A DNA stretch of 64,000 bases from an uncultured Bacilli bacterium (GTDB lineage Bacteria > Bacillota_I > Bacilli_A > RF39 > UBA660). The DNA is taken from contig OZ006970.1 of the NCBI GenBank assembly GCA_963931065.1, forward strand, positions 139,458 through 203,457, written 5' to 3'. Under the pieces are notes generated by a model. That model was not told where the DNA came from. It worked only from the letters and a program-made list of their open reading frames with translations, and made no database searches. A program made the translations under genes and the position numbers. Shown here in pieces: positions 1-64,000 of the stretch (position 1 is the first letter of the stretch; each line of letters begins with the position of its first letter).

Positions 1-932
1 GGATTCAAATATTCTTGACTAACAGAAGAATACTCTTGATGTTGTGATAAATCATAATTAGTTCTATTATGAGTACCATTTATCTCTCCCCAACCAAAAG
101 GAAATAAATATTCTATATCACATGCCTCTTTAGCATAAAATACTAATTTTTCATGGTCGTGAAATCTAAGTTTATCTTCTGGCAATCCTAAATCCATAAA
201 ATACTTTTTAGCATATTCTTTAAAATATTTATATAATTCACTATCTTCTCCCTCTTTACAAAAAGTTTGATATTCCATCTGTTCAAATTCAATAGTTCTA
301 AAAGTAAAATTACCAGGAGTTATTTCATTTCTAAAAGCTTTACCAATTTGTCCAATACTAAATGGTACTTTCGCTCTCATACTTCTCCCTACATTTAAAA
401 AATTAACATACTCACCCTGAGCATTTTCAGGCCTTAGATAAATAGTATTTTTACTATCATTTGTTACTCCTCTTTTAGTTTCAAACATTAAATTAAATTC
501 TCTAATATCAGTATAATCAGTTCCACCACAGTTAGGACAAGGAACTTTATGTTTCTTAATATAATCGACCATCTCATCTTCACTCATACCATCAGCATGA
601 GCATTAGAATCAAAATCATCAATCAAATTATCAACTCTATGTCTCATTTTACATTTCTTACAATCTATTAAAGGATCAGAAAAACCAGAAACATGGCCTG
701 ATGCTTCCCATACTCTAGGATGCATTAAAATCGCTGCATCTATTTCGTATGCATTTTTTCTTTCTTGTATAAATCTTTTTCTCCAAGTATCTTTAATAGC
801 ATTTTTTATTCTACTACCAACAGGACCATAATCCCAAGTATTAGCAAGACCACCATATATTTCACTACCTTGGAATATGATTCCATATTGTTTACAATAA
901 TTAACTAACTCATCCATCTTAATATTACTCAT
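1..932 (-). CDS. glyQS: glycine--tRNA ligase (dimeric GlyQS type), 3' end truncated by window edge
   Basis: Minus-strand translation from ATG at 930-932 gives MSNIKMDELVNYCKQYGIIFQGSEIYGG... including the class II aaRS motif FRNEITPGNFTFRTIEFEQME. Start overlaps the LOG stop by 1 nt. Confidence 0.8.
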   Translation of the reverse strand, partial: MSNIKMDELVNYCKQYGIIFQGSEIYGGLANTWDYGPVGSRIKNAIKDTWRKRFIQERKNAYEIDAAILMHPRVWEASGHVSGFSDPLIDCKKCKMRHRVDNLIDDFDSNAHADGMSEDEMVDYIKKHKVPCPNCGGTDYTDIREFNLMFETKRGVTNDSKNTIYLRPENAQGEYVNFLNVGRSMRAKVPFSIGQIGKAFRNEITPGNFTFRTIEFEQMEYQTFCKEGEDSELYKYFKEYAKKYFMDLGLPEDKLRFHDHEKLVFYAKEACDIEYLFPFGWGEINGTHNRTNYDLSQHQEYSSVSQEYLN

Positions 933-1510
933 TATCTTACTTTTCCCCTCTCTAAAGTATCTTTATTAACTTTATTCTCAGCTTTTTCTAAATACATTGC
1001 TAACTCTTCTATATTTTTAGCCTCATCAAAATATAATTTATAACTACTATCTATAAGTCCTTCTTTTCTTTTAACTTCTAAGTCTTTAAGTATATAATTA
1101 TACATACCACTCTCATTATATAAAATTAAAGGTTTCTCTTCTTTAGTTTCAATACTATTATTTAAAAATGCCATAAACTCTGATAAAGTACCCATACCAC
1201 CATCTAAGAAAATAATAACATCACTATTTTTATAAATTTCTGCTAATCTTTCAAAAGTAGACGTTACAGACACTTTAACATCAGCCTCAGTTCTAGCAAG
1301 TTCAAAAGAATTACCAACACTTATAAGAAATCTACCATTTTCTCTTATTATTTCCTTAGCATCCATCATAGAGCCAGTTTCCCCTGATCCCATAACAAAA
1401 CTATAATCTTTCATTGTAAGTAATCTAACTATTTTTGAATTATTATCACGAGATTCCAAACTAGCACTATCATAACTTCCACACATAATTCCTACATTCA
1501 TTAAAAACAC
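932..1510 (-). CDS. LOG family protein (cytokinin riboside 5'-monophosphate phosphoribohydrolase-like, TIGR00730)
   Basis: 192 aa with GGMGTLSEF and PLILYN motifs typical of LOG/YvdD proteins. Confidence 0.7.
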   Translation of the reverse strand: MFLMNVGIMCGSYDSASLESRDNNSKIVRLLTMKDYSFVMGSGETGSMMDAKEIIRENGRFLISVGNSFELARTEADVKVSVTSTFERLAEIYKNSDVIIFLDGGMGTLSEFMAFLNNSIETKEEKPLILYNESGMYNYILKDLEVKRKEGLIDSSYKLYFDEAKNIEELAMYLEKAENKVNKDTLERGKVR

Positions 1511-1549
1511 CTCCGATTATACTCCTTGTTCATAAACATATTATATATA

Positions 1550-2500
1550 TTATAATTCTAAAAGTCTAGGTAAAAATATTGATATCCCAATAATTACTGC
1601 AAATATCGCAGCGACAAGTACTGCCCCTGCTGATGCATCTTTTGCAACTTTCGCCTTAGGCTTTTTCTCATCTGTTACAAGATCAACTACATTTTCCAAA
1701 GCTGTATTCATAAGTTCAAGAGATAAAACTAAAGCGAAAAGGACAAAACAAACACCCCACTCAACAAATGTAATTTCAAAGACTATCCCTGCTATTATAA
1801 CAAGTATCATAACAAGAAAATGAATTACCATATTTCTTTCATGTTTTAAAGTATAAAAGATTCCATTAAAGCCATATGATAATGTTTTAAGTAAAGGTTT
1901 CTCCTTTTCTTTAGGTCTAAATGTCTTTTCAAAAAAGTAAATTAACACTAAAAGAATTATAAATCCTAAAATAACTCCCCCAACTACATCAGTTACATAA
2001 TGAACATTAAGTATTAATCTACTTAAACAAATCAAAACAATTAATGTAGTTAAAAATGTTGTACCTATTACTTTATATTCTTCCTTACATTTACTTCTTC
2101 TGAGTAAATATATCAAAAACCCATAATAAGTAGTTGCAATTAAACTATGTCCGCTAGGAAAACTATAACTTGATAAAAGTTCACTTCCAATTAAAGGTCT
2201 CTCTCTTAAAAAGATATTCTTACTTAATATAATAATGCCTGCACTGATTAAGGTATTTATTATTACAAATAATCTTTGATGATTAGTATTAAGTAAGAAT
2301 ATAAGTATAAGAGTAATAATAATTATCGCTTCACTAGATGCAAAAGATGTTATAACATTAGAACACACTGTTAAAAACTCTATCTCATTAGTTGATAATA
2401 TATTATATATATTATAATCTATCACTCCTGTTATATCTAAAAGTACACAAATAGTTAAAATAACAAATAAACTTATAAGAACTATTATTTTCTTCTTCAT
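1550..2500 (-). CDS. membrane protein fusion: N-terminal PAP2 phosphatase (PSGHS motif) plus C-terminal DgkA-like undecaprenol/diacylglycerol kinase
   Basis: 316 aa, multi-TM. N-terminal half has the PAP2 motif SFPSGHS. C-terminal 120 aa (LELMNTALENVVDLVTDEKKPKAKVAKDASAGAV) parallels the standalone DgkA at 7513..7905. Confidence 0.65.
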   Translation of the reverse strand: MKKKIIVLISLFVILTICVLLDITGVIDYNIYNILSTNEIEFLTVCSNVITSFASSEAIIIITLILIFLLNTNHQRLFVIINTLISAGIIILSKNIFLRERPLIGSELLSSYSFPSGHSLIATTYYGFLIYLLRRSKCKEEYKVIGTTFLTTLIVLICLSRLILNVHYVTDVVGGVILGFIILLVLIYFFEKTFRPKEKEKPLLKTLSYGFNGIFYTLKHERNMVIHFLVMILVIIAGIVFEITFVEWGVCFVLFALVLSLELMNTALENVVDLVTDEKKPKAKVAKDASAGAVLVAAIFAVIIGISIFLPRLLEL

Positions 2501-2512
2501 AAAACCACTACC

Positions 2513-3259
2513 TTACTTCAATTTTATCACATTCTTTAACATTTTTTTACTATTTAAATAAATACCAGTATATCTATCATAATAATCTTCTAAAAATTTA
2601 TTTATTTCTTCATTTACTTTAGAATTAACATCTATTTTAGTAATTTTCTCTAAATCAACATAGTAATACATCTGCAGTAGTTTAATTGCTTTTTCACTAT
2701 AATATCCTTCATTTTGATAGCAATCTTTACAAATAAATCCCCCTGCAGTTGGACTTAAACTAACTATATTAGTAGTTTTTCCACAGATTGCACAACCCGT
2801 AACAATTGGACTAACTCCCAAAAAGTCTAAATATTTAAGTTCTAATATATTAGTAATAACACTAGGATTTAACCCTTTTTCTATCTTATCTAAAGCTGAG
2901 GTTATTAAAGTTAATATATCTTTATCTTTAGACTGTTTAACCACTTGCCTTGTAAGATCTAACAAGTATGAGGCATACACTACTTTCTCTAAATCCATAA
3001 TAGTCTTAGGATAATCACTAATAACATCAATACTAATTAAGTTAGATAAACCATTCTCTTTATAATAAAAGTGAAATGTTCCATAAACAAGTTTTCTAGA
3101 AGCACCTCTAAGTTTACTTTTTAAGTTACGACATCCTTTAGAAATAATGCCAATAAGACCATATTCACTAGTCAAAACATTTAATATTTTACTAGAATCA
3201 CTATAATTAGTTTCATTTAAGACTAGTCCCTTCACATCCACTATCTTCATTAACTTCAC
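2513..3259 (-). CDS. recO: DNA repair protein RecO
   Basis: 248 aa with N-terminal OB fold and C-terminal Cys cluster (CAICG...CKDC). Conserved position downstream of era. Confidence 0.8.
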   Translation of the reverse strand: MKLMKIVDVKGLVLNETNYSDSSKILNVLTSEYGLIGIISKGCRNLKSKLRGASRKLVYGTFHFYYKENGLSNLISIDVISDYPKTIMDLEKVVYASYLLDLTRQVVKQSKDKDILTLITSALDKIEKGLNPSVITNILELKYLDFLGVSPIVTGCAICGKTTNIVSLSPTAGGFICKDCYQNEGYYSEKAIKLLQMYYYVDLEKITKIDVNSKVNEEINKFLEDYYDRYTGIYLNSKKMLKNVIKLK

Positions 3260-3384
3260 TTTCCTTTATAGACTTTGCTAAAAGAAAATATCTAATATCA
3301 CCAGTCTTCTTAAATAAATTCCATACTATTTCATAATTATTCATAATCATCACCTATTAATATAATGATTAATAAATAATTTTT

Positions 3385-4275
3385 TTATTCATCTTCACTA
3401 TCAATTCCAAGTTCTATTAAATATTTTTCTTTATCACGCCAATTTTCAATTACTTTAACATGAGTTTCTAAGAATACTTTTTTCCCTAAAAATTCTTCCA
3501 TATCATTACGAGCAAGTATACCAATACGTTTTAACATATTACCATTCTTACCAATAATAATTTTCTTTAAACTATCTTTATCCACTACTATTAAGACTTG
3601 TATATGTACCAAATCATCATATTCTTCAAAGTTCTCCACATAACAAGTAACACTATGAGGAATCTCTTGTTTAGTTAACATCATTATTTTTTCGCGAACA
3701 AACTCACCCATAATAAATTTAGTAGAAACATTAGTAAGTTCATCATTATCAAATATCGCTTCATCTAGTGGCAGATATTTTTTTAATGTCTTAATTAAAT
3801 CATCTATTGCTTTCTTCTTTAACGCAGATATAGGAATAATCTCATCAAAATCATACAATTCTTTCGCTTCATCTATTACTTTAAGTAGTTTCTCACTACC
3901 TACTTTATCAATTTTATTTAGAATCAAGAAGACTTTAGCATCTTTATTTTCTTTAATTTTATTTAAAACAAACCTATCTCCCTTACCAATACCACTGTTT
4001 ACATCTATCAACAAAAGGATAATATCAGCATTATCTATATTCTGATAAGCTTTTTTATTTAAAACACTACCAAGCTTATTCATAGGTTTATGAATACCTG
4101 GAGTATCTATAAAGACAATCTGAGCCTCATCATCTTGATAAATTCCTTGTATAATATTTCTCGTAGTACCTGCTTTATCAGTTGTAATAGCAAGTTTCAT
4201 ATTAAGTATTGCATTTAATAATGTACTCTTACCTACATTAGGTCTTCCCATTATTGATACAACTCCACACTTCAT
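3385..4275 (-). CDS. era: GTPase Era
   Basis: GRPNVGKSTLLN G1 motif, DTPG, NKID, and a C-terminal KH domain. 296 aa. Confidence 0.9.
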   Translation of the reverse strand: MKCGVVSIMGRPNVGKSTLLNAILNMKLAITTDKAGTTRNIIQGIYQDDEAQIVFIDTPGIHKPMNKLGSVLNKKAYQNIDNADIILLLIDVNSGIGKGDRFVLNKIKENKDAKVFLILNKIDKVGSEKLLKVIDEAKELYDFDEIIPISALKKKAIDDLIKTLKKYLPLDEAIFDNDELTNVSTKFIMGEFVREKIMMLTKQEIPHSVTCYVENFEEYDDLVHIQVLIVVDKDSLKKIIIGKNGNMLKRIGILARNDMEEFLGKKVFLETHVKVIENWRDKEKYLIELGIDSEDE

Positions 4276-4320
4276 AAAATTACCTCCTCATATAAATTCT
4301 AATACTAGAATAATCAAATA

Positions 4321-5145
4321 TCATTCTACTTTTACATTTTCTTCATTATGTTCTAAAAAGTTAACATTACTTTCCATCAGTATATTCATTTGTGAAATAG
4401 CTATTTTATTAAGTCTATCTAACCTCTCAGCTTGACTTAATCCATCATTTATAAATACTGAATTCAAATTTTCTAAATTAGCTAAGCAAATTAACTCATC
4501 TATTGTTGCATAATCTCTCATATTTCCTTTCTTTTCCGGATTATTTTTTCTCCATTCTTTAGCAGTCATTCCAAATAATGCCATATTAAGAACATCAGCC
4601 TCTTCTGCATAAATATGATTTATTTGTTCTTTTGTAAGTTTTTTAGGTACTAAATTATTCTTAATTGCATCAGTATGAATTCTATAATTAATTTTAGATA
4701 ATTCTCTTTTGGCACTCCAACCTAACTTTTTTTGCTCAAGAGCTTTTAATCTCTCAAATTCTTTAATAAGTAATATTTTAAATTTTGGACTAATCCACAT
4801 GCCAAACTCAAATGCAATATCTTTATGAGCATATGTTCCACCATATCTGCCCACCTTTGATACAATACCAATTGCATTAGTTTTAGAAGTCCATTCTTTA
4901 ACACTAATCTTATAACTATTTAAACCTGCTTGACTTTTAATTATGGCGAATTCGCCATAATTAAAATTTGGATTATGTATTTCTTCCCAAATCCCTAAAA
5001 ATTCAATCGTATTTCTATTTCTAAGCCAATCTGATACAAAAAAATCACCATCTTTAGATTTTAACATATCAGTTATAGAAATATAATCCTCATCATTGAT
5101 TTTAATATAATTTATTATTTGATTTTCTATTTTTAATTCTGCCAT
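4321..5145 (-). CDS. KilA-N domain protein (phage-associated)
   Basis: N-terminal 100 aa resembles the KilA-N DNA-binding domain. C-terminal region is helical. Inserted between era and a HAD gene, where conserved Firmicute operons carry cdd. Confidence 0.45.
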   Translation of the reverse strand: MAELKIENQIINYIKINDEDYISITDMLKSKDGDFFVSDWLRNRNTIEFLGIWEEIHNPNFNYGEFAIIKSQAGLNSYKISVKEWTSKTNAIGIVSKVGRYGGTYAHKDIAFEFGMWISPKFKILLIKEFERLKALEQKKLGWSAKRELSKINYRIHTDAIKNNLVPKKLTKEQINHIYAEEADVLNMALFGMTAKEWRKNNPEKKGNMRDYATIDELICLANLENLNSVFINDGLSQAERLDRLNKIAISQMNILMESNVNFLEHNEENVKVE

Positions 5146-5203
5146 ATAAGAACTCCTAATTTTCTATTTTATTTACACTCACACTAAAATCCCCTTTACT
5201 ATA

Positions 5204-5848
5204 TTAATTTAAATCTAACAATTCACTAATATCATCAATTTTATAATCAAAGCTTTCTACATCACCAAAACCATAAGCTGCATATACAAAAGGAATACCA
5301 GCTATTTTTGCTCCTGCCATATCACCACTTGTATCTCCAACATATATAGGATTTTGCAAATTATTACGTTCTATAACAAGCTTAATATTTTCTCCTTTAC
5401 TAAGAAGAGTGTTACCATAACTTTCATAATCATCAAAAAAATCCTTAAGTCCACTTGTATTTAAAAAAGATTCAATATATCCTTTAACACAATTACTAAC
5501 AATATATAATTTATATTTTTTACTTAACTTCATAATAGTTTCTCTAGTATTAGGATATAATCTTCCTCCTTCTTTTAACAAGTTTTCCACATTTTTATTA
5601 AAAGCCTCATTAGCATACTCTTCACCTTTTTCTCTTGGAAGATAGCCATAATATATATTAATAATCTCATCAGATGTTTTTCCCATTGCCGACTCGATTT
5701 GTTCTCTTGTAACATCTCTAGTGATATCTTTATGTTCTTCTTTTACAAGACTTGTCGCTTTAAGACAACTATCAACAGTATTCCACAAAGTTCCATCTAA
5801 ATCAAAGATTATTGCATCTATTTTTTCCATGTCTATCACTCTTTTCAA
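5204..5848 (-). CDS. HAD-IA family hydrolase
   Basis: IIFDLDGTLWNT motif I and C-terminal GD(T/S)xxD motif (VGDTSGDMAGAK). Confidence 0.75.
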   Translation of the reverse strand: MKRVIDMEKIDAIIFDLDGTLWNTVDSCLKATSLVKEEHKDITRDVTREQIESAMGKTSDEIINIYYGYLPREKGEEYANEAFNKNVENLLKEGGRLYPNTRETIMKLSKKYKLYIVSNCVKGYIESFLNTSGLKDFFDDYESYGNTLLSKGENIKLVIERNNLQNPIYVGDTSGDMAGAKIAGIPFVYAAYGFGDVESFDYKIDDISELLDLN

Positions 5849-5929
5849 AAAATTTATTTTTCTTCTTTACTCATTTCTTCTAACAACATCAATTCCTAAT
5901 ATTTTTCTATATATTTAACCAAAATATCA

Positions 5930-6925
5930 TTAGTTATTTTTTTCTATTTCCATAAGTTCTATATTCATAATTTCCAAATAATCTTTTTCTGCTCTAGTTA
6001 AATGAGATTGCATATATTTATCATATTCCTCATGAGCTTTCTTTAAAGCCTCTTCATGAGAAACAGAACCAGCATTTGTTAAAATATTTTTTCTAGTCAT
6101 TTTTAAAAATGAATCCAGTTCCATAATCCAATCTTTCATTGTCATCGGATGTCTATCTAAAGCATTAATTTCAGCAACATCTAAATAAGCAGATACCATA
6201 CGATTTAATATATTCAACTCTTCTTCTGTTAAATAGTTTTTAGCAATCTCAGTTTCTTCTCTTGTTGGCATATCTCCTTTAAAATTTGTAAGTCCCAGAT
6301 TGTCTTTATTAGCATCTACCCTGGTGAAAATAACTTCTGCTGCAGTATTACCATGTGCAGCATAGTGCATTTTATTTTGAACTGTTTTAAAAAAATTTAT
6401 TGATATTTCACTTTTTGGATTATAATCAATAGAGGTTGCATAAATATCTAATACTTTTCTCCAAAACACTTTTTCACTACTTCTTATTTCTCTTATTCTA
6501 GCAAGTAATTCTTCAAAATATGGACTTTCTCCATTATTCTTTAGAAACTCATCATTTAAAGAAAAACCTTTAATCATATATTCTTTTAATATTTTTGTTG
6601 CCCATATTCTAAAATCAGTAGCTCTTTTGGAATTAATTCTGTATCCTACAGCAATTATAGCATCCAAATTATAGTGAGTGACCATTCTTTTAACATTACG
6701 TGTTCCTTCTTTTTGAACTGTTAAGAAATTCTTAACAGTTGAACTTTCTTCTAACTCACCACTTTCAAAAATATTTTTCATATGTGACGAAATATTATTC
6801 TTGGTTGTATCAAATAATTTAGCAAGTTCATTTTGACTCATCCAAATTGTATCATCAACTATTGTAGTGTCAACTTTAATCACACCATCTTTTGATGTAT
6901 AAATTACTATATTACTTTTTGACAT
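5930..6925 (-). CDS. RhuM family virulence/phage-associated protein
   Basis: 331 aa with the characteristic YNLDAIIAVGYRINSKRATDFRIWATKIL segment. Confidence 0.65.
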   Translation of the reverse strand: MSKSNIVIYTSKDGVIKVDTTIVDDTIWMSQNELAKLFDTTKNNISSHMKNIFESGELEESSTVKNFLTVQKEGTRNVKRMVTHYNLDAIIAVGYRINSKRATDFRIWATKILKEYMIKGFSLNDEFLKNNGESPYFEELLARIREIRSSEKVFWRKVLDIYATSIDYNPKSEISINFFKTVQNKMHYAAHGNTAAEVIFTRVDANKDNLGLTNFKGDMPTREETEIAKNYLTEEELNILNRMVSAYLDVAEINALDRHPMTMKDWIMELDSFLKMTRKNILTNAGSVSHEEALKKAHEEYDKYMQSHLTRAEKDYLEIMNIELMEIEKNN

Positions 6926-7021
6926 ATTTAAGCACCACCTTCATTGACAATATATTATGCATAATTATAATTAATATTTTTTCTATTTATGTTATTTAAT
7001 ACAACCTAGCAAAACCCTAAA

Positions 7022-7390
7022 TCACATATTATCTTTTAAAACATTAGTAGCCCATCTTCTAAACTGAATTGCTCTATCAGAATTAACTCTATAACCAACT
7101 GAAATAACAGCATCTAAATTATAATATTTTAATTTTCTATTAACTTCTCTATTGCCCTCTTTTTGAACTACCAAGAAATCCTCGGTAGTTGAATTTTTAT
7201 CAAGTTCCATATCATTATAAATATTCTTTAAATGCAACCCTTATCAGAAGAACAATTATAAAGTTCAGCCATCGCTTTTTGTGTTAACCACAAGTCTCCT
7301 CCACGGAATCTAACTTGAATACCTTCACTATGACTTTGTCTTTCAAAAATCAAAAACTAGAGCACTGCTGCTTCTAACAACTAAATTTTT
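7022..7390 (-). pseudogene. degraded second RhuM-family gene (frameshifted remnant)
   Basis: The 71-aa ORF 7022..7237 carries YYNLDAVISVGYRVNSDRAIQFRRWATNVL. An upstream out-of-frame segment (about 7240-7330) encodes RFRGGDLWLTQKAMAELYNCSSDKG, matching the N-terminus of the intact paralog. Confidence 0.55.
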
Positions 7391-7512
7391 CTAAAAGAGT
7401 ATCTCCTCCTAACTTATTATTAAATTTTACTATTCATTATTATGATATACTAGTCTCTTAAAAAGTTTTTTCAAAATTCAAAAAAACTTCAATACTCTTA
7501 GATTTATAATTA

Positions 7513-7905
7513 TTAAAATAATTCCATAATCTTAGGAATAAAAATCATTAAAGCAATAACCGCACTAGTAATTGTCAATATAAACTCTGCCGCACTCGCT
7601 GTATCTTTAGCAACTTTAGCAAGAGGATGAAACTCATTAGTAACAAGGTCAACTGTACTTTCTATCGCTGTATTAAGAAGTTCAACTACTAAAGTTAATC
7701 CAATAATTGCAATTATAATTAACCACTGTATCATTGATGTTTCAAGTAGAAAACTAAGTACTAGCAAAATAACAGTACATACTAAATGAATATACATACT
7801 CTGTTCATTTTTATATGCTACCTTTAATCCATTAAAAGAATTCCTAACACTTGCAAAAATTCTCTTAATACCAAAACTTTTATTCTTTCTATCTAATGAT
7901 GCCAT
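7513..7905 (-). CDS. dgkA: diacylglycerol/undecaprenol kinase DgkA
   Basis: 130 aa, 3 TM, ELLNTAIESTVDLVTNEFHPLAKVAKD motif. Canonical position after ybeY. Confidence 0.8.
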   Translation of the reverse strand: MASLDRKNKSFGIKRIFASVRNSFNGLKVAYKNEQSMYIHLVCTVILLVLSFLLETSMIQWLIIIAIIGLTLVVELLNTAIESTVDLVTNEFHPLAKVAKDTASAAEFILTITSAVIALMIFIPKIMELF

Positions 7906-8347
7906 ATTCCATCAAAACCTCCTCTTGTTTTTTAAACATAACTTCTGCCTCTTCTTTAGTTTCATGATCATAACCTAACAAATGATAAAGCCCATGAACT
8001 GCTAAAAAACATAGTTCCCTCTCCAAAGAATGCCCATACTCCTTCGCTTGTTCCTTTGCTTTATCCAAACTTATATAAATATCTCCTAATAATCTTATCT
8101 CATCAGGAATAACCATACTCTTCTCATCTTCTAAAGCAAAACTAATAACATCAGTTACTCTATCAATACCCCTATATTCTTTATTTAATTTATGAATATA
8201 GGAGTTATCTACAATTATTATACTACAACTTGCCTTTTCTACTTTCTCAGTTTCTAAAGCCTTATTACTAACTTTTTTTATTATATCTTCATATAAAAAC
8301 TCTTCATCTGTCTCATTATAGATAGTAACACAATTCAAATTAAACAC
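7889..8347 (-). CDS. ybeY: rRNA maturation RNase YbeY
   Basis: HGLYHLLGYDH metal-binding motif. 152 aa. Confidence 0.9.
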   Translation of the reverse strand: MFNLNCVTIYNETDEEFLYEDIIKKVSNKALETEKVEKASCSIIIVDNSYIHKLNKEYRGIDRVTDVISFALEDEKSMVIPDEIRLLGDIYISLDKAKEQAKEYGHSLERELCFLAVHGLYHLLGYDHETKEEAEVMFKKQEEVLMEYGIIR

Positions 8348-8391
8348 CAGTCCTTTCTAATGCATAAATTATAACACAGAAAAAGAGAGTT

Positions 8392-8991
8392 TTAAAGTAA
8401 TGTAATTAATCCTATTAAAAGAATAATAGACACTAAATTCAAAAACCACTCTCTTTGTAATACTCTAGGACACATCTCTCCTATTTTTAAAATACCAATA
8501 TATAAATAATGTCCTAATACTCCTCCTACTATATTTAATAAAATATCATCTATATCAAAAACTCTACCTATCATTAATTGTGTAGATTCAATAGTTAAAG
8601 ATGTAACTATAGTTAATATGAATATAGGAAGTAATTTCTTTTCTTTTAAAAAGTAACTAGTAAAAAAACCATATGGTAAAAACATAATAATATTACCTAA
8701 AACATTTTTTAAAAATAATCTACTCCCTAAATCATATCTAAACATCTCTCTAAAAGGAATTAAATTATTACTAGAAATATTATTATTATCTTGAAAAGTA
8801 ACTACCTGAAACAAACAAAGTATATAAATAATAAATGATAGAGCGATTAACTCTTTATAAAAACAAAACTCTTTTTTATTTTTAACTATATCAGCAACTC
8901 TTAAAGTAATTGCAACTACTACTGATATTATTATCATAGGTAAACTAAATTCAAAAACATTACCAATAGTACGTCCTAAACTTGTAAACAT
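8392..8991 (-). CDS. VanZ-like family membrane protein
   Basis: 199 aa, 4-5 TM, with the LPYGFF...GRVFDIDDILLNIVGGVLG pattern typical of VanZ-like proteins. Confidence 0.55.
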   Translation of the reverse strand: MFTSLGRTIGNVFEFSLPMIIISVVVAITLRVADIVKNKKEFCFYKELIALSFIIYILCLFQVVTFQDNNNISSNNLIPFREMFRYDLGSRLFLKNVLGNIIMFLPYGFFTSYFLKEKKLLPIFILTIVTSLTIESTQLMIGRVFDIDDILLNIVGGVLGHYLYIGILKIGEMCPRVLQREWFLNLVSIILLIGLITLL

Positions 8992-9001
8992 AGTATCACC
9001 T

Positions 9002-10180
9002 CTAGTTACTTTCTTCTTCTAATTTTTTATTTGCATCTTCTATATTAAAATCTTTTAAAGATTTATAACTAGTAATATCTTCTTCTACTTTAAAAAAGAT
9101 TTCTATATCTATTCTATCAGTATTCATTTCTTTTTTCAAAACTTTTTCTGAAAGTATCTTAATATCATTACCTAATTTATTTTTTAACTTCTCTACTGCT
9201 AAAGGTTTTATATTATCTTTATAATCTTCCCTAAAATCTATATCAGTAGATTTAATCTCTTCTTTTTTTGTTAAATTAATACTAATAGGTAACAAAGGAT
9301 GTTTATAAAGAACTTTTTTTGTATCTTTTGAATGTTTATATTTATCAAATTCTGTAATAGCAATATCATTACTTAAAAAGCTAATTTCAACTACATTTTT
9401 ATTATTACCAGTTTTTATCTCTTCATGATAAGTAAAAGGTACTGACAGTGATACTTTATACCATACTTCAGCATATACAAAACCCTCTGCCCTAACTTTA
9501 CTAACAATATTATCTTTATTTTTAATAAGACCACTTATTAAAGTATCTCCCTTCTTAACATAAGCATTTTTCTTAGTAATAACTTCCCCACTCTCTGCTA
9601 CAATTCTTGTAACAAGTCCTGTTTTCTTAGCAATAATATCTTGTGGTTCTTTTTCTTTTTTTATATCCTCCTTAACTCTTCTAATAAGTTTAACCTCATA
9701 ACTAACACCAACTTCTTCTATTTCTATCCACTCTAATATATCTTTTTCTTTTTTTAGTATCGCTTCTTCTATTTTTTCTTTTTCTTTATAACTTATTTTA
9801 AAACTATATTTTCTAAGACCTAAATCTTCTAAATCATTTAGTATTCTATCTCTTAATTCACTATCAGTATCAATAACTTTAATTGAAAAGACCATATTAG
9901 TAAGAAGATTAAAAAAAACAAACCCAAGTAAAGCTATTGTTATAAAAATCTTTCTAGTCTTAATAAAATGAACTATATTAAGAAATCCCTTTCTTTTAAG
10001 TATCTCTATTTTATAAGTAGTATTAATTTTTAAAATATTATTATAATCTTCTTCTAATACTTCTATTATAATAAAATCTCTTCCTCTTTTAAGTACTTTA
10101 AAATTAATACTGAATCTAACTAATAACATTAAAAAGGTATCTATTCTCTTACCAGTTATTTTAAGTATATAACTACTCAT
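9002..10180 (-). CDS. yqfD: sporulation protein YqfD (stage IV)
   Basis: 392 aa. Segment GDTLISGLIKNKDNIVSKVRAEGFVYAEVWYKVSLSVPF parallels B. subtilis YqfD. Sits between yqfC and ybeY as in Bacillus. Confidence 0.65.
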   Translation of the reverse strand: MSSYILKITGKRIDTFLMLLVRFSINFKVLKRGRDFIIIEVLEEDYNNILKINTTYKIEILKRKGFLNIVHFIKTRKIFITIALLGFVFFNLLTNMVFSIKVIDTDSELRDRILNDLEDLGLRKYSFKISYKEKEKIEEAILKKEKDILEWIEIEEVGVSYEVKLIRRVKEDIKKEKEPQDIIAKKTGLVTRIVAESGEVITKKNAYVKKGDTLISGLIKNKDNIVSKVRAEGFVYAEVWYKVSLSVPFTYHEEIKTGNNKNVVEISFLSNDIAITEFDKYKHSKDTKKVLYKHPLLPISINLTKKEEIKSTDIDFREDYKDNIKPLAVEKLKNKLGNDIKILSEKVLKKEMNTDRIDIEIFFKVEEDITSYKSLKDFNIEDANKKLEEESN

Positions 10181-10415
10181 ATTTAATCTCCATATTATAA
10201 AGTCTTCCTGATATTAATAACTCTCTATCAGCTAATTTATTTAAAGAAAAATCTCTTCCTTCCAATATTATCTTACAAGATTCAACTTGTATAATTATTT
10301 TATTACAACTAAGCGTTAATATTTTTAGATAATTAGTAATATGAATAAATTTCCCATAAATATCAATATGAAAATCTATAGGATCTAAAAAGTTTCTTAA
10401 ATAATTATAAGCCAT
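10173..10415 (-). CDS. yqfC: sporulation protein YqfC (YabP/YqfC family)
   Basis: 80 aa with the ...ILEGRDFSLNKLADRELLISGRLYNMEI pattern. Overlaps the yqfD start. Confidence 0.6.
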   Translation of the reverse strand: MAYNYLRNFLDPIDFHIDIYGKFIHITNYLKILTLSCNKIIIQVESCKIILEGRDFSLNKLADRELLISGRLYNMEIKYE

Positions 10416-10476
10416 AAAACTTCACCTATAAAATTTTATGTTTTATCTAAGAAAAAAAGAAAAGAAAGATTAATCG

Positions 10477-11905
10477 GTTCTTCGACATTAAAGGGTGCTG
10501 AGTAAATTTTCAGCATTCTTTTTTGCTGGTCTAAAAAGATTAGTAATAATTAAAATTCTAGCTTTGAAATTATCAAAATTTCTATATCCAAAACCAATAC
10601 GTTTTATCAATTTACAAGTATTATTATTTCTTTCCATAACACCATTACTATATGGCTGTTCCATTGTATTTTTTATATATGGGCTAAATTCTTTTAAAGT
10701 ATTAAGTGAAGTCTGCATATATGTAGAAATTCCACTATATTCTTTGTCTATCATTTCTTTAAATAGTATATAATTTTTTCTTTGTAATGCATATAAAAGA
10801 TTTTGATATAAATCATATGTGTTTTTTAATTCTTCATTTTCATTTAATATATAATCAACTACATCGACTTCTGTCATTAAATTTTTAAAACATAGAAACT
10901 TTCTCCATTTACTACAATCAAGTTCTAATCTGGCTTTTAATAACAATTTTCCATATCTTTTTATTTTCCTATAATTAGCTTTATCTTTTTTCATCGCTTG
11001 CACTCTAGTTTTATTAAGACTTCTACTAATTAGTTGTACAATATGAAACATATCTATAATGATATTTGCATTAGGAAAATTATCTTGTACTAATTTTATA
11101 TATGGCTTATACATATCCATAACTACATTTTCTACCTTTAGTTTGTTCTCACTTAAATAATAACTAAAATATTTATTTAAATTTTCTGTTGTTCTATCTT
11201 CTACTAAATCTAATGTTTTACCAGTTTCTGCATCACATATATTAAATGCCATTGTTTTCTTTTTCCAAGTGAATTCATCAATACATATATTTATTGGAAT
11301 ATAATTTTTATATAATTTATCTTTATCATATATTTTATTAACTTGCCTCTGAACTGTTTTATCACTTACATTATGAAGCTTTGCAATAAACTTATAAGTA
11401 ATTGTTTCTTTTGCAAACATTATTATTGAATGTTTAGTATTATTACTAATTCTACATCTATAGTCAACTTCATCAGTTTGAGGAGTTATCTTATGTTTGC
11501 AGTTATTACATCTATATAATTGTTTTGTTATTTCTAAATAACTATTCAATCCTGAAATGCTTGGTATTTTTATAGGCTTGAGAGTAACAGTACCATTTTT
11601 CTTTATATTATCTACACATCCACATTTAGGACAACAATTAGGATTTTTATCTAAAAATGTTTTTATGACTAATGATCTTCTATTCTTTATATTTCTTTCT
11701 TCAACAAAATTCTCAGTAAAATTTAAATTTTTATCTTTCATATTTAGTAATTTTAATATAGAATTATTTATAGACATCACAACACCCTCTATTCTGTATT
11801 TTTTATTCTTTTAAAACATTATAGCAGGTTTGTGTTATGATGTCTTTTTTTGGTATTAAAAAGAATGCTGAAAATTTACTCAGCACCCTTTAATGTCGAA
11901 GAACC
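10477..11905 (-). mobile_element. ISL3-family insertion sequence (about 1.43 kb) with 48-bp perfect terminal inverted repeats
   Basis: 10477-10524 (ggttcttcgacattaaagggtgctgagtaaattttcagcattcttttt) is the exact reverse complement of 11858-11905. Encodes one ISL3 transposase. Confidence 0.8.
10488..11780 (-). CDS. ISL3 family transposase
   Basis: 430 aa with N-terminal zinc-finger (CPKCG...CNNCKH) and C-terminal NGVMERNNNTCKLIKRIGFGYRNFDNFKARILI, typical of ISL3 transposases. Confidence 0.85.
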   Translation of the reverse strand: MMSINNSILKLLNMKDKNLNFTENFVEERNIKNRRSLVIKTFLDKNPNCCPKCGCVDNIKKNGTVTLKPIKIPSISGLNSYLEITKQLYRCNNCKHKITPQTDEVDYRCRISNNTKHSIIMFAKETITYKFIAKLHNVSDKTVQRQVNKIYDKDKLYKNYIPINICIDEFTWKKKTMAFNICDAETGKTLDLVEDRTTENLNKYFSYYLSENKLKVENVVMDMYKPYIKLVQDNFPNANIIIDMFHIVQLISRSLNKTRVQAMKKDKANYRKIKRYGKLLLKARLELDCSKWRKFLCFKNLMTEVDVVDYILNENEELKNTYDLYQNLLYALQRKNYILFKEMIDKEYSGISTYMQTSLNTLKEFSPYIKNTMEQPYSNGVMERNNNTCKLIKRIGFGYRNFDNFKARILIITNLFRPAKKNAENLLSTL

Positions 11906-12097
11906 TCTTCTTCTCTTACGTTCATTCTTACGAGCATTCTTAATGGCTTCTTTCTTAGCCTTTCTTCTTCTTACTCCTGGTTTATCATAAGCATCATGCT
12001 TCTTTGCTTCAGAAGGGACACCACTACGAGCTAATTTTTGTTTATATCTTTTAATCGCTCCATCAAGATTACCGTTTTTTACAGTTACCTGTGCCAT
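11876..12097 (-). CDS. rpsU: 30S ribosomal protein S21 (3' end fused to the IS terminal repeat)
   Basis: MAQVTVKNGNLDGAIKRYKQKLARSGVPSEAKKHDAYDKPGVRRRKAKKEAIKNARKNERKRRR, then 9 codons (GSSTLKGAE) and the stop lying inside the ISL3 right inverted repeat. RBS aagggaggg precedes the MAQ start. Confidence 0.8.
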   Translation of the reverse strand: MAQVTVKNGNLDGAIKRYKQKLARSGVPSEAKKHDAYDKPGVRRRKAKKEAIKNARKNERKRRRGSSTLKGAE

Positions 12098-12284
12098 TAC
12101 TATTATCCCTCCCTTCACGTTTTACTACAACTGATTATAACACTAAGAACATTTAAAGTACAACATTTTTTTGACATTTTTTACATTTTTTGTAACATTT
12201 CTCCTAAAAATAGACCAAAATTATAAAAAGTAAGCACTAATATAACATTAAGTAAGCTAAAACCCACTAATTTAGTAAATCTCT

Positions 12285-12455
12285 TTAATCTAAGGGACAT
12301 ACCTCACCACTTCCTATTCTTCTAAGGGAACTTCCAAGTTTTCTACCTGCTAATATTAATATTTCAATTAAGTCTCCTACATATTTAATAGCAGTTGATG
12401 TTAAAGAAAATCCCCCTTTAATATTTTTTAATTCATAAATACTTAAATCTCTCAT
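12285..12455 (-). CDS. bacteriocin-like prepeptide 1 with double-glycine leader (MRDLSIYELKNIKGG | FSLTSTAIKYVGDLIEILILAGRKLGSSLRRIGSGEVCPLD)
   Basis: Leader matches the double-glycine consensus (L-12, S-11, E-8, L-7, I-4, GG-1). Strong RBS (gaggaggtga) 6 nt upstream of ATG at 12455. Immediately downstream of prepeptide 2 and the C39 ABC exporter. Confidence 0.6.
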   Translation of the reverse strand: MRDLSIYELKNIKGGFSLTSTAIKYVGDLIEILILAGRKLGSSLRRIGSGEVCPLD

Positions 12456-12456
12456 T

Positions 12457-12612
12457 CTAATCACCTCCTCCACATGGTTCTGGATTAGTAAAGCCACTAA
12501 TTACTCCTACAACGAATGCAATAAGAATAGATACTCCAATACCAACAACTGTACCTGATATAGCCGCTCCACCTTTAATATTCTTCATTTCATTTTTTGT
12601 TAATTCTTTCAT
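12457..12612 (-). CDS. bacteriocin-like prepeptide 2 with double-glycine leader (MKELTKNEMKNIKGG | AAISGTVVGIGVSILIAFVVGVISGFTNPEPCGGGD)
   Basis: Not in the ORF track (51 aa); found by manual translation. RBS ggagggtaaa precedes ATG at 12612. Mature part is Gly-rich and hydrophobic with GxxxG motifs, as in class IIb peptides. Stop lies 1 nt before the peptide-1 start. Confidence 0.6.
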   Translation of the reverse strand: MKELTKNEMKNIKGGAAISGTVVGIGVSILIAFVVGVISGFTNPEPCGGGD

Positions 12613-12989
12613 TTTACCCTCCAACTATCAATTATCAAACTAAATATATTAACCCGTTTATTAGGTAAAAGTATCATCATATCATCATTAATTAATTTAA
12701 AAGACTTTTCTAATTCTAAACTCAAGATAACCCCTTCTTCGAAATTATCTTTACTATTTATTTTATAATTATATTTTAAATTATCATAATAGAAGAAGTT
12801 ATTATCTATAAACAATTCTAAATCTAAAGTAGTATAAACACTAATAACATTATCATCTATATTTAAGATACTAACAGAATTATAAGTCCACAGTTTAATT
12901 GATATTAATAGATAAAAGAACACTATAGTTAAAATAAAGGTAATAATTATAGATACTAAAAGTAGTCCTTTCTTCTTATAATTCTTCAT
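12609..12989 (-). CDS. small membrane-anchored protein (candidate bacteriocin immunity/accessory protein)
   Basis: 126 aa, one N-terminal TM helix, no recognisable family. Start/stop overlap the ABC exporter and prepeptide 2, implying translational coupling in one operon. Confidence 0.4.
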   Translation of the reverse strand: MKNYKKKGLLLVSIIITFILTIVFFYLLISIKLWTYNSVSILNIDDNVISVYTTLDLELFIDNNFFYYDNLKYNYKINSKDNFEEGVILSLELEKSFKLINDDMMILLPNKRVNIFSLIIDSWRVK

Positions 12990-15069
12990 GACATTTACCT
13001 TTCTTTAAATAAAATACTCTATTAAACAAGTCTTTATTATTAAGTCGATGAGAAATATAAATAATTATCTTATCTTGATAATAATTTATAATATTTTTTA
13101 ATATCTCTCGTTCTAAAGCAACATCTACATTACTAAGACATTCATCTAATATATAAATATAACTAGGTTTAAACAAAGCTTGAGCAAGATTAATTCTTGA
13201 CCTTTCTCCCATACTAATATTTTCCCCATCTTCTAAAAGAATAGTATCAAGACTATAATTCTTATCTTTAAATAACTTCTTTACTCCTGTAATAGATAAA
13301 AGTGTATTCTGATTAAAATAAGGCTTTCTAGATAAATAAATATTATCTTTAATATTAGTATTACTAAACATCTCTTTATTAGAAACATAAGTAACAATAT
13401 CTCTAAGATCAGCAAGATTATAATGAGTTAAGTCAATATTACCAAGTTTAATATGTCCAAATGATAATGGTAAAAATCTCCCTAATAATTTAACAAGAGT
13501 ACTTTTTCCACTACCAGAATCTCCATAAATAAATACTTTATCACCTGATTTAATTTTCATATTAATATTATCAAGTACAAGATTATCTCTATATTTAAAG
13601 TATAAATTAGATATAGTTATATCCATATTTTTAGAAAGATAATTAGAATTAGGAAAAGGTAACAACAATTCCTTCTCATAATTAAAGATATCATCTAATC
13701 TCATTTTTATTTTTCTAACATTTTGATATTTAAATATTATTAAAATTAAGTTTTCTACATTCTTCAAACCCATAAAGATAAAACTCTCTAATAATAAAAA
13801 TGTCGCTAAACTTATTTGTATTGTAGTTATTAAAAGAACTCCTCCAACACCTAAAACTAATAAATAGATAATACCTTCTAATAGACTTAAAACATTTCTT
13901 ATAAACTCACTATATCTACTAACTCTATAACTTTCATCTTCCAAATTATCTGTTACTTTTCTAGTTTTCTTAAACATTACCTCCTCTAAATGTAGACCCT
14001 TAATCTTATCATTATTAATAACTACTTGTTGTAATCTATTATTATAAGTATCTCTAACTTTATAATATTTAGATAATAAATTAATACTTAATTTCTTCTG
14101 AGAATAGATAAATATAAATAAGATTATACTACTAATTATAAGGATTAATGCTAAAGAACTTGATAAGTTTAAAAAGAATAAATAGATAAATGTCAAGATA
14201 ATAATACTATTAATAAATGTTAGTACTCCACTTAATAAAGAATCTGCAAAAGTATCAATATCATTAAACAAAGATATAATAATCCCCCTTTCCTTAGTTT
14301 GATAATATAAATTAGGAAGTGATAATAACTGTTTAATTAAATTAAGTTTTAATTGATAACTAAATCTCTTTGTAAGTTTCATTGTAATAAGTTGTATAAA
14401 ATAAGAATAAATTGTCTTTAATACTAAAAGATAAAAAAAGATAAACAGTAAAACTCCCAAATTATAAATAGATTGAACTGTCAAAGCATTATTAATAATT
14501 ATCTTTAAAGAAAATAAATTCAAAAGTTCAAGACTAATACTAATTATTATAGAGATTACCATTAAAATAAGAATATTTTTATTATTAGTTATTAATTTAA
14601 GTATCTCATTTTTAATAGTTTTAATCTTTACGAATCTCTTAATATTAGCAGTCTTCTCAATAAAAAGATAATTCCCTGTCGCTATTTTATTAAACTCTTC
14701 TATTGAAAGAGACTTAATAAGATTACTAGGGTCTTTAATAATAACTTTCTTATTAGTAATATTAGTAATCACTACATAATGATAAAGATTTTTCTTATCA
14801 TCTATTTTTATATGAGCAATTACAGGTAGTGATATTTTAGGTATATCACTAACATTACCACTCTTACCATAAGCATTAAAGCCAAGGGACAGAAGAACTT
14901 CTCTAAGCCCATACATTGTTGTACCATCATAAATAGTCTCACTAACTCTTTCTAAGTAATCTCTTGAAACATTACAACTATAATATTTTGATATCATAAA
15001 AAGGCAAGAAATCCCACAGTCATAAGTTGATTCCTGCGAAACCAATTTTAATCTTTTGATTATTAACAC
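12976..15069 (-). CDS. peptidase C39-domain bacteriocin ABC transporter (processing/export ATPase-permease)
   Basis: 697 aa. N-terminal C39 Cys motif QESTYDCGISCLFMISKYY, a 6-TM permease region, and C-terminal ABC ATPase (GDSGSGKST Walker A, LSGGQ-like ISMGERSRINLAQAL, ILDE Walker B). Confidence 0.85.
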   Translation of the reverse strand: MLIIKRLKLVSQESTYDCGISCLFMISKYYSCNVSRDYLERVSETIYDGTTMYGLREVLLSLGFNAYGKSGNVSDIPKISLPVIAHIKIDDKKNLYHYVVITNITNKKVIIKDPSNLIKSLSIEEFNKIATGNYLFIEKTANIKRFVKIKTIKNEILKLITNNKNILILMVISIIISISLELLNLFSLKIIINNALTVQSIYNLGVLLFIFFYLLVLKTIYSYFIQLITMKLTKRFSYQLKLNLIKQLLSLPNLYYQTKERGIIISLFNDIDTFADSLLSGVLTFINSIIILTFIYLFFLNLSSSLALILIISSIILFIFIYSQKKLSINLLSKYYKVRDTYNNRLQQVVINNDKIKGLHLEEVMFKKTRKVTDNLEDESYRVSRYSEFIRNVLSLLEGIIYLLVLGVGGVLLITTIQISLATFLLLESFIFMGLKNVENLILIIFKYQNVRKIKMRLDDIFNYEKELLLPFPNSNYLSKNMDITISNLYFKYRDNLVLDNINMKIKSGDKVFIYGDSGSGKSTLVKLLGRFLPLSFGHIKLGNIDLTHYNLADLRDIVTYVSNKEMFSNTNIKDNIYLSRKPYFNQNTLLSITGVKKLFKDKNYSLDTILLEDGENISMGERSRINLAQALFKPSYIYILDECLSNVDVALEREILKNIINYYQDKIIIYISHRLNNKDLFNRVFYLKKGKCHEEL

Positions 15070-15191
15070 CTCCTATTATAATAATTAACAATATCTTTTT
15101 TTTTGCTCCAAAAATTTTTTGTTTATCAGTTATTTTGACAAAACTCTTAATATTTAAATGACTGTAATAAAATATGGTTAAGGTGGTAAAG

Positions 15192-15650
15192 ATGCAGTTG
15201 GGGAAAATTAGAGATTTAAGAGAAGATCATGATTTAAAACAAATAGATGTTGCTAAAATTCTTGGTGTCAAAAGAACAACCTATGCTATGTGGGAATTAG
15301 GTGATGTTAACTTTCCAATAGAAAAGTTAGTAGAACTTGCTAGATATTTTCATACTAACGTAGAATATTTACTTAACTTAACTCCTGATAAAAGAGAAAT
15401 TATTTATGAGAAAGATATAAGTGTAGAATTTATTGGAAATCAACTTAAAAGATATCGCCTAAAATTAAAGAAAACACAAAGAGAATTTGCCAAAGTTTTA
15501 AACATTAGACAATCTAGTTATTCTTACTATGAAGATGGTAAAACAAGAATACCAACTAACAAACTTGTTATACTAGCAATTACATATCACATTCCTATAA
15601 ATTATATTTGTGGTGGTAAAAGGAAAGAAAATATTAGTATCACACTATAA
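15192..15650 (+). CDS. XRE-family transcriptional regulator with two HTH domains
   Basis: Two Cro/C1-type HTH repeats (DLKQIDVAKILGVKRTTYAMWE and LKKTQREFAKVLNIRQSSYSYYE). RBS aaggtgg precedes ATG 15192. Divergent from the bacteriocin operon. Confidence 0.7.
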   Translation: MQLGKIRDLREDHDLKQIDVAKILGVKRTTYAMWELGDVNFPIEKLVELARYFHTNVEYLLNLTPDKREIIYEKDISVEFIGNQLKRYRLKLKKTQREFAKVLNIRQSSYSYYEDGKTRIPTNKLVILAITYHIPINYICGGKRKENISITL

Positions 15651-15727
15651 AATTTTAAAAAAGTGTTGACAAGTACCTTTTCTTTTCATATAATTGTAAA
15701 TGTCAATACAAATTGATGTTTACTTAT

Positions 15728-15801
15728 GCGGATGTAGTTTAATGGTAGAACCTCAGCCTTCCAAGCTGACTACGGGAGTTCGATTCTCCTCATCCGCTCC
15801 A
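15728..15801 (+). tRNA. tRNA-Gly (anticodon UCC)
   Basis: gcggatgtagtttaatggtagaacctcagccttccaagctgactacgggagttcgattctcctcatccgctcca. Cloverleaf arms pair, anticodon loop is cuUCCaa, T-loop is GTTCGATTC, and CCA is encoded. Confidence 0.85.
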
Positions 15802-15840
15802 TTAGATAATTCTGTTCGAACTATTCGGACATTAAATAGA

Positions 15841-15869
15841 AATCAATCTCAAAAGGATTGATTTTTTTG
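15841..15869 (+). terminator. rho-independent terminator after tRNA-Gly
   Basis: aatcaatc / gattgatt stem followed by a T7 run. Confidence 0.5.
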
Positions 15870-16232
15870 TTGTATAAAAAATCAACCTACTCTTAAAAGA
15901 AAGGTTGGTGAGAAAATGAAACATTACAAAATGTACAAGTCTATTATGAAGTATCTTACTGATACTAACATCAATAAGTGTTAAAGACGAAACTTTATTA
16001 CATGAATGAAAATAATGAATTAGTTAATATAGATACATCTACACTTAAGAAAGGATTATTAAAATGAAAACCAAGAAATAGAAAGATTATTAAATAGTGC
16101 CAAAAATTATTTTGGTAAAGATGAAAAATATACATTTTTAAATGTAAGAAGTGTGGCAAGTTAGATCCTGTTCCTGAATTTATTGTTAATGAACAGATTG
16201 GATTTTTAAAATTTATCGCTATGTTGTAGAAT

Positions 16233-17436
16233 TTGAGGGATAGTGATATAATAGTAGTGTCGAGAATGGATTTAGAAAGGAATATCTTTGATTGGCCAGT
16301 CAATCTAAATTCATTCTCGACAAATGAAATTTTAGGCTGGCCAATCAAAGATATTTTTTTAGGTTTTTTTATGATATTAGAAATTGATAATTTATTGCCA
16401 AATGAATTACGTACTATTATTAAAAAATTACAAAAATTATTAGATATGCAAGAAAATAGTAAAAGTATTATTAATGAAGTTATAGGTAATGAAAGACAAA
16501 ATATCTGCTGTCCAAAATGCAAAAGTACTAACATTGTTAAAGATGGTACTTACAAAGGCAGACAAAAAATTCAAATGTAAAGATTGTAGTAAAAAGTTTA
16601 ATGCTTTAACTAATACACCATTTCATCATACAAGGTTAACATATGGTCAAATAGAAGAATCTTATCAATGTTTAGTTGATAAACATACAATCAGAAAAAG
16701 TGCAAAAAGAATTGGAGTTAGTACCAAAACTGCTTTTACTCTGAGATTTAAATTAATAAACTGTTTAAAATTCATTAGAACTAATGCTAAATTAGAGGGT
16801 GACATGGAATTAGATGAGTACTATTTATCTATTAATTTAAAAGGAACAAAGAAAGAAAATATGCCACGTGCTTCTAAAAAAAGAAAAAGCGGTGGTTCTA
16901 GTAAAAGGGGAATAAGTAAACATAAAGCTTGTGTTACTTCAGGAATTGATGAATGTGATAATCTTTTTCTAGAGCTTGCTAGTACAGGCCCTGTTACCTC
17001 TGACATGATTAAAAAGACTATTGCACCTAAAATTGTTAATCCAAAAAAAGTTACTACCGATTGTAAAAGTTCTTATGAAAGTATCGCTAAAGAAAATAAC
17101 TGGAATCTTAAACAAGTAAAATCTGATACATATGTTGATTACGAAAGAAACAATCTTGCAAATATAAACTCAATACATTCTGAACTCACTTCTTTTCTTA
17201 GTTCTTTTCATGGCATTTCTACTAAACACCTACAAGAATATTTAGATTGGTTTGTTTATTTAAAATACCTAAATTATAGTGTTGATTATTTAGATCAAGC
17301 TAACTATTTTCAAAAATGTACTATAACAAAACAAACAGACATTAAATTTGATAATGTTTGCGACAATCACAGTATATTAGATTTCTATGATGTCTATGAA
17401 AATTATAACTACCATCCCTCAAATTCTACAACATAG
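16233..17436 (+). mobile_element. IS1595-family (ISXO2-like) transposase gene, interrupted by a frameshift in an A7 run (ORFs 16233..16580 and 16489..17436)
   Basis: N-terminal zinc finger CCPKCKSTNIVKDGTYKGRQK continues in another frame as FKCKDCSKKFNALTNT. C-terminal ISXO2-like DDE domain (HGISTKHLQEYLDWFVYLKYL). Frame switch is at gacaaaaaattc (about 16560). Element ends not resolved. Confidence 0.6.
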
Positions 17437-17520
17437 CGAAAATTAATAAAAAATTATAAACATTGGCTATTAATTTTAAAATATAATAGTATAATATTAA
17501 ACAAGAAAGTTGGTGACTTT

Positions 17521-18312
17521 ATGCTTACAATAAATTGGAAACAAGTTTACGAAGTAAATACTAATAACAATACTCAATGGGTTTTAATACTTTATGATAT
17601 ATCAAAAAATCATTATGTCGGAGTTCCAGTATATAATTACAATGTCAAAAATAGCATATTAATAAATTCAATAAATAAATATATAATATTAGATGAAATT
17701 AGTGATTATAATAGAAGTCATATTAAAAAATGCATTTATATTAAAGGCAAACCATTAAAAATCAAAGATAATGAATTTAACGATATTTTATTAAAAAGCA
17801 AAACTAATTTCTGTGACTATATAAAAAATAATACCGATAATACACCTGATGGCATATCTTATAACAAGTGGTGTAAAGATAAGTTAATTTTAATGAATAA
17901 AAAAAGTCAAAATTTCAATCTTAAAATTGGTGCTATATGTTGGGTAGATTTAGGTTACAATATAGGAAATGAACTTAGAAAATTAAGACCTGCAATACTA
18001 TGGCGAAGTTCTTCTAATAAACAAATGTGGACTGTCATACCTCTTACATCTAAAAGAAAAAGCGACAATTATTATTTTCACTATGATATGGAAGATGATA
18101 CTCTAGGAACAGCTAGAATTGAAAATTTGATTAATATCAGTTCTAATAGAATAAGAGAACCCTATTTTGTTAATAATAAAATAGCAACAATCACTAAAAA
18201 AGACAATGATTCAATACTTAAAATTATTAAAAAATACTATGCTTTTGAAAATATTGATAACACAAAAAATAATATTAGAAAGGCAAAAAAATCCGAAAAA
18301 GTATTGACTTAG
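17521..18312 (+). CDS. protein with C-terminal PemK/MazF-like (toxin-fold) domain fused to an unknown 130-aa N-terminal domain
   Basis: Residues 135-215 (IGAICWVDLGYNIGNELRKLRPAILWRSSSNKQMWTVIPLTSKRK...LGTARIENLINISSNRI) follow the MazF/PemK pattern (G-x-I-x-V-D-f ... E-x-x-K-x-RP-a-l-v ... v-x-v-P-x-TS). No adjacent antitoxin-sized ORF. Confidence 0.4.
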   Translation: MLTINWKQVYEVNTNNNTQWVLILYDISKNHYVGVPVYNYNVKNSILINSINKYIILDEISDYNRSHIKKCIYIKGKPLKIKDNEFNDILLKSKTNFCDYIKNNTDNTPDGISYNKWCKDKLILMNKKSQNFNLKIGAICWVDLGYNIGNELRKLRPAILWRSSSNKQMWTVIPLTSKRKSDNYYFHYDMEDDTLGTARIENLINISSNRIREPYFVNNKIATITKKDNDSILKIIKKYYAFENIDNTKNNIRKAKKSEKVLT

Positions 18313-18416
18313 TTACTATAAATGGTATAATTAAGTTACTTTAGATTGTTGCAGGTGCTTTATGCACTTGGTAGAAGTAATTTCAAAAGGAAGAGTAAAA
18401 CTCTTCCTTTTGCTTC

Positions 18417-19096
18417 TTAATTATTAATATTTTTAATACCCACTTCTAGAATCATAACATCAGAAGGTGTATCAATTATAAATTTAATTAATCTGGCCAC
18501 TTCTTTAGTATCAATACCATTTTCCATATTTTTTTGAATATTCATTTTATTAAACATATCAGTTTTCATCATACCAGGCATAACATTAGTAACTCTTATT
18601 CCATATTTTGCTACTTCATCTGCTAAAGATTTACAAAACCAGTTACTCCCCATTTCGTAGCATTATAAACAACTCTTTCAGCTTTATGATTAATTCCTGC
18701 TTGTGAATTAATATTAATAATTAAGGCATCTTTATTCTTCTTCACAATTGGTATAACTGCTTTAGAACAATTAATAACTCCTAGCAAATTAACATCTATA
18801 ACATCATTAATTCTATCACTATCATTAGTATCTAATTCTTCTTGAATCCATAATCCAGCATTATTAATTAAAACATCAATTTTTCCAAATTTTTCAATAA
18901 TTTCATTAATACATTGTTCTACTTGAAAATAATTACTTACATCACAAACTTTATAATTGCAATTATTATTTGCAACTTTTATCAGTTTTTCTTCATTAGT
19001 AGCCAAAATAATTATCTCCTTTTCTTTTGATAATGATTCAGTCAAAGTTTTTCCTAAACCATCATTTCCACCTGTTATTATGATTACTTTTTTCAA
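18417..19096 (-). pseudogene. SDR family oxidoreductase, frameshifted (ORFs 18623..19096 and 18417..18653)
   Basis: TGGNDGLGKTL Rossmann motif and the YNATK catalytic motif are in the upstream ORF. The remainder (CKSLADEVAKYGIRVTNVMPG) continues in another frame. Confidence 0.6.
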
Positions 19097-19612
19097 CCTT
19101 TTTCTCTACCTTAATCATATTTCTATTTCTTCTTCTATATCTAATACTTTTTATCAGTCAATTTAACTTTAAATTCATTTCTAACATCTTCAATCACATC
19201 TAGCATAAGTTTACTTCCATTAGATACATTTTACCAAATAAAAGAAAATATCACAACTCATGTCACCAAAATGTCAAAATGCTGCAAATGTGTCGTGATA
19301 AATATTTCCTAACAAACTTCCTAATAAATATTAATTAAATAATAAAATTATCATATAAACTATTTAACGAGTAAGGAATATTTTTTTTAGATTTTAGGTT
19401 TAAAATCCTATTATCATCCGCTCCAATTGATAACAAATAAAGGCAAGCTTTATTTGAATAAATATTATAATTAAATAATAAAAAATAGTTCTTTTTATGA
19501 TGTCTCCTAAATGGGGTTCACATCAGTTCATACTAAGTTCTTTTTTATTATCTCCCGTAACAAGCTTGGAAGTATAAGGAAAATATCTAAAAACTTTATT
19601 AAAGGATGAGCT

Positions 19613-20044
19613 TTACTTCTCATCCTTTAATTCCATCATCGCACTAGTTATTTTTTCTTCTATCTCAGGCAACGCACTTTTACTAATATTAGAAAGTATA
19701 ACAAGTTCCCTAACTGTATCTATTATAATATTACCCCAAATAATACCACTTCTTACTTTTAAATCATTAAATAAATCAGGAGTAATACTATCAAAGAAAT
19801 AACCAATTACAACTCTATCTCTTGCAATCACCAATCTTTTATTAGTAACTGCAATTATCCCACTACTAGTAACATCTAAAGAACTCTTATTTTTCTGAGC
19901 ATAAAAAGCATATCTAATAACTTCATCATCATGTAAATGTTCAAGTAATATCTTAGAATGTCTTTTTAATCTCCAACCTATAGTCAAAGGATACTTTCTC
20001 TTAAAACTAGATAATTGTTCTTTTAAAATCTCTTCATTATTCAT
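19613..20044 (-). CDS. bacterial PH-domain (bPH_2/YdbT-like) protein
   Basis: 143 aa; pattern consistent with bacterial pleckstrin-homology-like domain proteins. The stop codon lies within a hairpin (ggatgag/ctcatcc, 19604-19625) that may serve as its terminator. Confidence 0.45.
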   Translation of the reverse strand: MNNEEILKEQLSSFKRKYPLTIGWRLKRHSKILLEHLHDDEVIRYAFYAQKNKSSLDVTSSGIIAVTNKRLVIARDRVVIGYFFDSITPDLFNDLKVRSGIIWGNIIIDTVRELVILSNISKSALPEIEEKITSAMMELKDEK

Positions 20045-20052
20045 AAATGCCC

Positions 20053-20610
20053 CTATTCTTCAATAATACCATTATCTTTAAAGAAATTAACAACAGTATC
20101 TTTATCAGTTAAACCTTCTATAACGTCAACAAAATCATTATCTTTAACTATTATTAACATAGGTGTTCCATATCCACCCTTTTCATCAAAATAATCATTA
20201 GACTTAATAAAATCTGCTTGACCTTCATCATCTAACTCATCTGTATTTAAATAATGAACTTTAACATTATATTCATATACTACATTTCTAACAATAGGTT
20301 CCATCTCTTGACAATAATGACACGTTGGTCTAGCTACATAAATTATAGATGCTTCATCATCTTTTAATAAATCCAAATATTCATCTATACCAATTTCATC
20401 TAAATCTCCTTGTTCATCTTCTGAAATATCACTATCTGTAGAAGTTGCAGCATTAGAACTATTAGTATCAGTAGAACTTGTACCAGTACTAACATCTTTA
20501 TTATTACATTCCTTTAATTCTGATATAAAATAACTTGCACCAAATACTATTATTAAAACTAAAACTACTATAGTAGTGCTCTTAATTTTTTCAATTGTTC
20601 CCTTCTTCAT
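20053..20610 (-). CDS. membrane-anchored thioredoxin-family protein
   Basis: N-terminal TM helix, acidic Ser/Thr-rich linker, thioredoxin fold with a CHYC (CxxC) motif. Confidence 0.6.
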   Translation of the reverse strand: MKKGTIEKIKSTTIVVLVLIIVFGASYFISELKECNNKDVSTGTSSTDTNSSNAATSTDSDISEDEQGDLDEIGIDEYLDLLKDDEASIIYVARPTCHYCQEMEPIVRNVVYEYNVKVHYLNTDELDDEGQADFIKSNDYFDEKGGYGTPMLIIVKDNDFVDVIEGLTDKDTVVNFFKDNGIIEE

Positions 20611-20748
20611 AAACTTCTCCCTCCGTCTACAATTATATCACAAAATATTTAAAATTTAAGTATTATTAATTAATTTCTTCTAAATTTCAAAAAAATTAAA
20701 TATAAAAAGTCTTTCTTTCATAGATTATAAAGAAAGGAATGATTCCAA

Positions 20749-21654
20749 ATGAAAATAGGCCTTCCCAAAACACTACTTTACTACTACTATGCTCCTTTAT
20801 GGAAAGCGTTCTTTAATGAACTTGATGTAAATATTATTGAAAGTAATGATACTACTTTTAAAACTCTAATACAAGGTAAAGAAAAAAGTATTGACGAATC
20901 TTGTCTTGCTTTAAAAATATATTTAGGTCATATAGAAGAATTAAAAGATAAATGTGATTATATTTTAGTACCAAGAATCTATTCTCTAGTAAAAACAGAA
21001 CAAGTATGTACTAATTTTAATGCTTTATATGATATTGTAAGAAATACTTTTCCTAATATAAAGATTCTAAATTATAATATTGATATTAAAAATCATCACA
21101 ATGAAAAAAGTGCCTTTTTAAAGATAGGTAAAGAATTAGGTTTTAGTATTATAGAGTCTCTTAATGCTTACAAAAAAGCGAAAGTTATTGAAAATAATTA
21201 TTATAAAAGTGAAGAAAAAAAAGCTAAAGAAAGTTTAAAGAGTAATAAAACAAAAATACTTTTATTAGGACATCCCTATATCTTAAAAGATAATCTTATC
21301 GGTAAAAATATTATAAACTATCTTGAAAAAAATAATATCTCTATTATCTACAGTTACCAAATACCTAGAGAATTAATAGAATTTAATTGTAATAAAATAT
21401 CAGAGAAAGTCCATTTTACTATGAATAAAAAACTAATCGCAGCCTTTAATTATTTTAAAGGAAAAGTAGATGGTACTATTATTTTAACAGCATTCCCTTG
21501 TGGACCAGATTCTCTTGCTAATGAAATGATTATAAGAAAAAGAGGAAACCATCCTACACTACTTCTAACTTTTGAAGACTTAACTAACAATACTGCCATT
21601 ATTACAAGACTAGAAAGTTTTCTTGATATGTTAAAAGGAGGTATACACTTATGA
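20749..21654 (+). CDS. acyl-CoA dehydratase-like / activase-associated (DUF2229-type) protein, subunit 1 (tentative)
   Basis: Three-gene arrangement with a BadF/BadG/BcrA/BcrD-type ATPase downstream. Start/stop overlap indicates an operon. Confidence 0.4.
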   Translation: MKIGLPKTLLYYYYAPLWKAFFNELDVNIIESNDTTFKTLIQGKEKSIDESCLALKIYLGHIEELKDKCDYILVPRIYSLVKTEQVCTNFNALYDIVRNTFPNIKILNYNIDIKNHHNEKSAFLKIGKELGFSIIESLNAYKKAKVIENNYYKSEEKKAKESLKSNKTKILLLGHPYILKDNLIGKNIINYLEKNNISIIYSYQIPRELIEFNCNKISEKVHFTMNKKLIAAFNYFKGKVDGTIILTAFPCGPDSLANEMIIRKRGNHPTLLLTFEDLTNNTAIITRLESFLDMLKGGIHL

Positions 21655-22739
21655 TGCAGTTAGTAGCATTTCCAAGATTAGGTAATTACTTTAATCCTAT
21701 AAAAAAACTAATAGTAAATACAACTCATCTAAAAGTAATAGAAATACCTAAAATAACTAAAAAGACTATCTATTTAGGCTCTAAAAACTCTCCTGATACT
21801 GTTTGTGTTCCTTTTAAATATAATTTAGGTAACTTAATAGAAGCTTTAGATAAAGGAGCGACAGTATTATTTCAAGCAGGAGGCGGATGTAGATATAGAT
21901 ATTATGCTGAAGTACAGGAGACTATCCTTAAAGATTTAGGATATAATTTTACAATGTATCAAGTTATAGAAAAAGATCATGCTAAGTTTTCTGAATTATA
22001 TAAAATTTTATTAAAGTTAAATCCCTATCTTTCAAGAAGAAAACTTATAAAAGAGATAATAAGTACTCTTCTATATATTTACTATCTAGATAAAATAGAT
22101 ATCTACATAAGAAAAAGAATTGGTTTTGAAAAAGATAAAAATAGTTTTAAAAAAATAAAAGATGATTTTATAAAAAAGGTAGACAAAGAAAATAGTATTA
22201 TTAAATTAACAAGGCTATATTACAAAACAAAAAAAGAATTAAGAAAAGTAAAAATAAATAAACCTAAAAATACTATAAAAATAGGAATTATTGGAGAATT
22301 ATATACATCTATGGAACCATTCTCTAATTATGAACTTGAAAAACTACTAGCTAGTTTCAACATTGAGATAAAAAGATTTACTAATTTAAGTTATTTATTA
22401 TGGCAAAAGAAATTAATTGAAAAATATATAAAATTTAAAATAAGAAAGTATTGTAAATACACATTAGGGGCAGATGGACTTGATAATGTATATAGAGTCT
22501 ATTATCTAAAAAAACACAAATATGATGGTATTATTCACATAAAACCAACAGGATGTACTCCTGAAATTGGTGCAATGCCTATAATAATGAGAATTGCCAA
22601 AGATTTAAATATACCTATTATATTTTTATCTTTTGATGAACAAACAGGAGTTGAAGGATTAAATACAAGAATTGAAGCATTCTATGATTTATTAAAAATA
22701 AAGAAGGAGGAAGAAAATGGAAACAAGCTTAGGAATTGA
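21651..22739 (+). CDS. acyl-CoA dehydratase-like / activase-associated protein, subunit 2 (tentative)
   Basis: Coupled to flanking genes by ATGA overlap. Lys-rich central region. Family assignment by context only. Confidence 0.35.
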   Translation: MMQLVAFPRLGNYFNPIKKLIVNTTHLKVIEIPKITKKTIYLGSKNSPDTVCVPFKYNLGNLIEALDKGATVLFQAGGGCRYRYYAEVQETILKDLGYNFTMYQVIEKDHAKFSELYKILLKLNPYLSRRKLIKEIISTLLYIYYLDKIDIYIRKRIGFEKDKNSFKKIKDDFIKKVDKENSIIKLTRLYYKTKKELRKVKINKPKNTIKIGIIGELYTSMEPFSNYELEKLLASFNIEIKRFTNLSYLLWQKKLIEKYIKFKIRKYCKYTLGADGLDNVYRVYYLKKHKYDGIIHIKPTGCTPEIGAMPIIMRIAKDLNIPIIFLSFDEQTGVEGLNTRIEAFYDLLKIKKEEENGNKLRN

Positions 22740-23667
22740 TATAGGATCTATTTCTACTAAAGGAGTAATACTTGATAATGATAATAATATACTAGCTTCT
22801 ACTTATCTTTGGACTGAAGGTAATCCTATTAAAGCCGTAAAAGAGGTTTTAATAGATTTAGAAAGTCAAATTACAAAAGATATAAAAGTAACATCAGTTG
22901 GTACTACAGGCTCAGCTAGAAAACTTATTGGAACTATGTTAGGAGCAGTATCTATAAAAAATGAGATAACTGCCCATGCCATAGGTACTCTATCTAAATA
23001 TCCTGATATAAGGACTATCTTAGAAATAGGAGGACAAGACTCTAAGATTATTTTACTTGATAACGGAATAGTTACTGACTATGCGATGAATACCCTCTGT
23101 GCTGCAGGAACAGGAAGTTTTCTATCTAGTCAAGCGAAAAGATTAGGACTTGATGTTGAAGACTTTGGTAAGATAGCCTTAACTAGTAAAAACCCTACTA
23201 ATATCGCTGCAAGATGTACAGTCTTTGCCGAGTCTGATTTAGTTCATAAAATCCAAATGGGATATAAAAGAAATGATATTATCGCTGGATTATGTTACAG
23301 TGTAGCAAGTAATTATCTTAATAATGTTGGTAAAGGTAAAAAAATAGAAGGCCCTATTATCTTTCAAGGTGGAGTCTCTAAAAATATTGGTGTAAAAAAA
23401 GCTTTTGAAGACTTATTACATGAAAATATTATAGTAGATCAAAATGGTCATTTAATGGGTGCTATAGGCAGTGCTATACTAGCTAGAAAAACAGGTATAA
23501 AAAAAGAATTTAATTTTAAAATAACAAACTCTAACTTTGAAACAAGTGGTATTGAATGTAAAGGATGTCCTAATCACTGCGAAATAATAGTAGTTAAAAA
23601 AGATAATAAGGTATTAGATTACTGGGGAAATAGATGTGATAAAGGAAGTCTAAAAGTAAAAGAGTGA
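22717..23667 (+). CDS. BadF/BadG/BcrA/BcrD-type ATPase (CoA-substrate-specific enzyme activase, HgdC-like)
   Basis: LGIDIGSISTKGVIL and EIGGQDSKIILLDNG acetate/sugar-kinase-fold motifs. C-terminal Cys cluster (CKGCPNHC...C) fits a [4Fe-4S] activase. Confidence 0.6.
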   Translation: METSLGIDIGSISTKGVILDNDNNILASTYLWTEGNPIKAVKEVLIDLESQITKDIKVTSVGTTGSARKLIGTMLGAVSIKNEITAHAIGTLSKYPDIRTILEIGGQDSKIILLDNGIVTDYAMNTLCAAGTGSFLSSQAKRLGLDVEDFGKIALTSKNPTNIAARCTVFAESDLVHKIQMGYKRNDIIAGLCYSVASNYLNNVGKGKKIEGPIIFQGGVSKNIGVKKAFEDLLHENIIVDQNGHLMGAIGSAILARKTGIKKEFNFKITNSNFETSGIECKGCPNHCEIIVVKKDNKVLDYWGNRCDKGSLKVKE

Positions 23668-23669
23668 TT

Positions 23670-24029
23670 CTAATTCACTCTTTTATTAAGTCTTAAATTA
23701 TTTCTTCTATTTTGCATTTTAAGTAACTTCTTTTTATTAATATTATATCCTGGTATTAAATTCTTATTAACAACACTTTCTTCTCTAACAATAAATCTAT
23801 CATCAATAAATAATTTCCTAGAAATTTCTAGTTCATTTAAACTATTAAAAACTTCTTCTAACTCACTATCCAAACTATTAACTTTACTATCATAAAATCT
23901 ACATATTTTATCTAAAAAATGAATTTCATCATCTACTCTTACATAACTAATATTATGTAAAGATAAATATCTTAATAAAAAATCAATAATTTCTTCTTTA
24001 GTATTAGTATATATATTTTTAATATCCAT
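23670..24029 (-). CDS. hypothetical protein
   Basis: 119-aa ORF with no recognisable motif; convergent with the activase gene. Confidence 0.3.
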   Translation of the reverse strand: MDIKNIYTNTKEEIIDFLLRYLSLHNISYVRVDDEIHFLDKICRFYDSKVNSLDSELEEVFNSLNELEISRKLFIDDRFIVREESVVNKNLIPGYNINKKKLLKMQNRRNNLRLNKRVN

Positions 24030-24031
24030 AA

Positions 24032-25615
24032 CTAACCTCTTTCATAATATTCATCAAAACTAAGTCTTCTATCAATAATAGATCCATCTTCTAATATTTC
24101 AATAATTCTATTACAAACAGTCTGATTTAATTCATGGTCCCTAGATGTTAAAATTAACTCCCCTTCAAAGTTTTCTAAACCTTTATTTAAAGATGTAATA
24201 CTCTCTAAATCCAAATGATTAGTAGGCTCATCTAATATAAGAAAATTAGGTTCTTCTAACATTAATTTACTTAACATACATCTTGCCTTCTCTCCACCAG
24301 ATAAAACACTAACCTTCTTAAATACATCTTCACCACTAAATAACATTCTACCTAAAAAACTTCTTAAATGTGTCACATCATCTATCTTTTTAAACTGTCC
24401 TAACCAATCTAAAATATTTTTTTCCTGCTCAAAATAACTACTATTATCTTGAGGTAAATATGAAGGACTTATTGTTTTACCAAACACTACTTCTCCTTCA
24501 TAATCTTTAATATTACCTGCTAATATCTCAAAAAGAGTAGTCTTTGCTAAATCATTATCAGAAATAATAGCAATCTTATCACCACGTAAAACAGTAAATG
24601 ATATTTTATTAAGTAGTTTTTTACCATTAATTTCTTTACTTAAATTCTCTACTTTAAGTACTTCTTTACCAATACTTTTAGTAATATGAAAGTCTATATA
24701 AGGATACTTCCTAGAAGATGGTACTATCTCATCAAGTTCAATTTTATCTAACATTTTCTTCCTAGAAGTTGCCTGTTTACTTTTAGAGGCATTAGCAGAA
24801 AATCTAGCGATAAAGTCTTTAAGTTCTTTAATCTTCTCTTCCTTCTTTTTATTAGAATCTCTCATCTGTTTTAATAAAAGTTCACTAGATTCATACCAAA
24901 AGTCATAATTACCAATATACATCTTCATCTTACCATAATCTATATCTACAATATGGGTACAAACTTTATTTAAAAAATGTCTATCATGACTAACAACAAT
25001 TACTGTGTTAGGATAATTAATAATAAACTCTTCTAACCAACTAATAGCATTAATATCTAAACTATTAGTAGGCTCATCTAATAAAAGTATATCAGGATTA
25101 CCAAATAAAGCACTAGCAAGCATTACTTTAACTCTTAACTTAACAGGAATATCTTTCATACATTTATCAAAATATTTATCATTAACACCTAAATTAGTAA
25201 GAAGTATTGAAGCATCACTCTCTGCATTCCAACCATCCATCTCTAAAAACTCTGCTTCAAGATCTGCTAATCTATAACCATCTTCTTCAGTAAATTCACT
25301 ATGAGAATATAACTCTTCTTTTTCCATCATTATCTTATATAACTTATCATTACCCATAATAACAACATCTAAGACTCTCATATCATCATACTCATAATGA
25401 TCTTGTTTTAATATAGAAACTCTCTCTCCCTTACTAACAATAACATCTCCTGTAGTAGTATCAATCTCTCCTGTAAGAAGCTTTAAAAAAGTACTTTTCC
25501 CTGCCCCATTCGCTCCTATTATTCCATAACAATTACCACTAGTGAATTTCAAATTAACATCACTAAAAAGAGTTCTTTTATCAAACTTTAAACTAACATT
25601 ATTAACTTGTAACAT
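24032..25615 (-). CDS. ABC-F family ATPase (tandem ABC domains, no TMD)
   Basis: Two Walker A motifs (GANGAGKST; second ABC domain also present), two LSGG signature motifs, and a charged interdomain linker of about 55 aa. Confidence 0.85.
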   Translation of the reverse strand: MLQVNNVSLKFDKRTLFSDVNLKFTSGNCYGIIGANGAGKSTFLKLLTGEIDTTTGDVIVSKGERVSILKQDHYEYDDMRVLDVVIMGNDKLYKIMMEKEELYSHSEFTEEDGYRLADLEAEFLEMDGWNAESDASILLTNLGVNDKYFDKCMKDIPVKLRVKVMLASALFGNPDILLLDEPTNSLDINAISWLEEFIINYPNTVIVVSHDRHFLNKVCTHIVDIDYGKMKMYIGNYDFWYESSELLLKQMRDSNKKKEEKIKELKDFIARFSANASKSKQATSRKKMLDKIELDEIVPSSRKYPYIDFHITKSIGKEVLKVENLSKEINGKKLLNKISFTVLRGDKIAIISDNDLAKTTLFEILAGNIKDYEGEVVFGKTISPSYLPQDNSSYFEQEKNILDWLGQFKKIDDVTHLRSFLGRMLFSGEDVFKKVSVLSGGEKARCMLSKLMLEEPNFLILDEPTNHLDLESITSLNKGLENFEGELILTSRDHELNQTVCNRIIEILEDGSIIDRRLSFDEYYERG

Positions 25616-25667
25616 ATTATCACCGTCTCCCGTTAAAATTTTAACAAAAAACCAAAGAAAAAGAAAG

Positions 25668-26312
25668 CTATTTCAAAACTTTCTTTAAAGTAACTTCTAT
25701 AGGATAAGCTTCTCCTATCTTAGATACTTCTGTCATACCTACTAACTTATGTATATTAACACATTCTAAATTTTTTGATATAAAGAAATGATTTACTATC
25801 TCTCTATTATTCTTAGCATGACTATCTTGTCCTACTAAAGTAGAAATATCTTCTAAATCAAACATGGAACAAAAATTATTTGTATCAACTTCCTTAGGGA
25901 ACTTTCCCGTAATAATTCTAGTTTTAATTGTATGTATAGTATCACTTTTACTATAAGCATTACACACTTCAAATACATCTTTCATACCACTAATCTTATC
26001 ACAACATACATTAATACAAGCAATAGGAGATTTATTATATATTATAGTTGAACTAACTACAGGAGATTCACTTTTAATATCAAATCCTTTTAATTCATTA
26101 TCATATAACACAGCCATTCTATTTAAATATCCTATCGTTTCATAATTCAATTTACTAAAATCTATATTACTAGATAAATTTTTACCCTGTAACATAACTA
26201 TATCATAAGCTTCTTCATTTATATATGAAGTTACCAATTCTTTTTTATTTTTTATAGGAATAAATCTTCTTCCTAAGTTCATACTAAGTATTTTCAAATT
26301 TTCCATAATCAT
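25668..26312 (-). CDS. hypothetical protein, possibly a degenerate endonuclease/exonuclease/phosphatase-like fold (paralog A)
   Basis: N-terminus MENLKILSMNLGRRF resembles EEP-family starts. Tandem paralog of the adjacent gene. Confidence 0.3.
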   Translation of the reverse strand: MIMENLKILSMNLGRRFIPIKNKKELVTSYINEEAYDIVMLQGKNLSSNIDFSKLNYETIGYLNRMAVLYDNELKGFDIKSESPVVSSTIIYNKSPIACINVCCDKISGMKDVFEVCNAYSKSDTIHTIKTRIITGKFPKEVDTNNFCSMFDLEDISTLVGQDSHAKNNREIVNHFFISKNLECVNIHKLVGMTEVSKIGEAYPIEVTLKKVLK

Positions 26313-26892
26313 TTCTCACTTTCTTATATGTAATATCAACAACCATAGGTTGTACATCAACAGAAGGAATTATTGGTACATTAACAACTTTAACATCTAA
26401 TTCTTTAGATACAAGAATATGATTACTTCTAGGTTTACTACAAATATTATCAAGATTATATTTATTACAAAAAGAATCTATACCTACATCTTGTAAAGTT
26501 CCTCCTACTACATTATAATCTATATTTTTATATTCTTTAATCATATTTCTAAACTCCCACAAACTTTCTTTTTTATATTTTTTAATATTATAAAATGCAA
26601 TATCTTCATAACCTAATTTAGTAACAAAAGCACCACTATTTATAAAGTAATAATCATCAACAAAGTCTAAAATAGGATTCATTAAAAACAAATAATTTGA
26701 ATAATTATAAACAACCCCATAGTCTTTAATCATAAACAAAAGATTATAAATCAATTCTTTATCTCCTTGTAATAAAGCTAAATCTATATCTAAATTTCTA
26801 ATATAATTAATTACTCTTTTAGACCTTTCTACTTTACTTTTAACTAAAGTAAAAGAATCTAAATCAAAACTCATAATCCTTAAATTTTCCAT
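26284..26892 (-). CDS. hypothetical protein, possibly EEP-like (paralog B)
   Basis: N-terminus MENLRIMSFDLDSF; C-terminal ...SNHILVSKELDV. Overlaps paralog A. Confidence 0.3.
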   Translation of the reverse strand: MENLRIMSFDLDSFTLVKSKVERSKRVINYIRNLDIDLALLQGDKELIYNLLFMIKDYGVVYNYSNYLFLMNPILDFVDDYYFINSGAFVTKLGYEDIAFYNIKKYKKESLWEFRNMIKEYKNIDYNVVGGTLQDVGIDSFCNKYNLDNICSKPRSNHILVSKELDVKVVNVPIIPSVDVQPMVVDITYKKVRNDYGKFENT

Positions 26893-26930
26893 AACTCCTC
26901 CAGTGCTTTATATTATACAACTAATATTAT

Positions 26931-29606
26931 TTAAACACAACCAAGTTTTCTTTTACTTTTAAGATATATTTTTCTAATAAGTTCTACTGGTATTACAGAA
27001 AAAGCACAGATTAACATTATTTCTATTTCTTTTAGACTCAAAGATGTTGTTCTAAATAAATCTCCCCCATAGTAGATAAGGATAACTTGTACTATTACAA
27101 TAAAGATAATTACTCCTAAAAAGACTTTATTAGATAAAAGATTTGCAAAAATATTAAGTCTACTTGTCCTTGCATTAAAACTATTAAATATCATCATAAA
27201 GATAAATAGTCCAAAAAAAGCACTCGTAAAATAAATATCATCTCTTCCCTCTCTAAAAAATGAATGAATAAATGGACTTTTTAAAAAGAAAACACAAACT
27301 AAAAATGAATAAATACTAGTAAATACTATTTCATGAATCATATAACTATTAAGTATTTTCTCATCCCTTTTCTTAGGTGGTTCTTCCATATATTCTAAAA
27401 GTGGTGGTTCGTAAGAAAAAGCAATACCAGCTAGAGTATCCATAACCATATTAACCCAAAGCATTTGAATAACTGTAACAGGAGTCTCTACCCCAATAAA
27501 TGGTCCTACTATTGATAAGAAAACAGCACAGAAATTAACTGTTAATTGAAAAATAATAAACTTACGAATACTTTTAAAGATTGTTCTTCCATAAATAATC
27601 GCTTTTACAATAGAATTAAAATTATTATCAAGTAAAACTATATCACTAGCTTCCTTACTAACTTCAGTACCACTTCCCATAGAAAAACCAACATCACTAG
27701 ATTTTAAAGCAGGAGCATCATTAACACCATCACCAGTCATACCAACAACAAGTCCTAACTCTTGACTAAGTCTTACTAATCTACTTTTATCAGTAGGTAG
27801 AGCCCTAGCAACAACAGATAGATTTGGAATAATCTCTTTAATCTTTTCATCACTTAAATTATTTAATTCACTACTAGTAAGAACAATATCTTTATCACTT
27901 TTTATAATACCAGCATCTTTAGCAATAGATTTAGCAGTTTTCTTATTATCACCAGTTATCATAACTGTCTTAATACCAGCTTTTCTGACTAATTCTATAC
28001 CACCTCTAACTTCTTCTCTTAACTCATCTTTAATAAATAATAATGATAAAAAAGAAAGTCCTTCGCCTTTATCAACACATAACATTAAAACTCTAATACC
28101 CATATTAGCATAATTATCTATTACATCACTAATTCTCTTTTTATTAACAAATAATACACTTCTCCCACTAGAAGATATATAGTATTTACACTTATCAAGT
28201 AATACTTCAGGAGCCCCTTTATAATAAGTTATCTCCTTACCTTCTTCTAATACTTTAGTATAAGAATATTTATTTTTACTATCAAAAGGAACTTCTTTAA
28301 GTTTTTTAACACTATAATTACCACTTTCTATATAATTAACTAATGCCTTATCAGTAGCATTTCCTCCTATCCATACATTTTTATCATCATCAAAAACACA
28401 ATTAGTATTAGATAAAATACACTTTTTTAAAAGATTATAGTAAGTTACACTACTCTTAAGTCTCTTCTTTTCTTTATAATAATCTAAATTACCAAACATA
28501 ACCCCTACTACTTCAAGTTCTCCTTTAGTAAGAGTACCTGTTTTATCAGTAAATAATATATTTAAACTACCAGCAGTTTCTATTCCTGTAAGTTTTCTAA
28601 CTAAGACATTATCTTTTAACATTCTCTTCATATTACTAGATAAAACAAGTGTTATCATCATAGGTAATCCTTCAGGAACAGATACTACTATAATTGTAAC
28701 TGCAAGTGTTAATGACTGAAGAAAATAGGCAAAAAGTAAAGATGTATCAGATAAAGTATTAACAATTCTATTAATATCAAAGTTATTATTTATAACAAGA
28801 ACAGAAAAAAGATAAGAAAAAGCGACAAGAAATGCTCCAATATAACCAATTTTACTAATAGTTTTAGCAAGATCTCTTAGTCTTATCTTTAAAGGACTTT
28901 CTCTTGTCTTTTCTTGTAATTCTAAAGATATCTTTCCATAAAAAGTATTTACTCCTACTTTAGTAACTATCATCTCTCCAACTCCATGATAAATTACACT
29001 ACCTCTTAAAAGTTCATTACAATTACTAGGATTAATACCCCCTATAAAAGGTTTCTTATAGACTTCTTTACTTTCCCCTGTAATAGATGCCTCATCTACA
29101 CTAAGTTCTCCTTTAATTAAAACTCCATCAGAAACTACCCTATCACCACTTTCAAGTAAAATAATATCTCCTACTACCACATCATTAATATCTATTAACA
29201 TTACTTTACTATTACGTCTTACTTTTACTTTAATAGATTCCGCTTCACTTTGTAATTTTAAAAAAGCTTTTTCACTTCCATACTCTGATATAGTAGAGAT
29301 AAATGATGCAAGAAAAATAGCGATTACAATACCAACAGTTTCATACCAATCAAAGTCTTGAATTAAAAAGATTGTTTTAATACCAAGAGCAATTAAAAGT
29401 ATTTTAATAATAGGATCACCTAAACTTCTAATTAAACTCTTAAAAAAACTATCTTTTTTTATCATTACTAAAGCATTACTACCATACTTATCACGGGATT
29501 TAATTACTTCTTCATTACTAAGACCATTACTATTTATTTTCATAAGTATCCTCCTATAAGATACTATGAAAATAATAAGGAGAATAAGATAATTAAAGAA
29601 TGACAA
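26931..29606 (-). CDS. calcium-translocating P-type ATPase (PMCA/YloB-like)
   Basis: DKTGTLT phosphorylation motif, MITGDN, GDGVNDAPAL hinge motif, 10 predicted TM segments. 891 aa. Confidence 0.85.
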   Translation of the reverse strand: MSFFNYLILLIIFIVSYRRILMKINSNGLSNEEVIKSRDKYGSNALVMIKKDSFFKSLIRSLGDPIIKILLIALGIKTIFLIQDFDWYETVGIVIAIFLASFISTISEYGSEKAFLKLQSEAESIKVKVRRNSKVMLIDINDVVVGDIILLESGDRVVSDGVLIKGELSVDEASITGESKEVYKKPFIGGINPSNCNELLRGSVIYHGVGEMIVTKVGVNTFYGKISLELQEKTRESPLKIRLRDLAKTISKIGYIGAFLVAFSYLFSVLVINNNFDINRIVNTLSDTSLLFAYFLQSLTLAVTIIVVSVPEGLPMMITLVLSSNMKRMLKDNVLVRKLTGIETAGSLNILFTDKTGTLTKGELEVVGVMFGNLDYYKEKKRLKSSVTYYNLLKKCILSNTNCVFDDDKNVWIGGNATDKALVNYIESGNYSVKKLKEVPFDSKNKYSYTKVLEEGKEITYYKGAPEVLLDKCKYYISSSGRSVLFVNKKRISDVIDNYANMGIRVLMLCVDKGEGLSFLSLLFIKDELREEVRGGIELVRKAGIKTVMITGDNKKTAKSIAKDAGIIKSDKDIVLTSSELNNLSDEKIKEIIPNLSVVARALPTDKSRLVRLSQELGLVVGMTGDGVNDAPALKSSDVGFSMGSGTEVSKEASDIVLLDNNFNSIVKAIIYGRTIFKSIRKFIIFQLTVNFCAVFLSIVGPFIGVETPVTVIQMLWVNMVMDTLAGIAFSYEPPLLEYMEEPPKKRDEKILNSYMIHEIVFTSIYSFLVCVFFLKSPFIHSFFREGRDDIYFTSAFFGLFIFMMIFNSFNARTSRLNIFANLLSNKVFLGVIIFIVIVQVILIYYGGDLFRTTSLSLKEIEIMLICAFSVIPVELIRKIYLKSKRKLGCV

Positions 29607-29634
29607 AAAAATACATATAAATTAATATATGTAT

Positions 29635-31458
29635 TTATTGTATGGTAATCTCGAAAGGTTGTTCTTTAGTACCTAGACCTCCTGTTATTATTACGTTAGA
29701 TTTTAGATTGATAGTTGGTTTAACTGCAACAGAATTTGTCGTAGATACAACATACCTACCATAATTGTCAACATAAACAGTACGAATATTATATGAATTA
29801 TAAGGTGTTAAAGTCCAATACCATATATCATTTGTATATATATCAAATTGACCAGCCATTAATTCTCCATATCTTAACAAACCCACTTTAGCATCAGTTG
29901 TTGTAACATATCCTGACATACTAGTATCTCTATATTTTGCTAATTTATAACTTGCACCGCTTCCTACTGTTCCTAGATACCATGTTGTACTATCTTCTAT
30001 CATATCACTATATGTACTATCTACATAACTATTTAAATATTCCCCATTTAAAAATGTACCAATTACACTATTAGTTGAATAATTAACTTCAATATTTGAA
30101 CTTCCAAATGCACTTGTTATAAAGGTACCAGAACTCTTTAATGGTTCGGCACTTACTATTTTTGTTCCTGTTCCATTTTCATGGCTTACTATTCTATATA
30201 GATTATTTTCATCATTTCCAAATCTTACATACTCACCACTATATCTTGTATTAAGCATAGTCCCTGATAAATTACTGTCATTATCTCCTTCTAAGCGATA
30301 GGGATTATCTAAAGTTCCATTACCATCAACGATTTTGACACTAAATTTTAGATTTATTGATGGTCTAATGCCAAATGTATAGCTTGACACAGAAGTATAG
30401 CGATTTATATTTCCAAAATTTTCAATAATTAAACATGGAGTTAAAGTCCACCACCAAAGTCCATTATTTAAATATCCATTACCATAGGTTGTTCCCGTAT
30501 AACTAGACTGATATTCATATATATTAAGTAGACCAACTGCATCAGTTACAGTCGTTGTTCCATTCGGTCTTGTTATACTTCCTAATTCTGTAGAACCCAA
30601 TGTCGCATCCCATACACTATCTGTTACGATAAAGTTTTCATAATCTCTTAAATTTCCTAGAAAACCATCTATACTAGTATCATTTAACCAGTCTTCCATA
30701 TGACTTTCTTCAAATGCACCACTATCATCATCATAACTGATTGCACTTATATTCCATTGTGTTACTAACTTAGTTGTCTTGGCATCATTATTTACAGACA
30801 CCGCTCTCCATAATTTACCAGAGTACCATATATAATTATTAGGGTCTTCTCCTGTTATGAAGGTATCTTCTCCATCATCATAAGTTGAACCATTTTCTCC
30901 TGGTTCTAATACATAATCTGCAACAGTCTCCTTTTTTGCTTCTTCAAATAAATGCCCATTACTAGGTAAACTTAAATCATTATAATCTAGCCCTACTCCT
31001 ACTCCTAATGTAATTGTTACACTACTACTAGATTCATTCTTTACTCTTATCTTATATATATTACTAGAACCAGAACTACCACTTGCTGTTAAATTAGCAC
31101 CTTTCTCCCCCATTGGTATATTTATTCCTTCTCCTGTTTTATAACCTACTTCTACACCACTAGCTAAACTTCCTTCATAATAAAAGTTAAATCTTGCTTC
31201 TCTATTATTAGGATTAGATAATGTTACTGTAAATTCTTTAGTTTCTTTCGCTCCTACTACTAACTTATTACTTTCTACATTATCTACAGTAAGCTTATAC
31301 GTTAAATTACCCGTTACTATACTAATAGCATTACCCTTTTCTTTTGATACTGTAAACATTGCATAAGAAAAGTATCCTCCTAACATTAATAGAGTTACTA
31401 TAATCATTACTATCATATATATTTTACTAAAACTTGTTTCTAATAATAACTTCTTCAT
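29635..31458 (-). CDS. secreted/surface protein, paralog 1 of a tandem-repeat family (unassigned domain family)
   Basis: Start taken at MKKLLLE (RBS gaaaggag), N-terminal signal anchor. Two internal repeats, each with the motifs GLL(N/R)xYE(Y/L), WWTLTP, G(I/V)RP(S/T)INLKS, ending GGxGT(K/L)(E/D)xP(F/Y). Paralogs at 38300..40132 and 60165..63570. Confidence 0.6.
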   Translation of the reverse strand: MKKLLLETSFSKIYMIVMIIVTLLMLGGYFSYAMFTVSKEKGNAISIVTGNLTYKLTVDNVESNKLVVGAKETKEFTVTLSNPNNREARFNFYYEGSLASGVEVGYKTGEGINIPMGEKGANLTASGSSGSSNIYKIRVKNESSSSVTITLGVGVGLDYNDLSLPSNGHLFEEAKKETVADYVLEPGENGSTYDDGEDTFITGEDPNNYIWYSGKLWRAVSVNNDAKTTKLVTQWNISAISYDDDSGAFEESHMEDWLNDTSIDGFLGNLRDYENFIVTDSVWDATLGSTELGSITRPNGTTTVTDAVGLLNIYEYQSSYTGTTYGNGYLNNGLWWWTLTPCLIIENFGNINRYTSVSSYTFGIRPSINLKFSVKIVDGNGTLDNPYRLEGDNDSNLSGTMLNTRYSGEYVRFGNDENNLYRIVSHENGTGTKIVSAEPLKSSGTFITSAFGSSNIEVNYSTNSVIGTFLNGEYLNSYVDSTYSDMIEDSTTWYLGTVGSGASYKLAKYRDTSMSGYVTTTDAKVGLLRYGELMAGQFDIYTNDIWYWTLTPYNSYNIRTVYVDNYGRYVVSTTNSVAVKPTINLKSNVIITGGLGTKEQPFEITIQ

Positions 31459-31473
31459 AAACTTCTCCTTTCT

Positions 31474-31512
31474 AAAACACAAAAAAGAATAGAATAATCC
31501 TATTCTATTCTT
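31474..31512 (-). promoter_or_regulatory. conserved 12-bp-stem hairpin plus T-run (terminator/attenuator-like) in the leader of paralog 1
   Basis: aagaatagaata-ggat-tattctattctt followed by ttttgtgtttt on the minus strand, 15 nt before the RBS. A near-identical hairpin lies at 63684-63713 upstream of paralog 3. Confidence 0.5.
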
Positions 31513-31559
31513 ACATAACAAAAGAAAGTAATATTATTACTTAAATATTTATAAAGCTG

Positions 31560-31568
31560 CCCCCCCCC
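31560..31568 (-). repeat. G9 homopolymeric tract (C9 on plus strand) upstream of paralog 1
   Basis: The only long G/C homopolymers in this AT-rich window are this one and 63759-63767. Both sit in the same conserved module upstream of paralogous genes. Confidence 0.8.
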
Positions 31569-31670
31569 ATGTAGCATTTATGATATATTTATCCATAAAA
31601 TTTACCTTCTTTCTTACTATTTTTATTAACTTAATAATATCAAAAAAATAGAACTTAAACAAGTCCTATT

Positions 31671-32405
31671 TTATCTACTTTTAATTAAAGCTATATAATT
31701 GTTAACCTTACTAGCCCAAGTAGGACTAGCAGCATATTTTGGACCAATAGATTCTGGTGTAGTTAATCCATAAGCATAATAATTACGATATAAGTTATCT
31801 AAATAACCCATAATTCCTTCATCTAGTGTAGCATATGCTTTATAACTTCCTCCACCACAACTAGGTCCACCTTTTTGACCACCTACATTATTACATTCAC
31901 GAACTAAACTACTACAAGTACCATTACATCCAGTCTCATGAAGAATAATAGCAGTTGCCATATAAGGATCAATTCCTAACTGTAAAGAATAACTTGCAAT
32001 TAAGTATCCTTTACCAGAAATAGTAGACTTTAGTGAACGATTAAGCTTATCAGCTAACTCTCCCATAGTTAATCCATCATAAACAATAGGGTCAACTGGA
32101 ACAGTATTAACTTCATCATAAGTCTTAACATCTTCTAACTCTTCTTCAATAACTACTTCTTCAACCTTTTCAATATCAGTAGTAGTTACATCTTCTACTT
32201 TATTATTAGATTCTTCTTTAGTAATATTTTTATTCTTATTATTATCTTCTTTATTACCAGCATAAGAATCATTCATTGTCACAGTTTCATAAGCTACAGT
32301 ATTCTCTTCTATTTGAAAAGCTTTATACTGTAATACTCCAGCCAAGCCTATCATAAAAACACCAATAGATGCCAACGTAAGACTCAGCTTACTAACTTTT
32401 TTCAT
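31671..32405 (-). CDS. membrane-anchored glucosaminidase-domain protein (LytD/FlgJ-type N-acetylglucosaminidase-like)
   Basis: Start at MKKVSKLSL (RBS gaaggagg). C-terminal AIILHETGCNGTCSSLVRECNNVGGQKG matches the glucosaminidase (PF01832-like) pattern. Confidence 0.5.
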   Translation of the reverse strand: MKKVSKLSLTLASIGVFMIGLAGVLQYKAFQIEENTVAYETVTMNDSYAGNKEDNNKNKNITKEESNNKVEDVTTTDIEKVEEVVIEEELEDVKTYDEVNTVPVDPIVYDGLTMGELADKLNRSLKSTISGKGYLIASYSLQLGIDPYMATAIILHETGCNGTCSSLVRECNNVGGQKGGPSCGGGSYKAYATLDEGIMGYLDNLYRNYYAYGLTTPESIGPKYAASPTWASKVNNYIALIKSR

Positions 32406-32485
32406 AGTTCCTCCTTCAAATAAGAACAATATAATTGTACCAAATATCTATATATTTGTCAAATTTGACACCCGAACCTATTATA

Positions 32486-35400
32486 TTATATGTTTTTTAT
32501 TGACTTTTTATTGTTTTTATTTCTATAAGAAATATACATCAAAGTACCACCTATTATAATCAACAATCCACCTATTAAATAAATATATGTAGCATTACTT
32601 CCTGTATTTGGTACTTCTACTGGTTTTGAATTAAACATTACTTCACTTTGAATATCTCCTGTCTCTAAAACATTAAATTCAACTACTGATGTATTTAAGA
32701 TATATCCATCTGGTGCTATTGTTTCAGTAAGAGTATATTTACCAACTGGAAGCTTTTCTATATAATGTGGAGTATTACTTGATATCCATTCTTCTACAAT
32801 ATTACCATTACTATCTCTAATTACTAAATGAGCCCCTTCTACTTCTACACTATTGGCCATATCAAGTTTACTTATATTTATCTTTGTAAAGTCATTAACA
32901 TAATTTATTATACTTACATTACTATCATCAGTAACACTAAAGTATATAGGACTATTATTAACAATTACTCCATCTGGTGTATCTAATTGTTTTAATACAT
33001 AGTCACCCAACTCTAAAGTATCACTAATATAACCATCTTTAGTAGTCTCAAACTCATCAACTACTTCTCCTGTTCTAGTCTCTAAGCTATACTTATATCC
33101 TTCTTCTGCATCTACTACTAATTTTCTATCATTAACACTAACAGTAGTAACATCATTACTAATATTAACAGTCTGAACTTTACCTGTCTCTAATACTTCA
33201 AAAGTAATTTTAGAACCCGTTCCCACATAACCAGCTGGAGCCTCTAATTCTTCTAAAATATAAATACCAGCTGATAATCTAACTTGATAAGGCTCATTTG
33301 TACTAATAAACTCTATAGAATCAAAATCTCCATTTTCTTTAGTCAATCTCATTCGAGCCCCTGCTATATATTCTCCATTCCTAGCATCTATCTTACCTAA
33401 GTTTACTATTATTGGTTTATTTTCAATTTCAAGATTAATTTCTTCTGTAGTATCTTCAATAACTAATTCATGAAAACTCTCATCTAAAATATACCCATCA
33501 GGAGCTTGTTTTTCTTTTATATAATAAGTACCAACTTCTAAAGTAGATAAATCTATACTACTTACATCAGTTAAATCTATATCTCTAATATATTCTTTAT
33601 TATTATTGTATAAGCCTAATATTGATCCTAAAATAGGCTCTTTACTTTCACTATCTATCTTTGTAACAGTAACTTTTCTTTTTTTATTAGATAATTTATA
33701 TACAAAAGTACTATCACTATTAGCATTAAAATCTATTTCTAATACTTCACTAGTTCTAACATAACCATCAGGAGCTTTAACTTCTTCTAATTTATATTTC
33801 CCATAAGGAACATTTATTTCTGTTGGAACATTACTACTTGTAAATGTTTCAACTTCATCTCCATTACTATTGGTAAGTCTCAATGTTGCATCTGCAACAT
33901 ATTCTTCAGTATCAGCATCTACTTTTCCAATATTTATAAAAGATTTAACATTTTTCATTGTTACTTGAATACTTGTAGTATTTTCATCTATCGTAAAGCT
34001 TTCTCTTTCTTTATTTAAAGCATAACCACTAGGTGCCTCTATTTCTTCTACATAATATGTACCTGGACTTAATTTATCAAGAGTATATGCTTCTTTAATA
34101 GTAGTAAATGTCTCTATCTCATCACCAATACTATTAGTAACTCTTAACTTTGCTCCACTTAAAGGATTACCTTCTTCATCAACTTTATTTATAACTACTT
34201 GATTATTTGAATTATAGAATGTTACAGTCTTAGCTTCTTCCTCTTCACCAGTAATAGTAACAGGAACTTCACTATTACTAAGAGTATACCCATTTGGAGC
34301 TTCTACTTCTATTACTTTATATTCTCCTTTAACAAGCCCTTTTATACTATGTGCACTATCATCACTAGTCCACTCATCAATAATTTGATTATCACTTACT
34401 CTTACAAGTCTTAATCTTGCCCCACTAACAAACTTATTATCTAAATCTTTTTTCTCTATCAAAACTTCATTTTTTTCGTCTTTAAAATCAACAGTAACAC
34501 TAGTATTATTTTTATCAATAGTAAATTCTTTTTCTTTACTATTTATAAAATAACCATCAGGTGCACTTACTTCTACTACTTTATAAGTACCTTCTTGCAT
34601 TTTAGAAGTATCAACTTCTACATAATCATTAGTTGTTGTTATTGTATCAACTACTTCATTATTACTATTAACTATATTTAATACTGCTCCACTAACTACA
34701 TTACCTGTATCACTATCTATTTTTCTTATTCTTACATCATACTTTGAATTAGTAATCGTACTACTAATATTTAAATCACTATCACTTATTACTACATTAG
34801 TACTCTCTTTATCTATATAATATCCATTAGGAGCTTTTACCTCTTTTATCTCATACTCTCCTGGTAATAAGTTATCTATTACATAATCCTCAGTTGTAGT
34901 AATAAAGTTTGCTACACTCTTATTTGTTGCCTTTCTAATTACTTCTATACTAGCACCTTCCAAAGGAGTATTATCACTACTATCTACCTTTTTTATTGTT
35001 AAACTTCCACTTGGCATTTTAACACTAGCAGATACGGTCTTCTGTTTAGGTACACCTACAAGTGTACTAACAACTGACTGTTGCATTGTATCTACCATAT
35101 CACTAGGAGGATCATAACTGTAAGCAACATATTCTGTATAATTTACTATCACATTTATATTTACATTTATAGGATTATCTATCTTAGATAAATCTACTCT
35201 TAATTTAAAACCTTCTCCACTATTTATAGTATTAGTACCTACTACAACATCACTACTATTAAGAACTTCAACTGCACTATTATCTATACTAACAGCATAA
35301 CTATCATAACTAACATTACTATTTACAGTTATTAAATCAGTAATTAAATATCTATTATCACTACTTAATTTAAAATCACTAGTAGAAATATTAAAACTAG

Positions 35401-36016
35401 GATTAATTGTAACAGGATTATTTTTAGCATAAACTGCCCCTGTTATTAATGGTTCTATAACACTATAATAAGAACTGTTTTTAATAACTTTTTTTTGATT
35501 AGCAGTTAAAACTCCATCAATATCATCACTAACACCACTTACCCTATCTTGATAAAACCAAATTGCAACTTGTGTTAAATAATCATCATTTTTATCATTA
35601 CCAGTTAAACTTTTATTAGGATAAGCATTTTGTAAGATATAAACATAACCTGCATCAAGAGGAACTTCATTTTTAGTAATAGTTTTAGGACTATCATTCT
35701 TTGGCCAATCTTTATCTTTTTCTAGACAATAAACTGTATATCTATTACTACCATCATAAGCATAATATGGTACTAAAGATATAATTTCATCTTCACTTAA
35801 TCCCTCACTAAATAAAGTAACCCTATCAGTAAGAATATCTCCCATACCAGTCGTTAATGTATCAGGTAACTCCGTTGGAATAGCATATGAACTTGCTACT
35901 GTTTTACCTAAAAATATAATCATAATAATTGAAAAGAAGATACTAACTGTAACTTTCATCCAATCATTTTCACTTTTCTTAAATAAACTACCAATCTTAC
36001 CTAACATATTCATCAC
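32486..36016 (-). CDS. sortase-anchored surface adhesin: N-terminal thioester domain, multiple CnaB/SpaA-type Ig-like repeats, VPNTG sorting signal
   Basis: 1176 aa. N-terminal region has TVYCLEKD (Cys) and TQVAIWFYQD (Gln), the thioester-domain hallmarks. At least 7 repeats carry the GEYK(I/V)(V/I)EVxAP(N/D)GY motif. C-terminus is VPNTG plus hydrophobic stretch plus KNNKKS. Confidence 0.7.
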   Translation of the reverse strand: MMNMLGKIGSLFKKSENDWMKVTVSIFFSIIMIIFLGKTVASSYAIPTELPDTLTTGMGDILTDRVTLFSEGLSEDEIISLVPYYAYDGSNRYTVYCLEKDKDWPKNDSPKTITKNEVPLDAGYVYILQNAYPNKSLTGNDKNDDYLTQVAIWFYQDRVSGVSDDIDGVLTANQKKVIKNSSYYSVIEPLITGAVYAKNNPVTINPSFNISTSDFKLSSDNRYLITDLITVNSNVSYDSYAVSIDNSAVEVLNSSDVVVGTNTINSGEGFKLRVDLSKIDNPINVNINVIVNYTEYVAYSYDPPSDMVDTMQQSVVSTLVGVPKQKTVSASVKMPSGSLTIKKVDSSDNTPLEGASIEVIRKATNKSVANFITTTEDYVIDNLLPGEYEIKEVKAPNGYYIDKESTNVVISDSDLNISSTITNSKYDVRIRKIDSDTGNVVSGAVLNIVNSNNEVVDTITTTNDYVEVDTSKMQEGTYKVVEVSAPDGYFINSKEKEFTIDKNNTSVTVDFKDEKNEVLIEKKDLDNKFVSGARLRLVRVSDNQIIDEWTSDDSAHSIKGLVKGEYKVIEVEAPNGYTLSNSEVPVTITGEEEEAKTVTFYNSNNQVVINKVDEEGNPLSGAKLRVTNSIGDEIETFTTIKEAYTLDKLSPGTYYVEEIEAPSGYALNKERESFTIDENTTSIQVTMKNVKSFINIGKVDADTEEYVADATLRLTNSNGDEVETFTSSNVPTEINVPYGKYKLEEVKAPDGYVRTSEVLEIDFNANSDSTFVYKLSNKKRKVTVTKIDSESKEPILGSILGLYNNNKEYIRDIDLTDVSSIDLSTLEVGTYYIKEKQAPDGYILDESFHELVIEDTTEEINLEIENKPIIVNLGKIDARNGEYIAGARMRLTKENGDFDSIEFISTNEPYQVRLSAGIYILEELEAPAGYVGTGSKITFEVLETGKVQTVNISNDVTTVSVNDRKLVVDAEEGYKYSLETRTGEVVDEFETTKDGYISDTLELGDYVLKQLDTPDGVIVNNSPIYFSVTDDSNVSIINYVNDFTKINISKLDMANSVEVEGAHLVIRDSNGNIVEEWISSNTPHYIEKLPVGKYTLTETIAPDGYILNTSVVEFNVLETGDIQSEVMFNSKPVEVPNTGSNATYIYLIGGLLIIIGGTLMYISYRNKNNKKSIKNI

Positions 36017-36053
36017 CTATTATAAATAAAGTATATCACAAAAAAAATAGTAA

Positions 36054-38207
36054 TTAAATACTATTTTTTAACAAACTAAGACTAACTTTTTTCTTATCTA
36101 AATCTATAGAATCTACATAACAATCAACTATATCACCAACACTAAATAAATCGCTAGGATTTTTAATATACTCATTAGTTAATTTTGAAATATGAGCAAG
36201 ACCATCATTTTTTAAACCTATATCAATAAATAGACCAAAATCGACTACATTACGTACTGTTCCTTGTAATTTATCACCTATTTTTAAATCTTCTATATGT
36301 AAGATATCACTTCTTAAAATTGGTTGTGGATAATTATCACGTAAATCCCTCATAGGTTTTTCTAAAGACTCTATAATATCAGTCAAAGTATATTTATCAA
36401 TATCAATTTCTTTACTAAGACTCTCTATATCTAAACCATTAAGTTTATTAATAAGTTCACTACTACCTAAATCATTAACACTAAATCCTAAATAATTAAG
36501 AAGTTTAAGAGTCTTATCATAACTTTCAGGATGAATAGAAGTTTTATCTAAAGGATTATTACCATCAAATATTCTAAGAAAACCGACTGATTGTTCATAA
36601 ACCTTATCAGTAACTCCTTTAATACTATGAAGCTCATCTCTATTTTTAAATTTACCATATTTATCTCTAAAAGAAATAATATTATCTATTACTTTTTTAT
36701 TAAGACCAGAAATATATTTTAATAGTGAAGGACTAGCAGTGTTTATATTAACACCAACACCATTAACTGCTTTACTAACAACAAAGTTTAATGATTCATC
36801 TAGTTTTTTAACAGGTACATCATGTTGATAAAGACCAACACCTATACTTTTAGGATCTATTTTAACTAGTTCAGATAAAGCATCTTGTACACGTCTTCCG
36901 ATACTAACTGCACTTCTTTTTTCTACAGTCAAATCAGGAAACTCTTCTATTGCAAGTTTACTAGCTGAATAAACTGATGCCCCTGCTTCACTTACAATTA
37001 TATAAGAAACATCCTTTTTAGCATCTTTAATTGCCTCTGCTACAAAAGCTTCACTTTCACGAGATGCTGTACCATTACCAATGGCGATTACATCTATATT
37101 GTATTTATCAATAAGTTCAAGTAACTTTTTCTTAGAACCTTCTATATCATTATGAGGTTCTGTTGGATAGATTACATCAATATCTAACACTTTACCAGTC
37201 TTATCTAAAACAGCAAGTTTACATCCTGTTCTAAAAGCAGGGTCATATCCTAGCACAATTTTATCTTTTAATGGAGGAGTAAGTAAAAGTTTCTCTACAT
37301 TAGTAGAAAAATTATCTATAGCACGTACCTCACCTTTTTCTTTAAGTTCAGCCCTAATCTCTCTATCTACACTAGGAAGTATTAAACGTTTAAGACTATC
37401 ATTAATTGCCTCAAGTATTATTTGATAACAAAAACTCTCTTTATTTTTAATTACTTTAGTTTCTAAATACTTAACTATTTTTTCTACATCATAATCTAAT
37501 TTAACAGAAAGTACTCCTTCTTTTTCTCCTCTATTAATCGCTAAAATTCGATGTGGTTTAATATATTTAACTGTTTCACTAAAATCATAATAGTTACTAT
37601 AAGTCTTATTAACATCTTCTATATTCTTCTTTAATTTACTAACAATAACTCCTTCTTTAAAGATATAACTTCTAATCCATTTACGATAATATGCATTATC
37701 ACTAATCCATTCAGCGATTATATACTTTGCCCCAGTAATAGCATCTTCAACACTCTTAACTTTATCAGAAATGTATTTAGAAGCAATTAGATTAATATCT
37801 CCCTTAGTAGGACAAGACATAATAATTTTAGCAAGAGGCTCCAATCCATTATTAATAGCATCAGTCGCTTTAGTCTTTTTCTTCTCTTTATAAGGGCGAT
37901 ACAAATCATCTACTTCAACAAGTTTAATACATTTCATAATAGAAGATTTTAACTCTTCTGTAAGTAGTCCTTTCTCATCAATTAATCTAATAACATCTTC
38001 TTTTCTTTTCATTAAATTAACTTGATACTCGTAAACATCATTAATAGATTTAATAACTTCTTCATTTAAAGCACCTGTCGCTTCTTTGCGGTATCTTGCA
38101 ATAAAAGGAATAGTATTACCTTCCTCTAATAATTTTAAAACAGTCATAACTTGTTTTTTACTAATATTTAAATCTTTACTAATCCCATCAATAATTACTT
38201 CATTCAT
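36054..38207 (-). CDS. tex: Tex-like RNA-binding transcription accessory protein
   Basis: 717 aa with YqgF/RNaseH-like, HhH and C-terminal S1 domains (GDKLQGTVRNVVDFGLFIDIG...AHISKL). Confidence 0.85.
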   Translation of the reverse strand: MNEVIIDGISKDLNISKKQVMTVLKLLEEGNTIPFIARYRKEATGALNEEVIKSINDVYEYQVNLMKRKEDVIRLIDEKGLLTEELKSSIMKCIKLVEVDDLYRPYKEKKKTKATDAINNGLEPLAKIIMSCPTKGDINLIASKYISDKVKSVEDAITGAKYIIAEWISDNAYYRKWIRSYIFKEGVIVSKLKKNIEDVNKTYSNYYDFSETVKYIKPHRILAINRGEKEGVLSVKLDYDVEKIVKYLETKVIKNKESFCYQIILEAINDSLKRLILPSVDREIRAELKEKGEVRAIDNFSTNVEKLLLTPPLKDKIVLGYDPAFRTGCKLAVLDKTGKVLDIDVIYPTEPHNDIEGSKKKLLELIDKYNIDVIAIGNGTASRESEAFVAEAIKDAKKDVSYIIVSEAGASVYSASKLAIEEFPDLTVEKRSAVSIGRRVQDALSELVKIDPKSIGVGLYQHDVPVKKLDESLNFVVSKAVNGVGVNINTASPSLLKYISGLNKKVIDNIISFRDKYGKFKNRDELHSIKGVTDKVYEQSVGFLRIFDGNNPLDKTSIHPESYDKTLKLLNYLGFSVNDLGSSELINKLNGLDIESLSKEIDIDKYTLTDIIESLEKPMRDLRDNYPQPILRSDILHIEDLKIGDKLQGTVRNVVDFGLFIDIGLKNDGLAHISKLTNEYIKNPSDLFSVGDIVDCYVDSIDLDKKKVSLSLLKNSI

Positions 38208-38299
38208 ATAATCACTCTTTCTAACAATATTATTTTAATATAAATAACAAAATGATTAAAGAAAAAGAGAATAATTTGACGTAAAAAGAACTAAGATAT

Positions 38300-40132
38300 T
38301 TATCCTAGTTCTATTATAAAAGGATCTAATTTAGTACCTGTACCTCCAGTTATTATGACATTTTCTTTAAGACTTAATGTTGGTTTTATTGCATTAGTTG
38401 TTGTTGGAGCGACATTAAAACTACTACCATATTGTCCAATACGGCGCATTACATACTGGTTATTCGGAGTTATAAGCCAATATGATGTATTATTTTCTTC
38501 TCTATCAAATTGGCCTGCCATTAACTCCCCTAATCTTAATAACCCTACTGTAGCATTTGTTGTATTTGAAGTTAATGTATTACCAGTTTCATCTGTGTAT
38601 TTAGCTAACTTATATGAAATGCCACCTTCACTTACACCTCCTAGATACCAAATTGTATCATCTACTATCATGGCACTATAATTATTGTCAACATAATTTG
38701 TTAAGTATTCACCATTAAGAAAACTTCCTATTGTATTTGTACTTGAAAAAGCTATATCATCACCAAAAGGAGTTACTTTAAATGTTTCAGAGTCTTTAAG
38801 GGAAATATCACTTGTTATTTTTGTTAAACTATTAGTCTCATGACTCACTATTCTATAAAGATTATTATTATCAGTTCCAAACTTAACATATTCTCCACTA
38901 TAACGAGTATTAAGTTTTACACCATTTAGATCTTTATCATTATCTCCTTCAAGGCGATAAGGATCATCTAATGTTCCATTGCCATCTACAATCTTAACAT
39001 TAGATTTTAAATTTATGGAAGGACGTATCCCTAAAGCATTTTTACCATCAAAACAATTACTATTTCCCAAATTATCTATTTCATTCATACTTATATCACT
39101 ATATGGTGTTAATATCCACCAATGAAGACCATTATTTAAATAACCATCACTATTGCTTGTTCCTTTAAAACTCTCTTGATATTCATATAAATTAAGTAAC
39201 CCTACTGTAGCAGTTACAATAGTACCACTATCACTAGGTCTTTTTACATTTCCTAAACTAGAAGAATCCGTTGTTGCATTCCATTTAGAATTTGTTACAA
39301 TAAAATTATCAACATCTCTTAAATTATATAAAAAACCATCTACTGTCATATCATTTAACCATTCTTCCATATAACTTCCTTCAAAAACTGTGTTATCCTT
39401 GGAATAAGGAATTGTACTTATATCCCATTGAGTTACTACTTTAGCTGTTTTTTCTTCATTATTAACACTAACTATCCTCCATAGTTTTCCACTATACCAA
39501 AGATAATTATTAGGAAATTGTCCTGTTGTAAAAGTATCTACTGTATCGTTATATATATTATCCTTACTGATATTACTAAGTGCAACTGTTCCTATTTCTC
39601 CTTCATGGGTTATTTCTTCTAATATGTGACCATTACTTGGTAAAGATAAATCATTATAATCTAACCCTACCTCTACACCTAAATTAATCGTTACACTACT
39701 TCCTGAATTATTTATTACTCTTATTACATAAGTATTACTTGAACCTACTGTTCCTGTTTTTTCTAAATTTATCCCTTTTTCGGTAGGTAAAACATTTGTT
39801 TCTTCTTTATTTATATATCCTATTTTAATGTTAGTTGGTAAATCATCCAAATAATAAAAATTGAATCTTGCTTTTCTATTATTAGGGTTACTTAACTCAA
39901 CTTTAAAATCTTTTACCGTATTTGAAGGAACAGTTAGAGTATTATTTTCTATATCATCAATAGTGAGATTATAAATTAAATTACCTGTTACAATCGTTAT
40001 AGCATTATTCTTTTCTTTTGTTACTGTAAACATAGCATAAGAGAAATATCCTCCTAATACTAATAAAATTACTATAATCATTACTATTATATACATTTTA
40101 GTAAAACTTACCTCTAAGAATAATTTTTTCAT
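38300..40132 (-). CDS. secreted/surface protein, paralog 2 of the tandem-repeat family
   Basis: N-terminal 60 aa nearly identical to paralog 1. Same internal repeat motifs (GLLNLYEYQES, HWWILTP, LGIRPSINLKSN, GGTGTKLDPF). Confidence 0.6.
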   Translation of the reverse strand: MKKLFLEVSFTKMYIIVMIIVILLVLGGYFSYAMFTVTKEKNNAITIVTGNLIYNLTIDDIENNTLTVPSNTVKDFKVELSNPNNRKARFNFYYLDDLPTNIKIGYINKEETNVLPTEKGINLEKTGTVGSSNTYVIRVINNSGSSVTINLGVEVGLDYNDLSLPSNGHILEEITHEGEIGTVALSNISKDNIYNDTVDTFTTGQFPNNYLWYSGKLWRIVSVNNEEKTAKVVTQWDISTIPYSKDNTVFEGSYMEEWLNDMTVDGFLYNLRDVDNFIVTNSKWNATTDSSSLGNVKRPSDSGTIVTATVGLLNLYEYQESFKGTSNSDGYLNNGLHWWILTPYSDISMNEIDNLGNSNCFDGKNALGIRPSINLKSNVKIVDGNGTLDDPYRLEGDNDKDLNGVKLNTRYSGEYVKFGTDNNNLYRIVSHETNSLTKITSDISLKDSETFKVTPFGDDIAFSSTNTIGSFLNGEYLTNYVDNNYSAMIVDDTIWYLGGVSEGGISYKLAKYTDETGNTLTSNTTNATVGLLRLGELMAGQFDREENNTSYWLITPNNQYVMRRIGQYGSSFNVAPTTTNAIKPTLSLKENVIITGGTGTKLDPFIIELG

Positions 40133-40182
40133 AACACTCCTCCTTCATACAGTATTAAGATATAATTGTTCACAATTATATC

Positions 40183-40863
40183 TTAATAACCAACTCTTAA
40201 TATTTTAAAAGTGGCATTCAAACTACTACCATAATTTATCGCTTCCCTACTTGTTTCAAATAATAAATCAAAATCATATAATCTATCAAAACCTATATTT
40301 CCACCTCTATCTAACACTATCGCTTTAAAACTACCTATCTTACTATTACTTACTTCTATAACTGTCCCAAAAGGAATACATTTATCACTAGCAAGTATTC
40401 TTAAAGAACCATAAGTAGAATCTTCATAATAAATAGTTTCACTTATATTATACTCTGATGCAGTTAAATCACCTATATCAGAGCCATAACCACTCATAGT
40501 ACCAGTAAAAGTAGAGCCTACTGTAATAGATGGAATATATACTTCCTCTTTAGGAGTTTCATATTCTATTTTCTCATCTTTTCCTATAACTTCATCTTCT
40601 TTAGGTCCCTCTACTACTTTTGGTACTTCCTCTACTACAGATTTCTCTTCTTCTTTAACTTCTTCTTTTTCTTCTAAAGAAACATCTTCAAGAGGTACAA
40701 CTTCTATAACTTCTTCTTTTACAATAGCATCACTATTTACATAAGTAATCTTATTATTTACATCTATATTTTTTACATCAGGTTTAGTGGTACTAACAAG
40801 TAAACAACACCCCATAAATATAATAGCATTAATAATATAAATAGTTTTTCTCATAAATATCAC
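40183..40863 (-). CDS. 3D-domain (RlpA-like double-psi beta-barrel) cell-wall-associated protein with signal peptide
   Basis: Signal peptide, acidic E/K/V-rich linker, and C-terminal GTMSGYG...ASDKCIPFGTVIEV...AIVLDRGGNIGFDRLD matching 3D-domain proteins such as YocH/YabE. Confidence 0.5.
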   Translation of the reverse strand: MIFMRKTIYIINAIIFMGCCLLVSTTKPDVKNIDVNNKITYVNSDAIVKEEVIEVVPLEDVSLEEKEEVKEEEKSVVEEVPKVVEGPKEDEVIGKDEKIEYETPKEEVYIPSITVGSTFTGTMSGYGSDIGDLTASEYNISETIYYEDSTYGSLRILASDKCIPFGTVIEVSNSKIGSFKAIVLDRGGNIGFDRLYDFDLLFETSREAINYGSSLNATFKILRVGY

Positions 40864-40936
40864 TACTTTCTATAGTAATATTATCTTATCATATTGACAC
40901 TTCTTATACAATAAATTGACAAAACAAAAGTGTAAA

Positions 40937-42349
40937 CTACTGTTCATAATAACTCTTAATAACATCATAATCACAGTATGGCAGATACTTATCATCAATA
41001 GCCATATAATCATCTCTACCCTTACCTGCAATTAAAACTATATCTTTATCCTCTGCCATATCTAAAGCTTTATATATCGCTTTCTTTCTATCGATAATCC
41101 TCTCATAATTAGTTTTATCTGAACCACTAACTAAATCATCTATAATTTGATTAGGATCTTCAAATCTTGGATCATCCATGGTAAATATAACATAATCAGA
41201 CTTTTCCAAAACAACTTTACCCATTAAAGGTCTTTTACTAGTTTCTCTTCCTCCAGCACTACCAGTAACTGTAATTATTCTAGACTCTTTTACATCATTT
41301 AAAAATGTTAATATATTAAGAAGTGCATCAGTAGTATGAGCATAATCTAATATAACTGTATATTTAGAGACAAAAGGCATTATCTCCATTCTTCCCTCTA
41401 TTTGTTTAATCTTACTAACCCTTTTAATTATCTCATCAAAACTAAATCCTTTACATAAAAGGCAAAGAATAGCAGCAGCTAAATTCTCTACATTAAATCT
41501 ACCAAGCAATAAAGATATAACATCATAAGTTTTATTATTATATTTAAAAGTTATAATAGTCTTATCCCTTTTTAAAGTATAATCAACTATTTTTAAAGTA
41601 TCACTATCTTTATAACCATAACTAAGAACATTCCCACTCGCTTCTTTTTTAAACTTATCAAAGTATTTATCACTACTATTTAATATAGAGTATCCTTCAT
41701 CTTTAACTTGTCTAACCAACTGACATTTAGAATCTACATAATTTTCAATTGTCTTATGAACATTCAAATGATCTTCCGAAATACTAGTAACTATTCCTAC
41801 ATCATACTTTATATCATCGAGTCTATGTCTAAAAAACGCTTCACTAGATGCCTCCATACAAACAGTATCACAACCATTATCAATAAACTCTTTAAAATAT
41901 TTATATAATCTATCTACATCAGGGCAAGTATTTTTAATACTAACTTTCTCATTTTTATATTTTTTACCATTAGTACCTATATAAGCACAACTTTCTCCTA
42001 AAAGCCCATAAATAATCTCTGCTACGGTAGTCTTTCCATTAGTACCAGTAACACCTATTATATAAAGATTATCACACGGATAATCATAGAATTTAGCACA
42101 AATTTTTCTAAGCTCTAAATTAGTATCTTTAACTTTTATAACAGGAACAGTTTTTTTTGACACATCACGGCTAACTACAACAGCACTAGCACCGTTTTTA
42201 ATCGCTTCATCTATAAAATCATGCCTATCAGCAGTAACACCCATTGTACACACAAATAAATCCATAGGCTCCACTTCTTTTGAATTTATTTTAATATCTT
42301 TAATTAATCTATCATCATTAATATCATATAATTCACTTAACTTTTTCAT
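40937..42349 (-). CDS. murE: Mur ligase MurE (UDP-MurNAc-tripeptide synthetase)
   Basis: GVTGTNGKTT P-loop, Mur ligase middle and C-terminal domains; N-terminal domain typical of MurE. Confidence 0.75.
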   Translation of the reverse strand: MKKLSELYDINDDRLIKDIKINSKEVEPMDLFVCTMGVTADRHDFIDEAIKNGASAVVVSRDVSKKTVPVIKVKDTNLELRKICAKFYDYPCDNLYIIGVTGTNGKTTVAEIIYGLLGESCAYIGTNGKKYKNEKVSIKNTCPDVDRLYKYFKEFIDNGCDTVCMEASSEAFFRHRLDDIKYDVGIVTSISEDHLNVHKTIENYVDSKCQLVRQVKDEGYSILNSSDKYFDKFKKEASGNVLSYGYKDSDTLKIVDYTLKRDKTIITFKYNNKTYDVISLLLGRFNVENLAAAILCLLCKGFSFDEIIKRVSKIKQIEGRMEIMPFVSKYTVILDYAHTTDALLNILTFLNDVKESRIITVTGSAGGRETSKRPLMGKVVLEKSDYVIFTMDDPRFEDPNQIIDDLVSGSDKTNYERIIDRKKAIYKALDMAEDKDIVLIAGKGRDDYMAIDDKYLPYCDYDVIKSYYEQ

Positions 42350-42562
42350 AACATCAACACCTTCTAATATAAAATATAAAAGATATATTAATCTTGTTAC
42401 TTATATTATATACCATCACAAAAATAATTAAAAGAAAAAGACTTCACGCCCAAGAAATCTTTAACTTATAATAAATATAAACTCTAACTCTCTTTACATC
42501 TATTTGTTAACTATATATTAACATATTTCATATACTATTATCAACTACTTATTTTAAACTTG

Positions 42563-44062
42563 TTAAAGCTTTTTTAAAATGTTACATAGAGATTTTTTTA
42601 AAATGTTACATTTATTATATAATATACCTCTAGAGAAAGAGGTGTTTTATTTTGATAAAAAACAAGAAAAAAGCTTTAGAACTATTAAAGCAAAAAAATA
42701 ATGGTGAAATTAAAATCACCTTTAGTGAAATTTCTAATCAAACTGGTTATTCTAGAATGCATTTAAATCGTTTGATTAAAGAAGTTGAAAAAAAGGATAT
42801 TGATAACCTGTTAGTTCATGGACTCACAGGTAAAAATTCTAATAATTCCGCTCCCAGCCAAGAGATTGAATATATTAAGAATTTTAAAAATCAATATCCA
42901 GTTATTAGTATATCACAGTTTATGGATATTTATCATGAAGATGTTATTTGGAATAAAGAAAAGCAAGCCGATGTAAAAAAATATAATCTTAAAGTTAGAA
43001 GTAAATCTTTCTTTCAACAATTATACAAAAAAGAAGGATGGAAAAGTCCAGTTAAACACAAAAGTTTTAAAAATGATTCTAATCAACATCCTTTAAGAGA
43101 TCCTTCTCCACGAAGAGGAATACTTATTATGACAGATGGTACTCCACACGACTGGTTTGGTAATGGAAAACTATTTTCATTGCATATGACTTTAGATGAT
43201 GCTACTGATGAAATACTTTCAGGATGGTTTATGCCTACAGAATGTCAATTAGGTTATTGTTATGCTTTTAAAATAATGTTTGAAAAATATGGACTACCAC
43301 AATCAATATATTCAGATAGAACAACAATTTTATGGAATCAAAAAGATGGTGAATTAACTCAAGTTGGAAGAATGTTAGATGAACTCGGTATTGAATTAAT
43401 ATACGCAAATACACCACAAGCTAAAGGTAAAATTGAAAACAAAAACAAAGTTGTACAAAACAGATTGTTAAACGATATTAAACGATTTAATATTAAAACA
43501 TATGATGAATTAAATAAATGGTTTAACGATTATTACATTGATTATCTAAATAAAAAGTTCTCCTATCCACCACTAGAAGAAGAGACAGATTTTATTCCTT
43601 TAGATAATACAGACTTATCTACAATAATGTGCATTAAAGTAGATAGAAAAATATTAAATGGCAACATGATATCCATTAATAATAATTATTATATCCCTAT
43701 AAATAGTGATGGCAGTGACTTTGTATTTTATAAAGGAACAACTGTTGAAGTTTGGCAAGATGTATTTACTAATGATATTAGAATTTTTAAAAACAATAAA
43801 ATATATAATACAAGAAAAATTGAAGGACACAGGGTTGATATGAAGAAGAAAGAACAAAAAATAATTGATGACCAAAAACAATTAGAAGTATTATTGAGAG
43901 AAAGAGATGAAAGATTAAAAGCAAGGGCGAAACATAGTTGAGTTCATCTTGACCCTTGCTTTTTAACTTTCATAAATTATAATTATTCTTCAAACAAAGT
44001 TCGCCTTTGTTTGTTATCAATTTAATAATTTAAAAATGTAACATTTCTAAAAAATCTTAACA
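42563..44062 (+). mobile_element. IS element (IS1202/ISNCY-like) flanked by 18-bp direct repeats
   Basis: Direct repeat actacttattttaaactt at 42545-42562 and 44063-44080. Imperfect terminal IRs of about 28 bp (gttaaagcttttttaaaatgttacat... vs RC gttaagattttttagaaatgttacat...). Single 429-aa DDE transposase. Long target duplications are characteristic of the IS1202 group. Confidence 0.7.
42652..43941 (+). CDS. DDE transposase (rve/integrase-core type; IS1202/ISNCY-like)
   Basis: N-terminal HTH (ISNQTGYSRMHLNRLIKE), then catalytic core with MTDGT...HMTLDDATDE...YSDRTT. 429 aa. Confidence 0.65.
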   Translation: MIKNKKKALELLKQKNNGEIKITFSEISNQTGYSRMHLNRLIKEVEKKDIDNLLVHGLTGKNSNNSAPSQEIEYIKNFKNQYPVISISQFMDIYHEDVIWNKEKQADVKKYNLKVRSKSFFQQLYKKEGWKSPVKHKSFKNDSNQHPLRDPSPRRGILIMTDGTPHDWFGNGKLFSLHMTLDDATDEILSGWFMPTECQLGYCYAFKIMFEKYGLPQSIYSDRTTILWNQKDGELTQVGRMLDELGIELIYANTPQAKGKIENKNKVVQNRLLNDIKRFNIKTYDELNKWFNDYYIDYLNKKFSYPPLEEETDFIPLDNTDLSTIMCIKVDRKILNGNMISINNNYYIPINSDGSDFVFYKGTTVEVWQDVFTNDIRIFKNNKIYNTRKIEGHRVDMKKKEQKIIDDQKQLEVLLRERDERLKARAKHS

Positions 44063-44182
44063 CTACTTATTTTAAACTTCTACATTCTCTTTAGATAACC
44101 AAGTAATATTCATAACTTCATCAATAGAGAAAGTTTTTTAGCAATTAGTAAAGTATACCCCCTCTTAATTAAATACTTTCAA

Positions 44183-44228
44183 GAAAAAAAGAGTGAAAAT
44201 TAGTAAAAATAGCCCCTAAAATTCACTC
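44183..44228 (-). terminator. putative rho-independent terminator of ileS
   Basis: gagtgaa/ttcactc stem with a large loop, followed by a U7 run on the minus strand. Confidence 0.35.
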
Positions 44229-44245
44229 CAAAAATCATATAAATT

Positions 44246-47200
44246 TTATTTTTTTCTAACCTCTACTTTTAATCCCATCATTAAATCATTAACAGGAATA
44301 CTCTTCTCTAATTTTTCATCTTTAATGACATCAATAGATAAAGTTTCTTCTTTAACATAATTCATATATTTATCAAGCATCCTATCAACAATTTCTTCTC
44401 CATTATAGTAAAGATTAATTCTATCAGTAATAACAAAATCAGCTTCTTTTCTAAGACTTTGGACTTTTCTAACTACTTCACGAGCAAGTCCTTCAAGAAT
44501 TAAATCATCAGTTAATGTAGTATCAAGTACAACGCTTATATTTCCATTACTAGAAGCACAATATCCTTCCTTATTTTTAAGAGTTGTTATAATCATATCT
44601 TCTGTAATCTTTAACTCTTTACCTAAGAATTCTGTTGTATAGTAACCTGATTTAATTCTATTAACATCATTAATATTAAACTTACTAACTAATTCTCCAA
44701 AAGCTTTAATATCACTACCAAACATCTTACCAACAACTCTAAAGTTAGGCTTAACAATATAATCCATATAAAGACTCATATCATCTTCATAAACTACTTC
44801 TTTAACATTTAATTCTTCTAAAATAATAGATTCTAACTCTCCTACAACACTTTGAAATACTTTAGGAACTAAAATGAAATGAAGTGGTTGTCTAACTTTA
44901 ATAGATACATCTTCTCTAGCATTACGGCCTAAACTACAAATATCTCGAACAACATTCATTCTATTTTCTAATTCATTTGATATTAATGATGTATCTACTT
45001 TAGGAAAATCCCTTAAATGTACACTCTCACCATCAGTCAAATTACGATAAATTTCTTCTGTAACAAATGGTGTAATAGGTGCAGCCATAAGACAAAGTGT
45101 AAGTAAAACTTCATAAGTAGTTTGATATACGGCCTTTTTACTTTCAGTAAGTTCACTATCCCAAAATCTTTTTCTATTACTTCTAATATACCAGTTAGAA
45201 AAATCATCATTCAAAAAATCTACTATATAATGAACTACTTTATTCAAGTCATAATCTTCATATGCTTTAGTTACTAAATCTAAAGTATTATTTAAACGAG
45301 ATAATAACCATTTATCAACTAGTTCTCTATCTTTAACAGGAACATTATAATCTCTTGGATCAATTTTATCAGCATTAGCATACATCTCAAAGAATGAATA
45401 TGCATTTTTTAAAGTTGATAAGTATTTAGAATTAACTTCTTTTAAGCCATCATTATCAAACTTAATAGGAGTCCATACAGGAGATACATAAGGTAAATAG
45501 AATCTAATAACATCACTTCCAAACTCATTCATTAAATCAACTGGTTTAACTATATTACCTTTACTTTTACTCATCTTTTTACCATACTTATCAAGTAATA
45601 AGTCATTAACTAAGACATTTTTATAAGGACTCTTACCAGTAACAAAAGTAGAAATTAGCATAAGAGTATAAAACCATCCCCTAGTCTGATCAATTCCTTC
45701 ACTAATAAAATCAGCTGGAAATTGTTCTTCAAATAACTCTTTATTTTCAAATGGATAATGATACTGAGCAAAAGGCATTGAACCAGAATCAAACCAACAA
45801 TCAATTACTTCACTAACACGGCTCATCTCTTTACCACAGTTTTTACATTTAATATGAATATCATCAACATATGGTCTATGTAATTCTATACTCTCATCTA
45901 TATCTTCAATCGCTTTCTCAATAAGTTCAGCACGTGAACCTATCATCTCTTGGTGCCCACAACTACATTTCCATAAAGGAAGAGGTGTCCCCCAATATCT
46001 ATTTCTTGATATAGCCCAATCATTCATATTTAATAACCAGTTACCAAATCTTTTTTCACCAACAAAAGATGGATACCAATTAACTTCATTATTATTTTTA
46101 ACAACAGCATCTTTTATTTTAGTAACTTCTAAGTAATATGATGGTTTAGCATAATATAAAAGTGGTGTATCACATCTCCAACAATGTGGATAATTATGAG
46201 TCATCTTAATTTTCTTAAATAGTTTACCATTTTCTTTTAAGTATTTAATAACTTCTATATCAGCATCAAATACCCTCATACCTTTCCATAAACCTTCAGT
46301 ATATTTACCATCTTCTCCTACAGGGTTTAAAACAGGTAAATTATATTTCTTACCAACATTATAATCATCTTGTCCAAAAGCAGGTGCAATATGAACAATA
46401 CCAGTACCATCTTCCATAGTTACATAATCATCTACTGTTACAAAGAAAGCTTTCTTATCTACTTTTAAACTAGGTATTAACTGTTCATATTCCATATATT
46501 CTAAGTTCTTACCACTATATTCTTCTAAGACTTTATAGTCATCTCCTAATACTTTAGAAGCTAACTTTTTACCAACAATAAACTTATTACCTTGACTTTC
46601 AACAAGTACATATTCTTCTCTTGGATTAACACAAAGTGCTACATTACTAATTAAAGTCCAAGGAGTAGTAGTCCAAACAAGGAAGTATACATCTTCTCCC
46701 TTTTTCTTCATAGGAACTATAACTGTGTTAGCAGTTACTTCTTTATAACCCTGGGCAACTTCATGAGAAGCAAGACCTGTACCACATCTAGTACAATATG
46801 GAAGAATCTTATGTCCTTCATAAAATAATCCTTCATCAAAGAATTTCTTTAAAATCCACCATTCTGTTTCTATATAGTTATTATCATAAGTAACATAAGG
46901 ATGCTCTAAATCAATAAACTGTCCCATTTCTTTAGTCAAATCAGAAAAAGCCTTCTCATTTTCCCAAACACTCTCACGACACTTCTGATTAAATTCTTTT
47001 ATACCAAACTCTTCGATATCTTTTTTATTACTAAAGCCTAGTTCTTTTTCTACTTGTAACTCTACAGGAAGTCCATGAGTATCCCAACCTACTTTACGAA
47101 GTACTCTATATCCCCTCATAGTTTTATATTTACAAAAAGTATCTTTTAAAAACTTAGCCATCATATGATGAAGTCCTGGTTTACCATTAGCAGTAGCAGG

Positions 47201-47338
47201 TCCATCATAAAAAACAAAGTTTTCACAATCTTTTCTATTATCAATACACTCCTTTAATATATCCATCTTCTCCCATGACTTTAAAATATCCATCTCAACC
47301 TCATGAGTCTTACCTTTTTTTAATTCTTTAAATGCCAT
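44246..47338 (-). CDS. ileS: isoleucine--tRNA ligase
   Basis: 1030 aa with HIGH-type motif (PATANGKPGLHHMMAK), KMSKS motif (KMSKSKGN), editing domain, and C-terminal zinc-binding Cys pairs. Confidence 0.9.
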   Translation of the reverse strand: MAFKELKKGKTHEVEMDILKSWEKMDILKECIDNRKDCENFVFYDGPATANGKPGLHHMMAKFLKDTFCKYKTMRGYRVLRKVGWDTHGLPVELQVEKELGFSNKKDIEEFGIKEFNQKCRESVWENEKAFSDLTKEMGQFIDLEHPYVTYDNNYIETEWWILKKFFDEGLFYEGHKILPYCTRCGTGLASHEVAQGYKEVTANTVIVPMKKKGEDVYFLVWTTTPWTLISNVALCVNPREEYVLVESQGNKFIVGKKLASKVLGDDYKVLEEYSGKNLEYMEYEQLIPSLKVDKKAFFVTVDDYVTMEDGTGIVHIAPAFGQDDYNVGKKYNLPVLNPVGEDGKYTEGLWKGMRVFDADIEVIKYLKENGKLFKKIKMTHNYPHCWRCDTPLLYYAKPSYYLEVTKIKDAVVKNNNEVNWYPSFVGEKRFGNWLLNMNDWAISRNRYWGTPLPLWKCSCGHQEMIGSRAELIEKAIEDIDESIELHRPYVDDIHIKCKNCGKEMSRVSEVIDCWFDSGSMPFAQYHYPFENKELFEEQFPADFISEGIDQTRGWFYTLMLISTFVTGKSPYKNVLVNDLLLDKYGKKMSKSKGNIVKPVDLMNEFGSDVIRFYLPYVSPVWTPIKFDNDGLKEVNSKYLSTLKNAYSFFEMYANADKIDPRDYNVPVKDRELVDKWLLSRLNNTLDLVTKAYEDYDLNKVVHYIVDFLNDDFSNWYIRSNRKRFWDSELTESKKAVYQTTYEVLLTLCLMAAPITPFVTEEIYRNLTDGESVHLRDFPKVDTSLISNELENRMNVVRDICSLGRNAREDVSIKVRQPLHFILVPKVFQSVVGELESIILEELNVKEVVYEDDMSLYMDYIVKPNFRVVGKMFGSDIKAFGELVSKFNINDVNRIKSGYYTTEFLGKELKITEDMIITTLKNKEGYCASSNGNISVVLDTTLTDDLILEGLAREVVRKVQSLRKEADFVITDRINLYYNGEEIVDRMLDKYMNYVKEETLSIDVIKDEKLEKSIPVNDLMMGLKVEVRKK

Positions 47339-47620
47339 AAACTATCTCCTCCTAAACAAAAAATCTATGAATCATAAGGGAGTATAAAAGGAGTATACTC
47401 GGTACCACCTTAGTTCATAGATTTTATCTATCTTATATTTATAACGGTATTACCCGGCTTTAACTTATCCTTAAAGCACATATGAAAGTGATTCGAAATA
47501 AGTTCCTTTATTAGTTTCCACCATCCACTAACTCTCTTAAAAATTTCCTTATTTCCGTCTTTCTCATTTGTTTTAAATAAAACTAAACAAAATATATCAC
47601 AAACAAATGGTATTATGCAA
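47339..47620 (-). ncRNA. T-box riboswitch leader of ileS
   Basis: Conserved T-box sequence aaggtggtaccgag on the minus strand (plus 47398-47411), immediately upstream of a palindromic terminator/antiterminator segment and the ileS RBS. Exact 5' end not determined. Confidence 0.6.
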
Positions 47621-47637
47621 CTGTTTTTTTAATTATT

Positions 47638-48804
47638 TTACCTTATAACTCTACTAGTATCTAAACTAGGAGGTTTTGAAAAAGCATTCTCAGTACTATT
47701 AATTGATTCTAAAGCCTCTCTCATACTATCTAATTGCGCTCTTTTAATAGCAATATCTTGTTCTTTCTCTTTTCTTTTTTCTAGAGTTTTATCTTTATAT
47801 TCTTGATGAGCATAAGAAATACTATCTATATTATTTTTAATATCACTTTTAATAGAATTATATCTATCTACTCCAATATCTTTAATCTCTTTTAATTCTG
47901 TATTAAACTTAGTAACTATTCTACTCTTAGTACTTGATACTTTACCTATAACTTCATAAGTATTTAAAGCTACATTAAATTTAAATGTATTAACTTTATC
48001 ATTAAAATTATCTATTAAATTATCTTTCTTACTCTTAAAATATTTAACAACTCTATTAGTAGCTTTACCAAGATAACAAGATTGCCTCTTCGCTTTTTGC
48101 ATTTTCTCATTTATATTAGAAAAAGGAATATCTCGATTCTTAAGTTCTATTTTAACACCTTCATCAAAATTAATAGCATTATTTAACTCTTGTTCTTTCA
48201 CTTTTTCTTCTTCTTTTTTAGCCATCTCTACTATTTTATTATATTTATTAGTCTCATATTTTAGTTTAACACTTTCTATAGCATTCTTAATCGTTAAATC
48301 AATTGTAGTATTTTCTCTAACTTTTTTAATAGCAGAGTTTTTAACATTAATAGCAAAAGATGAAGCACGACTAACTTTACTAGCTCCCATTTCTTTTATA
48401 TGTAAAAAAGTATTACTAACTTCACTTCCTAAATTAATAACATCATCTTTTTTATCATTAACAAAATTAATAATATCTTCTTTTCTTTTATCTCTTATAG
48501 CAGCCTTAAAATCTTCTTTCGCTTGTTTTCTTTCTAATTTTTGTTCCTTTTCCTGCAACTTTTCTGCTTTTCTAATTTCTTTTTCCCGTTTCTTTTCAAT
48601 TTTCTCCATCATTGCATCATATTTAGCGATAGCTTTCTCTATTTTAAAGCGTCTATATGGTGCAAGTAATTTATTAGAAATAGAAGTAATTCTTGCTTTT
48701 CTAAGTTCTGCTTTAGCCTTCTTATACTCATCTAAACTAGAAACTAATCTCTCTTCATTAGATTTAAGCTCTCTTTCTAATTCTTCTAAAGTCATTTTTA
48801 TCAC
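47638..48804 (-). CDS. hypothetical coiled-coil protein (Lys/Glu-rich)
   Basis: 388 aa, strongly charged, predicted long coiled coils. No enzymatic motifs. Confidence 0.35.
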   Translation of the reverse strand: MIKMTLEELERELKSNEERLVSSLDEYKKAKAELRKARITSISNKLLAPYRRFKIEKAIAKYDAMMEKIEKKREKEIRKAEKLQEKEQKLERKQAKEDFKAAIRDKRKEDIINFVNDKKDDVINLGSEVSNTFLHIKEMGASKVSRASSFAINVKNSAIKKVRENTTIDLTIKNAIESVKLKYETNKYNKIVEMAKKEEEKVKEQELNNAINFDEGVKIELKNRDIPFSNINEKMQKAKRQSCYLGKATNRVVKYFKSKKDNLIDNFNDKVNTFKFNVALNTYEVIGKVSSTKSRIVTKFNTELKEIKDIGVDRYNSIKSDIKNNIDSISYAHQEYKDKTLEKRKEKEQDIAIKRAQLDSMREALESINSTENAFSKPPSLDTSRVIR

Positions 48805-48809
48805 ACACC

Positions 48810-49052
48810 TTATGAAAACATTGCATTTACTATATCTTTTATCTTAGCTTTCTCTAAATCAGTCTCTAAATCAACTAATATATCTTTACCATCACTATCT
48901 TTAACTATACGAGAAGCTAGAATATCACTAGTCTCATCCCCTTTATCAATAGCATAAATAGCATAATCATTACCATCAAGACTAATAGTCTTTAACATTT
49001 CTGCTTCCTTAACCTCACCATCTACTTCAATTTTAAATTTAACATCATCCAT
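48810..49052 (-). CDS. DUF1292 family protein
   Basis: Start taken at MDDVKFKIEVDGE. The acidic pattern ...DGNDYAIYAIDKGDETSDILASRIVKDSDGKDILVDLETD matches DUF1292. Confidence 0.5.
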   Translation of the reverse strand: MDDVKFKIEVDGEVKEAEMLKTISLDGNDYAIYAIDKGDETSDILASRIVKDSDGKDILVDLETDLEKAKIKDIVNAMFS

Positions 49053-49112
49053 AGTTTCAACTCCTTTTATCTTATATAAATATATTAACATAAAGATAGA
49101 AAAAAAGAAATA

Positions 49113-50672
49113 TTATCTTTTCTTTAAAGTATAAACTTTATTATTAGATAATATTTCTTTATCAACTATAACTTCACTATATTTACCTCTATTACTTTTA
49201 GATTGCAAAGCATGACTAACATCAAGTAATGATGTATAAACTAATTGTTTTAACTCTCTAGCACCTGTATCATTTGAAGTAGCAATTTCTAAGATGCCAT
49301 CAATATAATCATCTGTACACTTTAAATCAATATTATAAACATCTTTATAAAACTGTTGTTTTAAAAGTATTGGACTTAACTTACCTTTTTTCAAAATATT
49401 TTTTAAGTCTTCTTTAGTAAGATTATTATACATAATCTTAGGACTAATTCTTCCCACAATCTCTGGAATAAATCCAAAGTCTATTATATCTTTATCAGTA
49501 ACAGTTAAATCTTCTTCACTACTATTATTGAAACCTAATTTTTTATTTTTATCTTTTAATATATCAACAAAGGCCCCACCTAAAACTATATTCATAAATG
49601 TTGTATCTATTTTAATTTTATCATAACTAGTTAAACTAACATCATAAACTGTTCCATCAAGGAAATTAAGTAATAAATTTTGAACTGCTACATCAGAAAC
49701 TTCTAAACCTCGATTAGCAATCTTATCAAACTCATCTAAAAATATTAAAGACTCTTCACATTTTTTAATATTTCTACTAGCATTTTGATAAGCCATTTTT
49801 AAAATATCATCTATATCTTTACCGACATAACCAGAACCTGATAAAGTTGGTGTAGAATATTTTGTGAATGGTATTTCCAAATATTCTGCTAAAAGCTTTA
49901 ATGTTTCTGTTTTTCCAACCCCACTAGGTCCCATAATCAAAGGTCTCACAATCAAATGTGGATCATTAGTCTTATAATTATCACTAATAACAGTAACAAG
50001 GCTTTCTATCGCTTCATCTTGACCAATAATTCTATCTTTTAAATAAGCCTCTAATTCATCTGTATCTATATCTCTTCTAATATTTTTACTTTTTAAAGTA
50101 CTAGTATCTTTAGATTTCATCGCTAAAGAAACTTTTTTAATTTCTTCTTTCGCTTTTTGTTCTGCTTCAAGTTTTTCTATTTCTTTCATATCTTTTATAG
50201 TTTGATCTATAAAATCCCTTAATTTTTTCTCGTCTTTACATTGTGTTAACATATATAATCTTCTCTTAGGAATACTAATACTACCATTATAATAACTAGA
50301 AGATAAATTAATATTACTAACTAATTCTTTTAAATCAGTTAAAGATAGTTGATAAACATCCATTTTTACTTTACCAGTATTAACTGCAAAAGTAAAACTA
50401 GAAAACATATCATCTTGATAAAAATTTAAAGCTTCTCCTAAATCATTAGTACCATATTTATAAAGTAATTCTTTATCCGTAATAGTAAAATAAACTCCTT
50501 CAGTCAACTCACTAATAGCAAAATCAAGATCATCAACACTACAAAACTCATTATTAAATTTATCCATAAAATAACCATTTTTTTCATCAAAACTGCCTTC
50601 TATAACTGTTACAGGATTAAATAAAAATACTTCATTAGATAATACTTCTTTTTTCATTAACATTGCATACAT
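49113..50672 (-). CDS. AAA+ ATPase with ClpX/HslU-like ATPase domain and a novel 230-aa N-terminal region
   Basis: LIMGPSGVGKTETLKLLAEYLEIPF (Walker A), SGYVGKDIDDILK, LIFLDEFDKI (Walker B), and C-terminal sensor-2 region. No ClpX zinc-binding N-domain. Confidence 0.5.
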   Translation of the reverse strand: MYAMLMKKEVLSNEVFLFNPVTVIEGSFDEKNGYFMDKFNNEFCSVDDLDFAISELTEGVYFTITDKELLYKYGTNDLGEALNFYQDDMFSSFTFAVNTGKVKMDVYQLSLTDLKELVSNINLSSSYYNGSISIPKRRLYMLTQCKDEKKLRDFIDQTIKDMKEIEKLEAEQKAKEEIKKVSLAMKSKDTSTLKSKNIRRDIDTDELEAYLKDRIIGQDEAIESLVTVISDNYKTNDPHLIVRPLIMGPSGVGKTETLKLLAEYLEIPFTKYSTPTLSGSGYVGKDIDDILKMAYQNASRNIKKCEESLIFLDEFDKIANRGLEVSDVAVQNLLLNFLDGTVYDVSLTSYDKIKIDTTFMNIVLGGAFVDILKDKNKKLGFNNSSEEDLTVTDKDIIDFGFIPEIVGRISPKIMYNNLTKEDLKNILKKGKLSPILLKQQFYKDVYNIDLKCTDDYIDGILEIATSNDTGARELKQLVYTSLLDVSHALQSKSNRGKYSEVIVDKEILSNNKVYTLKKR

Positions 50673-50732
50673 AATAACTCCCCCTAATACTAGTATAGAA
50701 GAAAATTAAAAATATGCAAGAAAAAAGCTAGA

Positions 50733-51284
50733 TTATATAAATAAATAATCTGGCTTTTTATAAGGCTCATCATAACTTTTATCTTTCATATATTTATCTA
50801 TTAATACTATCTCATCTTGTTCTAAACTCTTAGGAACATCTATAACTCTTTGATTTCTAGAACCTCTATAATAAATATTTAAACTTTTCTCTTCTAAGAT
50901 AAATTTACCATCTACTAAGACATCTACTTCACTAAGTAATTTCTTCATCTTAGGATTTTTAAGCATTGCTTCATAAGTATACCCTGTATAACACCATACA
51001 TTAAGTCCCATAGAATGAGCTGCTTTGCTAATTTCATAACATGCTTCACTCTGGCATACTGGATCTCCTCCAGATAAGGTAATACCATCTTGATTTTTAA
51101 TAGTCTTTAACTCATCTATTACTTCACTAACATCAAACAAAGCACCACCATCAAAGTCATGAGTACCAGGATTTTGACACCCTGGACATGCATGAGGACA
51201 CCCTTGTGTCCAAATAACAGTTCTTACCCCTTCTCCATCTACAATAGAATCAGGTTGTAATGATGCCGCTAGTCTTATTTTCAT
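50733..51284 (-). CDS. nrdG: anaerobic ribonucleoside-triphosphate reductase activating protein (copy 1)
   Basis: Radical-SAM CPHACPGC cluster motif; 183 aa. Confidence 0.85.
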   Translation of the reverse strand: MKIRLAASLQPDSIVDGEGVRTVIWTQGCPHACPGCQNPGTHDFDGGALFDVSEVIDELKTIKNQDGITLSGGDPVCQSEACYEISKAAHSMGLNVWCYTGYTYEAMLKNPKMKKLLSEVDVLVDGKFILEEKSLNIYYRGSRNQRVIDVPKSLEQDEIVLIDKYMKDKSYDEPYKKPDYLFI

Positions 51285-51285
51285 C

Positions 51286-51456
51286 CTACTTACCTTCTTT
51301 TTTATTTTTTACAACATCATTTAAACCACTATGTTTAACACGGTCAGCTTCTTCAGCACGTTTACCATTATTAAATCTATCAACATCACCTACTAAATAA
51401 CCTGTAATACGTCTAATCCTTTCAAATTTTTGTCCTTCTCCAACTATTTTTTTCAT
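51286..51456 (-). CDS. stand-alone NrdD C-terminal glycyl-radical domain peptide (56 aa)
   Basis: Not in the ORF track; found by manual translation. MKKIVGEGQKFERIRRITGYLVGDVDRFNNGKRAEEADRVKHSGLNDVVKNKKEGK. RxxGY...FNxGKxxExxxRxxH is the canonical NrdD glycyl-radical C-terminus. Own strong RBS (gaaggagga). Different frame from nrdD; its stop lies 1 nt before the nrdG start. Confidence 0.6.
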   Translation of the reverse strand: MKKIVGEGQKFERIRRITGYLVGDVDRFNNGKRAEEADRVKHSGLNDVVKNKKEGK

Positions 51457-51482
51457 ATATAATTCCTCCTTCTTATTTTTTA

Positions 51483-53813
51483 TTATTCACAACAATTATT
51501 ATCTAATGAAGTTATTACTTCCATTGGAACCCCTTCAAATTCATGACGTCCACATTTAGGACAAACATCATTAATCACTCCAACATAACCACAAACAGGA
51601 TCTCTATCAACTGGATGGTTAATCGCACCATAACCAATACCTGCTTCTTTCATAACGCGAATTACTTTCTCAAATGCCTCAACATTAGAAGCAGCATCAC
51701 CATCTAACTCAATATAAGAAATATGTCCTCCATTAGTAAGTTCATGGAAAGGTGCCTCTTTTTCAATTTTATTAGTAATGCTTATATTATAATAAACTGG
51801 TACATGGAATGAATTTGTATAATACTCTCTATCAGTAACACCTTTAATCTTTCCATATATCGCTCTATCAATACCAGTAAATCTACCACTTAACCCTTCT
51901 GCAGGTGTAGCAAGACAAGTAAAGTTTAAGTTATATTTACGAGAATACTCATCACAACGTTTTCTCATAAATTTAATAATTTCTAAACCTAACTTTTCAC
52001 TCTCTTCACTTTCACCATGATGTTTACCAGTTAAAGCTTTTAAACATTCTGCAAGTCCAATAAATCCTGTAGATAAAGTACCATGTTTCCATACTTTTCT
52101 AAGTCTATCAGTTGGTTTTAACTTCTCACCATTAGTCCAAATACCTTGTCCAAGTAAGAATGGAAAGTTATAACTATGTTTACTGCATTGTACTTCAAAT
52201 CTTTCAAGTAATTGATCTTTAACCATATCCATAATATCGCTAAGTTCTTTATAGAACCCATCCATATCTGCCTTATCTCTTTCTTTTAAAGCGATACCAT
52301 ATTTAATGCCCAATCTTGGTAAGTTAATAGTAGTAAAAGATAAATTACCACGACCAGTTACTATCTCATTATCTGGACTAGTAACATCTCCTATTACTCT
52401 TGTTCTACATCCCATATAAGCAATTTCTGTATTGAAATCTCCCTCTTTATAATATTTCTTATTGAATGGAGCATCTATAAATGCAAAGTTAGGGAAAAGT
52501 CTTTTAGCAGATACTTTACAAGCAAGTTTAAATAAATCATAGTTAGGCTCTCCTGGATTATAATTAACTCCTTCTTTTACTTTAAATATTGATACTGGAA
52601 ATATCGGAGTTTCTCCTTTTCCAAGACCTCTATCTAAAGAAAGTAAGAAATTTTTAATAACCATTCTACCTTCTGGAGTTATATCTGTTCCAAAGTTAAC
52701 TGATGAAAATGGAACTTGTGCTCCTGCTCTAGAATGCATTGTATTTAAATTATGAATAAATGCTTCCATCGCTTGCCCAGTCGCTCTATCAGTTTTTTGC
52801 ATGGCCTTAAGATAACTCTTCTCAAATATTTCATGAACTCTACTAGAGCCTTTCTTATAATCACTAAATTCTTTAATATCGAATTCAATTGATTCTTGTT
52901 TATCTATTTCTCTAACAATTCTATCTATATTAATACCTGGAATAAATCCCTCTAAATCAAGAAAATCATAGATTGTTTGTTTAAATTGTTTTTTAAATGT
53001 TTTAAGTACACCTGGTGCAAGATAATAGTCTAAAGCAGGTATTGCTTGTCCACCATGTTGATCATTTTGATTAGCTTGAATAACGATACAAGCAAGTGAT
53101 GCATAAGTTGAAATATCTTGAGGTGGTCTAACATATCCATGTCCTGTATCAAAACCATTTTTAAATAGTCTTGCTAAATCTATCTGACAACAAGTAGTAG
53201 TACCCATCGCTAAGAAGTCCATATCATGAATATGTATAGTACCATTATCATGAGCTTCAGCATATTCTTTTCTCATTAAGTATGCTTTTGCAAACTCTTT
53301 AGATACTGTCGCTCCATATTGTAACATCGTACCCATTGGACTATTTCCATCAATATTAGCATTCTCTCTTTTAGCATCTTCTTCATTAGCAGACTTAAGC
53401 CCAAGGTTTTCTAATGATTTTAAGAACTTATGAGTTTTATTATCTCCGAAGAAAGATTCTCTAGATTGATTTCTTCTTTCTCTATATTCAGAAAATGATT
53501 TATAAACATCATCATAACCCTTACTAGACAATTCACTTTCTATATAATCTTGAATTTCCTCTATTTTAAAGCGATTATTTTTCTCTTCTGCATCTTTCTT
53601 TATTTTCTTTAAAACTGCACTATATACTTTTTGAATATCAGAAGAGTTATATTTCTTTTCTTTTTCACTCTCATCATCATCTACTTCAACACTATCAAAA
53701 CCTTTTTTTATGGCTAAAGCTATTTTCGCTCCATCAAAGTCTACTTTTTTACCATTTCTTTTAATTACTGTAACCCCTTCTAATTGGTCATTTAATTCAT
53801 TTACTCCTGTCAT
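51483..53813 (-). CDS. nrdD: anaerobic ribonucleoside-triphosphate reductase catalytic subunit (copy 1), ending after the zinc ribbon without the glycyl-radical segment
   Basis: 776 aa with N-terminal ATP-cone and class III RNR core. Ends ...CGYVGVINDVCPKCGRHEFEGVPMEVITSLDNNCCE (zinc-ribbon cysteines) with no RxxGY...GK...R segment. Confidence 0.85.
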   Translation of the reverse strand: MTGVNELNDQLEGVTVIKRNGKKVDFDGAKIALAIKKGFDSVEVDDDESEKEKKYNSSDIQKVYSAVLKKIKKDAEEKNNRFKIEEIQDYIESELSSKGYDDVYKSFSEYRERRNQSRESFFGDNKTHKFLKSLENLGLKSANEEDAKRENANIDGNSPMGTMLQYGATVSKEFAKAYLMRKEYAEAHDNGTIHIHDMDFLAMGTTTCCQIDLARLFKNGFDTGHGYVRPPQDISTYASLACIVIQANQNDQHGGQAIPALDYYLAPGVLKTFKKQFKQTIYDFLDLEGFIPGINIDRIVREIDKQESIEFDIKEFSDYKKGSSRVHEIFEKSYLKAMQKTDRATGQAMEAFIHNLNTMHSRAGAQVPFSSVNFGTDITPEGRMVIKNFLLSLDRGLGKGETPIFPVSIFKVKEGVNYNPGEPNYDLFKLACKVSAKRLFPNFAFIDAPFNKKYYKEGDFNTEIAYMGCRTRVIGDVTSPDNEIVTGRGNLSFTTINLPRLGIKYGIALKERDKADMDGFYKELSDIMDMVKDQLLERFEVQCSKHSYNFPFLLGQGIWTNGEKLKPTDRLRKVWKHGTLSTGFIGLAECLKALTGKHHGESEESEKLGLEIIKFMRKRCDEYSRKYNLNFTCLATPAEGLSGRFTGIDRAIYGKIKGVTDREYYTNSFHVPVYYNISITNKIEKEAPFHELTNGGHISYIELDGDAASNVEAFEKVIRVMKEAGIGYGAINHPVDRDPVCGYVGVINDVCPKCGRHEFEGVPMEVITSLDNNCCE

Positions 53814-54241
53814 ATTTTACCTCCTATTTAAGTCAATTGTAAGAGCTGTGTTTTCAAAAATCAATAGGTAATTTTAAGAAAAAAATCAGTATTTTTATAA
53901 AAGCATTGATATATATAGATTTCCTAAAAAAATTTAATTTGTTCGATTTACGACAATTTACATTTATATACATTTTTTGTATTTTCCAAAAAGCCGTTTT
54001 TCATTTTTTTAAAAAATATCAAATTAAAACAATGTCGTTTCCTTTGTTTTTCAACGAATTGATTAAAAAAATATATTATTTTTTGTTTTTTTGAAAAAAA
54101 TCATTTTTTAGTTTTTTATAAAAATCAAGCAAAACACAAGCATATAATTTATCAGAATATTTTTTATATTTTACAAAAAAAGCAAATTTTATTTTACATT
54201 TTGAGAAAATATTTGTTCTAGTTGATTTTACTTCTTACCAA

Positions 54242-54835
54242 TTATTTTTTTCTTTTTAAAATTTTTTCTTGTTCTTCTATATAACAAATGCCACATAAAG
54301 ATTCATATATAACCTCACTATTATCATCAATAACAATACTATCTCCATCAAAAGTAAATTTACCATCAACTTTCCTAGCATTAAAGCGTGCTTTCTTTCC
54401 ACACCGACAAATTGTTGGCATTTCTTCTAAAGCATCAGCAAGTTCTAACAAACGTATTGAACCCTCAAATCCATTAGATTTAAAATCAGTTCTAAGTCCA
54501 AAAGCAATAACAGGAATATCCATTATTTTAGAGATATAAAATAGCTCATCTACTTGGTTACTTTTTAAAAATTGTGCTTCATCAACTAAAATACAATCAA
54601 TAGATATAATATTATCCCCTAATATTGAAATAATACTATCATTATCACCAATTAAATAATCAACTTTTCTTTCAAGACCAATACGAGAAACTATTTTTTC
54701 ATCACCTTTAGTATCAACACTAGGCTTTAAGAGTATCACTTTCTTACCTTTTTCTTCATAATTATAAGCAGTCTGTAAAAGAATAGTAGACTTTCCTGCA
54801 TTCATCGCTCCATATCTAAAATGAAATTTAGCCAT
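54242..54835 (-). CDS. tdk: thymidine kinase
   Basis: GAMNAGKST P-loop and C-terminal zinc ribbon (CRCGKKA...CGICY); 197 aa. Confidence 0.85.
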   Translation of the reverse strand: MAKFHFRYGAMNAGKSTILLQTAYNYEEKGKKVILLKPSVDTKGDEKIVSRIGLERKVDYLIGDNDSIISILGDNIISIDCILVDEAQFLKSNQVDELFYISKIMDIPVIAFGLRTDFKSNGFEGSIRLLELADALEEMPTICRCGKKARFNARKVDGKFTFDGDSIVIDDNSEVIYESLCGICYIEEQEKILKRKK

Positions 54836-54837
54836 TA

Positions 54838-55305
54838 TTATTTATCCTTCTTATCAGTAGAACCAAATCCTCCGGTTCTTATTCCCTCTGCATTATCATT
54901 ATCAACAATTAAATATTTTTGAAACATTACTTGACCAATAACATCACCCTTTTTAACTTCAATATCATGATCACTACAATTAAAATATGCAAAGTAAAAA
55001 TGTCCATCATTAGATTCATTTCCATAATAATCATGATCAATCAATCCCACACTATTAGCAAGTATAAAACCTTTCTTAGGACCACTACTTCTATTAAGCA
55101 AAAGATAACATTCATCTTCCATACAATATGCTTTTAATCCTGTAGGAATTAATGTTGGTTTAATCCCTGGATAATATTTAGGAATAACTATATCCTCTGC
55201 TGCTGCCACATCATATGCCGCTGCATATTTTGTCTTTCTAACTGGTAAATTAATCCCTTTATCTTCATATCCTTTTACTACTTCAAATCCTCTTTTTCTA
55301 ATCAT
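54838..55305 (-). CDS. dut: dUTP diphosphatase (trimeric dUTPase)
   Basis: Motifs RSSGPKKG, GLIDHDY, GGFGSTD; 155 aa. Confidence 0.75.
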   Translation of the reverse strand: MIRKRGFEVVKGYEDKGINLPVRKTKYAAAYDVAAAEDIVIPKYYPGIKPTLIPTGLKAYCMEDECYLLLNRSSGPKKGFILANSVGLIDHDYYGNESNDGHFYFAYFNCSDHDIEVKKGDVIGQVMFQKYLIVDNDNAEGIRTGGFGSTDKKDK

Positions 55306-55321
55306 CTTAAACTCCTTCTTT

Positions 55322-56293
55322 CTATCTTAATTTAATCACTTTTCTAAACACTTTTTCTGTATCTTCATTTTTAGGCATATCTTCGTTTATAACAGCATCA
55401 GTTATATAAGAATTAATCACATCATCATAAGTTTCTATTGTATAAATAACAAGTGAATCTCTACTAATAGCATTTAAAAAATAATTGATTCTATCATAAT
55501 AATACAATGAACCATTCTCTATATAAAAACAACTTTTTTCTATTGAATTATTGCTAATAACAAAAACTTTCTTATCATCACTATAACTTGTTAACAAGCG
55601 ATTTCTCTTAATACCTTCTATATCTACCTCTTGACCATTTTTTAGTTGTTCTTCTATTTTTTTAAAATCATCTAAAGACACATTATAAGCGATAAAATCT
55701 TCATCAGAATATAGTCTTATCATATCGTATAACGAATACTCTTTTTCCTTCCAACTATTATTACGTTCAAAAATAACAGATTGTTCTTTTACTTTATCAT
55801 TAACTACTAAATCAGTAGAATTTTCTTCTATCATATTTTCTATTTCTTGATAATAACTAACTACTTCTTCATGTTTTTCTCTAACTAAAGAAACATTTTG
55901 GTGAAAATTATCATCTACTCTTATATAAGAGAGTTCCTTAAATAATATTTCTTTATTTTTCTTTTCAGTTTCCTCTTTCGCTTCCTCGAAACTATCAAAG
56001 ACTTTATCTACATCAATAGAATTATTGCATCTCCCATTCATTAAACAAAACTCTGGTTCTACTCTAGATAAGTCTACATATTGATTATCTTTTCCATAAG
56101 AAAAAACAACTTTATATTCACAAATAGTATTACCATATCTATTATATTTTTCTTCCCTACCTACTACATAACATTTAGATACTATATAACAAACTATCCC
56201 ATATTCTCTTTCTAACTCATGAAGACCAGGGTACCATCCAGTTTGTTCTATAATAGGCATAACTGCATACTTTATTGGATAATTATTTTTCAT
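55322..56293 (-). CDS. hypothetical protein
   Basis: 323 aa with no recognisable motifs. Lies in the apparent nrdD2-nrdG2-...-dut-tdk operon. Confidence 0.3.
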   Translation of the reverse strand: MKNNYPIKYAVMPIIEQTGWYPGLHELEREYGIVCYIVSKCYVVGREEKYNRYGNTICEYKVVFSYGKDNQYVDLSRVEPEFCLMNGRCNNSIDVDKVFDSFEEAKEETEKKNKEILFKELSYIRVDDNFHQNVSLVREKHEEVVSYYQEIENMIEENSTDLVVNDKVKEQSVIFERNNSWKEKEYSLYDMIRLYSDEDFIAYNVSLDDFKKIEEQLKNGQEVDIEGIKRNRLLTSYSDDKKVFVISNNSIEKSCFYIENGSLYYYDRINYFLNAISRDSLVIYTIETYDDVINSYITDAVINEDMPKNEDTEKVFRKVIKLR

Positions 56294-56730
56294 TGCGAAC
56301 CTCCCATATTTTTCTTTATAAACTCTCTTGTATAAAACTGATATTTATCACTATGAGAAAGTTTATAAGCTTTTCTATAACCTTTATCTTTTTTATTTTC
56401 TAACTTTTTATTAAGTTCATCTAAACTAAGAAAAACACTTGTTCCAAAAGATGTCTCTAAAACATTTAAGTATTCCATATCTACATCTTTATCATAGCAT
56501 CTTTCTCCTAACATTCCTACAATACCATTATTAACAGAATATAATTGTAATATTTTCTGTTCTTCTAAATTACTAAAAACTTCAGAATAAGACTTCAACA
56601 ATTCTATCTCATCACCATCTAAACAAATAGGATAAACTCCATCTTCTGTAGTCTTTAAATACCCTCCAGAAATATTTCCATACTCACCACTAATTCCTAA
56701 GGTATAACCCTGTTCTAATTTCTTAATCAT
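56290..56730 (-). CDS. hypothetical protein
   Basis: 146 aa. Overlapping start/stop with flanking genes (ATGA couplings) implies co-translation with nrdG2. Confidence 0.3.
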   Translation of the reverse strand: MIKKLEQGYTLGISGEYGNISGGYLKTTEDGVYPICLDGDEIELLKSYSEVFSNLEEQKILQLYSVNNGIVGMLGERCYDKDVDMEYLNVLETSFGTSVFLSLDELNKKLENKKDKGYRKAYKLSHSDKYQFYTREFIKKNMGGSQ

Positions 56731-57275
56731 ACTAGTTCCTCCTCTAATATTTTACTATTATCTATATATAATACCTTCTTATTCTTTTTTAAACTATTAG
56801 GAACATCAATAATACACTGATTACTACTACCTACATAATGTATTTTCTCTGAAGCTAGTTTCAAAACAAATCTCCCATCAAGTAATACATCTATATTATT
56901 TAAAATAGTATCTAAATCTTTATCAGTCTTCATCTGTTCTAACAACTCTTCCCATGTATAACCTGTATAAAGCCAAATAGTTTTATCTCTAAACTTCTCT
57001 CTAATCTCTTTAACTAATTTAGATATTTCTTCTCTATTTCCAAAAAACAAAGGATCCCCCCCTGATAAAGTTATACCACTACACCATTCTTTCTCTAATT
57101 CATCGAAAATTTCTTTTTTAGCATCTTCATCAAAGACTAAACCATCATTAGGATCCCAAGTCATAGCATTTTGACAAGCATGGCAATGATGAGAACAGCC
57201 TGATACCCACAAAACAACTCTAAGTCCTTCACCATTAAGCATATCTGCCTTTGTTATATTATGATATCTCATCAC
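56727..57275 (-). CDS. nrdG: anaerobic ribonucleoside-triphosphate reductase activating protein (copy 2)
   Basis: CSHHCHAC radical-SAM motif; 182 aa; overlaps the nrdD2 stop. Confidence 0.8.
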   Translation of the reverse strand: MMRYHNITKADMLNGEGLRVVLWVSGCSHHCHACQNAMTWDPNDGLVFDEDAKKEIFDELEKEWCSGITLSGGDPLFFGNREEISKLVKEIREKFRDKTIWLYTGYTWEELLEQMKTDKDLDTILNNIDVLLDGRFVLKLASEKIHYVGSSNQCIIDVPNSLKKNKKVLYIDNSKILEEELV

Positions 57276-59410
57276 ATAGACTTCCTTTCAGATATTTCTA
57301 CCATCTTTGCATTACCAAGCATCGTATCACCATGAACTCTTGAGTAAGAAAGGTATCCATTCATTCTATCTATCTTCGTCAAATCACTACTTCCACACTT
57401 AGGACAAGTATCCATATCTAATTCTTCATGTCCACAGTTATTACAGTAAGCAAGTGAAAGATTAACTCCTTCATAAAAACCTTTATCCATCGCTCTTTCT
57501 ACATAAGTAAGCATTGCCTTAGTATTATAACTCAAATTATAACGAACATACTGTATTCTTCCCCCTTTAAATAGTTCCCAAAATCTATCTTCCAAGTCTT
57601 GTTTTTCTATACCACTAATATCTTCCCAAACTCCACAATGGAAGCTGTTAGAAACGTATTCACGAGAACTAACTCCAGGAATAATACCATATTTCTTACG
57701 GAATTGTTTTATTTGAAGTCCACATAAACTCTCAGCAGGTGTTCCATATATTGCATAAAGAATATTATCTTCTTTTTTAAACTCAGTAGTCTTCTTATTA
57801 ATATATTTCATAACTTCAAGAGCAAAAGATCCATCTTCAACAATACTCTTACCATTATATAGAACTTGTAATTCATTTAAAGCCGTAATACCAAAAGATG
57901 CTGTAGAGCTTTTCAAAATAGGTTCAATAGATTCTTCTGGTTTCAAATTACCTCCGTAAAAACCACCTTGACAGTAAGCTAGAGGATTAGTAGAAGCTTT
58001 ACGTTTAGATAGATATCGATAAGTACGAATATGAATCCTACGTATCATCTCTAAGTAATAATCAAGTACCTCATAAAAGTCTTTTTGTTCTTCCCTTGCC
58101 TTAGCAAGTATCATAGGTAAATGCAATGATATCGCCCCTATATTAAATCTACCAATAAAGACAGGTTTATCTTTTTCATCAGCTGCATCCATTCCCCCAC
58201 GTTCATACCAAGGAGAAAGAAATGCACGGCATCCCATAGGACTAACAATTCTCTTATATTTCTTATACATCTCTCCCACATAACCTTCTCCTGATAATGA
58301 TAAATAATCAGGATACATTGTCTTCTCACTACATCTAATAGCAGTAAGAAAACTATCTCTTAACTCTCCCCCTTCACCATGTACTTTCTTATCATATAAG
58401 AACACAAGTTTAGGAAATACAGTAGGTCGCTTAAACCCTTTCTTACCTTGACCTTTTCTATGTACATCTAATATAGTCTTAGTAATCATAACCGCAAACT
58501 TATCTTTATCTACACCAAAAGTAAGAGTAACAAAAGGATAATCCCCTCTACTAGATGAAACAGTATTTAATTTATATTCAAATCCCTGATAACCCTGCTC
58601 ACACTCTCTTACTGTCTTCTTCCAAGCATAATCCTCCGCTTCAGAAACATATTCTTTTCCTTTAATATTTAAATACTCTTTATAATACATATCATAACTT
58701 TTCTTAGCATATTTCTTTAATACAGTATCAATCTCAGGAAGAGTAAAACCACCATACTGCATTGCAGTAGTATTAATAGTAACATCTCCTACTACATTAA
58801 AAGCAGTCTGTAATGTTTTAGGTTCTGTATACCAAATATTACTCATCTCAAAACCATCTTTTAAGACATTACCAATATCAAACAAACAACAATTCATCGT
58901 ATCACGTCTTGCACTCATATCATGAATATAGATATAACCATCTTTACAAGCTTCTATTTCAGCACTAGTTAAAAAGAATTTCTTATATAACTCTTTATTA
59001 AGACTATTATATATTAAACATCTTTGTGTCGTAACCAAAGCACTATCCATATTAGCACAATCTTTATCACCTATATAAGTAATAACCTGGCTCTTTTTAT
59101 AAACTTCATCTAATATATGAATAATATCTTTCTTATAATCTCTATACTCTCTATAACTCTTTGCAACCAAAGGATTAATAGTCTCTAAAGCTACTTCACA
59201 ACAACTATGTACTTGTTCAACAGTAGGATTACTTGTCTGTGTTTCTAAAAGTTCAACTACTTTATTAACAATTTTCTCCATCGCTTCATCAGTTAAATCA
59301 ACCATGACTCTCTCAGCACTACTTCTAACTGCTTTCCTAACTCGTTCAGAATCAAACTTTTCCAAATTACCATTTCTTTTTACAATCATAATATCCTTCA
59401 TGTACATCAA
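57272..59410 (-). CDS. nrdD: anaerobic ribonucleoside-triphosphate reductase catalytic subunit (copy 2, intact with fused glycyl-radical C-terminus)
   Basis: 712 aa ending CNNCGHEELDMDTCPKCGSSDLTKIDRMNGYLSYSRVHGDTMLGNAKMVEISERK, i.e. zinc ribbon plus glycyl-radical motif. Confidence 0.85.
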   Translation of the reverse strand: MMYMKDIMIVKRNGNLEKFDSERVRKAVRSSAERVMVDLTDEAMEKIVNKVVELLETQTSNPTVEQVHSCCEVALETINPLVAKSYREYRDYKKDIIHILDEVYKKSQVITYIGDKDCANMDSALVTTQRCLIYNSLNKELYKKFFLTSAEIEACKDGYIYIHDMSARRDTMNCCLFDIGNVLKDGFEMSNIWYTEPKTLQTAFNVVGDVTINTTAMQYGGFTLPEIDTVLKKYAKKSYDMYYKEYLNIKGKEYVSEAEDYAWKKTVRECEQGYQGFEYKLNTVSSSRGDYPFVTLTFGVDKDKFAVMITKTILDVHRKGQGKKGFKRPTVFPKLVFLYDKKVHGEGGELRDSFLTAIRCSEKTMYPDYLSLSGEGYVGEMYKKYKRIVSPMGCRAFLSPWYERGGMDAADEKDKPVFIGRFNIGAISLHLPMILAKAREEQKDFYEVLDYYLEMIRRIHIRTYRYLSKRKASTNPLAYCQGGFYGGNLKPEESIEPILKSSTASFGITALNELQVLYNGKSIVEDGSFALEVMKYINKKTTEFKKEDNILYAIYGTPAESLCGLQIKQFRKKYGIIPGVSSREYVSNSFHCGVWEDISGIEKQDLEDRFWELFKGGRIQYVRYNLSYNTKAMLTYVERAMDKGFYEGVNLSLAYCNNCGHEELDMDTCPKCGSSDLTKIDRMNGYLSYSRVHGDTMLGNAKMVEISERKSM

Positions 59411-59522
59411 CTACCTCTCTTATCTTACAAAAAATATTCTAACTCACAAGCTAAAAATATTACTGTTGCATTTGCAACAATAATAAAAATTTGATAAAAT
59501 TTGATAAATGAGGTGATACAAA

Positions 59523-60149
59523 ATGACGAAAACTTTAGATGAAACAAGACTTTTACAATTTAAAAAAAATTTGTCAAACTGTGTCAATGTTAAGAGTAAA
59601 GTATTTTACAACAAGGAACTAATACTTAGTTATTCTCCTATTAAAAAGAAAATAGGTTTTATTACTAAAGGCAAAGCGAACATAGTAAAGACTGATAAAG
59701 AAGGTAACACTACTATTATGAGAGATTTAAAAGAAAATGACATTTTCTCTAATCTTTTCTTTCAAGAGACAGAAGATGAAATTTACATTATCAGTAATGA
59801 AGAAACAGAAGTTATTTTTATAGATTATTATAATATTATCAAAAATTGTAATCAAAATTGTCCTTTTCATAACATTATAGTTTTAACATTATTTGATTTA
59901 TTAATAGAAGATAACAAACAACAAAATGAAAAGATTGAACTACTATCAAAAAGAACAGTAGAAGATAAAATATTATTTTTTCTAAAGCAAAGAATGAATA
60001 AGAATAATATCTTCAAGGTTACTACTTCTTATAAAGCAATTGCAGAATATCTCTTTGTAGATAGAGCAAACCTTATGAGAGAATTAAAAAAGATGGAAGA
60101 AAAAGGATTAATTGAAAGATATGAAAAAACAATTAAGATTAACTCCTAA
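59523..60149 (+). CDS. Crp/Fnr family transcriptional regulator
   Basis: N-terminal cNMP-binding-like beta-roll and C-terminal HTH (TSYKAIAEYLFVDRANLMRELKKMEEKGLI). Divergent from nrdD2. Confidence 0.65.
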   Translation: MTKTLDETRLLQFKKNLSNCVNVKSKVFYNKELILSYSPIKKKIGFITKGKANIVKTDKEGNTTIMRDLKENDIFSNLFFQETEDEIYIISNEETEVIFIDYYNIIKNCNQNCPFHNIIVLTLFDLLIEDNKQQNEKIELLSKRTVEDKILFFLKQRMNKNNIFKVTTSYKAIAEYLFVDRANLMRELKKMEEKGLIERYEKTIKINS

Positions 60150-60164
60150 TTGTTTAATATTATA

Positions 60165-60590
60165 TTATTGAAGTGCTAATGTAAACGGTTTCTCCTTAGT
60201 TCCTAGGCCTCCAGTTATTATTACATTAGATTTTAGATTTACAGAAGGCCGGACGCCGAGCGCGTACGAAGGAGAGTAGTTGTTCGCGCCACCACCGATG
60301 TTGACGAAACGCACGCGAGACGTACTATATGGTGTTAAGGTCCAATAAGTTGTATTATTACTATATCTATCAAATTGCCCTGACATTAATTCTCCAAAAC
60401 GAAGTAAGCCTACTTTAGCTTCTGTAGTTGAACTAGTTAAACTACTCATAACAGTATCTGTATATTTGGCTAATTTATATGATGTACCATCTCCTACAGT
60501 ACCTAAATACCACGTTGTACTATCTTCTATCATATCACTATATATACTGTCAACATAACTTGTTAAATATTCTCCATTTAAGAATGTTCC
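60165..60590 (-). pseudogene. 3' fragment of surface-protein paralog 3 (second repeat domain), separated from its 5' part by an IS insertion
   Basis: Reading frame is open from 60590 (AIGTFLNGEYLTSYVDSIYSDMIEDSTTWYLG...) to the stop at 60165. Aligns to the C-terminal 140 aa of paralog 1. Confidence 0.65.
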
Positions 60591-60595
60591 TATAG

Positions 60596-62092
60596 CTTAT
60601 AACCGGACAGTTTTTAAAATGATATAAAAATGACCTAGAGATTATCTAAGTCATTTTGTCTCTTAAAATTGAAATAAACAACCTTTTTTGATATTCTTAT
60701 ATAGAAAACAAAATAAAGAATAGAGGTTGTTTATGAATAAAGTATATAATACACAAGAAGAAATCGCAAGTAAAATGAAAGAAATTTTATTAAAAAGTAA
60801 TCCTTATATCAGAAAGACACAACTTAAAATTATTCCTTATATATCTTTAGGTATGATTTTATCTGAATCTTCTGTTGCAAGTGACATCGCAAAACATCTT
60901 AAAAATGATTTTTCTTTAGTTCAATTTGATTCTGTTATCAGAAGAATTAAACGTTTCTTTAAAAATAAATTATTTAATCCTTATGAATTTTATGATCAAA
61001 TTATTAAATATGTTATCTCTAATTATAAAACTAAACATTCTGACAAGACTGTTCATATTACTTTTGATCATATGTTTTCTCATGATAATTATACTGTTTT
61101 TATGATTTCTATGAGAGTTGGTAAACAAGGTATTCCTTTATGGTTTAGATGTTTTGAAAACAAAGATGATTCTGATGCTTTTAGTGAAGAACTGATTAAA
61201 GAAGGTATTTCTTATGTTTCTAATCTTTTTGATTCTTCCTATAAATTAATATTTCTTGCCGATAGATGGTTTAAATCCATTTCTTTGATGCAACACATTG
61301 ATTCATTAGGACATACTTTCTGTATTAGACTAAAAAATAACATTAAAGTATTTGTTTATGATAAAAAAGAGGGTCATAGGATTTGGAAATTTATTGAAGA
61401 TATAAAACCTCTTATGTATCACTCTAGAATTTTTAGAGATGTTTTACTTACTAATTACTCTTATAAAACTAACATAGTTATTAGTAAAAAAGATAGTGTT
61501 GATGAGCCTTGGATTATTGTCACTAACGGAGATCCTAAAAGAGCCATTAAAGATTATGGTTACCGTTTTGGTTCTATTGAAACTTTATTTAAAAATCAAA
61601 AATCTAACGGGTTTTATATAGAGTCCGTTGTTAAAGCAGGATTAGATTATTTTACCTCAATGTATTCTATAACCTGTTTTACAATTCTTTTCTTAACTAT
61701 ATTAGGTGCAGATTATTCTAAAAACACAAAATGTTATAAAAAAGTAAAAATAACTACTCATAAACACTTTATTCAAAATGGAGTTAGAATAAAGAAAAGA
61801 GTAATGTCTTTATTTAACACAGGACTTACTCTATTTCATCTTGCCTTTAACTCCTCGAGATACATTAGACTACCCTTTTCTTTTATTCTTTATGACATCT
61901 AAAAAAATTGAAAAAATTAAAGTTCTTTTTGTCGTGTATTAATTTATGTAAAAAGTGTAACTTTTAGTATCAAAAGTTACACTTTTTCTTCATTTAATCA
62001 TCTTTGCTACCAATTCATATACTGTTGGTCGTACTTTTATATCTATTTTCCCTTTGTTTTCCAACACTTTAATTAGAACTGTCCGTTGCTAA
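60596..62092 (+). mobile_element. IS4-family-like insertion sequence (about 1.5 kb) with 10-bp target site duplication
   Basis: Duplicated target gttcctatag at 60586-60595 and 62093-62102. Imperfect terminal IRs (cttataaccggacag / ctgtccgttgctaa). Rejoining the flanks restores ...SNTIGTFLNGEY..., the intact paralog sequence. Confidence 0.7.
60727..61902 (+). CDS. DDE transposase (IS4-like, DDE_Tnp_1 type)
   Basis: 391 aa with IFLADRWF and a C-terminal Y-x2-R-x4-E-x6-K-like signature (YGYRFGSIETLFKNQK). Confidence 0.55.
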   Translation: MFMNKVYNTQEEIASKMKEILLKSNPYIRKTQLKIIPYISLGMILSESSVASDIAKHLKNDFSLVQFDSVIRRIKRFFKNKLFNPYEFYDQIIKYVISNYKTKHSDKTVHITFDHMFSHDNYTVFMISMRVGKQGIPLWFRCFENKDDSDAFSEELIKEGISYVSNLFDSSYKLIFLADRWFKSISLMQHIDSLGHTFCIRLKNNIKVFVYDKKEGHRIWKFIEDIKPLMYHSRIFRDVLLTNYSYKTNIVISKKDSVDEPWIIVTNGDPKRAIKDYGYRFGSIETLFKNQKSNGFYIESVVKAGLDYFTSMYSITCFTILFLTILGADYSKNTKCYKKVKITTHKHFIQNGVRIKKRVMSLFNTGLTLFHLAFNSSRYIRLPFSFILYDI

Positions 62093-63570
62093 GTTCCTAT
62101 AGTATTACTACTTGAAAAACTAGTATTACTTCCAAAAGTGCTTTCTATATGAGATCCACTATTTTTTAAAGGAACAGCACTTACTATCTTTGTTCCTGTA
62201 CCATTTTCGTGACTTACTATCCTATATAGATTATTTTCATCATTACCAAATTTTATGTATTCTCCACTATATCTACTTGAAAGAAGTGTTACTGAAAGAT
62301 TAGTATCATTATCTCCGTTTAATCTATATGGATCATCTATTGTTCCATCACCGTCTACAATACGAACGCTAGATTTTAGATTTATTGATGGCCGGACGCC
62401 GTGCGCGCCAGACGGACTATAGTAGTCCACGATACCCATGTCGTTCACGCGACGCACGACCGACGCACCGTATGGTGTTAAAGTCCACCAAGTAAGTCCA
62501 TTATTTAAATAACCATTTGTTTCTCCATTATTACTAGACTGATATTCATACATATTTAAAAGTCCTACTGCATCTGTTACTATTGTACCACTATCGCTAG
62601 GTCTTGTTATACTTCCTAAACTAGTTGCATCTAATGTGGCATTCCATTTAGCATCTGTTACAATGAAATTCTCATAATCTCTCAAATTACCTAAGAAACC
62701 ATCTACTGTTGTATCATTTAACCAATCTTCCATATAACTTCCTTCAAAATTAGTTTGTTTCACAGGATTGTATATAGTTGCACTTATATTCCATTGTGTC
62801 ACTAACTTAGTAGATTTCGCTTCATTATTTACAGACACTGCTCTCCATAACTTACCACTATACCATACATAGTTATTAGGGTCAGTGCCAGTTATAAATG
62901 TATCTATATCATCATCATATTGGTTTTCTTTTGGTATATTATTAAGCAAAACAGTTGATACTTCCTCTGCTACTCTATCTTGTCCATATACATTTATCTT
63001 TACACTAAATTGTAAGTTACCTCCATCGCCTTGTGGATTATATTCTTCTGTTACATACATTCTAAGTCTATATCTATTTGTCTCACTAGAATTCATGCTA
63101 CTTGTATATAAACTCATCTCTCCTGATGGTCTTCCTGTGTAATCATTAGCAGTTGCCTCTTCGTTATATACTTCTGGTGTCATTAATTCTTCTTCACCAT
63201 CATCTGTTAATCTTGTTAGATATAATTTTATATTTGAACCATCTATCTTTCTATCTGATGTTGTTACATCTTTCGCGCTTATCTCATAGTTAATATTAAC
63301 ATCTCCTGCTATCTTACTACTTACTGTAAAATCAAAATACTCTCCATCTGTTAATCTTGTCTTACCTGTTTTATCTGTTGTTGGTAAAGCCCCTGTTAAA
63401 CTTATTGTATTATCTGTCTCTTCATAAGACATTGTTATTGATCCTGTTGTTATTGAGTTTAGTTTAGTACCTGTAGCACTATAATTAAATACAGCCCAAC
63501 TTACCCCTATTACTGCTATTACCATTACCATTAACAATACTATTATTATGATATTTTCCTTTTTCTTCAT
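62089..63570 (-). pseudogene. 5' fragment of surface-protein paralog 3 (signal anchor plus first repeat domain), truncated by the IS insertion
   Basis: 493 aa ending ...SSSNTIGT* where the stop is created at the IS junction. Shares the N-terminal architecture and repeat motifs (GLLNMYEYQSS, WWTLTPY, GVRPSINLKSS) with paralogs 1 and 2. Confidence 0.65.
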
Positions 63571-63758
63571 TTTTTACTCCTCCTTTTATTTTTAATAGAC
63601 TTTCCCAAATTACTATCTTTCATACTATATAAATAGTATCATAGGCACCTGCAAATATCAATAATCTTGACATTATAAAAGAATAGAATACCTCTCTACT
63701 CTATTCTTCTTGCACTATAAAAGAAAGTAATTTTATTACTTAAATTACTACTAAACTG

Positions 63759-63767
63759 CCCCCCCCC
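63759..63767 (-). repeat. G9 homopolymeric tract (C9 on plus strand) upstream of paralog 3
   Basis: Second G9 tract, embedded in a module (63684-63770) that is about 85% identical to 31481-31568. Confidence 0.8.
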
Positions 63768-63910
63768 AGATAACATTTTGTAAACACGGAATTTTAGAAA
63801 AATGACGAATTATTTTACCCCAAAAATTAAAATTAGTCATATCTATACCTCCACTTCTCTTATCTTTGTTAACTTAATATTATCATAATCTAAATAATTT
63901 ATGCAATAAC

Positions 63911-64000
63911 TATTTTCCTCTACTATGTAAATTATTAATATCTTCTAATTCATTATGAACTTGCTTAACTACTTTATAATTAATACCATCAGAACTCTCT
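63911..64000 (-). CDS. 3' end of an unidentified CDS (continues beyond window)
   Basis: Open minus-strand frame ...ESSDGINYKVVKQVHNELEDINNLHSRGK* ending at the stop at 63911-63913. Confidence 0.3.

Follow-up and report, generated by a model that had tools for sequence, protein, structure and literature searches.

A probable phase-variable leader attenuator, set by a run of G residues, upstream of DUF6273 family genes in uncultured Bacilli

The window, the whole 64,000-nucleotide stretch of DNA analysed here, contains two homologous copies of an intergenic module, both on the minus strand and each preceding a paralogous gene of the DUF6273 family. We propose that the module is probably a phase-variable transcription attenuator, in which slipped-strand mutation of a run of G residues would change the frame of a leader peptide and ribosome-mediated antitermination would carry that change to the gene. 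The proposal is built on sequence, namely the anatomy of the module, its conservation, its frame logic, the covariation of its terminator and the polymorphism of its G tract.

An earlier note had described a second copy of a G9/palindrome/hairpin element at about 63680-63845 (copy B), nearly matching one at about 31486-31568 (copy A), and three observations bear this out. A repeat finder returned 31483-31579 and 63682-63778 as a 97-nt direct repeat of 73% identity; the window has exactly two occurrences of the core AAAGAAAGTAATnTTATTACTTAAAT, at 31521 and 63720 (chance expectation 0.01); and the only C/G runs of at least 8 in the window are those at 31560-31568 and 63759-63767 (chance expectation 0.1). 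The homology between the copies extends beyond what was first described, over about 63906-63672 against 31662-31479, and takes in a promoter-like box, a Shine-Dalgarno sequence and a small upstream ORF (uORF; Table 1). Both hairpins are indeed predicted to be stable as minus-strand RNA by shuffle folding (copy A, -11.4 kcal/mol, z = -4.1; copy B, -14.6 kcal/mol, z = -4.9), and that of copy B lies at 63677-63710, not at 63684-63713 as first placed. The sequence originally given for the copy B hairpin is in minus-strand orientation. The gene after copy B had been called an IS-disrupted paralog, and it is one: its two fragments align to a single intact homologue of 641 aa, with a DDE transposase ORF between them.

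Table 1. Features of the two module copies and their downstream genes, in window coordinates.
Feature	Position	Strand	Description
Copy A P1, promoter-like	31634-31662	-	-35 TTGTTT 31662-31657, 17-nt spacer, extended -10 TGaTATTAT 31642-31634; putative
Copy A Shine-Dalgarno	31614-31604	-	AGAAAGAAGGT
Copy A uORF	31549-31596	-	15 codons at G9 (MDKYIINATWGGAAL)
Copy A G9 tract	31568-31560	-	
Copy A palindrome and TCTTTT	31520-31542	-	AAGTAATAATATTACTT; palindrome 31542-31526; anti-SD-like stretch 31531-31520
Copy A terminator hairpin	31479-31512	-	12-bp stem, 31512-31501 with 31496-31485, then UUUUUU
Gene A	29635-31458	-	Intact DUF6273 family protein, 607 aa; N-terminal hydrophobic signal or anchor; downstream of copy A
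Copy B P1, promoter-like	63877-63906	-	-35 TTGCAT 63906-63901, 18-nt spacer, extended -10 TGaTAATAT 63885-63877; putative function
Copy B Shine-Dalgarno of uORF	63857-63847	-	GAAGTGGAGGT; precedes ATG 63840
Copy B uORF	63751-63840	-	29 codons at G9 (MTNFNFWGKIIRHFSKIPCLQNVIWGGAV); ATG 63840, stop TAG 63753-63751
Copy B G9 homopolymer in uORF	63759-63767	-	Read TGG GGG GGG G; presumed slipped-strand mutable tract
Copy B ON-frame-only segment (G8 or G11)	63696-63758	-	Crosses palindrome and terminator 5' arm; ends TAG 63698-63696, hairpin apex
Copy B palindrome and pyrimidine tract TCTTTT	63719-63741	-	AAGTAATAAAATTACTT; palindrome itself 63741-63725
Copy B anti-SD-like stretch	63730-63719	-	UUACUUUCUUUU; complementary to usual uORF Shine-Dalgarno
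Copy B intrinsic-terminator hairpin	63672-63710	-	14-bp stem, 63710-63697 with 63690-63677, U-rich tail
Copy B P2, second promoter-like site (class 2)	63633-63661	-	TTGATA-17-TACTAT, TG extension; between terminator and gene B
Gene B, N-terminal fragment	62089-63570	-	493 aa, IS-disrupted DUF6273 family gene; aligns to residues 3-501 of intact 641-aa homologue
Gene B, C-terminal fragment	60165-60533		Aligns to residues 519-639 of intact 641-aa homologue
IS transposase ORF, DDE	60727-61902	+	Between gene B fragments

A scan of 185,579 species genomes gave 86 hits. Of these, 84 are genuine and belong to one clade of about 23 related MAGs (Ca. Onthousia, "uncultured Bacilli/Tenericutes"), a single genome carrying as many as 12; the other two, L020 and L051, lie outside the clade and lack the remaining module parts. 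The hosts of the module are uncultured bacteria with small genomes from the gut of birds, livestock and humans. When the genes downstream of the further copies are tabulated, a gene A- or gene B-like protein follows wherever the downstream DNA can be read, always with the module in a single orientation and position, and the module is therefore family-specific rather than a generic repeat. The association is not complete from the side of the genes. The fetched flanks hold 57 family genes with the module and 8 without it, and same-locus look-ups found none at the paralogs P0082, P0009, P0068, P0006 and P0052, so that the cassette is missing from part of the family. Metagenomic homologues of the family number more than 3,200, none of them named, and neither a PDB sequence search nor NCBIfam yielded a characterised homologue of gene A or B. 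The DUF6273 domain has been modelled as C-type-lectin-like (PMC10743442).

The module is multi-copy, hairpin-bearing and intergenic, and contigs often end at its loci, as might be expected of an ordinary REP/BOX/MITE-like repeat, or of an upstream-gene terminator, with no gene-specific role. That reading is already contradicted, and we give it almost no credence: the module keeps one orientation and position at a single protein family and never lies at unrelated loci, terminal inverted repeats and target duplications are absent, and a viral contig scan for the module gave 0 hits and thus no phage link. The earlier view of a transposable or duplicated cassette tied to the gene family accordingly stands as to duplication and family, and the same observations leave transposition unsupported. 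Its further point, that these are not simple terminators of the upstream genes, holds as well, since a gene of the same family follows all readable copies and the gene upstream of copy A has a separate terminator of its own (31642-31670). No spread over many unrelated loci, which would have marked a generic repeat, appeared among the species genomes scanned.

On the gene strand the module comprises, in order, a promoter-like site, a strong Shine-Dalgarno sequence with an ATG, a uORF of 15-60 codons that contains the G run, the palindrome with its pyrimidine tract, the terminator and the gene. Of 77 copies, 58 have an extended -10 (TGnTAnnnT) at 37-52 nt upstream from the ATG of the uORF, and in 44 of those 58 it is accompanied by a -35 matching at 4 or more of 6 positions. 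P1 of copy A aligns with P1 of copy B and of other copies, and overlaps the terminator (31670-31642) of the glucosaminidase gene upstream. In nearly all copies a near-perfect extended Shine-Dalgarno sequence (AGAAAGAAGGT) is found about 7 nt 5' of the ATG, followed by an open frame into the G run; the frame stays open up to the run even in variants of 35-60 codons. The uORF thus looks translated. The module of copy B had been placed upstream of a promoter rather than in a leader. A promoter-like site does lie between module and gene B, but the module carries its own promoter-like box, Shine-Dalgarno sequence and small ORF, and would therefore be a leader for read-through transcripts. Another candidate promoter, over the palindrome of copy A (TTACTT-18-TAGAAT), was rejected because its spacing is not conserved in copy B.

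The G run is 7-13 residues long (mode 9) in the 86 copies. We considered whether it might belong to a promoter or its spacer, as homopolymers do in promoter-spacer phase variation, with the palindrome being an operator in the DNA bound by a dimeric regulator and the uORF incidental. The 7+3+7 palindrome is almost invariant, although this is partly forced by the search pattern used, and at -2.6 kcal/mol it is too weak alone as an RNA hairpin. By our own reading, the distance between TTACCT and TAAATA is 17 nt at G9 in the commonest spacer type. However, each of these two hexamers shares just 3 of 6 positions with the consensus, and copy A has CTACAT in place of the -35. A transcript starting at TAAATA would still meet the terminator, and the palindrome is also crossed by the anti-SD stretch and by the longest of the three uORF frames (the ON frame, see below). 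The position of the conserved extended -10 relative to the uORF ATG places the G run downstream of it, by 45-110 nt, inside an ORF with a strong Shine-Dalgarno sequence. Promoter-spacer variation would put the tract between a -35 and a -10; the hexamers that flank the run are poor and unconserved. We consider this reading very improbable.

The terminator is the only helix of the module in which compensatory changes were found. Among 80 copies, a UA pair is replaced by CG in 29. A simple terminator scanner, which requires at least 3 G-C pairs, flagged no terminators, and it was silent on the copy B hairpin because that stem has fewer than 3; folding energies with shuffling and covariation were used instead. 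By what follows the terminator, the copies fall into two classes. In class 1 (~60% of copies, including copy A) no second promoter is found between terminator and gene, and the terminator lies 15-35 nt from the ribosome-binding site of the gene, which must therefore be transcribed through the terminator. At copy A the ribosome-binding site of gene A follows the terminator directly, and a second promoter cannot fit. In class 2 a second promoter-like site, P2 (TTGATA, a 16-18 nt spacer and a -10-like hexamer), is positionally conserved in 23 copies. The TTGATA-17-TACTAT site reported previously is the P2 of copy B, and its position is 63661-63633 rather than about 63620-63650. In class 2 copies, copy B included, P2 downstream of the terminator might let the gene be expressed regardless of the switch.

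What the earlier note missed is the location of the G run within a uORF that looks translated and whose three frames have different fates. These three fates are the likely key to the mechanism. Counted from the start of the palindrome, the stops in every copy fall at -12 to -9 in frame one, at -1 or +3 in frame two and at about +43, the terminator apex, in frame three. The two short frames thus end 24-42 nt before the terminator stem (about 40-42, 28-31 or 24-27 nt). The third frame, which we call the ON frame, ends at the hairpin apex in both window copies (TAG 31502-31500 in copy A; +43 in copy B). It is free of stops in all 53 distinct spacers, which are 13-27 nt long and include frame-shifting indels. 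In shuffled spacers a mean of 25 of 53 acquire an ON-frame stop, and over 2,000 shuffles this count never fell to zero, the lowest being 13. At G9, both window copies would read OFF; G8 or G11 would read ON.

The peptide encoded past the G run is not conserved: one position holds H, C, Y, R or S, and SVRRIE in some copies is replaced by YDIRAG in others. Since the underlying RNA hairpin does covary, this points to the act of translation, rather than its product, as what matters. The same observation bears on a reading in which the long-frame ORF is a phase-variable gene for a peptide of 26-60 aa with its own terminator and function, adjacent to the DUF6273 gene through co-duplication and not for its control. 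A promoter-like box, Shine-Dalgarno sequence, ORF and terminator would make a complete small transcription unit, and in class 2 the downstream gene has a separate promoter-like site. We nevertheless find such a peptide gene quite unlikely. Its sequence past the run is unconserved while the RNA hairpin is conserved, its N-terminal part ranges from 10 to 45 residues, its frame is truncated in most copies, and in class 1 (~60%) the downstream gene, 15-35 nt past the terminator, has no promoter of its own.

The frame model by itself leaves two features unexplained, namely the palindrome and the near-invariant nucleotides 5' of the G run (GTTTACAAnnnGTTACCT, including the rare codon ACC). Conservation at the nucleotide level, with no synonymous drift around the run and in the palindrome, would suit a structured cis-regulatory RNA that responds to a signal, either riboswitch-like or through an antiterminator protein at the palindrome hairpin, with the G run structural rather than frame-setting. 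The run could, for example, pair with the 9-nt pyrimidine tract or with the preceding ACC; G9 could pair with CUUUCUUUC by G-C and G-U pairs, an idea that recalls poly-G antitermination at pyrG of B. subtilis. A helix of 10-12 bp between Shine-Dalgarno and anti-SD, around the uORF, is also predicted consistently, in single folds and by RNAalifold, with no covariation. The palindrome may be a pause hairpin or part of this anti-SD lock. Against such an RNA, Rfam offers no family match: at gathering thresholds the whole window gave tRNA only, and the two module regions gave nothing meaningful at E up to 10. Neither single folds nor RNAalifold predicts an alternative antiterminator structure, and compensatory changes are absent from helices other than the terminator. 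Nor would it explain an ON frame that is stop-free in 53 of 53 spacers despite frame-shifting indels, an ON-frame stop at the hairpin apex, or a tract-length range of 7 to 13. We regard a structural RNA as unlikely. A specific antiterminator, formed by the pyrimidine tract with the 5' arm of the terminator, was also rejected: C-A mismatches break the complementarity and no fold predicts it.

Tract length varies between otherwise identical loci. The metagenome scan gave 11 module loci, a number too small for population statistics, and one orthologous set; in four orthologous loci that are 100% identical over 270 nt downstream, the tract is G9, G8, G8 and G10. Two strains that are ~99% identical over 19 kb and encode the same 611-aa protein carry G9 and G10, and this difference is the sole internal indel in 3.4 kb aligned around the gene. 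Near-identical locus pairs are few among the species representatives, as seen in an all-against-all comparison of flanks. The copy A locus in two other assemblies has G9 in both. Read from assembly consensus sequences, in which homopolymer lengths can be wrong, the 86 copies comprise 11 ON and 75 OFF, with 0-2 ON per MAG. The ON fraction is 13%, against the 33% expected for random frames, and G9 dominates. This OFF bias and the dominance of G9 could mean that the tract is less labile than assumed.

The attenuator that we favour would work as follows. Leader RNA would be made from P1 or by read-through from the upstream gene, and a ribosome would load at the strong Shine-Dalgarno sequence and translate the short uORF that contains the G run. 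Replication slippage, by gain or loss of one G, would set the reading frame past the run. In two frames the ribosome would halt either shortly past the run or where the palindrome begins, with 24-42 nt left to the stem, so that the hairpin could form and the gene would be OFF. In the third it would cross the palindrome and pyrimidine tract and stop at the terminator apex; occupying the 5' arm, it would block the hairpin, and RNA polymerase would continue into the surface-protein gene (ON). Since a genome may have 10 or more such cassettes, each switching independently, a population would show changing combinations of lectin-like surface proteins. Translation of the uORF, activity of the terminator, coupling of ribosome and polymerase and the switching rate are the elements of this scheme that we infer. 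Ribosome-mediated attenuation needs tight transcription-translation coupling, and coupling is weak in Bacillus subtilis.

The closest precedent is at the pil1 and pil3 loci of Streptococcus gallolyticus, where leader-peptide phase variation with attenuation has been experimentally proven (Danne et al. 2014, PLoS Pathog, PMC3894217). There, expression is low when the leader stops at least 28 nt short of the hairpin, and high, through ribosome occlusion, when it stops inside or beyond the terminator; the switch is stochastic, with the majority of cells OFF (PMC3894217). The module shares with these loci the order of promoter, leader ORF with a simple-sequence repeat, intrinsic terminator and surface-structure genes. 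Like pil1, it has a leader ORF with translation signals, in which a repeat varies in length and shifts the frame, and an intrinsic terminator before the gene, with the short frames stopping upstream and the long frame at the apex. It is nonetheless an analogue and not a homologue, with no sequence relationship and in another lineage (uncultured RFN20-like Bacilli). Its repeat is a homopolymer, G7-13, whereas that of pil1 is 13-23 copies of GCAGA, a repeat that is absent from the module. One frame in three would be ON, whereas in pil1 both out-of-frame states are. The module occurs in at least 10 copies per genome before a paralogous DUF6273 family, compared with one or two pilus operons, and has additional conserved parts in the palindrome, the anti-SD tract and the second promoter-like site of class 2. 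The pil1/pil3 switch was shown experimentally, whereas that of the module is read from sequence.

Other attenuators share parts of this logic. In E. coli pyrBI and in trp/his-type systems, an intrinsic terminator downstream of a leader ORF forms or fails to form according to the translation of that ORF; the pyrBI leader ORF crosses the attenuator, and a closely following ribosome blocks the hairpin. The input to the module would differ from these, being a heritable change of frame and not the supply of a nucleotide or amino acid. Unlike trp/his/leu attenuators, the module has neither regulatory codon runs nor a predicted antiterminator, and its genes encode surface proteins rather than biosynthetic enzymes. 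At cwpV of Clostridioides difficile, an element in the 5' leader is inverted by a recombinase, and one of its two orientations creates a terminator. The two have in common a phase-variable Gram-positive surface protein and premature termination in the leader, but the module shows no invertible segment or flanking inverted repeats, and its mutable element is a homopolymer. Homopolymer contingency loci, such as opc, porA and pilC of Neisseria, the poly-G genes of Campylobacter and vlp of Mycoplasma hyorhinis, turn surface antigens ON and OFF reversibly. The module would resemble them in its hypermutable homopolymer and in a multigene family switched independently, as with the variable lipoproteins of Mycoplasma. 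It differs in that its tract lies in a separate uORF, neither in a promoter spacer nor in the structural gene, and would act through transcription termination. Our literature searches on leader-peptide phase variation with attenuation found it demonstrated in one species only, at two pilus operons, and those on RFN20 phase variation and homopolymer leader peptides found no description of the module. The comparison suggests that pil-type logic arose independently with a different mutable element and was extended across an entire family of surface proteins with a putative ligand-binding role.

More tentatively, we envisage a genome-wide bank of at least 10 independently switching poly-G leader attenuators that would provide combinatorial variation of lectin-like surface proteins through ribosome-coupled termination, with a cassette that is perhaps three-output, gated and noisy. 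The three frames could yield three outputs: early stop, palindrome stop and read-through. The predicted Shine-Dalgarno:anti-SD helix and the palindrome could together serve as a kinetic gate that admits a single co-transcriptional "pioneer" ribosome, and slippage of RNA polymerase or the ribosome on the G run could add non-heritable noise.

If the proposal is right, this would be the first homopolymer-based, family-wide case of leader-peptide phase variation, and would indicate that this lineage makes regulatory use of tight transcription-translation coupling. The presence of a family gene in these MAGs would then not predict its expression, and the poly-G cassette would explain the assembly breaks at these loci. 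The cassette would also offer synthetic biology a compact, portable stochastic switch with a one-in-three setting. For these reduced-genome gut Bacilli, it would amount to a bank comparable to the variable antigens of Mycoplasma but operating through ribosome-coupled transcription termination, and would provide a testable handle on surface variation in these uncultured organisms.

The earlier note had reported two copies of a module in the window, and both are borne out: a repeat finder returned a direct repeat, the core AAAGAAAGTAATnTTATTACTTAAAT occurs exactly twice against 0.01 expected by chance, C/G runs of at least eight lie only at the two module sites (chance, 0.1), and the RNA hairpins on the gene strand are stable, at −14.6 kcal/mol in copy B and −11.4 kcal/mol in copy A (z-scores −4.9 and −4.1). 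The features it described hold, but its positions for the copy B hairpin and promoter-like site were a few bases off. On the minus strand, that of the surrounding genes, homology between the copies stretches far past the module as first drawn and takes in the ordered parts listed in the table. The ribosome-binding site of gene A lies directly 3′ of the copy A terminator; about 100 more bases, the promoter-like site among them, separate the terminator of copy B from gene B. The suggestion that the module sits upstream of the promoter, outside the leader, is not supported. In line with the note, the module hairpin is not simply the terminator of the gene upstream of copy A, as that gene has a separate one of its own. 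Gene B is indeed split by an insertion sequence (IS), its two fragments aligning to residues 3–501 and 519–639 of an intact 641-aa homologue.

Parts of the module and associated features in the window
Feature	Position	Strand	Detail
Extended −10-like box		minus	TGaTAATAT in copy B, TGaTATTAT in copy A; plausible −35 with each
Shine-Dalgarno (strong), then ATG		minus	second in module order, after the −10-like box
Small ORF		minus	after the ATG; contains the G run, read TGG GGG GGG G; then stop codon
Palindrome AAGTAATnnnATTACTT, then TCTTT(C/T)		minus	after the small-ORF stop codon
Terminator hairpin and U tract		minus	last part of the module
Copy B hairpin	63677–63710	minus	
Copy B promoter-like site	63661–63633	minus	TTGATA-17-TACTAT
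Direct repeat, 97 nt	31483–31579 and 63682–63778		73% identity
Terminator of the gene upstream of copy A	31670–31642		
Gene C	38300–40132		third paralog, no module
ISL3-family IS	10481–11900		430-aa transposase ORF 10488–11780; inverted TTCGACATTAAAGGGTGCTGAG at both ends

When 185,579 species-representative genomes were scanned for no more than the palindrome and a nearby G/C run of at least seven, 86 loci came up. Of these, 84 belong to about 23 related MAGs, whose labels are uncultured Bacilli or Tenericutes, or Candidatus Onthousia (Bacillota; Bacilli), and a single MAG has as many as 12 copies. The other two (L020 and L051; Bacteroidetes, Flavobacterium) are without the remaining module parts and look like chance matches; viral contigs scanned for the module gave none. 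Wherever the DNA downstream of a copy could be read, a protein of 500–670 aa with a basic and hydrophobic N-terminus follows after 47–175 nt; the exception is L080, which has only a truncated ORF of the family, about 470 nt downstream. BLASTP matched all but two of these proteins to gene A, B or C. Of the family genes in the fetched flanks, 57 have a module and eight have none; judged by coordinates, at least three of these eight lie immediately 3′ of a family gene under module control, as though they were second members of tandem pairs. No crowd of unrelated loci emerged, and the module therefore belongs to this gene family. The proposal of a duplicated, family-specific regulatory cassette was thus right, and that of a transposable one found no support. 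A generic repeat or plain terminator, which like each alternative weighed below explains some of the conserved nucleotides, is extremely unlikely.

Many short-read contigs begin or end in or beside the module (L071, L075, L011, L054, L119, L120), which fits assemblies being broken either by the conserved cassette of about 100 nt, as a repeat, or by heterogeneity of the tract. A 1.9-kb contig in a Muribaculaceae (Bacteroidota) bin (L042, CAZJKS010000158.1) has a typical module together with a family-like gene; the probable explanation is misbinning, not horizontal spread. The gene C region (38300–40200) has only a 50-nt gap after a 226-aa ORF, whereas the syntenic orthologue in another assembly (L118, 5975–6205) has a full module with G10 and an additional ORF of 163 aa. 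Orthologous positions therefore gain or lose cassettes.

The small upstream ORF (uORF) has the look of a translated reading frame. AGAAAGAAGGT lies about 7 nt 5′ of the ATG in nearly all copies, 10 of its 11 positions fitting an extended anti-Shine-Dalgarno complement, and the frame is open into the run even in variants of 35–60 codons. When the run was changed by one G in silico and each frame traced, every copy gave the same three fates: one frame ends 9–12 nt 5′ of the palindrome, one at −1 or +3 from the palindrome start, and one reads through and ends about 43 nt beyond that start. The stop codon of this last frame overlaps the top of the terminator 5′ arm or the loop everywhere except L034. 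The short-frame stops lie about 40–42, 28–31 or 24–27 nt from the stem. The spacer between run and palindrome comes in 53 distinct versions of 13–27 nt, which differ by indels of lengths not divisible by three. The read-through frame is free of stops in all 53, and the next frame has a stop in 46. After shuffling, a mean of 25 of 53 spacers had a stop in the read-through frame, and the lowest count in 2,000 shuffles was 13, never zero. Past the run the peptide is not conserved as protein (one position is H/C/Y/R/S, and the tail SVRRIE or YDIRAG), while the terminator hairpin covaries (29 of 80 copies have UA changed to CG). Such a pattern is the mark of a regulatory leader and points to the act of translation, not the product, as what matters; an independent small-peptide gene is distinctly unlikely.

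Long uORFs (L005, L010, L026, L055, L066 and others; 63790–63840 in the window) contain one to three tandem units of about 24 nt encoding (Y)QGKI(N/I)RQF(W/Q)GKLIRHF, and the N-terminal part of the leader therefore expands and contracts between copies. In two comparisons (L045 with L014, L047 and L089; L095 with L023) identical terminators and genes follow unrelated uORF 5′ parts, the junction lying at the conserved GTTTACAAT; conserved cassette segments thus appear to be recombination points shuffling leaders among paralogs. The ISL3-family IS end TTCGACATTAAAGGGTGCTGAG also breaks the terminator hairpin just past the palindrome at two other MAG loci (L019, L057), which suggests that this IS targets or tolerates module hairpins; such an end also occurs in the upstream flank of L004.

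We consider it likely that the module is a slipped-strand phase-variable leader-peptide attenuator. Slippage in the G run would set the uORF frame; short frames would end before the terminator stem, leaving the gene OFF, and the long frame would place a stop codon at the hairpin apex, turning it ON. In Streptococcus gallolyticus, experiments showed that GCAGA repeat number within a leader ORF sets the frame, leaders ending at least 28 nt before the terminator giving low pilus expression and those ending within or beyond it giving high expression, as the ribosome blocks hairpin formation (Danne et al. 2014, PMC3894217). The module's anatomy fits the same mechanism, with the long-frame stop at the hairpin apex, but the repeat here is a homopolymer. 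We infer uORF translation, terminator activity, ribosome–polymerase coupling and the switching rate.

Tract length ranges from 7 to 13 (G9, n = 47; G10, 22; G8, 7; G7, 5; G11, 3; G12 and G13, 1 each). Four orthologous loci from different assemblies, 100% identical over more than 270 nt downstream, differ only at or next to the run (G9, G8, G8, G10), and two strains about 99% identical over 19 kb and encoding the same 611-aa protein differ by G9 versus G10, with no other internal indel across the 3.4-kb alignment that surrounds the gene. Copy A of the window is G9 in each of three assemblies. This fits a slippage hot spot, short of proof. In the canonical frame the consensus states are 11 ON and 75 OFF, with zero to two ON per MAG; both window copies, with G9, read as OFF, and G8 or G11 would be ON. 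A DNA operator or promoter-spacer tract is very unlikely. Neither it nor any other alternative covers together the stop-free read-through frame across frame-shifting spacers, the apex stop and the tract-length polymorphism.

Several features are not accounted for by the attenuator model: the palindrome, a helix pairing the Shine-Dalgarno (SD) region, GTTTACAAnnnGTTACCT, the class 2 promoter-like site and copies lacking the first promoter box. The palindrome is weak as an RNA hairpin (−2.6 kcal/mol), and its invariance is partly imposed by the search pattern; it is intact in two copies from protein look-up (L118) and degraded in one in L009. Its 3′ arm and pyrimidine tract (UUACUUUCUUUC) are complementary to the SD region of the uORF, and single-sequence folds and RNAalifold both pick this 10–12 bp helix, for which no compensatory changes are shown; speculatively, it could be a pause signal or a lock limiting ribosome loading. 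GTTTACAAnnnGTTACCT, before the run, shows nucleotide-level conservation. A leader RNA that senses a ligand or protein is unlikely. About 23 class 2 copies, including copy B, have a second promoter-like site (TTGATA, a 16–18 nt spacer and a −10-like hexamer) at a conserved position after the terminator, and their genes may not depend wholly on the switch. Past the terminator, class 2 leaders (for example L038, L069, L082; 63571–63661 in the window) also carry a palindrome over the −35 of this second promoter, e.g. TGTCAAAAATATTGATATTTTTGACA, and a conserved 5′-UTR motif, TAGTATAGAAGATAATAATTTGGGAAAGACTAT, which may be an operator and a second RNA element. No extended −10 box precedes the uORF in 19 of 77 copies, several of them directly after another coding region and a few with mis-assigned start codons.

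The family itself, unnamed, has more than 3,200 metagenomic homologues, and no relatives of solved structure were found. Its sole Pfam match, DUF6273, has been modelled as C-type-lectin-like in phage receptor-binding proteins (PMC10743442). Family-gene neighbourhoods are rich in surface-structure genes, among them 590-aa proteins with a prepilin N_methyl domain, SpaA/LPXTG pilin and sortase genes (32486–36016 in the window), and PF27070 (HTH_Rpn_C) genes repeatedly adjoin family genes (L103, L104, L109, L113, L117, L118). The source contig (ERZ21564551 s19725.ctg025008c; L001) is 1,519,355 bp, and its hifiasm-meta style name, ending in 'c', suggests a small, complete circular genome.

The kind of mechanism is already known, and a search of the literature for a description of such an element found none. 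What appears new is the homopolymeric repeat, a frame logic of one in three and the additional conserved parts, together with the multiplication of the cassette to at least ten per genome before a putative lectin-like surface-protein family in uncultured small-genome gut Bacilli.
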